Source: Octopus vulgaris (Eukaryota). From it: a DNA stretch of 64,000 nt. A program made the translations under genes and the position numbers. Of this stretch, positions 1 to 64,000 are shown in pieces (the stretch's first letter is position 1; every line of letters begins with the position of its first letter). Under the pieces are notes generated by a model, which was not told the origin of the DNA, did not search any database, and was given only the letters and a program-made list of their open reading frames with translations. The stretch spans positions 44,578,001 to 44,642,000 of the forward strand of contig OX597822.1 in assembly GCA_951406725.2 (NCBI GenBank), in the 5' to 3' direction.

Positions 1-40
1 CCTTCTTCTTCTTTTAAATACCAATATAATAATAATAGTA

Positions 41-53
41 TTAATAATAAAAA

Positions 54-97
<44 letters not shown>

Positions 98-207
98 GTT
101 ATTTTTATTATTCTTTCAATAGTTCCATGCAATTCTCTACAGCGCCACCAGATGCATCCATACTAAAGACTTATGCGCAGTATTATCTTGTTGGAGAGGA
201 AAGCTAG

Positions 208-247
<40 letters not shown>

Positions 248-282
248 TACTGTTATTATCATCATCATTATCATCATCATCA

Positions 283-362
<80 letters not shown>

Positions 363-509
363 TTGTAGTTTGTTGTTGGTGGTATTCGTTTCTTGCTTCC
401 GGTTGTTATTTCAGCGTTTTCTGTTGGCACTCCTGCTACCGCTACTAATGATTACTCTTGTATTTAGTGGCATGCAGCAGCAGCAGCAGCTTCAGCTGTA
501 GTAGTAGTT

Positions 510-562
<53 letters not shown>
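41..562. repeat. Compound microsatellite block (TAT)n/(TA)n/(CAT)n/(CAG)n/(TAG)n
   Basis: Visible simple repeats; source of the poly-I/Y/H ORF calls. Confidence 0.95.
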
Positions 563-563
<1 letters not shown>

Positions 564-884
564 ATATTTTATGGACTAGATTGGCAAAATCGGTAGCGGA
601 TGGGGGTCAAAGATTTGAGAGAGGATGAAGAAGCTGCGTGGTTTCCAGTGCTTAGTTACATACGTTTCTCCCGTGTTGAAACCCAGCCGACTGTTGTGTT
701 CGCCCCTGCCAGTTAAATGATCAGCCCGATTTAATCCCCCGTTCCATATCCCTTAAATGTAGGGGCGTTGTGTTTATGCTCGAAAACATATTTATTATTT
801 ACGAAGGCGATAAACTGACAGTATAATCGTATTTGAAATCGCAAAAAAATGCCCGGGGACGTTAGACGAATCCCAAATCAATTA

Positions 885-990
885 CTCTTTTACTTGTTTC
901 AGTCATTTGACTGCGGCCATGCTGGAGTACTGCCATTTAATTGAACAAATCAACCCCATGGCTTATTCTTTGTAAACCTTGTACTTATTC
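885..990 (-). mobile_element. SINE family A, 3' tail fragment
   Basis: Reverse complement of the tail CCAGCATGGCCGCAGTCAAATGACTGAAACAAGTAAAAGAG seen in many copies. Confidence 0.85.
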
Positions 991-1031
991 CGTTAAGGTT
1001 TTCTTTGTATTTTATTATTTTGGAATTTTAA

Positions 1032-1230
1032 GATGGTGAGATGGCAGAATTATTATATCGCTGGGCAAAATGCTTAGCGCTGTTTCGTCTATCTTTACGT
1101 TTTGAGTTGTGATACCAACGTGGTTACTTCCTTTTCATCCTTTCGGGTTTCATAAGGTAAGTTGCTGCCAAGAGCTAGGATCGATGAAATTGCCATTCTC
1201 ACCTGTCGTAAGCAAACTGCTGGTCCTGTG
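1032..1230 (+). mobile_element. SINE family B, degenerate copy
   Basis: Similar to 3168-3400 (ATGCTTAGCG...CCTTTTCATCCTTTCGGG). Confidence 0.7.
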
Positions 1231-2084
1231 CCAAATTACTTGGGTGTTGATAAAAAAAGTACCACCAATAAATCGATTAAGAATTAATATATTCACACCA
1301 CTCTGAATAATTGCCTAAATTTGAAATGATTGCAAGAGTTAGCGGATCGGAAGAATGGATAGAACTTTGGACCAAATGTGTGCTGTATTGTTGATGCTCG
1401 CCTTTCGTCAGCTTATCAGGTTTCAGAAAAATAATTGCTCTGGTTTCTTAGATCAGATACGAAATCCATAACTATCCCACGTCTATGCCAAACAACGATT
1501 GCCGCCTGTGTTCAAGGACAAGGATGAAAACTTCCACTACAACCCTCTACCTGTCCCCGGACTCTTCAAATACGTTTGTCATTGTAAATTTGATTATACA
1601 GGTAAATCAGCTGGATTTACCTGGATAATATTTTAAATGTTGCTACACCAATGCCAGTATACTCGCCTGGACGCTTAGTCACTAACAGACCAAGAACAGT
1701 GAAAAAATTTTCAATGAAAAATATTGCAATGCAAATGTATTACTTTCCAGTAAAATAAAGCACCGTAAATGTAGAAGTATAATATAGAGTAGTGGTACAA
1801 CAAGGCACCTATGTTTACTGGAAGTAGGAGTCGATATATTTACGACGCAATAGATAGATAGCTAAATTAAGAAATTGAGTTAAACGCAGGTGTTATTCAA
1901 ATATTTTTACTGCCGACATATGTTTCTAAGAGAACATTGGTATTATTCCAGAGGGAATAAAATGATGTAAAACAATGTAATTATCTCGTCAGGAGAAAAA
2001 GAGAGACTAAACACATCAATAAGCTAGAAAAGAAAAAGAACATTCATAACAACAACAAAAAAGTGCATATTACTAATTTAGTAA

Positions 2085-2775
2085 TAAAATGCAGACGGCT
2101 ATCTGGATGGATCCTCTGAACTTTTAGAACAAAAGAGAAGGAGACACTGATGGTCCTTTGGAAGACATTCGTCCTCAGCCACTTGGACTCCAACTATGGT
2201 CACCACACAATATAAAACTAACAGCAGAACTCGAAGCAATTCAAAGAAGCTACACTAAGAAGATCGTCTCAATGCAACATATCAGCTACTGGGAAAGACT
2301 CAAAGTATTGAAACTCTTCTCCCTGGAGCGAAGGCGGGAGAGATATGCAGTGGTATACAAATCTGGAAAATCCTGGAGAGTCTTGTCCCGAATTTTGACA
2401 TTCAAAGTTACCCCAACAGTAGAACGGGGCACCACTGCATGGTGCCAAAGATCCCAACATCACCATCAAAATACAGGACCACATACTGCAACAGCTTGGA
2501 CCACAGCACTTCAATATCCTTCCTAAATACCTGAGAGACCTGCATGGTGTGGATGTGGGTTTCTTTAAAACTAAACTGGATCTCTTCTTGTCAGGGGTTT
2601 CCAGATGAACCTACCTCTCGGCAGGAAACACAAATACGGGCAGCGGCGTTGAACTCCCTTGTTGATCAAGTACCACGTATCAGAGGTGGTTTCACATACT
2701 AGTGTAGCTCATTCAACGGTGGTGCCCCAGCATAGCCGTAGCTTTCGGGCTGAAACATTTTTAAGAATTTAAAGA
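2085..2775 (+). mobile_element. 5'-truncated CR1-type LINE: degenerate ORF2 C-terminus plus 3' UTR
   Basis: Translation SGWIL*TFRTKE..LWKTFVLSHLD / QLWSPHNIKLTAELEAIQRSYTKKI..YWERLKVLKLFSLERRRER matches the post-RT region of CR1-clade ORF2; stops and frameshifts present. Confidence 0.85.
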
Positions 2776-3167
2776 TATATATACTATGTATATTTATATA
2801 GTGTACTTATAATTATGTACACATATACTATGCACTGAGTAAGAAAGAGGATTTAAGCTTTCAACAGTTAAGAGCTGAGTTTCTTAGAATTCTACGAACA
2901 TCTTTTAAATTCTATTTCTTAACAACAAAGCTAAGATCGAGATTTGGTTTCTATACGGATTAGATTGATAATATATATTCAATCTTGTACTGATAACGTT
3001 AGCATCGACTAAAATCGAAACGCTAATGAGCATGTGGGTGTATGTGCGTGGGCGTGCATGTTGAGGAAGTCAGGAGGAGCGGTGAACGCATAGAGAAAGT
3101 GAAAGTCATTATATATAACTATATGTATGTGTGTGTAATACAAGAGCGTATAATATTCATAGAAAAA

Positions 3168-3568
3168 GGCGGCAAGCTGGGAGAAATATTAGCACACCAG
3201 GCGAAATGCTTAGCGGTATTTCGTCTGCCGTTACGTTCTGAATTCAAATTCCGCCGAGGTCGATTTTGCCTTTCATCCTTTCGGGGTCGATTAAATACGT
3301 ACCAGTTACGCACTTGGGTCGATATAATCGACTAAATCCGTGTGTCTGTCCGTGTTTGTCCTCTCTGTGTTTAGCTCCTTGTGGATAGTAAAGAAATAGG
3401 TATTTCGTCCGTCTTTATGTGCTGTGTTCCGATTCCACCGAGGTCGACTTTGCCTTTTATCCTTTCGGGGTCGATAAATTAAGTACCAGTTGCTTACTGA
3501 GGTCGATCTAATCGACTGTCCACCCGCCCCTAAAACATTTCGGACCTTGTGCCTAGATTAGAAAAGAA
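3168..3568 (+). mobile_element. SINE family B, full copy followed by a second partial copy
   Basis: tRNA-like head GGCGGCAAGCTGGGAGAA..GAATTCAAATTCC, central GAGGTCGATTTTGCCTTTCATCCTTTCGGGGTCGAT, tail GTAAAGAAATAGG; central block repeats at 3400-3568. Confidence 0.9.
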
Positions 3569-4300
3569 AACATAAAATGAATTTGTCTTTTTTCAATTTT
3601 GTGTTTTGTGTTGATAACTAAAAAAACGTGCTAGCCTGCATTTTATATCCTTATTGTTTAATATTTAATGTGGAGCGAGTGGGAAGAAAATATAAGCCAA
3701 AAAAACAAAAGAAAAACAAAAACAAAGAGGTAGAAAAATTTAACAAAAGTAAAACAGTCCTTGACCTAAAAAGGTATTAAACGGAAGTTTTAGTTCTTAC
3801 ACGACGAGACGCAACGCTACATAACCATGTTTTTATATTTTATACTTCATCTTTCACATTCTTTTTTTATTAATAACCGAATGAGTTATCCGACACGGAT
3901 CCTGTAACAACATATTTCTTCTTCTGTTACAACTTTTCTGATGTTTCCATCATTTTTGGCACTAACGGGAATGGTAATATTTAATTAAATTAATTATAAT
4001 TAATTTAATCTCTTCCATGTTTCTTACGTGTTGGTGTTACCATGTGAAACGATCGTATGTATGGATTAAAACGTTATCAAACTATTAACATCTTCTCTTA
4101 TCCATCCTTAATTGTTTTGTTTAATTTATATAGGACTGTGTTCTATAAATACTCATAATACACCTTATACTTGTATAACTTTCATATTTTTAATAAAATA
4201 CTTGCAATAGCAAGCTACAAATTTAATATGAAGAATATTTATTAGAAACCTAACTTTAATTGAACTCAACGTTTCTCTTATATAAATATATATATATATA

Positions 4301-4440
4301 CACGACAGGCTTCTTTCAGTTTCCGTCCACCAAATCCTCTCACATTGTAGAGCACATTTGCCCAAAATACCACGCAGTGGGAATGAACCTGAAACCATGT
4401 GGTTGGTAAGGAACCTACTTACCACTCAGCCACTCCTGCG

Positions 4441-4441
<1 letters not shown>
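4301..4441 (-). mobile_element. SINE family A, 5' half with internal deletion
   Basis: Reverse complement reads CGCAGGAGTGGCTGAGTGGTAAGTAGG..CCACATGGTTTCAGGTTCATTCCCACTGCGTGG..GGAAACTGAAAGAAGCCTGTCGT. Confidence 0.85.
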
Positions 4442-5181
<740 letters not shown>

Positions 5182-5258
5182 ATATGGGTGTGTATATGTG
5201 TGTATGTGTGTGTTTGTCGGTATGTCTGTATGTATGTATATATATGTGTGTGTACACA

Positions 5259-5296
<38 letters not shown>

Positions 5297-5303
5297 TATA
5301 TAT

Positions 5304-5478
5304 GAACCACATTTGAACTGTTGGATTTTTTTTTGTCCTCCGTCTTCTCTCTTGAATTTAATTCTGTCTCCTGTTTCTGAAGAAGAGCCATATTCGAAAC
5401 GTAAAACACTCTTTCGTGTCCTTGCGTTGTTTCTTTTTTCTTGTTATTTCTTTTCTCCCTTTTCTCTGTTATTAATTA
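5304..5478 (+). mobile_element. Short Penelope-like terminal-repeat element with minimal hammerhead motif
   Basis: TGTTT-CTGAAGA-agagccatattc-GAAAC-GTA-AAACA at 5372-5408 (stem I TGTTT/AAACA); related copies at 12827 and 46703. Confidence 0.65.
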
Positions 5479-5486
5479 TATATATG

Positions 5487-5840
5487 AAGGCGCATATATG
5501 AAGGCGCATGGCTCAGTGGTTAGAGCGTCGAGCTTACGATCGTGAGGTTGTGAGCTCGAATCCCGGACCGGGCTGCGTGTTGTGTTCTTGAGCAAGGCAC
5601 TTTATTTTCACGTTGCTCCAGTTCACTCAGCTGTAGAAATGAGTTGCGACGTCACTGGTGCCAAGCTGTATCGACCTTTGTCTTTCCCTTGGATAACACT
5701 GGTGTCGTGGAGAGGGGAGGCCGGTATGCATGGGCGACTGCTGGTCTTCCATAAACAACCTTGCCCAGACTTGTGTCTAGGAGGGTAACTTTCTAGGTGC
5801 AATCCCATGGTCATTCATGACCGAAGGGGGTCGTTACCCT
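5487..5840 (+). mobile_element. tRNA-derived SINE family D, full length with 15-bp TSD
   Basis: A box TGGCTCAGTGG, B-box-like GCTCGAATCC, central TTGTGTTCTTGAGCAAGGCACTTTA..GCTCCAGTTCACTCAGCTGTA; TSD TTAATTATATATATG at 5472-5486 and 5841-5855. Confidence 0.9.
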
Positions 5841-5854
5841 TTAATTATATATAT

Positions 5855-5981
<127 letters not shown>

Positions 5982-7009
5982 TATATGTATACATATATAT
6001 GAATGTATGGATGAATGAAGAATAGAAAAAGAGGTCAAAATCTTGCACGCGTGTGTGTGTATATATCTATATCTACAAGTCAGTCTGTGACCTGCTTTTC
6101 ATGCTTTGTTCTTCGATCTTTCCCTTACTTTCTCCGCACCCCCTATCTCCCGCTCTTCTTTTTTTTTTCTCTCTCTCTCTCATCTTGTCTGTCATTCTCT
6201 CTTTCAACGCGTCATTCTTTACTTGCTCGAATGCTTTCATTCTTTCCTTTATTCAGTCGACCTCCTTTAAAACTATTCAGCTACTTTAGCAGGATACGGA
6301 ACCGTAGAAGTCACGTGAATATTAGATCTGCTGTAAATGGCGGCACACTCAATTACTTTTTCCTCTCCGTGTTGGCACGCAATAGTACCGTCAGCAAAAA
6401 GACCTTTTAACCCAACCTTATTCTAAGACACATCTACATCATTTCCCCCACCCCCTACATACGCCAAGAAACTACATTTCAATGAGATGTATTGTTAATT
6501 TTCTGTCGATCTTACTACTGAATCTTCGTTCACTCTCTTCGGTTTCTGTTTATTGTTTTATGCCTTTTACTTTTCATAAAGCTCTTCGAACACATTATTG
6601 TTCATATTTATAATAATCTTATAGTTGTTTGATACCACTTTCGCATTTTCTGTCATTTCTATATATGTATGTATGTGTGAGTGTGTGAATGTGTGTGTAT
6701 GTGTATGTTTGTACGTATGTGAGTGTTTGTACGTGTGTATGTGTGTGTATGAGAAAGGGAGTGTGTGTGTGTGTTCGGTATGGTTTGTAGTTGTGGTGGT
6801 GAAGAACGCTCTATTGCTGTTTTGATCGTTGTTGCCGTCGCTGCCATCATCATCATCATCGTCATCATCAACACCTTGGTCGTAATCGTTGTCGTCATCA
6901 TCTTCATCATGACATTCATAATTTTTTATGATTCTTTGAAAATTTTCTGAATGTAAATATATGTGTATACACACACACACCCTTACATATAGCTGCATAC
7001 ATACATGCT

Positions 7010-7060
<51 letters not shown>

Positions 7061-7233
7061 TTTAACACGTATGTACATATGTGCAACTTTCTAAGTATGA
7101 ATAATCATAATAGATAGTATACACACACGCGCATGTCCACATACACACACATACACACGCACAAACGCACACATATATATATATTGTATGAATATATATA
7201 TCTGTTTTATAGCTATATGTGTATATGCATGTA

Positions 7234-7271
<38 letters not shown>

Positions 7272-7292
7272 CGTGTGTGTGTGTGTGTGTGT

Positions 7293-7462
7293 AAATATAA
7301 TATGTGACAATTATTCGGTAGCCATGATTAAACTCCGAGTTTCGGGTGTACAAGTTTTATCATGGCTACCGAATAATTTTCACATATATTTACAGATAAA
7401 TTACTCTATTTACACAATATTGAGAACACTTTCAGTCATTTGTTTTCTTGCCATTTCTATCA
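7293..7462. mobile_element. Penelope-like fragment with fold-back (inverted) duplication
   Basis: ATATGTGACAATTATTCGGTAGCCATGATTAAACT and AGTTTTATCATGGCTACCGAATAATTTTCACATAT are inverted arms; same family as 39073. Confidence 0.7.
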
Positions 7463-7477
7463 ATATATATATATATA

Positions 7478-7640
7478 CTTTATTTAAAAGCAGCAGAAAT
7501 ATAGCGAATGCTGTTACTCAGAGAAACGTGAAACTCTGAATAACAGCTTTTATTATATTTCTGCTGCTTTTAAATAATGCATATTACACTACCTCTGGTA
7601 TTTTTTCCAACTTCTTTCACATTTACATGCTTACTCCGGT
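7478..7640. mobile_element. Penelope-like fragment with fold-back duplication
   Basis: Inverted arms 7480-7523 and 7534-7577; centre GAAACGTGAAACTCTGA matches the end of 29524-29774. Confidence 0.7.
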
Positions 7641-7655
7641 ATATATATATATATA

Positions 7656-7809
<154 letters not shown>

Positions 7810-8335
7810 CATTGTGATCAACTTTCACACCCTCTATCTAACCAGCCTTTTTGTTTCTCCCCCTCTCTCTCTCCCTCTCTTTTTCTCTCTCCCTCTCTCG
7901 CTCTCTCTCCCTCTCTCTTTGTTTCTCTCTTTGTCTCTCAGTCTCGCTTTCTTCTACACTCTCTTCATTGTTATATTCCTCAACGATTTCTAATGCAAAT
8001 ATAGTTAGGTCTCAAATTACGTTCGGCTGGTGTGATTGTGCGATGGTACGAAGGTGCGAACTTGTGAAGCTGCCGAGAGTTTAACAATCTATAAGAATCT
8101 AAAGTCCTCCTTACCTTATGATTAGTATCAGCCCTTGGTCTTTACGATAGCAACTAGCAACGGTAGAAGCGGTAGCAACAGCAGTAGCAGCAGCAGCAGC
8201 ATTTCCAACCCCCACCAGACTTACTACTTCACTAATTATGATAGTTTTTATTATTTTTATTGCGATAATTATAATAATTAATGATTACTTCATGGACAGT
8301 GATTATATTTTTTATTACGAGAAAGCGTAATTACC

Positions 8336-8336
<1 letters not shown>

Positions 8337-8387
<51 letters not shown>

Positions 8388-8677
8388 TAATAATAATAAT
8401 AATAATGATGATGATGATGATGATGATGATGATAATACTAGTAACAGCAACAGCAACAAAGGCTAATAAACAAAATGATATTATTATTATAGTTATTATT
8501 CTTATTATTGTTTAGCTATTGTTGTTGTTTTGTTAATAGAATTAATATTGTTATTCTTTTTATCGACGTCATCATTACCATCAACATCATCAGATCCATC
8601 ACTATTATTACTATTATTATTATTACTATTATTATTATTGTTATTATTATTATTGCTATTATTATTATTATTATTAT

Positions 8678-8716
<39 letters not shown>

Positions 8717-8727
8717 CAGTAGTAGTA
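8337..8727. repeat. (AAT)n/(GAT)n/(TAT)n/(TAG)n trinucleotide blocks
   Basis: Visible simple repeats. Confidence 0.95.
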
Positions 8728-8826
8728 TTTTTCGGGATGTAGAGCAGGTTGTGGAAAGTGAACACTTGCGATCATTTGATTTATGGAGATCAATATAATG
8801 GAAATGTGTGAACATATGTGTATGTC

Positions 8827-8884
<58 letters not shown>

Positions 8885-9086
8885 TACATACATATATCTA
8901 TACATACAGTCATATATGTATACATATATACACACCTATATACATTAATACATATATGCAGATATATATGTATATATATGTATATATATATATATATGTA
9001 TGTGTATATGTATATATGCATATGTATATGTATATATATATATATATATATGCATATATATATGTATATGTATATGTATATATATA

Positions 9087-9130
<44 letters not shown>

Positions 9131-9296
9131 AATAATTATGTGTGCATATTTATACATACAGAGAAAGATAGATTCACGCAGGCGCTCAGGTAAATATATA
9201 CATAGATGTTTGTATATTTTGTAAACATACGTTGAAGTCGTTACAGCAGCAGCAGTAGCAGTCGCAGCAGCAGCAGCAGCCGCAGCAGCAGCAGCC

Positions 9297-9329
<33 letters not shown>

Positions 9330-9676
9330 TAGTAGTAGTTGGAGCAGCAGAAGCAGCAGCAGCAGCCGTAGTGGCAGTAGTTTTAATATACGTTAGCATA
9401 GTTTAGTTTGAAAAATCATAGCTGATCTCAGCCTGTTGGATCTCGTAGTTGCTGTTGTTGTAGTTATTGTCGTAGCCGTCGTCGTCGTCGTAGTTGTCGT
9501 CGTTGTTGCTGTTGCTGTTGTTGTTGTTGTTGTTTTGATTCTGATTGTGCTTTATTGCTATAATAATTTTTTATCGCCATCGTCTTTTCGCGTCGATAGA
9601 CAGCGATACGCATATAAGATGTCTGCGAAGGTATACGCATGTGAGCGGAAGCACGTAGATCACTTCGCGCGCGCGC

Positions 9677-9734
<58 letters not shown>

Positions 9735-10034
9735 GTGTGAGTGTGAGTACATGTGTGCATATGTGTGTGGGTATGTGTTTCCGTGTATGTGTTAGATTCT
9801 CTTGTTTCTTATATTTCCGTGCATTGTTGGGGTGGGTTATAAAGATATCGCTTTTATTTATTTACATGTTTCTAGTTTCTTGTTAGATTTTATTGTCTAA
9901 ATGCATTTGCTGTAGATTTTTAATATTGGTGTCTCTGATGTGAGTGCTGCTGTTGTTGTTATTGTTATCATGATGATGATGATGATGATGATTATTGTTG
10001 TTATTATCATTAATTATTGTCATCATTATTATCG

Positions 10035-10082
<48 letters not shown>

Positions 10083-10123
10083 TACATATATATATATATA
10101 AGTATATATATATATATATATAA

Positions 10124-10186
<63 letters not shown>

Positions 10187-10198
10187 TACTTATATACA

Positions 10199-10260
<62 letters not shown>

Positions 10261-10327
10261 CATATACATACATATATATATACATATACATATATATATA
10301 CGTACACACGTACATACACATCTATGC

Positions 10328-10398
<71 letters not shown>

Positions 10399-11167
10399 TC
10401 AAATATTCTATTTACATATTTACAAAATACTTGTTTGGCGTGATGGCAGCGGAGACGAGAGCTGACGGATGTTGCCGCCGCATTTAGCGGTGGTGTCGGC
10501 GTCGGCAGCTGCGGTAGCGAGGCTGGTGGCGAACGGGAAGGTACTCGATATTCGGCTACAGTTGTTAACATAATTGCTTGATTGTTCCAGATTGTTCTTC
10601 GCCTTGTATTAAACATTATTTCTTCGTTTATTCTACATAGTTTCGTTACGTTTAGCCTGTATCATTCAATTGTCTTCTCTTCTTATTACCATTGATATTT
10701 AGTAACGTATCAATTTGTGTAAATTTAGGCAATTACCATTGAATATATACACTTTCAATATGGCCACCATCGGATTTTTTTTTCGCATTTTATTTTTCAT
10801 GTTATACATGTGTTCTCCATTTTGTTTCTTTCTTTGATAAAACGTGTCAGCTGTAGGCATTACAGCATTTCTCTCCATTAAGCGGTTATATTTTGTTACT
10901 GGTGTTGACGATGCTGGTGGTGATGTTGGCGGCGGCGCTGCTACTGCTGGTGGGGCTGTTGGCAGCTCCGGTGTTGGTGGTGCCTGAAGTAGAGGTGCCG
11001 CTATTATTGTAGTTGGTTTTGTTGGTTTATTTTAGGTTCTTCTGTTGTGTGTTGTGTTATTTTTTAAGTGTTTATTTCATCAAAAGATTCAGCTTCATTG
11101 GAATGCATTTCTAACTGCAATAAAAACGAATACACACAAACACACACACATATATATATGTATGTAT

Positions 11168-11209
<42 letters not shown>

Positions 11210-11332
11210 GTATGTATATATATATGTATGTATATATATATATATATATACACACATACATATATATACATATATATATACATTAATATAGATATATAAG
11301 TATATGTGTTTATGTGTGTGTTTCTATATGCA

Positions 11333-11382
<50 letters not shown>

Positions 11383-11383
11383 G

Positions 11384-11428
<45 letters not shown>

Positions 11429-12421
11429 CATTCGTACAAATATACACACAGATAGATACGTACATATATATACACATATAGACATGCATACATACATATA
11501 TACATCCATACATATATACATATATACATCCATACATATATATATACATGCATGCATACATATATACACAGCATCCACGTAATACACAGTATCCACATGC
11601 ATGCATACATATATACACAGCATCCACGTAATTATAAGTGCAAATATGTATATGTTTACAAATATATACGGATACAAACACATACATATTTGAAATATTT
11701 ACATAAGTTTATATACATATTTCGATATATTTAATGTGCGTGTGTGTGTATGTATGTGCGCACGCGTGCGTATGTGTTTTCTTGTGTTTTGTAATCTACA
11801 AAAAGGAAAATCGAAAAGAGGAGATGCTGCTCAACTACAAAACCATTACGAATAGAATTTGAAAAATTCAATAAAGGCAGGCAACATTTATGAATAAATA
11901 CTAAATATCTTTTTGTTGATATCGTCTGTTTCAGTGAATTGCCTCAGCAGTCTGATAAGTACATTGAGAGCAGGAAGATCATTTTGGCAGATATCATAAG
12001 ACTGTGTAACATAATAACTGTACCGAACAGAAATGGCGGACTGCTAAATAATTATATCAAAAGGTTTATGTATGATTGCGTGTATGTATGAATATGTGTA
12101 TGTATGTATGTATGCATGTGCGTACGTACGTATGTATGTATGCATGCATGCATGCATGTATGTATGTATGTATTTATTTATGTTTGTAGGTATGTATGTC
12201 TGTATGTATTCATACATGTATGTATGTATTCACGTATGTATGTATGTGTATGCATGTATATATGTACGTATGTACATACATATGTATGTAGTTATGTATA
12301 TTTTTATTTATGTACGTAACTCTTATGCCTGTGTGCGTGAGTGTGCGCGGTTGTTTATGAATGTAATGATATATATATGTATTTATGGATGTATACAAAT
12401 GAATGGATACAAACATGTAAA

Positions 12422-12479
<58 letters not shown>

Positions 12480-12510
12480 TACCTATATCCAGCTATATCT
12501 ATCTATGTAA

Positions 12511-12579
<69 letters not shown>

Positions 12580-12826
12580 TCACTGATATATTCATAAACA
12601 TTATTATTGCTAATACTTCTGTGTTTTCTAACGTACTGTAGAATTGCTTTAAATAAACTTCTAAGTTATTGGGATGTAAAGATACCATCACCGGATTTTA
12701 AGAAGAGGTGATAGGGAGCAAATACAGACACAAAAACACACACACACACACACAAATGCACATACACACATACAAGCACACGGTCATATGCGCACACGCT
12801 TATATATATATATATGTGTGTGTGTG

Positions 12827-13012
12827 TGTATAGTAAATCCTCAAAAAAGAAGAATAAGTACAATTAAAACACATCAACTTGAATACGTGGTACAAGCAAA
12901 CTATTAGCAGACGCTCAGGCAAGGAAAAAAATGTGGTTTTACTTTTCGAGCAGAGCGCTTCGACAGAAACAGGAGACAGAGAAAAGTCCAAGAGAAGAAG
13001 ACGGAGGAGTAT
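12827..13012 (-). mobile_element. Penelope-like terminal-repeat element, degenerate hammerhead
   Basis: Minus strand CCTCCGTCTTCTTCTCTTGG..CTGTCTCCTGTTTCTGTCGAAGCGCTCTGCTCGAAAAGTAAAAC, homologous to 5304-5478. Confidence 0.6.
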
Positions 13013-13065
13013 ATATATGTGTGTGTATATATATTTATATATATATATACATATATATATATAAT

Positions 13066-13272
13066 GGCTTCAAATTGTGGCACAAGGCCGGCAATTTCAA
13101 GAGAGTGGTTGAGTTGAAATTGTTGCAGTCGACACCAATTATTTTATCGACCCTAAAAGGATGAAAGGTGAAGTCAACCTCGAGGGAATTTAAACTCAGA
13201 ACATTAAAACAGATGAAATGCCGCTACGCATTACGCCCGGTGTGCTAACAATCCTGCCATCTCCCCACCTTT
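13066..13272 (-). mobile_element. SINE family B
   Basis: TTTATCGACCCTAAAAGGATGAAAGGTGAAGTCAACCTCG..AAACTCAGAAC. Confidence 0.8.
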
Positions 13273-13295
13273 CACACATGTTTTGATATATCAAA

Positions 13296-13335
<40 letters not shown>

Positions 13336-13337
<2 letters not shown>

Positions 13338-13548
13338 CTTTTACTACCCACAAGGGGCTAAACACAGAGGGGACAAACAAGGACAGACAAACGGATTAAG
13401 TCGATTACATCGACCCCAGTGTGTAACTGGTACTTTATTTATCGACCCCGAAAGGATGAAAGGCAAAGTCGACCTCAGAACGTAACGGCAGACGAAATAC
13501 GGCTACGCATTTCGCCCGGCGTGCTAACGTTTCTGCCAGCTCGCCGCT
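13336..13548 (-). mobile_element. SINE family B, young copy with small internal deletion
   Basis: Close reverse complement of 31521-31747; B-box region is deleted. Confidence 0.9.
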
Positions 13549-13549
13549 T

Positions 13550-13651
<102 letters not shown>

Positions 13652-13676
13652 TCTTTTAGTGTGTAAGTACATCTAT

Positions 13677-13865
13677 TTGTCTGTTTGTCCCCTATCACCG
13701 ATTTTCTTTTGTATTTTGGTCTCTATAACTTAGCGGTTCAAAAGAGACGACAGAATAAGTACAGCCTTAAAGATAAGTACTGGAGTAAATTTCTTCCGAT
13801 ATAACCCTTTGAAGTCGATGTCCCAGCATGGCCCCGGTTCAATGAGTGAAACAGATTAAAATTAA
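13677..13865 (+). mobile_element. SINE family A, 3' half
   Basis: TAACTTAGCGGTTC..AGAATAAGTAC..CCCAGCATGGCC..TGAAAC. Confidence 0.75.
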
Positions 13866-14292
13866 AAGTTATGTGAAAAAACGCATTATTTGCATACGTA
13901 GATGACAACGTTTGCGTAAAGACTGACGTCACATACATATATATAAATATATAAATATATACGTTTCATAGATATTGCCATATATGGTAAAGGCAGTTTC
14001 ATATAGATATATTAATGTAGAAATCGGTAGGATTACGCAAAAATCGCAGATCGCATCTTCTCAAACTTAACCGATGCCACAAAATTATGGTAGAATCCAT
14101 AATGTTCGTACACACATGCGTAAGAAAAATGCGCTTCCGAATGACAGCTTGACAGTCGTGCAAGTGCGTAATGATCGGTTTTGTGGCTGTGTCTATGCGT
14201 TTGTATCTGCGTGCGTGCATGCGAGTGTGCAATTCTGTGAATGTAGACATACGTACATACATATATACATACATACATGCATATCTATATAT

Positions 14293-14331
<39 letters not shown>

Positions 14332-14496
14332 TAGAGAGATAGATATTTAATATAAATGCATATATACATATATATATATACGTATACTTCTACATGCACA
14401 CACGCATACGTACATATTTAGATATATTGTCATATGCGTATATAAATGTATAAGTGTATGAACATAATTACATGTATGCATCTTGGTATATACATA

Positions 14497-14575
<79 letters not shown>

Positions 14576-14745
14576 CATAGAGAGATAGAGAGAGAGTGAA
14601 AGATAGATAGATATGTATATATGTATATACACATACATACATATATATATATATACACATACGTATATAAATATGTACACACATATATATATATAATATA
14701 TATGTGTATATATATATATATATGTATATATACATACATACATAC

Positions 14746-14776
<31 letters not shown>

Positions 14777-14778
14777 CA

Positions 14779-14810
<32 letters not shown>

Positions 14811-15118
14811 CATGTTTTATATACGTGCGTGCGATGGCGAGCATTACGCGTATAATGAAATATAAATATCGTCATGCAAAACTTAATGTATGATATCACC
14901 TGTAGAAAAATACACACATGGAGCAATAATATATTCACAAGTTATTCGCACACGTATAAATAGGCGTGAACATACATCAATGTATATACATGGGTGTCTA
15001 AAAGTCTCTGAATAAATAGATCTTGAGCGTTAAATACATTCACAGATATACGCATGTATATATGTAAGTGTTGTGACTGGGCATATATACATGCACACAT
15101 ACACACATATACATATAC

Positions 15119-15162
<44 letters not shown>

Positions 15163-15681
15163 AAACCATAGACACACGTACGCATATGTGTAGAGAGATA
15201 GATATACACCCATGTGCGTAAATGTGTGTGTGAATATGCATTCACATCGCTGTGTCTGAGTACAAATGTTAATGTGTTAAGCGATCAGGCACAATGGAGA
15301 ATGTAGCAAAATGAAGTCGAGAAGTGAATTGGAGACAAAGCAGACGAGAAAAGCGGCCATTTTGAATCGCATCGTTTTTAAAAATGTAGTATTTGAATAG
15401 AATTAGCATGCCAGCAGATGAGAGAGACAAGACAAAGGCGCAATGAATGATACGAGTCTTGCATAATAGATGTAACCTGTAGTAATATTGTAGCATTAAC
15501 CATTACAGTGTCGACGGCGGAGAAGAAGTAGGAGGAGGTACAAAATGAGGAGGAGTACGAGGTGGAGATGAAGATCTTGCTCGGAGACTCAGCTTTTACA
15601 TCTCTATCAAATTCTGTAAATATAAAAATGTGTGTAGGTGTATGTATATATGTACGTATATATGCGCATATATACCTAAAT

Positions 15682-15742
<61 letters not shown>

Positions 15743-15775
15743 TTTATATATATATATACATACATTCACATATTC

Positions 15776-15834
<59 letters not shown>

Positions 15835-16012
15835 TGTGTGTGTGTATATATATATATATACATATATATATGTATACATATATATATATATATATAAATA
15901 CATATATATATATATATGTATACATATATATATATATATAAATACATATATATATATATATGTATACATATATATATATATACACACATATATATGTGTG
16001 TGTCTATATATA

Positions 16013-16070
<58 letters not shown>

Positions 16071-16286
16071 AATGCCTGTATGTATGTGTGTATATAAGTG
16101 AGTTGCGTGTGTTTGTATCCGTTATGGATTATGAGTCGGGGTTATGCTCGAGGTTTTTCCCGTTATTTCTATTGTTCAGACGTCTTAGCAGATTTTGAAA
16201 CAGACCTACTTACATAATCACACGTGTGATTCTATGTATCTGTGCATGTGCGTGTCCCTGTGAGCAAGAGTGAGTGTGTGTGTGTA

Positions 16287-16340
<54 letters not shown>

Positions 16341-16583
16341 AGAGTGTTCTGTCAGCGCTAGCTTGTGCAGGAGTAGGTACATCTGAAAGTATAATGTATG
16401 TATACATATTGTTTCCATACGCCGCTTTGTCTTTCACTATAAGAAACAGCGAACGTGCTCATGCATACAAATATGCATACGTAAACATACACACACAAAC
16501 ACACGGATATTTACTCAAAACACATACATGTATACACACACTCACATTAACAACTTAACACTTACATATGAACATACGTAATT

Positions 16584-16731
16584 GCAGGCATGGCTGTGCG
16601 GTTAAAAAACTCGTCCCCAGGTTCAGTCCCGCTACACGGCACTGTGGGCAGAATTTTCTAATTTAGCTCCAGGTGGACCAGTAACTCCTGAGTGAATTTA
16701 GAAGACAGAAACTGTATGGAAGCTCGTCGTA
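16584..16731 (+). mobile_element. SINE family A, 5' half
   Basis: GCAGGCATGGCTGTGCGGTT..GGTTCAGTCCCGCTACACGGCAC..GAAACTG..GCTCGTCGT then (TA)n. Confidence 0.75.
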
Positions 16732-16749
16732 TATATATATATATATATA

Positions 16750-16998
16750 TAGGGAGAAATCACGAAAAAAACAAAAGACGAAAACAGGTGGTTTATAAAA
16801 CAAACAGATGTATTAGTAAGGCGCTCGGGAATTGAAAAAGTCTTTAACGTTTCGAGCCTACGCTCTTACACAGTAAGTAACACAGAAAGAAACAAGGAGA
16901 GAAACAAGAAGAGAAAAAAATGTGTGTAGTGGCTACCAATCTATCATAGCGAATGCCGGACAGAAGGGTCACACAGGAGAGCTAAGAAGTAGAGTAGA
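16750..16998 (-). mobile_element. Penelope-like terminal-repeat element with variant hammerhead core
   Basis: Minus strand CTGTGTAAGAGCGTAGGCTCGAAACGTTAAAG (stem GAGC/GCTC); second copy at 57599-57870; flanked by (TA)n. Confidence 0.6.
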
Positions 16999-17021
16999 TA
17001 TATATATATATGTATGTGTGC

Positions 17022-17170
<149 letters not shown>

Positions 17171-17183
17171 TATATACATATAC

Positions 17184-17580
17184 AAAAATGCTTCACCACA
17201 TACATAAATTTAGAAATAGCAGTTAAATACTTTTCTACTACTATAAGATATCTCCCAGACAGCAATATTCTCAACTCACACAGGCAAAGGGGAAAAAATA
17301 ACGAATCTGTCCGGCTTTGATTAACTATATACGCGTTTCTGGATTTTCTCTTTGCCTGTGTGAGTTAAGATTATTGCTGCCTGCGAGATATCTTATGGTA
17401 GTGGAATACTATTTAACTGCTATTTCTAAATTTCGGTATGTGGTGAAGCAATTTTGCTAAGCTCTAATTATAATTATGTTTATAATTATAATAATTTTTG
17501 TATAAGTTTACCGATAATGGTTCTTTTAACATACCGAACTACTTGGTAAGATTATTAAATATAATTAATGAATAAATTTT
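17184..17580. mobile_element. Penelope-like fragment with about 105-bp inverted arms
   Basis: 17186-17290 is the diverged reverse complement of 17350-17456; shares ACTGCTATTTCTA..TTCGGTATG with the 40084 element. Confidence 0.65.
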
Positions 17581-17603
17581 ACTCTTTATTAAATATACAT
17601 ACA

Positions 17604-17648
<45 letters not shown>

Positions 17649-17699
17649 TTGCATACTTACATATATGCATACAGATATATATATATATATATATATCTA

Positions 17700-17930
17700 C
17701 GTGTGTGTTTCTGTGTGCGTGCGTGTGTGTTAGTGATTGTTGCCCCCACCACAGCTACTTGACAACCGACGTTGATTTGATTACGTCCCTTTAACCTTGC
17801 AGGCCTGTTAAAATGACAACAGAAAAAGTAACGAGACTTCGAAATATGTACTGAGGTGAATTTGTTCCACTAAACACTTGAAGTCCTTGCCACAGCATGG
17901 CCGTAGTAGAATGACTGAAACAAGTAAATA
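17700..17930 (+). mobile_element. SINE family A, 3' half
   Basis: CTTGACAACCGAC..CAGCATGGCCGTAGTAGAATGACTGAAACAAGTAAA. Confidence 0.75.
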
Positions 17931-18140
17931 AAAAAAATGATATACATATATAAATAGATACTAGAATCATCTATTACGGTAGTGTTAGGTGAGTTTTCTA
18001 CTTGCACTCAACTGGGGTAGATTCATCAGAGGTTTTGATCACGATGACAAATGTTCACATGGATTATATTAGGAAAACTAAGTTTATATCGGAGATGTAC
18101 TTACATAGCAAGTGACCTGATCTGGGATCGTGTGCTGGAA

Positions 18141-18337
18141 CGTGGAAGGTGTTTATAAGCCATTTAAGAAACACACAAAAACCGTTAGATTCTCTTCAAC
18201 ATGCAGCACGTAATTTTGTCAGCGAAGAGGTCGCGGTCTCAAAGCGACGAACATAATTTGGTAAATTAAATTTAAATGTTGAAGTGAATCTAACGATTGT
18301 TCTGTGTTTCTTAAAAGGATTACAAACACCTTCCACG
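18141..18337. repeat. Fold-back / MITE-like inverted repeat with about 62-bp arms
   Basis: CGTGGAAGGTGTTT..CTTCAACAT (18141-18202) versus ATGTTGAAG..AAACACCTTCCACG (18276-18337). Confidence 0.8.
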
Positions 18338-18539
18338 CTACAATTGTTAGGTTTATATCCCCGAGTATGAAATATGGTGACAGCCGTTCAGAGATAAGAC
18401 TGCACACCTCATAGATATTTGAATCACGATATGATGTAAGACGGATTATGAAAAAAAGGAGAGTTATGCCATATGTACCGAATATGAGAGGTGTTTTTCT
18501 CAACACAGTTCGTTTTCATGGTGAGAAGTTTCCTCTTAT

Positions 18540-18780
18540 CGTTTATCTTTTATATGTTTAAGTCACTGGATCACGGCCATGATGGGAGATCATCTGGAAG
18601 GGTTTTAGTAGAACAAATCAACCCAAGTACTTACATATTTTTAAGCCTGGTTTCTTTTGGCGAATTGTTAAGTTAATGGGCTGTAAACAAACCAAGACCC
18701 TTTGTCAAACTATAGGAGCGGATAACAAACATAGACACAAAAACACACACATATACGAAGGGTTTCGGAACAGTTTCCCT
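18540..18780 (-). mobile_element. SINE family A, degenerate
   Basis: CTTTTATATGTTTAAGTCA..CGGCCATGATGG..AACAAATCAACCC..TTTTGGCGAA. Confidence 0.65.
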
Positions 18781-18951
18781 CTGTGTATGTCTTTATGTAT
18801 ATTCATGTGTTTATATACACACACTCACATTCACAAGTGCTTATACGTATGTATGTATGTATGTATGTATGTATGTATGTATGTATGTATGTATGTATGT
18901 ATGGATGGATGGATGGATGGATGGATGGATGGAGGTATGTATGTATGTATA

Positions 18952-19759
18952 CGTGGTCTAATCAAAATGTATCCGGCCAGTTACCATAGTAACGCAGTTA
19001 AAACACGCAGAGTGAAGGTACTTGGACAGATTGATCTTAAACTCTGCTAAGTTTTAAGGTTCAAGCTCCCTTCCGCTATTTTCATTAGTGCTTGGAAGGA
19101 AGGTGTGTAGCGTGAAATCGTCGTTTTGAACATGACAGAGAAAGATGAGAAGAGAATCTGCATCAAATTTTGCCAAATGCTTCGCGATGCCTGCTCAGAG
19201 GCCTACGGAAAGTTTTCTAAAAGTTTTCATCGTTCCCGACACAATCAAGGGGATCTTGTGCAACTGAAACCCAAGTGTCTTTTTGCTCAGCTGAAAGCAG
19301 TTTTGACACAAACTTAATACGCGTCTCATAGCCAAATCTTCAATCATGATAGACTGAACTGAATCGTAACTAATCTACACATTCTCTGATAACTAACGGA
19401 TGGTGATTCGACGCACATCTGCGATGTTTTTCTCAGTTCTGATGTTTCGACATTTTTTCGGCCATCCAGGAAACGTCTGAACCACTCGTACACTTGTGTG
19501 CGGCCCATACACTCCTCTCCATACACTTTCTGCAACTTTGTGTAGGCCTCTGAGCAGGTATCGCCATGACAACTTTCTCTGTCGTGGTCAATGCGACGAT
19601 CACACGCTACGCACCTTCATTCTTCCAAGCATCGCTGTAAACAGCAGAAGTGAATTAGAACGTTAAAGCTTGGCGCGCATGCCCAGCAGATTTTAAGGTC
19701 AATCTGCGCCAAGCGACATCACTATGGAAACAGTCCGGATACTTATTGATCAAATTTCG
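18952..19759 (-). mobile_element. Mariner-derived fold-back element made of two inverted 5' ends; transposase pseudogene
   Basis: TIRs CGTGGTCTAATCAAAATGTATCCGG / CCGGATACTTATTGATCAAATTTCG, TA at left; minus strand gives QKVYGEECMGRTQVYEWFRRFLDGR and EDLAMRRV..FVSKLLSAEQK..NDENF; plus strand gives MTEKDEKRICIKFC. Confidence 0.9.
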
Positions 19760-20028
19760 TGCGTTTGTGAATTTATCAGTTCTTGTGTTCGTCTTTATTT
19801 CTCAATGGTTGACAACAAGCATAAATGTAACTTAGCGGACCAGCAGAAATAAAAGTTAAAACTACCAGACCTAAAATATGTACTTTAACTACTTTAAAAA
19901 GTACACCAGCTTTATTTCAGTGCAATGACTGAAACATATAGAGAACATTGAACTAAGCGTCTACATTTAAAATACCTACCTATATACTAACACACAGCTA
20001 TTTTTATAAACATAAAATCACACGCAAA

Positions 20029-20086
<58 letters not shown>

Positions 20087-20196
20087 TATATATATATACA
20101 GTGACACATATATAGAAGCATATGAATATATTATCGACCTCATATACTTAGCGTATATGCTTTGTGTATTTGTCGGTACAAACGCAAATATATGTA

Positions 20197-20255
<59 letters not shown>

Positions 20256-20340
20256 CACACATATATATATATACAGTGACACATATATATATATATATAT
20301 CGATCATATAGCGTATATGCTTTGTGTATCGGTACAAACG

Positions 20341-20388
<48 letters not shown>

Positions 20389-20475
20389 GTGTCGTATATA
20401 CAGACTTACACAGAAATATATGGTTACAGTTATACCAACGAGTATAAATATTTTTGCATACATGCATAGATACAT

Positions 20476-20535
<60 letters not shown>

Positions 20536-20573
20536 GTATATTCATATCATATATATATACACACACACACACA

Positions 20574-20639
<66 letters not shown>

Positions 20640-21057
20640 CATACATACATAGGCACATATGTATATACATACATTCACACGTTTCCTACACATAGCTACT
20701 TAGAGACATATATACGCAGACAAACAAACATAGAAAATACATTAGTCGCGTTTACTGCGAGAAGGTGGACATTTTAAGTGTTATTCCAGTTTGAAATATT
20801 TCCAAACTTGTTCCGTCGCTCTCCACTAATACTTACCATGTTTTAATGATGTCAGAACTAGATGTCAATGGAAGTATATATCACTGGTTTTAAAACATTC
20901 AATAGATTGTACATACACATTACACATGCATACACGCATACATACGTATATATTATGTATACGTATACGTAAACACACTGACGCATACACATGTATCTGT
21001 ACATATATATATATATGTATATATGTGTGTATACATATGTGTATGTGTGTGTGTATA

Positions 21058-21090
<33 letters not shown>

Positions 21091-21280
21091 ATATAATATA
21101 TGTATGTATTATATATATATTTATATATATATATGTAATATATGTATGTATTATAATATATATATATATACATATATATATATGTATGTATTTTCACGTT
21201 AACACTTATACTTGTTCGTACATACATATCTATCTATTTATCTCTCTCCCTCTTTCTCTCTCTCTCTCTCTAAATATATA

Positions 21281-21328
<48 letters not shown>

Positions 21329-21739
21329 TACATATATATGTATGTATGTGTATATGTATATATATATATATATATGTATGTGTGTTTCTATGCATGTGTG
21401 TATGTAGGTATATGTACACGCATACATACATGGACGATGAATGCTACAAATACCTAGGTATTGATGAAAATATATCATACAAAGTTACTGTGAACAGTGA
21501 TGGAGTTATCAAAGAATACAACAGCGGCCATAAAAAGATACGCCAGTCAGAAGAATCTTCTTACAAGACAATATCTTGCAATGCATTTGTAGAACTGGCA
21601 CCAGTAGCAACATTTTGGGATACTTGACTGGTTTGTGGAAGAATTTGGCTGCATTTGCATTAAAAGAGACAAAACCCTGCGAACAGATAATAGCATCCAT
21701 TGAAATAGTCAATCTGATACTCACTCTCTACTTCTCTAT

Positions 21740-22125
21740 CCCTGTCAGTTTGTCTGTCTGTCTGTCTGTTTGCCTGTCAGTCTGTCTCTATCTCTCTCTC
21801 TATCTTTCTATTTCTCTTTCACTCTGTCTGTCTGTCTGTCTGTCTCTGTCTTGCTTTTTCTCTCTCTCTCTCTCCGTCTCTCTCCCTCTTTTTTCTGTCT
21901 CTCTCTCTCACACTCTGACTCTCTCTCTCTCTCTCTGTCTATTTCTCTTTCACTCTGTTGGGTCTTTCTCTATTTCTCTCTTTCAGTCCGTCTCTCTTTC
22001 TTTCTGTCTCTATTTCACCCCCCTCTCTCTCTCTTTCTCTATCTTTCCCTCTCTCCATCTATCCCTCTCTTTTGCCCTGTCTCTATCTCACACTCTGACA
22101 CTGTCTGTCTGTCCCTCTCTCTTTG
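21740..22125. repeat. CT-rich low-complexity tract
   Basis: Degenerate (CT)n/(CTGT)n. Confidence 0.9.
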
Positions 22126-23011
22126 CTTTAAAGCATTACCAGCCACCCTCGAGAGTCGTATTCTCTTGCTCACACTTCATCCACAAAACAGTATCAACAG
22201 AAATAAATCTATCACCCAAGGCTTCTAAATGATCCCGCAGGTGGGGAGGGAACTCTCACTTTCCGGTGAATTGCCCTTGAAACCCAGAAGCGTAGTTCTA
22301 GTTTATCTCGTCAACGATTTGGAAACTAAAATATTCTCTGTCATAGAAAGAGTGACTCTTTTACGAAGGATGATAATATTCCTCAAAACTTTGTCACAAG
22401 ACGAGCAGGTTTGGGAGGAGGAGGTAAATCGAACATATAGATCGAAGTACTTCATTGGTATTTATTTTACAATCTCATTTCAAATTCTACCAAGGCCGAC
22501 TTTGCCTATGATCATTTCGCAGTTGATAGAAGTAAGTACAAGTTGAACCTTGAGATCCATGTAATCGACTTGCCCCCACTCCCAAAATGTCTGGCCTTGT
22601 GCCAAAATTTGAAGCCAATATTGATATCGCATCCACTGATTAGATAACGCTTTGTAAGCCATGTGTGTGTCGAGACGACTGGAGTTGTCTCAACTTAAAT
22701 ATGAAACCCAATCTGTTTAAACACGTGTATGTTGCACAGCATTATTTCCCGAAGGTGATAGTTATGTAATCTAATGAGAAAAAGAGGCAATGAAGTCCTT
22801 AAACTCCGACGATGCTTCAGTGAATATCGATTTAGCCATTCTTCTGCAGAGGATATAACACTTATAATTAGCTGCTTTCCAAAACACGTCACCGAAATAG
22901 AATCTGTCATTACGACATGACGATGTTTTGAAAACTATATACAATGCTATCAAAAGAAAAGCCCCGTGTTTGATATAAACAACACAGTTGTTATTGAACA
23001 CATTACATCTT

Positions 23012-23200
23012 GGTTTCAAGTTTTGGCACAAGGCCAGTATTTTCAGGATGGGGATTGAGTAGATTACATCGACCCCAGTATCCTGCTGGTACTTAATTTA
23101 TCGACCCCGAAAGGATGAAAGACAAAATCTACCTCGACGGAATTTCAACTGAGAACGTAAAGTTGAACGAAACGTTGCTAAACGTTTTGTCAGGCGTTTT
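23012..23200 (-). mobile_element. SINE family B
   Basis: ATCGACCCCAG..CTGGTACTTAATTTATCGACCCCGAAAGGATGAAAG. Confidence 0.8.
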
Positions 23201-23911
23201 GAACATAATAAAACAGAGAGTACTGGCGTGCACTACAATCTTGACTTCTACGAAATACAAAAACATGTTGCATATTATTCGATGGAATAAAAAATAAAGT
23301 ATGTATAATCATAGACGTTAGCGGCCTTTTTCAGCGGGAAGGTGAATATTCATGGAGAACTGCTTCGAGAACCACTGTTCCTCTCCCTGATTAGAAATTC
23401 ACCTTTATCCCAATAAATATTGATGCATTTATTTATATTACTAAATGTCTAACTGACAATATAGAATTTTCCAAGGAAGCAAAAGACCGACTAACATGCA
23501 CTTTACAAATACAGTCTGTAAGTGGAGCAGTTAAAATATGCGTGACTTTTCTAAATTTCAACATGTCATTGTTCTCATTCAAATTCTAGCGATTGAAATT
23601 TATTTCTTTGATGCAAACCAGCTCCTTCCAAATAAAAAAACAAAAAGGCAGAAAAAGGGAATAGAACTAAACACACGCACACTCGCATATATAAGCACAA
23701 ACATGTATGAATGTGATAAGTCTAAGAAATAAAACTGTTCTTTACTCCGAGATTCGCGTTGTTACAAATTCAAATTAAAGTTCACTTTTAATAAGAATAA
23801 AACAACTTTACTGTTATACGTTGGGACGGTCATATTTTGCCATTTAAACACACGCACCTTATATTTGGTCTTCACCACAGCTTTATTATTTTTACCACAG
23901 CTTTATTATTA

Positions 23912-23974
<63 letters not shown>

Positions 23975-24528
23975 CTTATTAATATTATAATGCACCGCAG
24001 TCTTTAGTCATCTGTCAAGTCACAACAAGGACCCCAGACAGATAATAATTTCCTTAAGATGTGCGCTGTGCACAATAAGGCTCCTCGTTGCAAGACATCA
24101 ATCTTGCATGGGATTTCCATTTGCCTTAAAAAGTCTTGAGGTTTCAATGGAATTGAACCCAACGCTCCAATCACCACTGATATCAATTTTACATTACCCT
24201 CTCGCATTCCATATAGTCTTGCCATTTCCACTTTCAATTCGGAGTACTTGGCGATTGTTTCAACCTCTTTACTCACAACCTTCATGTCATTTGGTATGGC
24301 TACATCAATGATCTGACAGTATTTGTCTCTCTTATTCAATATGACAATATCTAGCCGTCAGTGTTCGTTTACACGCTCCGTCTGAAAATCATAGTCCCAG
24401 AGTATCGTTACTTTTCCATTCTCCTGCATAACTTTACTTGGTACATGCTCATACCAGTTCTCTATTACTTCATATTGATATTTACGGCATAAGATCCAAT
24501 GAAGATACACACACACTTTATGATTGTA
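23975..24528 (-). mobile_element. 5'-truncated R4/Dong-type non-LTR retrotransposon (restriction-like endonuclease domain) in (TAA)n
   Basis: VCVYLHWILCRKY..WYEHVPSKV..ILWDYDFQTER..RLDIVILNKRDKYCQIIDVAIPND..KYSELK..VVIGALG..ALLCTAHILRK; the 3' end runs into (TAA)n. Confidence 0.9.
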
Positions 24529-24530
24529 AT

Positions 24531-24725
24531 TATTATTACCTTTGCACAGCTTCTAACGCTGGATATGTACTACGGTGTCAGCTGTTCCCTACCAGTGAAC
24601 TAAGGTAACACCTCTTATTTTTCGAGCACCTTCCAGAGTATTCGAGCGGTTCCAAGCAGTGCTGTTTTCTGCAAGTGCTCCACCTATATTGCAGCCCCCT
24701 ACCCTATTTGTTCCATGTACTTCTC

Positions 24726-24727
<2 letters not shown>
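24531..24727 (-). mobile_element. Second R4/Dong-type 3' stub (different family) in (TAA)n
   Basis: EKYMEQIG*..VEHLQKTALLGTARILWKVLEK* plus 3' UTR ending GTGCAAAGG(TAA)n; TAA repeats on both sides. Confidence 0.85.
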
Positions 24728-24781
<54 letters not shown>

Positions 24782-25228
24782 TGATGATGATGATGATGAT
24801 AATAACAATAATAGAGCTGAAGTGAATACCTAATATATGTTGCTTGTGTTTAATTGGTAAAATATGACCTTCGCCAAGTATAACAATATTTGTTTCAACA
24901 CACGATCTCACATCAAGAATCTTGCAAAAAAAAAAAAAAAAAAAACGTAAATCAAGTTTGTTTTAACTATTAAACAAAACCAAACTGGTAGTATACAACT
25001 ATACGCCCTACCCGTTCTCATTCACGGCTTTGATTATTATGTTAATTAGAGACTAATTATTATATTAATAATCATCCATATTATATTAATATTAATATAA
25101 TAATAGTCATTATAATATAATTATTGTTATATTAAGTCACATTTATTCAGTAATTTCTCCTTTCGTTCATATTAAATTCTGTATTAATATGCTTGTACAG
25201 ATGTATGTATGTATGAATAAATGAATGT

Positions 25229-26518
<1,290 letters not shown>

Positions 26519-26559
26519 ATGAACGCGTGACATATGTAAGCATTCTTGTGTGTGTGTGT

Positions 26560-26646
<87 letters not shown>

Positions 26647-27619
26647 GTAATATCAGTTGAAACGGTGGCACAATGCGAGTTTGTGTTTTCGCTCTTCGAC
26701 CCGTCAACAGTTATGACTTATATATTTACCTCTCTATATCAAAATATATTTATACACATTAACCATACATCACTAATCATTTCATATACGTCTATAAAAC
26801 ATTTGGCCTGACTTGGGAGGTGCCAAAGTATTTGAAAATGTATGCGAAATTTGATTGGTTGTTAGTCACCATGGAGATATAGTTTGTAAAAAGAAGAAAA
26901 AAAATTCTATCGTAGACTGTTGGATACAAGGATGTGAAAGAAGGAAAGAGAGAGAAGCTGAAGGATAGAAAGACAGAAAAAAGGAAGGGAGGAAGGAAAG
27001 AAAGAAAGAAAGAAATGAAGGGAGAAGGGGAGAAAATACAGAAGCAAACTAAAAAAAAAAAAAATTGTGGAATGAGGAAGGAAAGAAAAATAAAAAAAGA
27101 AAGAAGGTGCAAAAACGAAAAAGTAGAGGAAAGCATGATTGAAAAGAAAGATGAAAGGAGGAAAAAGAGGAAGTACGCGAATAAAAAGGAAATGAGAGTA
27201 TGAAGGGAAAACGGGTTAGATATTAAAGATGAAAGGAGAGATAATTGATGAAAATTAAAGGTTAACATTATCTATAGATTTATAATGCCTGTATATCAAT
27301 GGCGTGTTTGAAAGCTGGAGATAAAGTGGATGGGATAAAAGGAAACGTGTAAGGTGTCATGTTTTTCTTTATGGTTCTTGATGGTGTAGTAAGTTATTTT
27401 GAAGACGGTTTATAGAGAGAGGCTTTGTTTACAAAATAGAGGTAAAACGTCAGAGAAAAAAACTCAGGAAATGATGTGTTCTAGAAGACGTAGCGGGAAA
27501 TAGTAAAATGAAATGAAATATGGTCTAAGGAAGAGATATGTAAAACAGGTGTGAATGTTAACAAGTGATAGTATGACGTAATTAGTTAAACTTATGAAAA
27601 TTCTTGCCTTTTATTTTTT

Positions 27620-28085
27620 TTACTTTTTATCTTTTATTTGTTGCAATCATTAGAGTGCAGCCATGATGGGGCACCGTCTTACAAGTCTTTTTTTTATTAT
27701 TTAGTCCAACGAAATGACCCCAGGTACCTTTGTTCTTTTTTATAAAGCTTAATACTTACTCTATATCGTTATCTTTTGCCGAACCGCTAATTTGCGGAAC
27801 GTAAACAAACCAACACCGATTATCAAGCGGTGAGGGGGAAACACAGAAACAAAGACACACACACGCACATACACACACACGCACATACACACACACACAA
27901 TCACACACACATATACGTGCATGTGTGTACAACAGGATTCTTTCCGTTTCCGCCTATCAAGTGCTCAGGCAAAGCTTTGGCCAGTTCGAGTTTATTGTAG
28001 AAGATACTGGTCCAAGTTGCCACACAGTGAGATTGATCTCGGAACCCTATGGTTCTGTAGCAAATTTCTTAACGCACAGCCACCG
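27620..28085 (-). mobile_element. SINE family A, old near-full-length copy
   Basis: Both halves and the internal (CA)n are present in reverse orientation. Confidence 0.75.
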
Positions 28086-28371
28086 TGTACGAAGAATGTA
28101 TATTGAAAGCGGAAATACGGTATTGTATAAATATTTCGTATAGGAAGGATAGTGACATCAAGGAAATAAATAACTTTATAGTTACCGAATGAAAATTAAT
28201 GTCAGCGTCTGTGAAAGCATATAACTTCGAAATTGTTATTTAGAATATTCCAGGAGGTGTGGAAGAGTATATCGAGTGTTTTTCTTTCTTTTTTTTTTTT
28301 TTTTTAGTTATGAATAAATCACAAAAGCTTCAAAACTAGTTATATTGTACTGAATTGTGATTCACACACTA

Positions 28372-28465
28372 AGATTCGACGTCGATATTGGTGTATTTAT
28401 CAGTCAATTGCCAAATATGTTTTGACAAAGTACTGTCTGCAAATCTGGCAGTGTTTCGGTAAGTG
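28372..28465 (-). pseudogene. Penelope-like GIY-YIG endonuclease fragment
   Basis: TYRNTARFADSTLSKHIWQLTDKYTNIDV resembles the STxLSKHIWxLK motif of Penelope-like endonucleases; only about 30 aa. Confidence 0.6.
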
Positions 28466-28689
28466 CAAATAATAAATAATAAAAGCACTAAGAATATAAA
28501 AAAAAATGAAAGTATCATAAAAGCAAAAAAAAAAGTATACAAAACAGACAAAGAAACAAATTCAGATGGAAATATGGAAGAAAAAATTAAAAATGCAAAC
28601 AAAATATGAATTCTAGTTCAAACGGTGAGTGAATGGAAAGGAATATATATGTATAAATACATATATGTGTATGTATATACGTATGTATG

Positions 28690-28777
<88 letters not shown>

Positions 28778-28858
28778 CATGTATGTATGTATGTATGTAT
28801 GTATGTATGACCCAAGATTAATAACACTGTCCCGTATAGCACACCACACTTGTTTGGC

Positions 28859-28905
<47 letters not shown>

Positions 28906-29332
28906 CGTATGTCCTCTGTTTGTATATGTGTGATGAGTGAAGACAGAAGCGGGAAAGAACGACTCAGTTTCATACAGTCTTAAAAATAAATTTAGATAAA
29001 TAAATGGGAACAAAAGGATGAATGGAAAATTGGTGAAACCCAATAAACCCAACACCCCAAAATGCGAGTTTTAAATGTGAATATCTACAAGTATTAATAT
29101 TTAGGAGTTTTTAGGGCGAAATATTGTAGGAAAAGAGGAAACTATTGGGAAAATAAGCAGAAGCTAAAGGCCTAGGTATGGGTTTGTGATTACGAAGCTT
29201 GCTTGCTATGCTACTACGGAATTTTGGGATTAGTATACCTTGGGCAAGTGCATTCTGCCATAGCTTTGTGAATGAATTTGAAAGACGGGAACTGAATGGA
29301 GGACCATCGTCGCCTAATATGTATAATATATG

Positions 29333-29520
<188 letters not shown>

Positions 29521-29523
29521 TAT

Positions 29524-29774
29524 AACTAAGAAGCGTAAGTCTCGTGATAATAATAATTTTCCACCATAATCATTATACGTTTACAAATGGTTAGATGTTG
29601 CAAATCTAACGATTTCCAGACATCCAAACAATAAAGGGGGAAAATAATTATGAAAGAAGACTCTGCTTCAGTTTTTCTAATATGTTCTACCGTACTACCA
29701 GGATTGTTTTTCAACCTAGTTTTGTTAGATCCTAACAAAACTGTCTGACGAACGGAAACGTGAAACACTGAGTA
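29524..29774 (+). mobile_element. Penelope-like fragment ending in a hammerhead core
   Basis: CTGT-CTGACGA-ACG GAAA CGT-GAAAC-ACTGA-GTA at 29741-29774, then microsatellite. Confidence 0.65.
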
Positions 29775-29962
29775 TGTGTGTATATATGTATGCATGCATG
29801 TATGTATGTATGTATGTATGTATGTATGTATGTATGTATGTATGTATGTATGTATGTATGTATGTATATATGTATCTATATATGTATGTATGTATGTATT
29901 TATGCATGTATGTATATACGTATGTATATGTGTATGTATATATATATATATATATTCATTTA

Positions 29963-30194
29963 TTCTTTTATTTGTTTCAGTCAAAATGACTGTGGTCATA
30001 CTGGAGCATTCACTTTAATTGAGGAAATCGGCGTTATGACTTATTCTTTGTAAGCCTTGTACTTATTCTATCGGTCTCTTTTGCCGAACAGCTAAGTTAC
30101 GGGGATGTAAACACACCAGCATCGATTGTTAAGCGATTGGGGGGGGGACAAACACAGACACACAAACATACACACACACACAGCCATACCTGCG

Positions 30195-30197
<3 letters not shown>
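29963..30197 (-). mobile_element. SINE family A with internal deletion
   Basis: 3' half is joined through (CA)n directly to the first 20 nt or so of the head (CACAGCCATACCTGCGCCT). Confidence 0.8.
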
Positions 30198-30259
<62 letters not shown>

Positions 30260-30440
30260 AAGAGAGTCATGATTATAGCATGATTTAAACGTCATACTAC
30301 CAGGTACATACCCAAATTTAAAATTATTACACACACACACATATTCACACACACACTCATACACATGCACACACATATATACGGTAATATTGAATATTGT
30401 GAATGACTCCTCATTATACACATATATATATATATACCCC

Positions 30441-30479
<39 letters not shown>

Positions 30480-30485
30480 GCCCCC

Positions 30486-30516
<31 letters not shown>

Positions 30517-30641
30517 ACATATGTATGTATATATATATGTATGTATATATATATGTATAGATGCCTGTATGTATTATGTATGTATTTATATACGTGTGTG
30601 CGTGCGTGTATATCGATAGATAAACAGACATAGATTGATTT

Positions 30642-30642
<1 letters not shown>

Positions 30643-30740
<98 letters not shown>

Positions 30741-30742
30741 TA
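30643..30742. repeat. (AGAT)n microsatellite
   Basis: Pure tetranucleotide run. Confidence 0.98.
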
Positions 30743-31520
30743 GATATAATCATGTTCACGATTATATATCTAGGAGGTTGAAGTATTGTCCTGAATGCAA
30801 GACTTTTTTTGTTAATCCATAGCAATCAATTCCAACCTGATTTAAAAGGAGGAAGCGCAAGCATTGTGAGCCCACATGAATTTGAAGTAGGAGTTAATTC
30901 ATTCATTTTCTCTAGAGATTCTTGATAGAATTGATATGTGTAGACAATGGTAACGTGTTTTTATTTCGTTATTGATATCATCTACATAATTCAGTCGTAT
31001 TGTGTATGCAGAAATCCATTGTGTATGTGTGAGTAGAATGATTGTGTAATTAAGAAGCTCCCTTTGGAACCACATTCAAGAGGAAGAAAAAATTTATAAT
31101 GGCATGGCAGCGCAGAAAGAAAGAGTCAAAATTTTCTGCATTTTTGTAAGGATCAGAACAGTTGAAAATGACGTTGTGAGTTCTTAGTGTCTGAAAATCA
31201 TGTAGAATAGAAGCAAGCCTGTAGGTATCACTGTAAACCGATCCTTGAATGATAGGCTCAGGTGCCTGCATATTGGCCCAGCAATTGAATTAGGGACTAG
31301 TTTAACGTGACATTTAATAACGAAATATCCATTAAGCATTTGTAGTTCAACTGTAATATGAAACACAATGTAAACCACTGTAATAAATATGGAAGGGAGA
31401 ACGAAGCATATTCATTATGGGAGAAGCCGTGTTCGATGAAATGAAGGATTGGTATTGAAATAATGTTTCAAAGTAGAACTGCAGGGACTAAAACCTAAGA
31501 GGATATTCTAAAGAAAATGC

Positions 31521-31747
31521 TGCAAGCTGGCAGAAACGTTAGCACGCCGGGCGAAATGCTTAGCGGTATTTTATCTGCTGCTATGTTCTGAGTTCAAATT
31601 CCGCCGAGGCCGACTTTGCCTTTCATCCTTTCGGTGTCTCTTAAATAAGTACCAGTCACGCACTGGGGTCGATGTAATCGACTTAATCCGTTTTTCTGTC
31701 CTTGTTCGTCCCCTCTGTGTTTAGCCCCTTGTGGGTAGTAAAGAAAT
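31521..31747 (+). mobile_element. SINE family B, full length with 21-bp flanking direct repeat (TSD)
   Basis: AGGATATTCTAAAGAAAATGC at 31500-31520 and 31748-31768; B box GAGTTCAAATTCC. Confidence 0.92.
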
Positions 31748-31941
31748 AGGATATTCTAAAGAAAATGCCTACTCTTATGATCGATAATTTTACCACAGAT
31801 TTTACTTCCTGCCATTTCATGAAATGCAAGAGGGACGCTGGCGTTGCTGAGTGGGAAGAAGTTTGCTTCTCAACCACATGGTTCTGGATTCAGTTCCAAA
31901 GCCTTCTGAGTGGGTTTGATACACTCAAATATATGTGTGTG

Positions 31942-31990
<49 letters not shown>

Positions 31991-32187
31991 TTGAAAGTTG
32001 TGTTCTTTTTTGGTACATTTCTTCCAAACAAGACTTCTTTAAGTGCTGTTAACACCGCCGGATTGAGTGATACTGCCCCTGTGTCGAAACCATAAAGATA
32101 TCCGTAGGGCAGCTGATGTTGGATTGTTGGTATGTCTGTTTGGTATATGTGGAATAGTGTTATAACACGTCCATTATACACACACAC

Positions 32188-32261
<74 letters not shown>

Positions 32262-32275
32262 CTATCTATATATAT

Positions 32276-32565
32276 CATTCTTCAGTTTTATTGCAAGATT
32301 TCTTGCTAGTAGAGAAAGAGCTGGTTTCTAACCTAAATACAAGGCTCCTCCATTGAATTTCAACATCAACAGCAGGGTATTTTTGTATGAATGTATCTAT
32401 GTATGTATGTATATGTGCAGATTTGTATGTTTTGCTTTATGTATGTATTCTCATGCACATAGTTGCATAGCTAGACATGTTCATATATACTTAGATATTA
32501 AGCTTCTGGAAAGTTTTACAGATTATTTCAGTTTGAGTGGTGGACTCGATCTACAGTCTTTGTAT
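32276..32565 (-). mobile_element. 3' stub of the RLE-type LINE family also at 51690-52460
   Basis: Shares CAAGGCTCC..GGTATTTTTGTATG..TCATGCACATAGTTGCAT..TTCTGGAAAGTTTTACA with that copy. Confidence 0.75.
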
Positions 32566-32689
32566 TAGCTTTCTCTATGTATGTATGTATGTATGTATGT
32601 ATGTATGTATGTATGTATGTATGTATGTATGTATGCGTGTATGTGTACGTACGTGCATGCATACGTGCGTGCATGTGCATGTTTGTGAG

Positions 32690-32910
32690 TGCGTGTGTGT
32701 GTATCTTTGTCTTTGTGCGTGTGTTTGTCTCACCACACTTTAACAAACTGCCTTGATGTGTTTACGTTCTCGTAATATAGCGGTTCGGAAAGAGAGACCG
32801 ATATAACAAGTATCCGGCTAAAAAAGGTACTGGAATCGATTCAGTCGACTCTTCAAGGCAGTGCCCCAGCATGACCACAATCAAATGATTGAAACTAACG
32901 AAAGATAAAA
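32690..32910 (+). mobile_element. SINE family A, 3' half
   Basis: TAGCGGTTCGG..GAGACCGATA..GGCAGTGCCCCAGCATGACCACAATCAAATGATTGAAAC. Confidence 0.8.
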
Positions 32911-33134
32911 TACGAAAAAAATCAAGTTTTCTCTGAGCTAATGTCCTGTAGGATACACAAATTTATGTTTGGTAAATGAAAACCATTTTTCTCCGGTATT
33001 CCACTTCTTTAAATTCACTCAACAAATATGAAAATATGAACCGAAAATGGAATCAATATTCTTTGGCAGAAGCTGGACTAAAATTATAATTTGGGAATTA
33101 TAATAATAGCAACAACAACGAAAAATACCTAAGG

Positions 33135-33258
33135 AATGAGAACTCAGTTTCGAAATTTCTCCAAGACACTTGATGAAGGCTGGAGGGTATATCAGCTGAA
33201 CTGTTGTGTTAACAACAAACAAGATGAGGACAAGTATCCGTCAAATATAAATAATGGA
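33135..33258 (+). mobile_element. Penelope-like stub with degenerate hammerhead
   Basis: ACAC-TTGATGA-AGGCTG..CAGCT-GAACTGTT-GTGT; stems retained, core mutated. Confidence 0.45.
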
Positions 33259-33504
33259 AAGGAAGTTAGACATGCCTAACTAATTAATAAGTAGATTTAT
33301 TCATTATAATATAGATTGTTAGTATAATTCTGTGACCTGTTCGTACTCTTGTGAAGTGTTCTCAGGTTACTTATGAAGTTTATAGTATACATCTTTTAGG
33401 TTTTTATTTCCGTCCGTAATTACGCTATAAAACGTTTATTTCTTCAGCATGTGTTCAGATATTCGAATTGAGTTGTATATGAACACCTCTTGAATGTATG
33501 TGTA

Positions 33505-33539
<35 letters not shown>

Positions 33540-34380
33540 ACGTGGTTGTGTATATATATGTGCTTACGTGTGTTATAGATAATACCGATTTAATGCTAAA
33601 AGTCTGCTCCATAATAGATATCTTAAAGAACAACTGCAGGTTGAGATCATAGAAACTTTTTATGCAGTGAAGTGTTGAGGATTTTAAGAGGATTTTAGAT
33701 AAAAGATTCTCCTTAAACCGAACGCAACCCAATTCTCCAACAAGTTTAAAGAATACTTGAGACACGAAGCATTTTAAGTGCTGCTTGTATTCTCTGAACG
33801 TTCAACATGGAATTGGATATAAAGCCAAAATATCCGTTTACGGATTATCCATATAAAATTCAGTGCTATATTCCCAGCAGAGAATTAAGAGTATACACTT
33901 CTAATTCTCTCAACACAGAGATAAAGTATAGTCTAACTTTTATCTTTTATTTCATGTTTCAGTCATTAGAGTACAGCCTGGTACTTTTTCCATCGGTCTC
34001 TTTTGCCAAACAGCTTAGTTACAGAGACTTAAACACAAATACTGGTTGTTAAGGAGTGTAATGGAGGACAAACACAGACGCATTTATTTATCTATTTCGC
34101 TATCCAGCCATCGCTCTCTCCTCCTCTCTCTCAACCTCTCTCTCTTTCCCTTTCTCTCTTTCTCTCCCCCTCTCTCTCACTCTATCTGTATATATAGAAT
34201 CAACAGGTTTTTGGAATGTGACGATACGCCATAAAGGATTTAGGGACGGAAAACCTAAGTTAATCCCATAAACCGGCCTTCCCCAGATTTAAAATATATT
34301 GCTCTACATCTTACAGTGTGCATCTTCTTTCAGATTTATGCTTACTACAAACGATATATATATATATATATATACTTATA

Positions 34381-34535
34381 TGACGGCGAGTTGTCTGTCG
34401 GCGATTTGTCTGTCGGCGTATTACTGTCTGTCGGCGAATTGTCTGTCAGCGAATCGTCTGTCGATGAATTGTCTCTCAGCGAATTGTCCGTCAGCGAATT
34501 GTCTGTAAGCGAATTGACTGTCGGCGAATTGTCTG
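34381..34535 (+). repeat. 15-bp tandem minisatellite, about 10 copies (GTCGGCGAATTGTCT)
   Basis: Directly visible head-to-tail units with no spacers. Confidence 0.95.
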
Positions 34536-35687
34536 CACAGAGTACGTTCTGTATATCGATATAATCTGTCCGATGTATTTCATTCCGAAATATTTTACAT
34601 CTAAACTTGGCTGAATTCTCTTATCTCTGTTTCTATATATATATGATACTAGTGTTTCTAGTGTAGAGACTTGGAGAAACCGCATCATATCATCTAGATT
34701 TTATCTAAGTATTTACTAGTTCAAAGGATAATGACTGTTTAAGATATCTACAGTAACAGTTATCGGCTACGCAGACCACACGATTGTGCTTTGCTCGGTC
34801 GAATTAAAACCGATCATAGGCAAGATTTTTTCCTAATTTTTCTTGAGCCCTACGATTCATATGGCAAGTTACACAGATCCTACAAAGTATACAAGAGATC
34901 AGGAACAACAACGCTCTCATTGCAGGGGGTCATCAGAAGCAATTTTGTGGGGAAGACCAATCATTGATGTCGTTTGTATCAACCCCAGTGTTTGTCTGTT
35001 AATTTATTCAATCGACCCCTATAAAAGGCAAAATCACCCTCGACCAGAGTTGAACTCGTAACGTAAATAACCGAAAGAAAGTGTAGTAAGCATTTAATCC
35101 AACTTGCTAACACTGTACTAGCCAGCCAGCCAACCAGCTTCGTTGACATAGATACGGTTACTAAAAATAATATGTGCCACTCTGTGCGTGGAAAGACAAC
35201 ATCAACCGTGAATTAGTGACGCGGATGTTGACGTCAATAACAAGCTTGTCTCTTTAGAAGAACCATTAAAAAAGAACTGATTACAACAAAGAATTAACAA
35301 TTTCAGTGGGAGCAAGGTGACAGATGACACTGCAATTTGATACAACACCACTGACGTCGATGCGCTGGCAGCAAAAATGAGAATACAACATTTCTTGACG
35401 CAAATATGAAAGCTGCTTTCTTGGCGATGTTGTCGACGTTGACGATGTGATATTTATGTTCCTATTAGGCGATTTAGCGGATCAAAGATCATCTGTGTGT
35501 TAAATGATCGTATCTTATCGTATGTCATCTTAAATGACCGGCACAAATGATATAGATAAAAACCACAATGGTTAATAATTGTTGTTTATTGTTGTGGAGA
35601 CAGAAGAGGAAGAAAAAACATTGAAAACAAACGAGCGATGAAAACTGACTGCTGACCTTCAATGTGTTGCAATTCTTATAGAAATAT

Positions 35688-35739
<52 letters not shown>

Positions 35740-35820
35740 ATACACACATAGACAGAGAGACACACGGACATGAGCCCGCGCACATATGATAAAAACGGAT
35801 ATAAAAGAAAAACATGTGTG

Positions 35821-35854
<34 letters not shown>

Positions 35855-36009
35855 CGTGTGTGTGTGTGAATAAATCAATAGATGGATATGCATATGTATA
35901 TCTATGTATGTTTTACAAATATATGCATATGAATATAAGTATACACACACAGATATATATACATGTATATATACGTATATATATATGTGTTTTACACACA
36001 TGTATATAG

Positions 36010-36053
<44 letters not shown>

Positions 36054-36257
36054 ATATTTATATATATATATATATATAAATATACATTTGACATACAAAT
36101 ACAAATACGTATATATATCAATATACATGTAAATATATACTTATATATATATATATATACATATATACATATACATATGAATGTATATATATGCATATGC
36201 ATATGTATATATACATATATATATGTATATATATATATATATATGTATATATATACA

Positions 36258-36289
<32 letters not shown>

Positions 36290-36294
36290 CATAT

Positions 36295-36326
<32 letters not shown>

Positions 36327-36859
36327 TTGGAATATGTTTACACGTATACAAATGTGTATGTATATTTGAATATGTTTATTATATATTCATGTATATATGA
36401 ATGCACACACGCACACACGCACGCACACACGCACATACATACATATATACACACATATATATATATATATTTATATTTATATATGGACACACACACAAAC
36501 ATATACGTTATATTTGTCGCTTCAATGTTCTCCCTGTTAATGTTTACAAGCACGTGCGCACTTCACGCGCATAGACACCCATAGACACACACATTAATGA
36601 CATGACAAAGAAAAATATATATACATATCTATAAATAAAAATAAGGCCACTGATTGTGTGAATACAAAAAAAGCAAACATAAAATAAAAACAAGACAACT
36701 CATCACAAAACTAATTAGTGAAGATTTCTTGGTGGTGTTGACAATATAACGTGTCTACAAAGAAGACTTGTAACCGAAAGAGGCTTCACTATACGCTAGG
36801 TGTTATATTTGTCTGAGTAGACAAACATATAACCCTATACACACACCCCACCCACACAT

Positions 36860-36896
<37 letters not shown>

Positions 36897-36932
36897 CATA
36901 TGTATATACATGTATACATACTTATATACAAA

Positions 36933-36969
<37 letters not shown>

Positions 36970-37231
36970 CGCATACATATATGTGTGTGCGTATGTATGT
37001 ATATTTGTCGTATTTCGATTTACATTCTGACACTTCTATATCTATCTAACTCTGCGCGCGCGCGTGTGAGTATATCTCTGTGTGTGGGTGGGTGGGTTTG
37101 TGTGACGGTGTATGTGTGTGTGTGTGTGTCAGCCTCTGTCTGTGATTTCTAATGTAGAAAAGTCCACTGACATATGTAAGCATGGGTGTGTGCATGCACA
37201 CACATGCACGCATACACACACATATATTGGT

Positions 37232-37262
<31 letters not shown>

Positions 37263-37779
37263 CTTATAGGTATGTATCTTAATATTGTCTCTCTCTTTAC
37301 ATATGTGCGTGAAGGAGTGTGATTGTGTCGATATTAAAACACAGTGTAGCTCTGGGTATATGTGCATTATTGCTCACGTGTGTGTGTATGTGTGTGTTCA
37401 TGTGTGTGCACGCGTGTATGTGTGTGTGTATGTGTGTGTGTGTTTATGTGTGTGCGTGTGTGTATGTGTTAATGTTCGTGTTTAACAGTGTGCATATTTG
37501 CCTGTGTTTGTATTTGGCGAAAATTTCGCAATGTAAAGATCGTAAATGAAGCTACAAAATTCACAAAATGCCTGAGGCCAACAGAGTTGGTCGATAGGAG
37601 TCGATAGAATTTTGAAGAAAGAAAACGAAAGAAAAACTAAGAAGTCCAAAGGAACTAAAACAATGTTACCATGAAATAAACAGACTAAAAAATAAATTTT
37701 AAACTAAATGCAACATCATGGACAATCTCGACATCAGCCATATTGGTACGACTATACTATACTGATTATATGCGTGTGT

Positions 37780-37816
<37 letters not shown>

Positions 37817-38674
37817 TATGTATGTGTGTTTGTGTGTGAGTGTCTGTATATGTGTGTATGTTGGTAGTGCATCAATATCTGACGCTGACAAAGTCTGTGT
37901 TCTCAGTAATGAGAGCGCTTGTAACCTTGCAGTCCAAAGGTGAAAGCACACAGGTGCCCACAAGTGCCCACAGGCTTACAACGAAAGTCTGTTGTCTAAA
38001 TTCAGACGGTCACTGCTCGCTAGGAGATGGACCTTCACGCTGATCTGTGTGCGGCGAAGACTTGAAGTTTGCGCGGACTAATACCGCTCCATTTGCGGTG
38101 GTTTTTCAGGGCATATAAGACACACAAATATATAAAGTGCACCCCAATTTTGGCAGGCTTAATGTACGAGAAAATAAGAACAAAGAAAACTGCTGCGAAC
38201 TCCGAATCGCCTATTTAACGGATATAGGAAGAAAACCCAAATTTACAGATATAGGAAGTGTAGAAATTTAGACTGACGCACTTTGATAAGCAAATATGGA
38301 GGGCTACTTTTCGATATTTACCTTAACACTACTAAATAAAATCAGAGGCCTCTACCGTAATCAGTATTATCCACCCCTAATAACAATAACCAAGCCTACC
38401 TAATATATATATAAATATATATATATAGATGCACACAAACAGATACACCCACAGAAATTCCGATCTCACTTCTAACAACACAATGTGACAATGCGACACG
38501 CCTTGAACATTTTCCAGTGGCCATCTTGGACTTCACCATTCGGTAATCTGAGCATGAACGGTCAAGATTTCAGTAAGAATCCAGCGAAACTTTAAGTTGC
38601 TTGTAACCGAAGCAAAAGGTTTTTTCACATACCTACATACATATACATAATTAACGTACACACACACACACACA

Positions 38675-38736
<62 letters not shown>

Positions 38737-38987
38737 CCGTGAGAGTTAGAGGTTGGGAAGCCAACCAATTAAGGGGTAATACCTATCCAATATACTGATC
38801 TTTAAGGAACTGATCTTTTAATGTTTTACTCTTTTATGTATTACTGGTATATATTTGTGTAGCACACAGTCTTTGTGTGTTTATGTATTCTTATAATATT
38901 CCCTTTTGTTTTGGAATATATAGACATAATAGAACGCCTACCGGCGGATGTATTTCATTTTTGTATCCCGTCCATTTTCTTTTTGCC

Positions 38988-39069
<82 letters not shown>

Positions 39070-39107
39070 GTATAAATATAATATGTGACTATTATTCGGT
39101 AGCCATG

Positions 39108-39166
39108 ATAAGACTCCGAGTTTCGGATGCCGGGGCGGGAACCCACGCCGGCATCTCTTCAGTTAT
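39108..39166 (-). ncRNA. Type I hammerhead ribozyme motif within a Penelope-like element (about 39073-39340)
   Basis: ATAA-CTGAAGA-GATGCCGG..CCGGCATC-C-GAAAC-TCGGA-GTC^TTAT; stem I ATAA/TTAT, 8-bp stem II, stem III ACTC/GAGT. Confidence 0.8.
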
Positions 39167-39880
39167 GGGGCCATCATAAAAGATGCTTTGAAAATGACCG
39201 TTAAACAAATAGAAATTACTTTGTGAATGACCGTTATTAAGACAAAAGAGCTATTACAATGACCGCTAAGTAAGGGGAAGGAGTAAAGGTAAGGGAGTAA
39301 AAATGTTTTACTCCTTTACCTTCACTTAGAGGTCATTGAGCCAGTGTATGTGTTATTGGCATCGGCGTAATAACCCACCCAAGGTGCACCAGAATTTCTT
39401 TCAACACACAAATTCACGTCAAGAGACTTGCAAACCAAATACAAAAGCTTCCATTATCTTTTCTCCTTATTCACGAATCTTTTCAATGCTTTGCATTTCT
39501 TTGTTTCGTTTATCTTTAATAGTTTATCTTCCCTTCCTCGCATCTGCTTATCTCTAAGTTTCAATCTTTTATCTAAGATCTTCTAACTTTCTAACATTTT
39601 ACCTTTCGATTCGTCCACCCGATTCTGCTTTCATCTGTACGCTTCTCTTCCACCATTATCGCTTCCTCATCTTCGTTTCTTGAGAGGACCACGTTATCTT
39701 CCCGTTTTGAAGCTACCTATCGTATCTATATTGACGGTTGCCTAGGTCCGTTGCATTTCCGCAGTTTCAGCTTTCGTCTGAGATATGAAATTCAGCTCAT
39801 TCTCTTACTTTGTCTTCGTCTAACGTTTCAAATCGTTTCTTTGAATTTTTCTCATATATATGAGGCGTGGCTGTGCGAAG

Positions 39881-40041
39881 GTGCAGGCGTAGCTGTGTGG
39901 TAAGAATCCTGCTTTCCAACCACATGGTTCTGCGTTCAGTCCACCTGCGTGGCATCTTGAGCAAGTGTCTTCTACTAGAGCCTCTGGCCGACCAAAGCTT
40001 TGCGAGTGGATATGTTAGATGGAAACTGGAAGAACCCCGTC

Positions 40042-40044
<3 letters not shown>
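39881..40044 (+). mobile_element. SINE family A, 5' half (probable 3' half at about 41520-41725)
   Basis: GCAGGCGTAGCTGTGTGGTAAG..GTTCAGTCCACCTGCGTGGCATCTTGAGCAAGTGTCTT..GGAAACTGGAAGAACCCCGTCGT. Confidence 0.85.
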
Positions 40045-40083
<39 letters not shown>

Positions 40084-40092
<9 letters not shown>

Positions 40093-41031
40093 ATATAAGA
40101 AAAAGGGACAGGCAACAGGTTGCTTGACCGCATACCGAAAAAAATAGAAATAGCAGTCAAGAATGCTTATTTCTATCAAAGTTGGACTCCAGGCACGACA
40201 AACCCTGTAATTCACATATGCAAAACAGAAGGAATAGATAACGAAAACGACGTCTGGTGGTTATACAATATATATACTGAACTTTACAGAAGTTCCTGCC
40301 GGTAATCGGCTATATTTACATACCGAATTCTACCAGTAAATAATTGGGTTTTTTTTAAAAGCCTTTATAGAAATTATTTACTCTTATTATTATATTACTA
40401 TTTGGATTTTTCACTCCCTTATGACAACCCAATAGTTCCTAATCATATGGAACTATTTTTGTAGTGCGCATGGCAAGATTTTGGAGGGAAGATTTACGAA
40501 TTCAAACGTCTATGTAGGTTTAGCTTTTGCTCACTTTCTTCAAATATTTTGATGTCGCATGGTCAGAAGGTTTGAGGTACGTAGCATTTGATAAATCTAT
40601 GATAAATCTTTTTCAATGGAAAGCTGTGCTGAAGAAGGATGTGAAATATATATGCAATGTATATGAAATATATATCAAAAATATATATATGAAATATATA
40701 TTCAATATGTTTATAATCCAGAAACATGATGTTCACAGATAACCACCAGACTTCGTTTTCGTTATCTATTCCTTCTGTTTTGTATATGTGAATTACAGGG
40801 TTTGTCGTGCCTGGAGTCCAACTTTGATAGAAATAAGCATTCTTGACTGCTATTTCTATTTTTTCGGTATGCGGTCAAGCAACCTGTTGCCTGTCCTTTT
40901 TCTTATATACAATATATATACTGAACTTTACAGAAGTTCCTGCCGGTAATCGGCTATATTTACATACCGAATTCTACCAGTAAATAATTGGGGTTTTTTT
41001 AAAAGCCTTTATAGAAATTATTTACTCTTAT

Positions 41032-41038
<7 letters not shown>
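40084..41038 (+). mobile_element. Penelope-like / retrozyme-like element with layout inverted-A, B, C, A, B
   Basis: 40084-40264 is the reverse complement of about 40739-40919; 40265-40394 is directly repeated at 40909-41038; hammerhead in C; flanked by (TA)n; no ORF. Confidence 0.85.
40624..40738 (+). ncRNA. Type I hammerhead ribozyme motif with long AT-rich loop 2
   Basis: CTGTG-CTGAAGA-aGGAT...ATCCa-GAAAC-ATGAT-GTT^CACAG; stem I CTGTG/CACAG, stem III ACAT/ATGT. Confidence 0.7.
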
Positions 41039-41073
<35 letters not shown>

Positions 41074-41330
41074 TGAGGAAGATAAATTAATATTAATTTT
41101 AATATCAATTTAAAACCAGTAGTCCAGCATACAAAAAATCTGAGAAGTCAGAGAAAATTCTAATATATGTGTATATTGGCAGGGCTGGACTGCTAGGTAG
41201 TCGGCCGTATGCTAGAAACAGATCAACGATCAAACTACAAAGGAAATTCTCTAGAGGAAAAATTCAGCGAACACCAGAACCAAATTTGGCGGGCAGGACA
41301 GATGAAAATTTATATAAAAAAACAGAATTA

Positions 41331-41407
41331 AATGCATACCTCGGTTTCGGCCTTTAACAAAAGAATTACTTACATAATTCAAATGTCCGTGGCTTCATCA
41401 GTGCATT
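41331..41407 (-). ncRNA. Type I hammerhead ribozyme motif within a Penelope-like element (about 41067-41410)
   Basis: AATGCA-CTGATGA-aGCC..GAATTA-tgtaag-TAATTC..GGCc-GAAAC-CGAG-GTA^TGCATT; perfect 6-bp stem I. Confidence 0.8.
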
Positions 41408-41453
41408 CGTTCCGTGTGAATGCAAACTGAAAAACTAACCCCAGCTTTCTACG

Positions 41454-41510
<57 letters not shown>

Positions 41511-41519
41511 GTATATATG

Positions 41520-41725
41520 TGTGTGTGTCTTTGTGTCTGTGTTTGTCTCTCCACCATCGCTTGACAAATGATGTTGGTGTGTTTATGACCCCAAAACTTA
41601 GCGGTTCGTCAAAAGTGACCGATATAATAAGTACAAATCTTACAGGGGTCGATTTGTTCGACTGAACGCGGTGCCCCAGCATGGCTGCAGTCAAATGAGT
41701 GAAACGTGTAAAATGATAAAAGAGT
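41520..41725 (+). mobile_element. SINE family A, 3' half
   Basis: CACCATCGCTTGACAA..CTTAGCGGTTCG..GGGGTCGATTTGTTCGACT..GCGGTGCCCCAGCATGGCTGCAGTCAAATGAGTGAAAC. Confidence 0.85.
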
Positions 41726-43659
41726 ATATATTGTCTTTCTATATATACTTTCCAAAGTCCGAAAGGACATCCCCTTTCCTACAAGTGTTAGTTTCGTACA
41801 CAATTTATATTAACTTTGTCGCATAGCCGAAGGGTTTTCTATGTTTACAAATATCTCACTGTGTCGTTTATTATATGTATATATTCTTCTGTTGTCGTCC
41901 TTCCTTATTCATCTCTTTCCCTTTGTATACATATTTCCTGTTCTCTTCAGATCACGTTTTTCTCGTTATTATTCTGTTACTCTATGTCCGTTCATTTATC
42001 ATCCAGCAGCTTCTATTGTGGATACCATCAACTTTAACATTATCTTGTGTCAAAACTGTGGTGATATTTAGTCGATAATTGATGAGGAACGGGGCACGTT
42101 CACGTCCATTGCGTGGTTTTCTTTTTCCGGGTTGCCGTATATAAGGTTGTCGTTCACTTGTGCCACATTTCCTTATTACTGATGATAATAATAAAAGTCG
42201 ACTTAAGAGTAAGAATGAGGATGTTTCATTGGAATTTCGACAGCGTCAACAATCTGCAGCCATACTGGGACACAGACTTGACCGATCGCCCACGAGACTT
42301 AAGGATTTATCTTTAGTCTGGACGAGGACATAAAAAACGAGTGGTTGTCATGCGGTAGTCGCGGAGACAAACAGAAACAAACACGCGCACACAAGACACA
42401 CTCTCGCATATAAACATGTGTGTGTGTATATATATATATATATATGGATACATACATAGGCACATAAATATGCATACACACACATATACAAAAACGCGCG
42501 CACAAATATTCGACAGACACCCACAGTCTCCGCCCAATCAAATTAAATTCATTCACATGGTACTGGATGGCACAAGGCTATGGTGGGAGACCCTTGCCCA
42601 AAGAGCCCAGCAGAGACCTCCTTTACTGGGCTGATCACAGATTTTGCATAAGACACATGCCTGCTTGAAGAATTTCACGTTTTTTCACAATACACCCGCA
42701 CATATATACCCAAATACGCTCATATACACATCTCGCAGGTCCACATATACATACATACACTCGCCCACAAATTTCTACACACACACAAACAAACTCACAC
42801 ACAGACACACACACACACTCACACAGACAAACACATACACACACATATATATATATATAAATGTATGTATGTATGAAGGTAGGTAGGTAGGTAGGTAGGT
42901 AGGTCGCTAGGTAGGTAGGTAGGTAGGTAGCTAGGTAGCTAGGTAGCTAGGTATGTAGGCGTATATCTACACATTAGTGGAGACATAGTGGGCCGTGTAT
43001 ATGCGATTTATTACATGTTAAACTTCTTAAATGTTTTACATATCTCGACTGTGCCTTCTATACTTCATAATTATATATATATACATAATTATAGGTGTCT
43101 GGGTGTGCACGCGCGCGCGCGTGTGTGTGTGTGTTGGTACGAATGTGTGTAAATCAACAATGCGTTCAATATTATAGAATTCCAAGAGAATCAAAGACAA
43201 TCCAATATGTCGCCGGTTCCACGATATCACAGCTGGAACTGAAATAGTCTCGAGGAGAGAAAATGGACGAAACCACTCGATTGGAATATTTCTATTTTCG
43301 TGTCTTTTACACATATTTCAATGTGTTTTTTTTTATCCATCAATATGCTCTTTATGTACGCATGTGTACACACACATTACGCACACACACACACACAATC
43401 ACACACATACACACATATTGATTTGAATGTGTATGCGTGTAATTTTATTGCTCTCTTTCTCCCTTTCTCTCTCTCTCCGTATATATATATATATATATAT
43501 ACATATATATATAATATATATGTATATACATCACATACACAAATATATGCACACACACATACATATACAAAAGTACCTGTGTTGTTTCCCGATGTGTACA
43601 TATATACATATATATGTAAATATATGTACATATAATATATGTATATATATATGTACATA

Positions 43660-43750
<91 letters not shown>

Positions 43751-44125
43751 TATATGTACATATGCACACACATACATCCATACGTACATAATCGATATTA
43801 ACTTAATGTGTTTACGATTTTTTTTTTACGGTGGTGTGTATGCATAGATCTATATAGGAGTATATGTTTGTATGTGTTTTTCTGTATGGATATCTCTACG
43901 TGTACGCATTTATGTTTATGCACACATGTGTGTGCGTGTGTAGAAATTTGTGAGCGAGTGTATGTATGTATGTATGTATGTATGTATGTATGTATGTATG
44001 TATGTATATGAGTATATATATGTGTACCTGCGAGATGCATATGTGAGTGTCTTTGGGTAGATATGTGCTGGTGTATCTGTGTAAGTACTCCTGCTTGTGG
44101 AGTTTTGTATGGATGTATGTTAATG

Positions 44126-44169
<44 letters not shown>

Positions 44170-44350
44170 GATGTGTGTGTGTATGAGTGCGTGTGTCTGT
44201 ACGTTTGTGTGTGTGTGTGTGTGTGTATGTGTGGCTATGTTTCATTCGTTACTGACGCACAGTCATTGTTTTTATCGCCAGAAGCTGACGATAATAACCG
44301 GAACGGAACAAATTGCAGGATGACAAATACACACACACACACACACACAT

Positions 44351-44409
<59 letters not shown>

Positions 44410-44545
44410 CATCAATACATACGTACATATAATACACATACATATACTACAGACATATACATATGCATAAATGCATATACACACACACTCACACACACTA
44501 ACATATATATCACCTACATTCAAGCATATATACATACATACATAC

Positions 44546-44598
<53 letters not shown>

Positions 44599-45106
44599 CA
44601 CACATATGTATACATATATTATATATGCATGTATATATATATATATGTATATATATATATGTTAACAGGAACACACAGGAATACACACATACCTACATAC
44701 CCATACACTCACCCATAAATTTATCCACTCACACCCACGCACATGCATTCATATGAACACACACAAACATACCCATACAAAGGTGTATAACGATAGATTC
44801 CTATTTCTTCATCAGCTAATCTGTACACACACATACATATGTAATCCCAACAACGCATAGACACGCACACCAGGTACATACACATATATACACATACACA
44901 CATATAGGCATACTCATAGAAATACACACAAGCATGCACATATATACATATACACATTTACAAAGACACATATACTAATATATATACTCCATCACACAAA
45001 CTCACATGTCTATATGTATGCATATGTATGTATGTGTATGTATGCATATATATATATGTAAATGCCTTAACACACAAACACATACATATATATACACATG
45101 CACCCC

Positions 45107-45144
<38 letters not shown>

Positions 45145-46164
45145 TATACCCTCACACATACACACATATATTCACATGTCCCACATATATATATATATAT
45201 ATATATTCATATACCCTCAAACACATGCTTATAAATATGCATAGAAACATACATATATACACATGCACACACGTATTCATATAAAATACACACACGTACA
45301 CACAAATTATCACATGCTAATATATGCAACCACCAATAAGCACGTACATGCATACGGACAAATAATGCAGATACTCACAAACACTCTCACAAGACATACA
45401 TGTATATACACACACACCTTCACACATACATACTCTCTTAAAGATTTACCTAGCCATCCATACGGACCCGCACAAATATATATATATATATATATATACA
45501 TACATGCACAAAGACACACGCTTATACGCACTCACACATTTACACAGATGCACGCTTTAATAGACATTTAATATTAGAACTGAGTTACACGTACGCATGC
45601 GCTCACGCACACCCACACGACATATATATATATATACATAAACAGAATTTATCGGTACACGATGTATATATATGTAGATATATCAATAGATGTATTTGAT
45701 GTAAGCATTTGTGCGTGTCTGTGAGTGTGTATATCTCTATATGTATGTTGTGTCTGTGCATGTATTTCTGTAAATTTTTATATACGATCGAACGTGTGTA
45801 TGACTGTATCAATGCAATTTCGTGCTTTTGTGTGTGTGCGTGTGTGTGCGTGTGTGTGTGTGTGCATGTGCATGTATTTGAAGTTATGAATGTGTTTATA
45901 TAGAAATTGCATGTGGATCTGCATTGATTTGTGTTAATTTTCATACTTCAATATTACATTTCGTTTCGTTTCCGATTTTATCATTCGTTTTTGCAGCCAC
46001 CAGCAAACGACAAAAGTGTGTCTCTAGTTTTATTATGTGGTTATGGATGTTAGCATTAGTTCTATTGTTGTTGTTGCTGCTGCTGTTATTGTTTCTTACA
46101 AATAATGCTCTTTATATTATCAAAGATACATAGATACAGACATAGAAACGTACATACATATGTA

Positions 46165-46689
46165 CTGGTGCTATCAAAAACAAAACTACAACACAAATCG
46201 ATTCGGCATTTAATCTCCTTCATAGCTGTCCCCTTCTGAAGCCTTACACTTTACGCAGCGTTGTTTCCATTGCTTGAAGCATTCCTGGAGCTACTTTTTA
46301 ACGATAGCAAGTAGCCACTGCTGCGTAGAATTCTCTTGCATTTCCGCGACTTCTTAAAATGTTGTTCGTTTCAGGCCTTGGTTTCGGGGTCATTTCCATG
46401 TACCCACGATTCGTCACCTGTTTTGACCGTTTCCAAAAAGCTTTCACCTTCCTCAGCACTATCAAAGAGATCCTACACAGCTGAAAAACCGATCTTCTTT
46501 TTGAGAGGATCGCACTCTATACACTTCACTTCCAAACGCTGCTATAAGCAAACGAAACGAGGAAGAAAGTTATAACTTTGTGAGTATGCGTGGTAGAGTC
46601 CAAGAGCAATCTGTATCATGCGATTTCTCTCTGCCTCCTTTAGCTGCCTTACTATAGCAAACACCCCGATACATTTTGATCAGACCCCG
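46165..46689 (-). mobile_element. Internally deleted mariner transposon
   Basis: Minus strand ESFLETVKTGDESWVHGNDPETK and C-terminal QECFKQWKQRCVKCKASEG; right TIR CCGATACATTTTGATCAGACCCCG resembles that of the 18952 element; TA at left. Confidence 0.85.
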
Positions 46690-46702
46690 AATATATATAT
46701 AT

Positions 46703-46913
46703 ATTACAATATGTGACCGCGTGTATATCATTAGCGATTTTGTTTTTCTGTCTTCCCTTCCTCGGACATTGCTTTTTGTTTTTCTGACGAAGACCTCCGC
46801 TCGAAACGTTAAATCCTTCTTCTTTCTTTCCTTTCCTGAGCGCCCAATAGCACTATACTTGTTCCACCTCCTCGCGTTGTTGTGTTTTCTCTTTGTTCAT
46901 GTTTGGATTAACT
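46703..46913 (+). mobile_element. Penelope-like terminal-repeat element with minimal hammerhead motif
   Basis: TTT-CTGACGA-agacctccgctc-GAAAC-GTT-AAA at 46781-46813; related to 5304 and 12827. Confidence 0.65.
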
Positions 46914-46932
46914 ATATATATATATATATATA

Positions 46933-47689
46933 CTAGCAGTATCGCCCGGCGTTGCTCAGGTTTGTAAGGGAAATAACTAAAAAGCATTTTTAGAGAGTTA
47001 TAGCCAAAAAATAGAAAAAAAATGATGGTAAATTTTTTTGAGAGTTAAAACAGGTGGAGTTGCGTCCCCTAGACGGTCTGTGGTTTGGGTTTCTCATTCT
47101 CGACCCCATGTCGAATTTATCGATTTTTTCAGAACTGGGGGAACTTTTCAAAATTTTCGCTGCGTTAGTTTTGAATTATGACATTGGGCTATGTGTGTGT
47201 CAAGTTTCATCAGAATCGGTTGAAAGCCGTGGTCAGAGTGAGGGTACGAGAAAACAGACACACAGAAACACGCACAGACAAACTGCCGTTTATATAGAGA
47301 GAGATAGCAGTATCGCCCGGCGTTGCTCAGGTTTGTAAGGGAAATAACTATAAAGCATTTTTAGAGAGTTATAGCCAAAAAATAGCAAAAAAATGGAAAA
47401 AAAATGATGGTAAATTTTTTTTGAGAGTTAAAACAGGTGGAGTTGCGTCCCCTAGACGGTCTGTGGTTTGGGTTTCTCATTCTCGACCCCATGTCGAATT
47501 TATCGATTTTTTTTCAGAACTGGGGGAACTTTTCAAAATTTTCGCTGCGTTAGTTTTGAATTATGACATTGGGCTATGTGTGTGTCAAGTTTCATCAGAA
47601 TCGGTTGAAAGCCGTGGTCAGAGTGAGGGTACGAGAAAACAGACACACAGAAACACGCACAGACAAACTGCCGTTTATATAGAGAGAGA
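46933..47689 (-). mobile_element. Head-to-tail dimer of a non-autonomous Helitron (family H2)
   Basis: Units 46933-47304 and 47305-47689 are nearly identical; minus-strand 5' TCTCTCTCTATATAAACGG, 3' hairpin + CTAG, between A and T in (TA)n. Confidence 0.85.
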
Positions 47690-47733
47690 TATATATATAT
47701 ACACATACATATATATGGTAAATATATATATAT

Positions 47734-47807
<74 letters not shown>

Positions 47808-47853
47808 TAAATATGAATATATATATATATGTGGTAAATATATATATATAAAT

Positions 47854-48061
47854 ATTACTTGTTTTAATCATTTGACGGCGGCCATGCTGGAGCACCACCA
47901 TTAGTCGAACAATTCAATCGCAGGACTTATTCTATAGGTCCTAGTTTTTTATTCTATCGAACTCTTTTGCCGAACCGGCCTGCATACACGCCAACATCGG
48001 TTGTCAAGCAATGTTGGGTGGACATACACAGACACATACACAAACACACACACACACACAT

Positions 48062-48100
<39 letters not shown>

Positions 48101-48219
48101 CGGCGGGCTTCTTTCAGTTTCCTCTTTGGTCGGCCCGAGGATATAGTAGAAAACACTCGCCCAAGTTTCCACTCAGTGGGACTGAACCCGGAACCATGTG
48201 GTTGGTAAGCAAGCTTCTT
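47854..48219 (-). mobile_element. SINE family A body; its head continues at 50657-50693 beyond the inserted element
   Basis: ..GAACCATGTGGTTGGTAAGCAAGCTTCTT | ACCACACAGCCACTTCTGCGCCT is contiguous in other copies (e.g. 63780-63820). Confidence 0.9.
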
Positions 48220-50656
48220 TATTTCATTACATTTGCCATGAAGGCAGTACATAGAGTAAAGTAGCTTTGCGGGCTGGACGAGGACATTAATGAAATGAAT
48301 GATAATGAAAGAAAGATGATAAGGATGGGAGAAGACAAAAAGCGCCCGCCGACTTCTGCTTCTCTAAAACATTGTTCTTTAAAACCAAACACAAAACGAG
48401 GTATTAAACCTCTTACAACTTTTACAACTTTTCAATTTTTGGACTTAACAGTCCATTACAAACAACAACATAGTTCAATAATTACATATAATATAAATAC
48501 AATACACAAAGCTCCTCCTCCCAGACCTGGCTTACACTTCCCTTAGGAATGCGCCAGCTCTAGGTCGGGCCCCTCAAGTCGTATCGAAACATGTCCTATC
48601 AAACGTAAAAAATACAATATCACTTCTCCCTTCCTCCTCTTTCCGGACCTCCAGTCAAATATCTAGCCGCCTGCAGAGCAGACCACGTTGACAGCCGGGG
48701 AGTTCAGAAAGAAAGCGAAGTGCCTATTATCCAATGTTTGTGTCACACAGTGCCACAATTTATGACTCATCCTCAAAATAACTTGTGCCCGCATCCTCTG
48801 CCATCCTCCACGCCTCTTCCAAAACCACACCGAGTTCCGTGTTAGCGTTGCCCGGGAACAAGCGATATTCTTCATTGAGCTCCTCCAGCTCAAACGTCAC
48901 GTCAAACGTCGTGGCCTCCACAGTTATCTGCGGAGGCCATTCGGGGTCCTGTGTGAAGGCTGAAGGTGCTCCCTTATGGTGCTTTTCCATCATCTTTTCA
49001 ATCTCACCGCCTCTATGGAAGAAGATCAATACATCGTCTTTCCCCGGGGGTAGGATATTCAATTCTTTCATTGGCGACACAGTTCCAGCCAACGGTATTT
49101 CTTCTCCTGTCGGTGGCACAACCCCAACCGACGTAGTTCCGGGACATTCCGGTACTATGTCACCGACTGCCGGCAACGTCCCGTTTCTCTTCCTCTTCCT
49201 CTTTTTTTCTTTCCAACTGAGGGAGGGTGCGTCTCCTCCGTGGCCGGAAGATTCGCCTTTCCCTCCTCATCCCTAGGATCCTTTGGTGAGCACCCATTGT
49301 TGCTCACCTTCTTCCTCTTTCGGCCCCTGTTTGAGGAGTCCTCCGCTTCTTCGGCCGTCTTCATTCCCTCTTCTACAGGGGTTTCACTTAACTGCTCCGG
49401 GATCTTATTTTGTTCCCGGGGACAGTTTGTCTTTATATGGCCGGACTCCAGGCACCGATGACACCTGGGGGAACGACCCTCAAGTATCACCGGGTACCTG
49501 CACCCGGCCATTTAAAAAGAATCTGGAAGAACCAGATTGGTTGATTGGGTCCAAAGGGTCAAAATTGCTTTTGACCCAACCCAAACAGCCGCAGGAAGAA
49601 CGTTCACATTAAGAAGCTTGGTCCCGCTGCCACCCAGACCCTGGCGGATAGCCTCCTCTATCCACTCGGGTTTTTATCCCGGGTGGCAGCCCGCAGATCC
49701 AAGCTTTCGTTAACCTCTTCCCACGATACGTTGGAAGATATAAAATTTCCTTACCCTCCAGGGGTTGACTAGCAAATTTGCGAGCCTCTTCAAGGGTGTC
49801 AAATAGCAACCACACTGTTGCATATCTGATACCCCTGGAAATAAATTTAATTGTTGGCAAATACTCTGCCAACTCCTTTTCAATTGCCTTCTTTTCGAAT
49901 AGAGCGATGGTGTCGAGTACCTTGGAGTAGGTTCTCAACACCACTGTCCTATCTTCACGGTCTTTTAACCACTTTTTAGGCGGTATAATCTCCCATGCCA
50001 AAATTTTGTCTTTTTTCATTGCCATGTTTCTTCTTTTTTTTTTTTAAATATATTCAAATAAAACTTTAAAAGCGAGAAGACAAAAAAGAAATCAAAAGAA
50101 AGTCCCAATAAACAAAAAGGAGAAAGTCAAATAAAGTTTAGAAGAAAGTCAATAGTTCAGGAACACAGCAAAAAAAATCTTCCGGCCATTCGCTACTCCC
50201 GGCCTAGGTTGAACCCGGAACGCCACAACTGGAACATGACTTCCACAAACATTGATATACAAATTGTTCAATCTTCGGAGGCAAAACACTCCCCCAAACA
50301 GCAGTTCTCACAATTATTAAAGTTCTTCAAAAGGCACAGTACAAGCAATAATTCTCATAATTAAGTGAGAAAAATATTCACTCAACATAAACTGAAGACG
50401 AATACGCCCCCAAACAAAAATTCTCACGATTCAGCGAGAAAAATTATTTGCCCCATGTCGGCAGAGCCAGAATTCTGAATCCAGTAGGAATTCCTGCCTG
50501 TACAAAAACAATTCTCAACAAAAATGCCCGCTGAACCCAAAAAACAGAATCTTACCTTACAATGGAGCTTCAAAGTTTTTCAATTCGAGACGGCTTCAAA
50601 AGCATGTCTCATCTCTTTGGTGCCGAACACCACAATTATTCGCACATGCGCAGTGG
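48220..50656 (-). mobile_element. ORF1-only non-LTR retroelement (L1/Tx1-like, HAL1-type layout) with 13-bp TSD
   Basis: TSD AAGCAAGCTTCTT at 48207-48219 and 50657-50669; about 630-bp 5' UTR, single gag-like ORF, about 540-bp 3' UTR ending in AATAAA at the junction; no RT or endonuclease motif seen. Confidence 0.85.
48760..50025 (-). pseudogene. Disrupted gag-like ORF1 (about 421 aa reconstructed) with CCHC zinc knuckle
   Basis: Three ORF-track pieces join with +1 in the A run at 49671-49675, a TAA at 49512-49514 and -1 in the A run at 49202-49208; LPDSFxMAGCRYPVILEGRSPR-CHRCLESGHIKTNC is the L1/Tx1 ORF1 knuckle context. Confidence 0.8.
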
Positions 50657-50732
50657 AAGCAAGCTTCTTACCACACAGCCACTTCTGCGCCTACACAGCC
50701 ACTATACACTATATATATGTGTGTGTGTGTGT

Positions 50733-50769
<37 letters not shown>

Positions 50770-51396
50770 ACAGTTCACTGACAGAAGTGAATAAAAGTTA
50801 AACGATAGAACGTAGCTAGGGACCTGCTATATTTTTGAGGTTTCTCTTTTTTCCTTGTGTTTCATTAAATTCTAAGAGTTTAATGCCAGAAATTCTATTC
50901 TAGAATATCATTGAGTAACGAATGTAACGCAATAATGACGCAAGTCTCATTACTGTCAATGACATTAGCTAAAACATGCGCTTCACGACGCTTCCGGGGA
51001 AAGTCGTTAGACATACCAGCCTTATACATGCGCTGACGTAACCGTAACTACAGTAGGTGGTATCTTCCGGAATGTCAAGTCTTGAAATAATTTTTTAGAA
51101 GCAAATTTAATGTTGCTTCCATTAATTGTGTTACGTGTTAAAAATGTTACAGATGTAAATATGTTCAATATGTTAATTATTTTAGTGTATTGAATGTTAT
51201 CTAAATATGCCGTGTGCTTAAGGAATCTGCTTCGCTGTCATGTGGCTTCTTGTTCGGTCTCTCTGCAAAGCAACATCGGCAAGTATCTTCTGCTATAACC
51301 ACGGGCCGATCTTTGCCATGTGAGTGCATAGGCAAAATGAAATTGTGTTCAAGTACATCGAATACCTAGGTATGTATGTATGTATGCATTAATGTG

Positions 51397-51660
51397 TGGA
51401 GGCGCAATGTCCCAGTGGTTAGGGCAGAGAACTCACGATCGGAGGATCGCGGTTTCGATTCCCAGACCGGGCATTGTGTGTATTTATTGAACGAAAACAC
51501 CTAAAGCTCAATGAGGCTCCAGCAGGGGGTGCTGGCGACCCCTGTTGTACTCTTTCGCTCCAACATTCTCTCACACTTTCTTCCTGTTTCTTGAGTAACG
51601 CCGCGAATGATTGGCGTCCCCTCTAGCTGGGGGGAACACAAACGCCATAGAAGCAGGGAA
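51397..51660 (+). mobile_element. tRNA-derived SINE family C
   Basis: TGGAGGCGCAATGTCCCAGTGGTTAGGGCAG..GGTTTCGATTCCCAGACCGGGC; collinear with 25646 for about 190 bp, then a different 3' part. Confidence 0.85.
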
Positions 51661-51689
51661 AGGATTGAAAAGGGTGCAAAAAAAATATA

Positions 51690-51994
51690 TATATAGACTT
51701 CTTGTCAGTAAAGAAATAGTCATTTTCGAACCTAGATCCAAGGCTCCTTCACTGGAATTTGAACGAGGTATTTTTGTATGTATGTATGTATGTATGTATG
51801 TATGTATGTATGTATGTATGTATGTTTCGTTTTATGTATATACTAGCTGGTCCCGTGCCCTCAAAAATGACGGCTAATTATAGAATTTTATATTCAAATA
51901 CGGTATACAAACCCATAAAACCATACGCTCATTGTTATATTAGGAGATTTTCATGCATATAGTTGCATGCCTAGACATTCTTATATATTTTTAA

Positions 51995-52066
<72 letters not shown>

Positions 52067-52460
52067 CACATATATTTAACTTAAATATAAAATTCTGGAA
52101 AGTTTTACAATTTTTTACAGTTCCAGTGATGGATTTGATCTGAAGTCTTTGAATCATCTTTCTCTTGTCTGGTTTTGAGAAGCCTAATTTACATATAATT
52201 ACAGGAATAAACCTGAACTTGTAATCTCGATTGAGTAACTGCAGATTTCTCAATAGTTCAGCGTAGGTACTCTATTTTTCACTGATCTTCAGGCTTGTTA
52301 AACTCCATTGTACACAGTTTCTCTTCTCTATCCGAAATCCTTATATCAGGTCTGTTGTGCATACATTTTATTGAAGTTTTCACTGGAACATTCCACCAGT
52401 GCTCCTTTATATTATGAGTGACTATGGCTTCTACCATACTGTGGGTTCTTATTTCTTAGG
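51690..52460 (-). mobile_element. 5'-truncated RLE-type (R2-like superfamily) LINE
   Basis: KEHWWNVPVKTSIKCMHNRPDIRISDREEKLC..YAELLRNLQLL..FIPVII..QRLQIKSITGTVKNCKTF; 3' UTR matches 32276. Confidence 0.8.
51843..51947 (-). mobile_element. 105-bp mini-Helitron (family H3)
   Basis: 5' TCTCCTAATATAA, 3' GCCGTCA-TTTT-TGAGGGC hairpin then CTAG; sits between A and T with no TSD; empty site in the paralog at about 32447. Confidence 0.85.
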
Positions 52461-52704
52461 CTCGTGGTTATCATTCCGGCGGTTCTCATTATATAGTGTC
52501 CTTGCTACATCATGTCTCATCGCTAAATAATACCGTGATGACACCTGTAAGTACGTACGTACGTATGTATGTATGTATGTATGTATGTATGTATTTGTGT
52601 ATACGTATGTTATGTATGTATATGTATACACACACACACACGCACACACACATACAGACGCACACGCACACGCACATACACATACAGACGCATACGCACA
52701 CACA

Positions 52705-52745
<41 letters not shown>

Positions 52746-52799
52746 AAGTAAGAGGACAAATGAAAGAAGGGCACTCAATCAATTCATTGTGAGTTACAG

Positions 52800-52930
52800 A
52801 TATGGATCAAAATATTTTGGTTCAAGTTCGTTGACACTTTTGAGTTTCAAGTGCGATGCTAGTCGGCAGCGATTTTGAATCGCATTTGAAACTCAACAGT
52901 ACTAACGAATTTGAATCAAAATGTTTTGAT

Positions 52931-52936
<6 letters not shown>
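52800..52936. repeat. Palindrome with about 58-bp arms
   Basis: ATATGGATCAAAA..TCAAGTGCGAT versus ATCGCATTTGA..TTTTGATCCATAT. Confidence 0.9.
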
Positions 52937-52976
<40 letters not shown>

Positions 52977-53037
52977 AAACTGCCAGAAATCGGTTCAGGA
53001 CTTTGCCCCGCAGAAGAATTCAATAAGGGCTAATACA

Positions 53038-53087
<50 letters not shown>

Positions 53088-53128
53088 ATACACACACACA
53101 TACATACATACATACATACATACATACA

Positions 53129-53159
<31 letters not shown>

Positions 53160-53654
53160 TAAGTATGGGCTATTTACGGAGTGCTCCTAGAGAACCAATC
53201 CTCAAAAATAGAAAGTAGAGAAAATTGAAAACGTAAATCATAGGCAGTCAACCAAATTCCCGAACGCATAAATGAAGATATTTAATCTTAGTAATTGAAT
53301 CATATAGATTTATGCACATCAACATAAATCATGCATGTGCAGGCGTAAAGATTCTCCGGGGGTATAAAGACTAAAAACAAACATACATAAAAATATAGAA
53401 GAAATATAAAAGCATATAAACATCCATATAATCCCATATAAATAAAGATTATATGTAAAGGGTTGTGCGTGATAAATATAGGAGGCGCAAAACGAATGAA
53501 AGGTTGATAAATATAGGAATAAAATCGTCTAAATGGCAGAGTGCATAAATCGTCTAAAAATGTCTAATACATCTAAGATATGAGATAGAAGTGATGCAAG
53601 ATATCAAATTTAAGAACAATAAATAAAAAGGGCACGAAAAATAGGAGGGTATTC

Positions 53655-53739
53655 CATCGACGGCCGTTTCAGGGGTACGTTACAGGTCAGTGTTAAAAAT
53701 TAAAGACTCTATATATGTAATGTGCCCATCATTAGGATG
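53655..53739 (-). ncRNA. Hammerhead relic (core CTAATGA) in a Penelope-like element
   Basis: CATC-CTAATGA-tGGGCACATTACA..TGTAACGTACCC-ct-GAAAC-GGCC-GTC^GATG; palindromic stem III ACGGCCGT; G5 mutated. Confidence 0.65.
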
Positions 53740-54862
53740 ATGTAGTCCTTGGTAGCTGTCACCATACTGATAAAGCAGAATCAAAATTTCCTAATAATAT
53801 GATTTACGGCTCATATGCAACTGATCACATGTTTGCTATTAGCGGATGAGTCCAAATACCTTTCTACTCTACTTCTACGTTTAAGTATGTAAGCAACACA
53901 GGCATATCTTAATTGCTAACAAAGGGTCAGAAGTCAGAATCCAATTAATAAGAAAATTAACGAGACTATATAAATTATTGTAAAAACAACATACATGCAT
54001 GTTATTTGCTACCAGATAATTATAAGGGAAATTTTACTCCATGGAAAACACTAAAAGGGGGGAAAAAAACCTTACGTATAATGAGAAATAAAGGAAATCG
54101 TTACTTCGTGGACAAATACCACGCAAAGTACATCCTACACTTTTTAAAACGAGGATGGGCATTTTAAGATGCTGCTATGTTGGATGACGTTTGGTTGCAA
54201 CCAGAAATGTTCATGGTTGGAAACTATTTAATCATATTGATGTTCGATCATGACTAATCTTAAAACTTAACAACAACAACCCATAAAACATAATAATATC
54301 TAAGCTTCGATCTGGGATCAAAAATCGACCAAAAAAATGTCACTGACTAATGCAAACCTTAGATTAATCAATTTTCACTAGGAAAAATATGGACTGGAAG
54401 ACTACAGTGAACATCGGTTTATACCAAAAGTTTGTAAACAAATATTGACGAAAAGTTGCTTTTTAAGGTAACACATAGTGTTTAAAAGTACAGGATAAAC
54501 TAAAACGTAAAATAACTGGGTACAATATAAATACAAGCATTAAAAATGTGGGGTGGCGATGGAATACTAAATAAATATGCGAAATAACTGAGAGGATTAA
54601 GTTTACAAATAACACGGTTTTATGTGGTTTTTCTACCCACATACACACCTGCGCACTGAGTAAAAATAAGAGACAGAGATGTAGTGAGATGCAACGTCAA
54701 TGAAACAAGCGTATATGCAGAAAATAGATGGATAGTAAATTTTATAACTACTATATACATTGATCGATATAAATAGATTGATATACATCTATATACACAC
54801 ACTACATCCACGCACACACATTTACTTATATAAACACATATATATATATGTATGCTTGTATG

Positions 54863-54921
<59 letters not shown>

Positions 54922-55346
54922 GATTGTATATATATGTAGATATATATATATATATGTGTGTATGTATATGTATATATGTGTGTATGTGTGTGGACTATAT
55001 ATCTATTATGTGTGTATGTATGTACACAGAGAGAGGAAAAGAGAGATAGAGGGAAACCACAGAACTAGATGTCTACCTGCCTGGCTAGTCTGTCTTTCAG
55101 CCTCTTTATCCCTCATCCAGGAGTGTCTCTTGGTTATCGTCAATATTTATAACTAATGCAATAACCATTAAACTTGTGCAGAAATGTTTTTCCAAGCTGC
55201 CAAGGGATATAAAACCAGCTAGGATTAAATTGGACAGTGAGTGTGTGTGTGCATGTGTTTCATGTGTGATTGTGTGTGCGTGTTTGTGTGTATATGCATA
55301 CATGTATTCAGATACACATACACACATAATATACACAAACGTGAAC

Positions 55347-55383
<37 letters not shown>

Positions 55384-55518
55384 AGAGTAGAATGTATTTT
55401 CACGACACGTACGATCGGAAGCACAAGCATGTGTGGGATTATAATGTTTGTGTACGTGTAAGTATGCTTATATATATATGTGTGTATGTGGGTGTGTGGG
55501 TGTGTGGGTGTCTATCTG

Positions 55519-55562
<44 letters not shown>

Positions 55563-55905
55563 CATATATGCCCATACATATGTGCATATTTTTGTATATA
55601 CGTATATATGTATGCATATTATAAATATATATTATCCACATGTGGACTTTCTTACAAACATAAACACATGTAACTACAAATACGCACATAAACATATACA
55701 TACATCCACACACACACACACACACACATATGTATATAAGGCTATATACATACTTATTCAAATATATCATTAGCTTGTATATCTTTATGTTCCAGTATGC
55801 ATGTGTCCACATCGTATGCATAGCCACACACATACAGACAAACACACACAAACACACACACGAAAGAAACATACATGCGTGCACACGCCTTCACACATAT
55901 CTGCA

Positions 55906-55947
<42 letters not shown>

Positions 55948-56048
55948 GTTTTAAACACTTATGCATGCACGTAGGTGTGCATATCCATAGATGTATTTCA
56001 ATCTTATGTATGTATGTATGTACGTAAGTAAGTATGTATGTATGTGTG

Positions 56049-56080
<32 letters not shown>

Positions 56081-56302
56081 TGTATGTATGTATGTATGTA
56101 TGTATGTATGTATGTATATATGTATGTGCGTATGTATGTATGTATGTATTGTATACTTGAGCGAATATATCGAGTGCTTCCATGTACGATTTTAGTACAT
56201 TTCTATGAAGTTTGTTCTTCTCTTTCGTTTTAATATTAACTTTACTATTTACTACCAAAACTTTCCAGTATTTTTCTGTTCAACAGTTTGATTATAGCAG
56301 TT

Positions 56303-56704
56303 ATCTTCTTGTCGTTTCAATCATCGGACTGCAGCCATGGTGGAGCCTCGCTTTGATAGGATTTTAGTCGAAAGAATAAATTCCAGTACATATGTTACTT
56401 GTTTTTAAGCATCCTACTCATTCTATCGATCACTGTTGCCGAAACGCTAAGTTATGATATTGGAAACGAACCAACATCGTTTGTCATGCATTGGAGGAGG
56501 ACAATTACAAACACACATGGATAAATGTAGAGAGGGCGAGGAAATGAAGGAAATGGAGAAAGAGTGGGGTCAAACAAGTGGTTGAAATATATTTTGGTAT
56601 TATTCATTCACCATTACACGTGTTCCATTTGCTAACAGATCCTGCAAAATATGCAAATATGCTTCAAGAAGTCACAGCTTGAATTTTAACTCTATCTATG
56701 TTAC

Positions 56705-56760
<56 letters not shown>

Positions 56761-56960
56761 GCATGACGCACACACACACAGGTTCATATAATGGTGATAT
56801 GGCTTGCATCAAAGCTGTGTCTTGTCTACCAAAACCATTTACAATTTTCAGGTTGGTCCAGGTCTATAAAACAAGATACTCGCTCAAGGTACCATGCAGT
56901 GGGACCGAACCCAAAACCTTGTGATTGGGAATCAATGTTCTTACCATACAGTGCTGTCTA
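56303..56960 (-). mobile_element. SINE family A, old copy in two parts (about 56303-56520 and 56775-56960)
   Basis: Tail GTTTCAATCATCGGACTGCAGCCATG; head GCAGTGGGACCGAACCC..TTCTTACCATACAG. Confidence 0.65.
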
Positions 56961-57496
56961 TAGCTATATATGTTTTTTGTTTCCATGGTTTTTTGTTTCT
57001 GTGTTCGTTCTACTCTCGGATATTCTGATCATCGTATTTGGACCATTCTGTCTGATGCCTCTCCAGCTGTTTCTAGTCGGCGCAGATAATTGTATTAAAT
57101 TAAAAATTTGTAATTTATGGTATTTGTTTATGGTGTTCAAATCCACGTTACTGGCTAATCAAAGTTATTTCCGTTAGCTTATCTCTGAATAAATCATGCC
57201 AATTATGTGGGACATATACACTTTCTATTCTTTTTTTGACGATTTCTAAGTCCTTTGGTTACTGGAGAAAAAGTCAGGTCAATGTCGTGCCGATGACACC
57301 TATTGAGGTAGAAACATATACGCGACTGCTTTCTTTTGTCTAAGCAAGAAGCCTGAAATTACTACACATCCACTAAAGGCAGAGATGATTATAATACACG
57401 AAGAATTTCTCTTATGGCACTTGGTGTCTTTTATTTGCGTATTTCGCTTTAATCATTTTCAACCATACCAATCTGTCTCTTTATCTACCTATCTAT

Positions 57497-57547
<51 letters not shown>

Positions 57548-57598
57548 GGCACACACACACACGCACACACACACGCATATATATATATATATATATAC

Positions 57599-57870
57599 AG
57601 GGGAGGATTCACGAAAAAGAAAAGGACGAAACAGGTGGTGTGGGAAACAAACAGATGTATTAGTATAACGCTCGGGAATTGAAAAAAGTCTTTAACCTAT
57701 CGAGCCTACGCTCTTCCACAGAACGGAACGCACAAAGAAACAAGGAGAGAAAATAATGTGTGTAGTGGCTACCGATCTTTCATGGCGGATGCCGGACAGA
57801 AGTGTCACACAGGAGAGCTAAGAAGTAAGGGAGATAACAAAGTAGTAGAGATCCCAAAACGAAGGTTCGC
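57599..57870 (-). mobile_element. Penelope-like terminal-repeat element (same family as 16750)
   Basis: ACAGGTGGTG..AAACAGATGTATTAGT..GCTCGGGAATTGAAAAA..TCGAGCCTACGCTCTTCCACAG. Confidence 0.7.
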
Positions 57871-57983
57871 GTGTGTGTAAGAGAGTACTTATGTGCGTGT
57901 GTTTATGTGTAGGTGTGAAGATACACATTCATACATAAATAAATACATACATACATACACACACACACATATATATATATGTA

Positions 57984-58050
<67 letters not shown>

Positions 58051-58735
58051 GTATATAGATAAACATATACATTTAAATGTAATTATGCGCGCGCGTGTAC
58101 ACTCACATACGCACATACACACACACAGAATATCACGAACACACAAATAACTGAATCAGCAGAATCTTAATTTTAGTACTATTTCCATTTTCACTTGAAA
58201 ACCTTTTTGCATTTATAAGTAACTGATCTCGAATTTCCTTTTCATCGCTAGTCGTTGTGACTAGCGGATGCGCGAAACTCAGTACATCGACGCGAAGAAG
58301 TCACACATTGCCACACATGAATAAATACTACCATATGTTGTTCGTCACTCACCCCGTTTTTCATTTCAAACGGATTTCGAATGTATACGCATCGTTAATG
58401 CCGTGATCTTCGTGATTGGCTCGTTGGAAACCTGCAATCAGCGGCGCTATTGTTCCCAATAAATGATATAACATTATATACATACACATGCGCACGTATA
58501 CACTAACACATTTCGTATATTGCTAGATACGCACATTCATGTTATTATATTATGCTTGTATTGATGTGTGAGTATATATCCATGTGTATATATATTTGTG
58601 TATATGAAATATATATAGATATATGTGAGTGTGTGTATGTTCGTAAGTGTATATATATATATATATGTATATATATATACATATATGCATGTGTGTATGT
58701 AGGCATATATATAAGTATATATATATATACGTATA

Positions 58736-58978
<243 letters not shown>

Positions 58979-59400
58979 ATCAATGTCTCTGGTTAGTCAT
59001 AGTTCGTTCTTTTCTCTCCATGTTCTGCAGTTCCCTCTCTTTCTCCTGATTCTTCTAAATCAATCTATGTAACGTGTATTTGCACATCAGATCGATCAAT
59101 ATTTCCACATATGATTGGAAACCACACACCACACAGACAAATAAATCACATCCAGTATCTTATTAAACATGCCTCAAATCTGCATATATCTAATTGATCT
59201 TCATCATCTTGTACTGCCATCGGTACATATATCTAACTGATCTGCATAAAGTTACGCTGACTCCGGCATGTAGAGTGACGAACATCAATAAGGACGAAGT
59301 GTAACGTAACCCTAGTTACTACAACTTCCATTCATCTCGAGGTTTTTCAATGGAATGCGGTACACTGACTTACCTTTTCGTTGAATTACAGCATCAACAA

Positions 59401-60340
<940 letters not shown>

Positions 60341-60346
60341 ACATAG

Positions 60347-60515
60347 GTCGGCGAGCTGGTAGAATCGTTAGCACGCCGGGCGAAATGTTTAGTGGGATTA
60401 CATCTGCCGTTACGTTCAGAGTTGAAATTCAGCGAAGGTTGACACAGCCTTTCATCCTTTCGGAGTCGATCAAATAAGTACTAGTTACGCACTGGGATCG
60501 ATGTAACCGACTTAA
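60347..60515 (+). mobile_element. SINE family B
   Basis: GGCGAGCTGGTAGAATCGTTAGCACGCCGGGCGAAATG..GCCTTTCATCCTTTCGGAGTCGAT. Confidence 0.85.
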
Positions 60516-60615
60516 AACCTTTGTCCCTCTCTCTCTCTCTCACTCACACACACACACACACACACGATGCATTCATTTCCAATTATATATATATATATAT
60601 ATGTGTGTGCGTGTG

Positions 60616-60654
<39 letters not shown>

Positions 60655-61037
60655 GCATATATGGGTACAGGACATCACCAACGGTGCAAATAACACGAAA
60701 TACGTAAACAAACGAGTTAAATACTTAAACAACGTAAAAGTGGAAAACAGGACAAGTAAACAGAAAGAATCCTTCATCAGTTGTCGGCTGTCTATCTACT
60801 CCTCATCTCGAACATTATATATATATATATTCAATTAGAGGTAAAATTAGTTACAATAAAGGATGGTATCATTTAATGAATTATTGGTTTAATACATAAT
60901 ATTTGTTGAGAATAGTAATATTCTAAAAACAATAGGTTTACAAATGAACCATGGTTTATAATCATTCAAAAAAAAAGTAAGAAAATGAAGATATAGAATT
61001 TAATAAAAATTCATTATCTGCAGAAATCACACATAGT

Positions 61038-61121
61038 CCCTTACAGCTGTTTCAATTAAGCCTAAAAGGATTAAATAGCACTTATTAAAATCATCATATA
61101 AGGCAAAATCTCTTCAAAGGG
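61038..61121 (-). ncRNA. Hammerhead motif (C3U variant) in a Penelope-like element
   Basis: CCCT-TTGAAGA-GATT..GCCT..AGGC..AATT-GAAAC-AGCT-GTA^AGGG; palindromic stem III ACAGCTGT. Confidence 0.65.
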
Positions 61122-61747
61122 GTAGAAAAAAGATATACAGTTATATTTTTATGTGTTGTATTTTTGAATCATCATAGTAGTACGATATGCGTATGTTTTA
61201 TAGAGATTTAACTACTCGTATCCATTGGCATGGGTCCGGTGAAGAGAAAAATACGAACGTGTCTGATGCTAACCAACGATGCAAACGGGTGTTTTTTCTG
61301 CAAGCAAAGGCAGTGGTGATCAAGAAAATACGTGACAGTGGATGGTTCACTGCTGCGGGATGAGAATTTGAGGACAATTAATCTTCCGTTCATTTCATGT
61401 ACAAGGTGCGAACGAGATGATTCATGTATCACGGTCTCTATTTATCAATCACTACCTGCGATAAACGATCGTGAGGAAATATCCTATGGCAATCAGTTGA
61501 GCTTGTGATACTTCTCTACGACTTAGGATGACTTTATTGTTCGGCTCTCAAAGGACCCATGCAATAATACACGGACGACTATATAAGAATCGATATAGGC
61601 CGCGATCGAACATGGCCAAACACCGGAGATTGAATGAATCAATAATTGAATTAATAAAAAAAAATCTGTTCCAGGGGTAACAAGTTGAATTGAAGTCATG
61701 TCCAGCTTAGAATAAAGAATGCAAAGATAATCCTGCAAGTGAATAAA

Positions 61748-61885
61748 TATTTAATCCGTAATCATGAATCCGATGAAATATATTTTGTTTCACCTTTGGT
61801 TCTAGATGTTGAGGGACAATTGTCAATAAGCGGGTGAGGTGAAACAAAATATATTTTGTCGGACGAACGATTGTGAATTAAATGT
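61748..61885. repeat. Imperfect inverted repeat with about 48-bp arms
   Basis: TCCGATGAAATATATTTTGTTTCACCT versus AGGTGAAACAAAATATATTTTGTCGGA. Confidence 0.8.
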
Positions 61886-62014
61886 TTTAAAGAAAATATC
61901 TTCATTTTTTTTTTCGTTCCCCAAGTGTTTTAGGAAAGGCCATGCGACTCGCCGACCTTTCAAATTAAGAACCGAGTGTTTAATATTTTAGCTCTGAATG
62001 ACATTTAATTTCCC

Positions 62015-62392
62015 CTCCTCTCTCTATCTCTCTCTCGCTCTCTCTCTCCTGCACTTACTCACTCACTCGCACATGCACTCTCTCTCTCTCTCACACACAC
62101 ACACACATACGCAGAGTCGTATTTTTATCTTCTCTTTCTGTTCCTCTCTCTAACTCTCTCACTGTTTCTCACTTTCTCTCCCCCTCTGTCACTCTCACGC
62201 TCTCTCTTTCTCTCCGTCTGTTCCTCTCTCATTCTCTTTTTCCTTCGCTATCGCTCTACCTTTCCCTTTCTCTGTGCCTTCCGTTCGTCTTCTCTCTATC
62301 ATCTCTTTATCTCCTCCTTCAAGTTGTCCATTCTTTCGCTCTATCTCTGTCTCTCCCTCTCTCTTTCTCTCTCCCACTCTTTCTTTCTTCCA

Positions 62393-62445
<53 letters not shown>

Positions 62446-62520
62446 CCCCGTCCCGTTCTCTCTTTCTTCCTCTCTCCCCGCACGCTCTCTCTCTCTTTCT
62501 CTCTCTTTCTGTCTCTGTCG

Positions 62521-62564
<44 letters not shown>

Positions 62565-62583
62565 ATCTCTCCCTGTCTCTCTG
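62015..62583. repeat. (CT)n-rich low-complexity tract
   Basis: Source of the ER/SL repeat ORFs. Confidence 0.95.
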
Positions 62584-62692
62584 CCAATCAACAGCAATGT
62601 CGGAACTCTCACATCTGATAAACAGCCTCGTAAATCTCGTACACATCTAGTAAATAGCCTCGCAAATCATACATCTTTCAAATACAATCCCC

Positions 62693-62740
<48 letters not shown>

Positions 62741-63324
62741 ATGCGCATATAAATAAATGCATGCGCACCCACACATACACACCCTTGGCATGTTTAAGAA
62801 AATAAATCAGATTTAAAGAAAAAAATGGTGAGGAATTACGCAAAAAAATATTTCTTTAACAGAAGTAACCTTTTGTATTGATCTAACTGCAGCGTAATTG
62901 CCATAAATACGTGACAGGCGGAGCTAGGAGTCACACACAAGACACACTGATGCACATATACACACAAACACAGACACATACACATACACACATGCCCGCT
63001 CGCGTACATATGTTCGTACACGTGCGAACATACATTCACATATATTCATCCGCACACTCGTACACATACACTCACATATATGCATATGCGGACACACTTG
63101 AAGATACACTTACACACACACATATGTGCACATACATTTACACACACTTTGTCTTACGCACGCACACATACATACACACTCACATGCTCATAGACGCACA
63201 AACATGCGCATACATATACGGCCACACGTACGCAAACGCACACACGTCTATACTCGCACACACGCTCACTTGTGCACAGCCGCATACTCATACGCATGCG
63301 CAGACATAGACACATTATAAATGC

Positions 63325-63822
63325 ATTTTATCTTCTACTTGTTTCATTCGTTGGACTACGGCCAAGCTGGGGCATCACGTTTAAGGGTTTGGTGGGAGAA
63401 ATCGCCCCCAGCAAATATTTAAAAAGTCTGGTACTTTCATGATTCTATACGTTTTGTTTTTGCCGATGCGCTAAGTTACGGGAACGTAAACAAACCAACA
63501 CTGATTGTCAAGTAGTGATGGCGAACAAACATATCTTCAAAGACATTCATTCTCGCCCTCTCTCCCTCTCTCATTCTCTCCCCCCACACATATACACACA
63601 TAAACATATACACAAACACATGCACACACATAAACACACTCACACACACATACACACACGCATGTGATACGGGATTCTTTCAGTCTCCTCTTTCCAAATC
63701 TACTCACAAAGCTGTGATCGTCCCGATGCTAGTGTAGAAGACACTTACCTAACGTGCCTCGCAGTGGGACAGAACCCGGAACTATGTGGTTGGGAAGCAA
63801 AATTCTTACCACGCAGCCGCGC
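63325..63822 (-). mobile_element. SINE family A, near full length
   Basis: Tail TACTTGTTTCATTCG..GGCCAAGCTGG, internal CT/CA run, head GCAGTGGGACAGAACCCGGAACTATGTGGTTGGGAAGC..TTCTTACCACGCAGCC. Confidence 0.8.
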
Positions 63823-63919
63823 CCACACATGCACACACTTACACATACACACACTCGTACACATGCATACGTACGTTTCGCGAACACACACACACAAACA
63901 TTTCACGCACGCACGCACG

Positions 63920-63987
<68 letters not shown>

Positions 63988-64000
63988 ATATATATATACA

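Follow-up and report, generated by a model that had tools for sequence, protein, structure and literature searches.

The window, by which the whole 64,000-nt stretch of Octopus vulgaris DNA analysed here is meant, carries on its minus strand an insertion that divides a single SINE copy into two halves, one on each side. The perfect 13-nt direct repeat (48207–48219 and 50657–50669) and the 2437 nt that it encloses are as stated in the first-pass annotation, which had described a retroelement bracketed by a 13-bp target site duplication. The repeat stands, but the length of the duplication has to be revised. In the window copy it is 15 nt (48205–48219 and 50655–50669, 14/15 matching), and 5′-truncated relatives also show 15-nt duplications, with 15/15 matches in L040 and L058 and 14/15 in L036. 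Because the duplication is 15 nt and not 13, the element itself occupies 48220–50654.

ORF1 of the window copy starts at 50025 and stops at 48760. The single reading frame of about 421 codons proposed earlier holds as a net length of 421 codons but not as one open frame. The coding sequence is split over three stop-to-stop pieces (49609–50043, 49155–49511 and 48760–49266) by two frameshifts that compensate each other, both in A runs (near 49675 and near 49205), as seen against an intact natural copy, and reading from the start codon ends at a stop after 138 aa. With these two frameshifts, the copy is therefore disabled or mis-assembled at homopolymers. The single CCHC knuckle (49422–49463) and the basic patch that had been noted are both present, and there is indeed no poly(A) run at the 3′ end. 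The AATAAA hexamer described as closing the 3′ UTR is also there, but its final two letters belong to the duplicated target and not to the element. Similarity to the ORF2 of the autonomous partner described below is absent from the window element (tblastn, best E 0.63). The features of the locus, in the direction of the element, are the following.

50670–50691, minus: host SINE head, the 5′ part that precedes the insertion; full-length and truncated relatives have the same head before them
50655–50669, minus: 5′ copy of the 15-nt duplication, in the A-type form of the element subfamily
50026–50654, minus: 5′ UTR, 629 nt; the initial ~235 nt make up an exchangeable 5′ head, of which there are several
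50551–50557, minus: putative splice-donor-like motif (motif only), ~100 nt into the element
48760–50025, minus: ORF1, 421 codons net, with frameshifts near 49675 and 49205
49470–50025, minus: two predicted tandem RRM-like domains, approximate limits, from the structure model of sibling L136
49422–49463, minus: single CCHC zinc knuckle
48763–49065, minus: C-terminal domain, approximate limits; common to several ORF1-only families and under purifying selection
48220–48759, minus: 3′ UTR, 540 nt, probable fusion product
48647–48746, minus: decayed end of a coding region, similar to the C-terminal domain found in a sibling ORF1-only family (tblastn E 1.6e-4)
48534–48597, minus: probable remnant of a second, 5′-truncated sibling element captured downstream; six relatives, jackhmmer matches in L017 and L030
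48258–48268, minus: short motif complementary to the T-type target site; the window copy itself lies in an A-type site
48220–48246, minus: terminal motif shared with the autonomous partner (21/26 nt)
48205–48219, minus: 3′ duplicate of the target, 15 nt, of which 14/15 match the 5′ duplicate
47854–48204, minus: remainder of the host SINE (rest of the head, microsatellite and tail), end approximate

Just beyond the host SINE, another repeat at 46934–47691 consists of two near-identical tandem copies ~371–385 nt apart.

Family copies and the ORF1 protein

The genome contains many copies of this element. The DNA search, in which 40 of 3296 candidates were scored, gave at least 70 family matches; near-full-length copies among them stand at 87–95%. 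Exact matches to the 3′ junction numbered 136 (control, 0), a young ORF1-only subfamily is represented by 198 exact 3′ ends, and the protein search yielded 105 ORF1 matches. An intact ORF1 of 412–427 aa was present in 16 of the 30 loci fetched. The absence of ORF2 was examined in 55 copies, which were collected from the DNA and protein searches after five duplicates had been dropped. The end of ORF1 was recognisable in 53 of them, and none of these 53 showed ORF2 similarity within the next 1.2 kb; in 49, the family 3′ end was met 287–739 nt past the end of ORF1. Multiple copies thus share the same arrangement from ORF1 to the 3′ end and have their own duplications, and the family has been amplified as a unit, as had been supposed. 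The earlier reading would have been overturned by a 3′ UTR made of decayed ORF2; what the 3′ UTR contains is decayed ORF1 tails of sibling families. The element body is joined to several different 5′ heads among copies, and a 23-nt piece of the head seen in the window has 12 exact genomic matches.

The structure of the protein was modelled on the intact sibling L136, with a pLDDT of 86–97 over residues 11–200. The best Foldseek matches of this model are tandem-RRM proteins (E 9e-5 to 1e-3, low TM), so that the RRM-like N-terminus suggested at first is now predicted to be two tandem RRM-like domains. After these come the CCHC knuckle, a basic linker modelled with low confidence and a C-terminal domain. 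Pfam detects zf-CCHC only, below the cut-off in the ORF1 of L025 and above it in that of the partner. The C-terminal domain is common to several diverged ORF1-only families, and in one relative its model (pLDDT 78) predicts a small alpha/beta fold. Comparison with solved structures gave no Foldseek match at E 0.001 and only generic small alpha/beta folds, the best structural match having Z 4.8 and an rmsd of 3.5 over 74 aligned residues; among 59 representatives there was no match beyond residue 315. The domain, noted as unrecognised from the sequence, therefore has no specific fold match after structure prediction either. In the protein atlas, the neighbours of ORF1 are unnamed mollusc and arthropod CCHC clusters and ZCCHC3-like clusters at 0.89–0.92, which serve as leads only.

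In comparison with L136, dN/dS in the RRM/CCHC core is 0.09–0.20 in ten comparisons with dS above 0.07 and 0.23 in one with a dS of 0.06, and in the C-terminal domain it is 0.06–0.17 in three comparisons with dS above 0.1. The linker gives 0.6–1.15 in four of the five comparisons that have a value. As judged from these ratios, ORF1 of the family is kept by purifying selection, which acts on the core and the C-terminal domain.

Several relatives were met during the searches. A second ORF1-only family of ~1.47 kb occupies the same site (L079:3822–5287; also L029 and L077), and its ORF1 is 36% identical to the autonomous one. Other diverged ORF1 families, homologous in the C-terminal domain or in the core, are found in L018, L033, L041, L115, L127, L130, L137, L172 and L222–L226, and several of them are upstream members of tandems. 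L077 holds two copies of family B 3.9 kb apart, each adjoining RT-containing sequence of a different LINE, which is likely a local duplication. In Octopus sinensis, one ORF1 homolog (65% over 67% of the query) is annotated as an uncharacterised protein, and a second is fused to an integrase-domain model.

The SINE target and a same-site autonomous element

The ORF1-only family inserts at one fixed position and in one orientation in the head of an abundant SINE. When copies were collected with target-free patterns, the target followed the 3′ end in 30/30 young ORF1-only and 30/30 young autonomous copies, and beyond it 59 of these 60 go on with the body of the SINE, the remaining one with another element. 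In one set of copies with a 3′ end, 28 of 29 continue into the target, the other being a deleted junction still inside the SINE. Exact empty sites, counted as 29-mers, number 4,800 of the A type and 61,686 of the T type genome-wide. The subfamily of the window lies in A-type sites and the younger ones in T-type sites in 77 of 79 classifiable rows, a linkage counted by hand among 100 junction rows listed. The window itself has four further host-SINE heads, at 4409, 25241, 39891 and 63796; the two examined, at 25241 and 39891, are empty. A SINE whose head has been split may lose activity. The head looks tRNA-like only in A- and B-box-like motifs seen by eye against the usual consensus; ARAGORN found 0 tRNA genes in the window, and no tRNA was among the 10 Rfam matches of one empty copy. 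At G000:C1:80925493–80925801, four exact empty target matches with a spacing of 70 or 140 nt form tandem SINE heads. A 3′ UTR motif with complementarity to the target might be expected to change along with it, but in the subfamily of the window this does not hold, as 11 listed A-type-site rows carry the T-type complement; such a target-matched motif fits L033, L041 and L043, and L044 does not fit.

An autonomous partner with a common 3′ end, which the initial proposal called for, was found at the same site and with the same terminal motif. ORF2-bearing copies were reached through 3′ ends that have this motif, and a genome search with the partner gave at least 43 matches from the 40 scored of 6271 candidates; young partner copies account for 100 exact 3′ ends. 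An ORF2 frame of 1140–1150 aa is uninterrupted in 9 of 30 partner loci. The Pfam domains are Exo_endo_phos, RVT_1 and zf-RVT, and the closest solved structure to ORF2 is human L1 ORF2p (E 1e-66). The length is 5.43–5.45 kb in 16 of 18 extended copies, all 18 start at the same SINE position, and 28 of 30 partner loci lie at the target, with one tandem and one 3′-truncated copy in addition. Over 196 aa, the ORF1 of the partner and the ORF1-only protein have 29% identity, and the split between them is therefore old. The DNA similarity of the window element to the young partner is confined to the last ~26 nt (81%, 21/26). All young autonomous copies examined are in T-type sites, and a search for an A-type partner found ORF2 in only one of nine matches (L221, in an A-type site like that of the window). 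At G000:C9:2664566–2675469, three autonomous 3′ ends spaced by 5.42–5.45 kb likely form a head-to-tail array. Argonauta hians has an ORF2 homolog at 64%.

The partner belongs to the L1 group and likely to the Tx1 clade. This membership is suggested by its ORF1 type and its target specificity, in the light of the available text of PMC5203782 and PMC4494074. An ORF1 with RRM and CCHC is a variant of Type I and is consistent with Tx1 (PMC5203782, available text); the partner ORF1 is of this kind, its RRM part being taken from the predicted structure of the ORF1-only homolog. No Tx1-named sequence appeared among 120 listed partner homologs or 8 clusters looked up.

It is highly probable that the window holds a disabled copy of an ORF1-only non-LTR family that is fixed on a SINE-head position and likely mobilised in trans by the same-site 5.4-kb L1-group, likely Tx1-clade, element. 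That this is a family in its own right and not a truncated LINE is supported by the ORF2-free copies, by selection and by the autonomous partner on the same target. If an ordinary two-ORF LINE had given rise to the copy by a one-off deletion or by premature polyadenylation, the broken ORF of the window would fit, and internally deleted autonomous copies are known (L067 and L221). This origin nevertheless has next to no probability, as ORF2 is absent after ORF1 in 53/53 copies, ORF1 is only 29% identical to that of the young autonomous element, and purifying selection acts between ORF1-only lineages; no two-ORF element with an ORF1 more than 90% identical to that of the window was found in the 30 loci fetched of 105 matches. 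It may also be asked whether a single entry into a SINE was followed by the copying of SINE and element together by the SINE machinery, as the element subfamily is tightly linked to SINE subtype and the majority of copies have their full length and an attached SINE head. The mean pairwise divergence of 115 nt of downstream SINE, set against that of the last 240 nt of the element, was 5.7% vs. 0.37% in 18 autonomous copies, 8.0% vs. 1.7% in 13 young ORF1-only copies and 21.7% vs. 3.9% in 19 old copies, the last pair being inflated by SINE deletions. The SINE flanks are thus 5–15 times more diverged than the elements, and the insertions are therefore independent. The same test against hitch-hiking was used, with the same answer, in PMC4494074 (available text). 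In addition, 5′-truncated inserts of 30–500 nt keep the upstream SINE head and the 15-nt duplication, a private variant is common to both duplicate sides in L040 and in L061, one site is common to several unrelated 5′ heads and the autonomous family, and tandem stacks occur. Hitch-hiking is largely refuted by these observations and must be regarded as extremely unlikely.

There is somewhat more to be said for a different, unseen L1-group helper, with the 5.4-kb family merely on the same target: the 3′ similarity is short and imperfect, and A-type and T-type sites differ. Against it stand the terminal motif, insertion point and duplication length that are common to both elements, the mixed tandems L106 and L194, one 5′ head start common to autonomous and ORF1-only copies (L016 vs. 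L087) and the existence of older ORF2-bearing lineages (L069, L082 and L221). An unseen helper is consequently very unlikely, and the 5.4-kb partner is the likely helper of the ORF1-only family, whose use of its ORF2 in trans we infer from the features common to the two.

Comparison with known systems

ORF1-only LINEs and transposon-targeting Tx1 elements are each known already, separately, from the available text of the sources cited here. Non-autonomous LINEs in which ORF1 is present include HAL1 (L1 clade), HeT-A (Jockey) and Ag-Sponge (CR1) (PMC5786205, PMC5753468). The octopus element resembles them in having ORF1p only, without ORF2, in forming its own family and in needing an autonomous partner, which here is inferred; it comes from an L1/Tx1-like lineage, a clade outside the sources given in the available text of PMC5786205. 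Unlike these three, it has an ORF1 of the RRM and CCHC type and not Transposase_22, it combines the lack of a poly(A) tail with a sequence-specific target, and several of its families, 26–36% apart in protein, lie on one site. HAL1 has a 3′ poly(A) tail, whereas the octopus family copies have a single A before the duplication. The ORF1 of HAL1 in the strict sense is Transposase_22, while the octopus ORF1 gives zf-CCHC only in Pfam and tandem RRM-like domains with CCHC in the model. Mammalian L1 ORF1 is Transposase_22 of Type II (PMC5203782, available text).

Transposon-targeting Tx1 elements are a second point of reference. As described in the available part of PMC4494074, Xenopus Tx1 inserts in Tx1D, crocodilian Tx1-Mar in Mariner-N4_AMi, Tx1-9_AMi in Harbinger, and Tx1-8_Crp and Tx1-4_AMi in LTR elements, with SINEU elements as passengers. 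The octopus system likewise includes an L1-group LINE with a preferred position in another repeat, insertions in tandem that sandwich the duplication, and passengers on the same target; in contrast to those cases, the octopus target is a SINE head and the passengers are protein-coding ORF1-only elements. Its site specificity of 60/60 compares with 13–90% for SINEU families (PMC4494074). The Drosophila R1/R2 SIDEs, as far as covered by the available text of PMC3414825, are also non-autonomous, with a fixed site, a duplication of constant length (14 bp in R1) and 5′ junctions that are precise, but they are non-coding, target rDNA and use a ribozyme, whereas the octopus element is protein-coding and lies in a SINE. 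L1-Tx1 has been reported as expanded in coleoids (PMC8967140, available text). No SINE-targeting or cephalopod case was found in the open literature searched; an entry in Repbase, Dfam, a subscription journal or a supplement could already describe the family.

The octopus system joins ORF1-only parasitism with repeat-targeting by L1-group LINEs, on a target with more than 66,000 exact empty copies and with young intact members of both partners. Three questions become open to direct test in it: what maintains selection on ORF1 in an element that is not autonomous, how an AP endonuclease system with sequence specificity keeps up with a target that changes, and by what means L1-group elements close their 5′ junction. 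The young autonomous element may also be of use for site-specific integration, as it is almost completely specific for a dispersed repeat.

5′ junctions, tandems and splicing

The two sides of the duplication do not vary equally. Private changes in 19 older full-length copies number 2 in the 5′ duplicate, 23 in the 3′ duplicate and 2 shared (p 2e-5). The count refers to one set, the 19 best-scoring A-type-site copies, and to ungapped counting; T-type copies, one copy whose 3′ side is rearranged and those without one or the other junction were left out. The 12 nt of head just upstream vary by 11%, vs. 0.7% in the 5′ duplicate. L088, L136 and L021 carry their own subtype letters at the 5′ junction though the SINE is of the other subtype, and a one-base slip at this junction occurs in L100, L122 and L128. 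In the window, position 14 is of the element type in the 5′ duplicate and not in the 3′ duplicate. The 5′ duplicate thus follows the element and not the target, which suggests that 5′ joining is templated by an element RNA that starts inside the target. The simpler explanation would be a plain duplication at a staggered cut, with 5′ conservation caused by promoter constraint or by sampling. Two of the 19 copies (L018 and L023) have a private variant on both sides, as in a true duplication, the duplications of truncated copies are ordinary, and the asymmetry comes from a single sample. Against it, promoter selection does not act on dead copies, the 5′ duplicate is conserved next to a variable head, and young copies write their own letters into SINEs of the other subtype, with a one-base slip in some. 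We regard the plain staggered cut as rather unlikely, though it retains appreciably more weight than the other alternatives, and RNA templating is the reading followed below.

Under the mechanism proposed here, the element would make its own ORF1p, predicted to consist of two RRM-like domains, a CCHC knuckle and a small C-terminal domain, and this protein would coat its RNA. The ORF2p of the partner would bind the shared terminal motif, nick the SINE head and prime reverse transcription there. Transcription likely starts within the upstream copy of the target, and the cDNA, once complete, would anneal to the target at the cut and thereby write the element's own version of the 5′ duplicate. Precise full-length ends would result from this annealing. 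Each insertion would restore the site, so that elements could stack in tandem, and read-through of one tandem stack likely gave the family its present 3′ end.

Natural tandems are found in L018, L029, L106 and L194. In six relatives (L017, L018, L022, L024, L028 and L030), the 3′ UTR holds an older 3′ end and a target copy, after which a 5′-truncated piece of a sibling family follows. In the subfamily of the window, ~180 nt around the old internal junction are gone and remnants persist at 48534–48597. Since an old 3′ end and a target copy lie inside the 3′ UTR, the present unit is likely a read-through fusion of a tandem.

A broader history may be put forward only tentatively, and we hold it to be somewhat less probable than its negation. 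It would be a long-lived ORF1-only radiation on one SINE position, in which transcripts start in the target, insertions rewrite the 5′ landing pad, an expanding SINE subfamily is followed, 5′ heads are swapped and 3′ ends are captured from tandem neighbours, while a conserved promoter-proximal splice donor separates the ORF1 message from the unspliced template. Searches for spliced genomic copies gave 0 matches with two exon-end patterns, which are blind to a second exon starting with G. In four presumed-RNA runs, no splice joint was seen on a young ORF1-only copy among the contig rows listed, nor on the ORF1 region of the partner, for which the stretch used is free of the donor motif; the element did not appear in any run recorded as RNA. 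Of 15 5′ heads picked by hand, some of which are related to one another, 14 have a donor-like motif between +30 and +130, a count made without a shuffled control. By eye, splice-donor-like motifs are also visible at or near the ORF1 and ORF2 ends of the autonomous copies L069, L082, L104 and L106, and in L104 an acceptor-like pyrimidine tract with AG lies 5 nt before the start of the autonomous ORF1.
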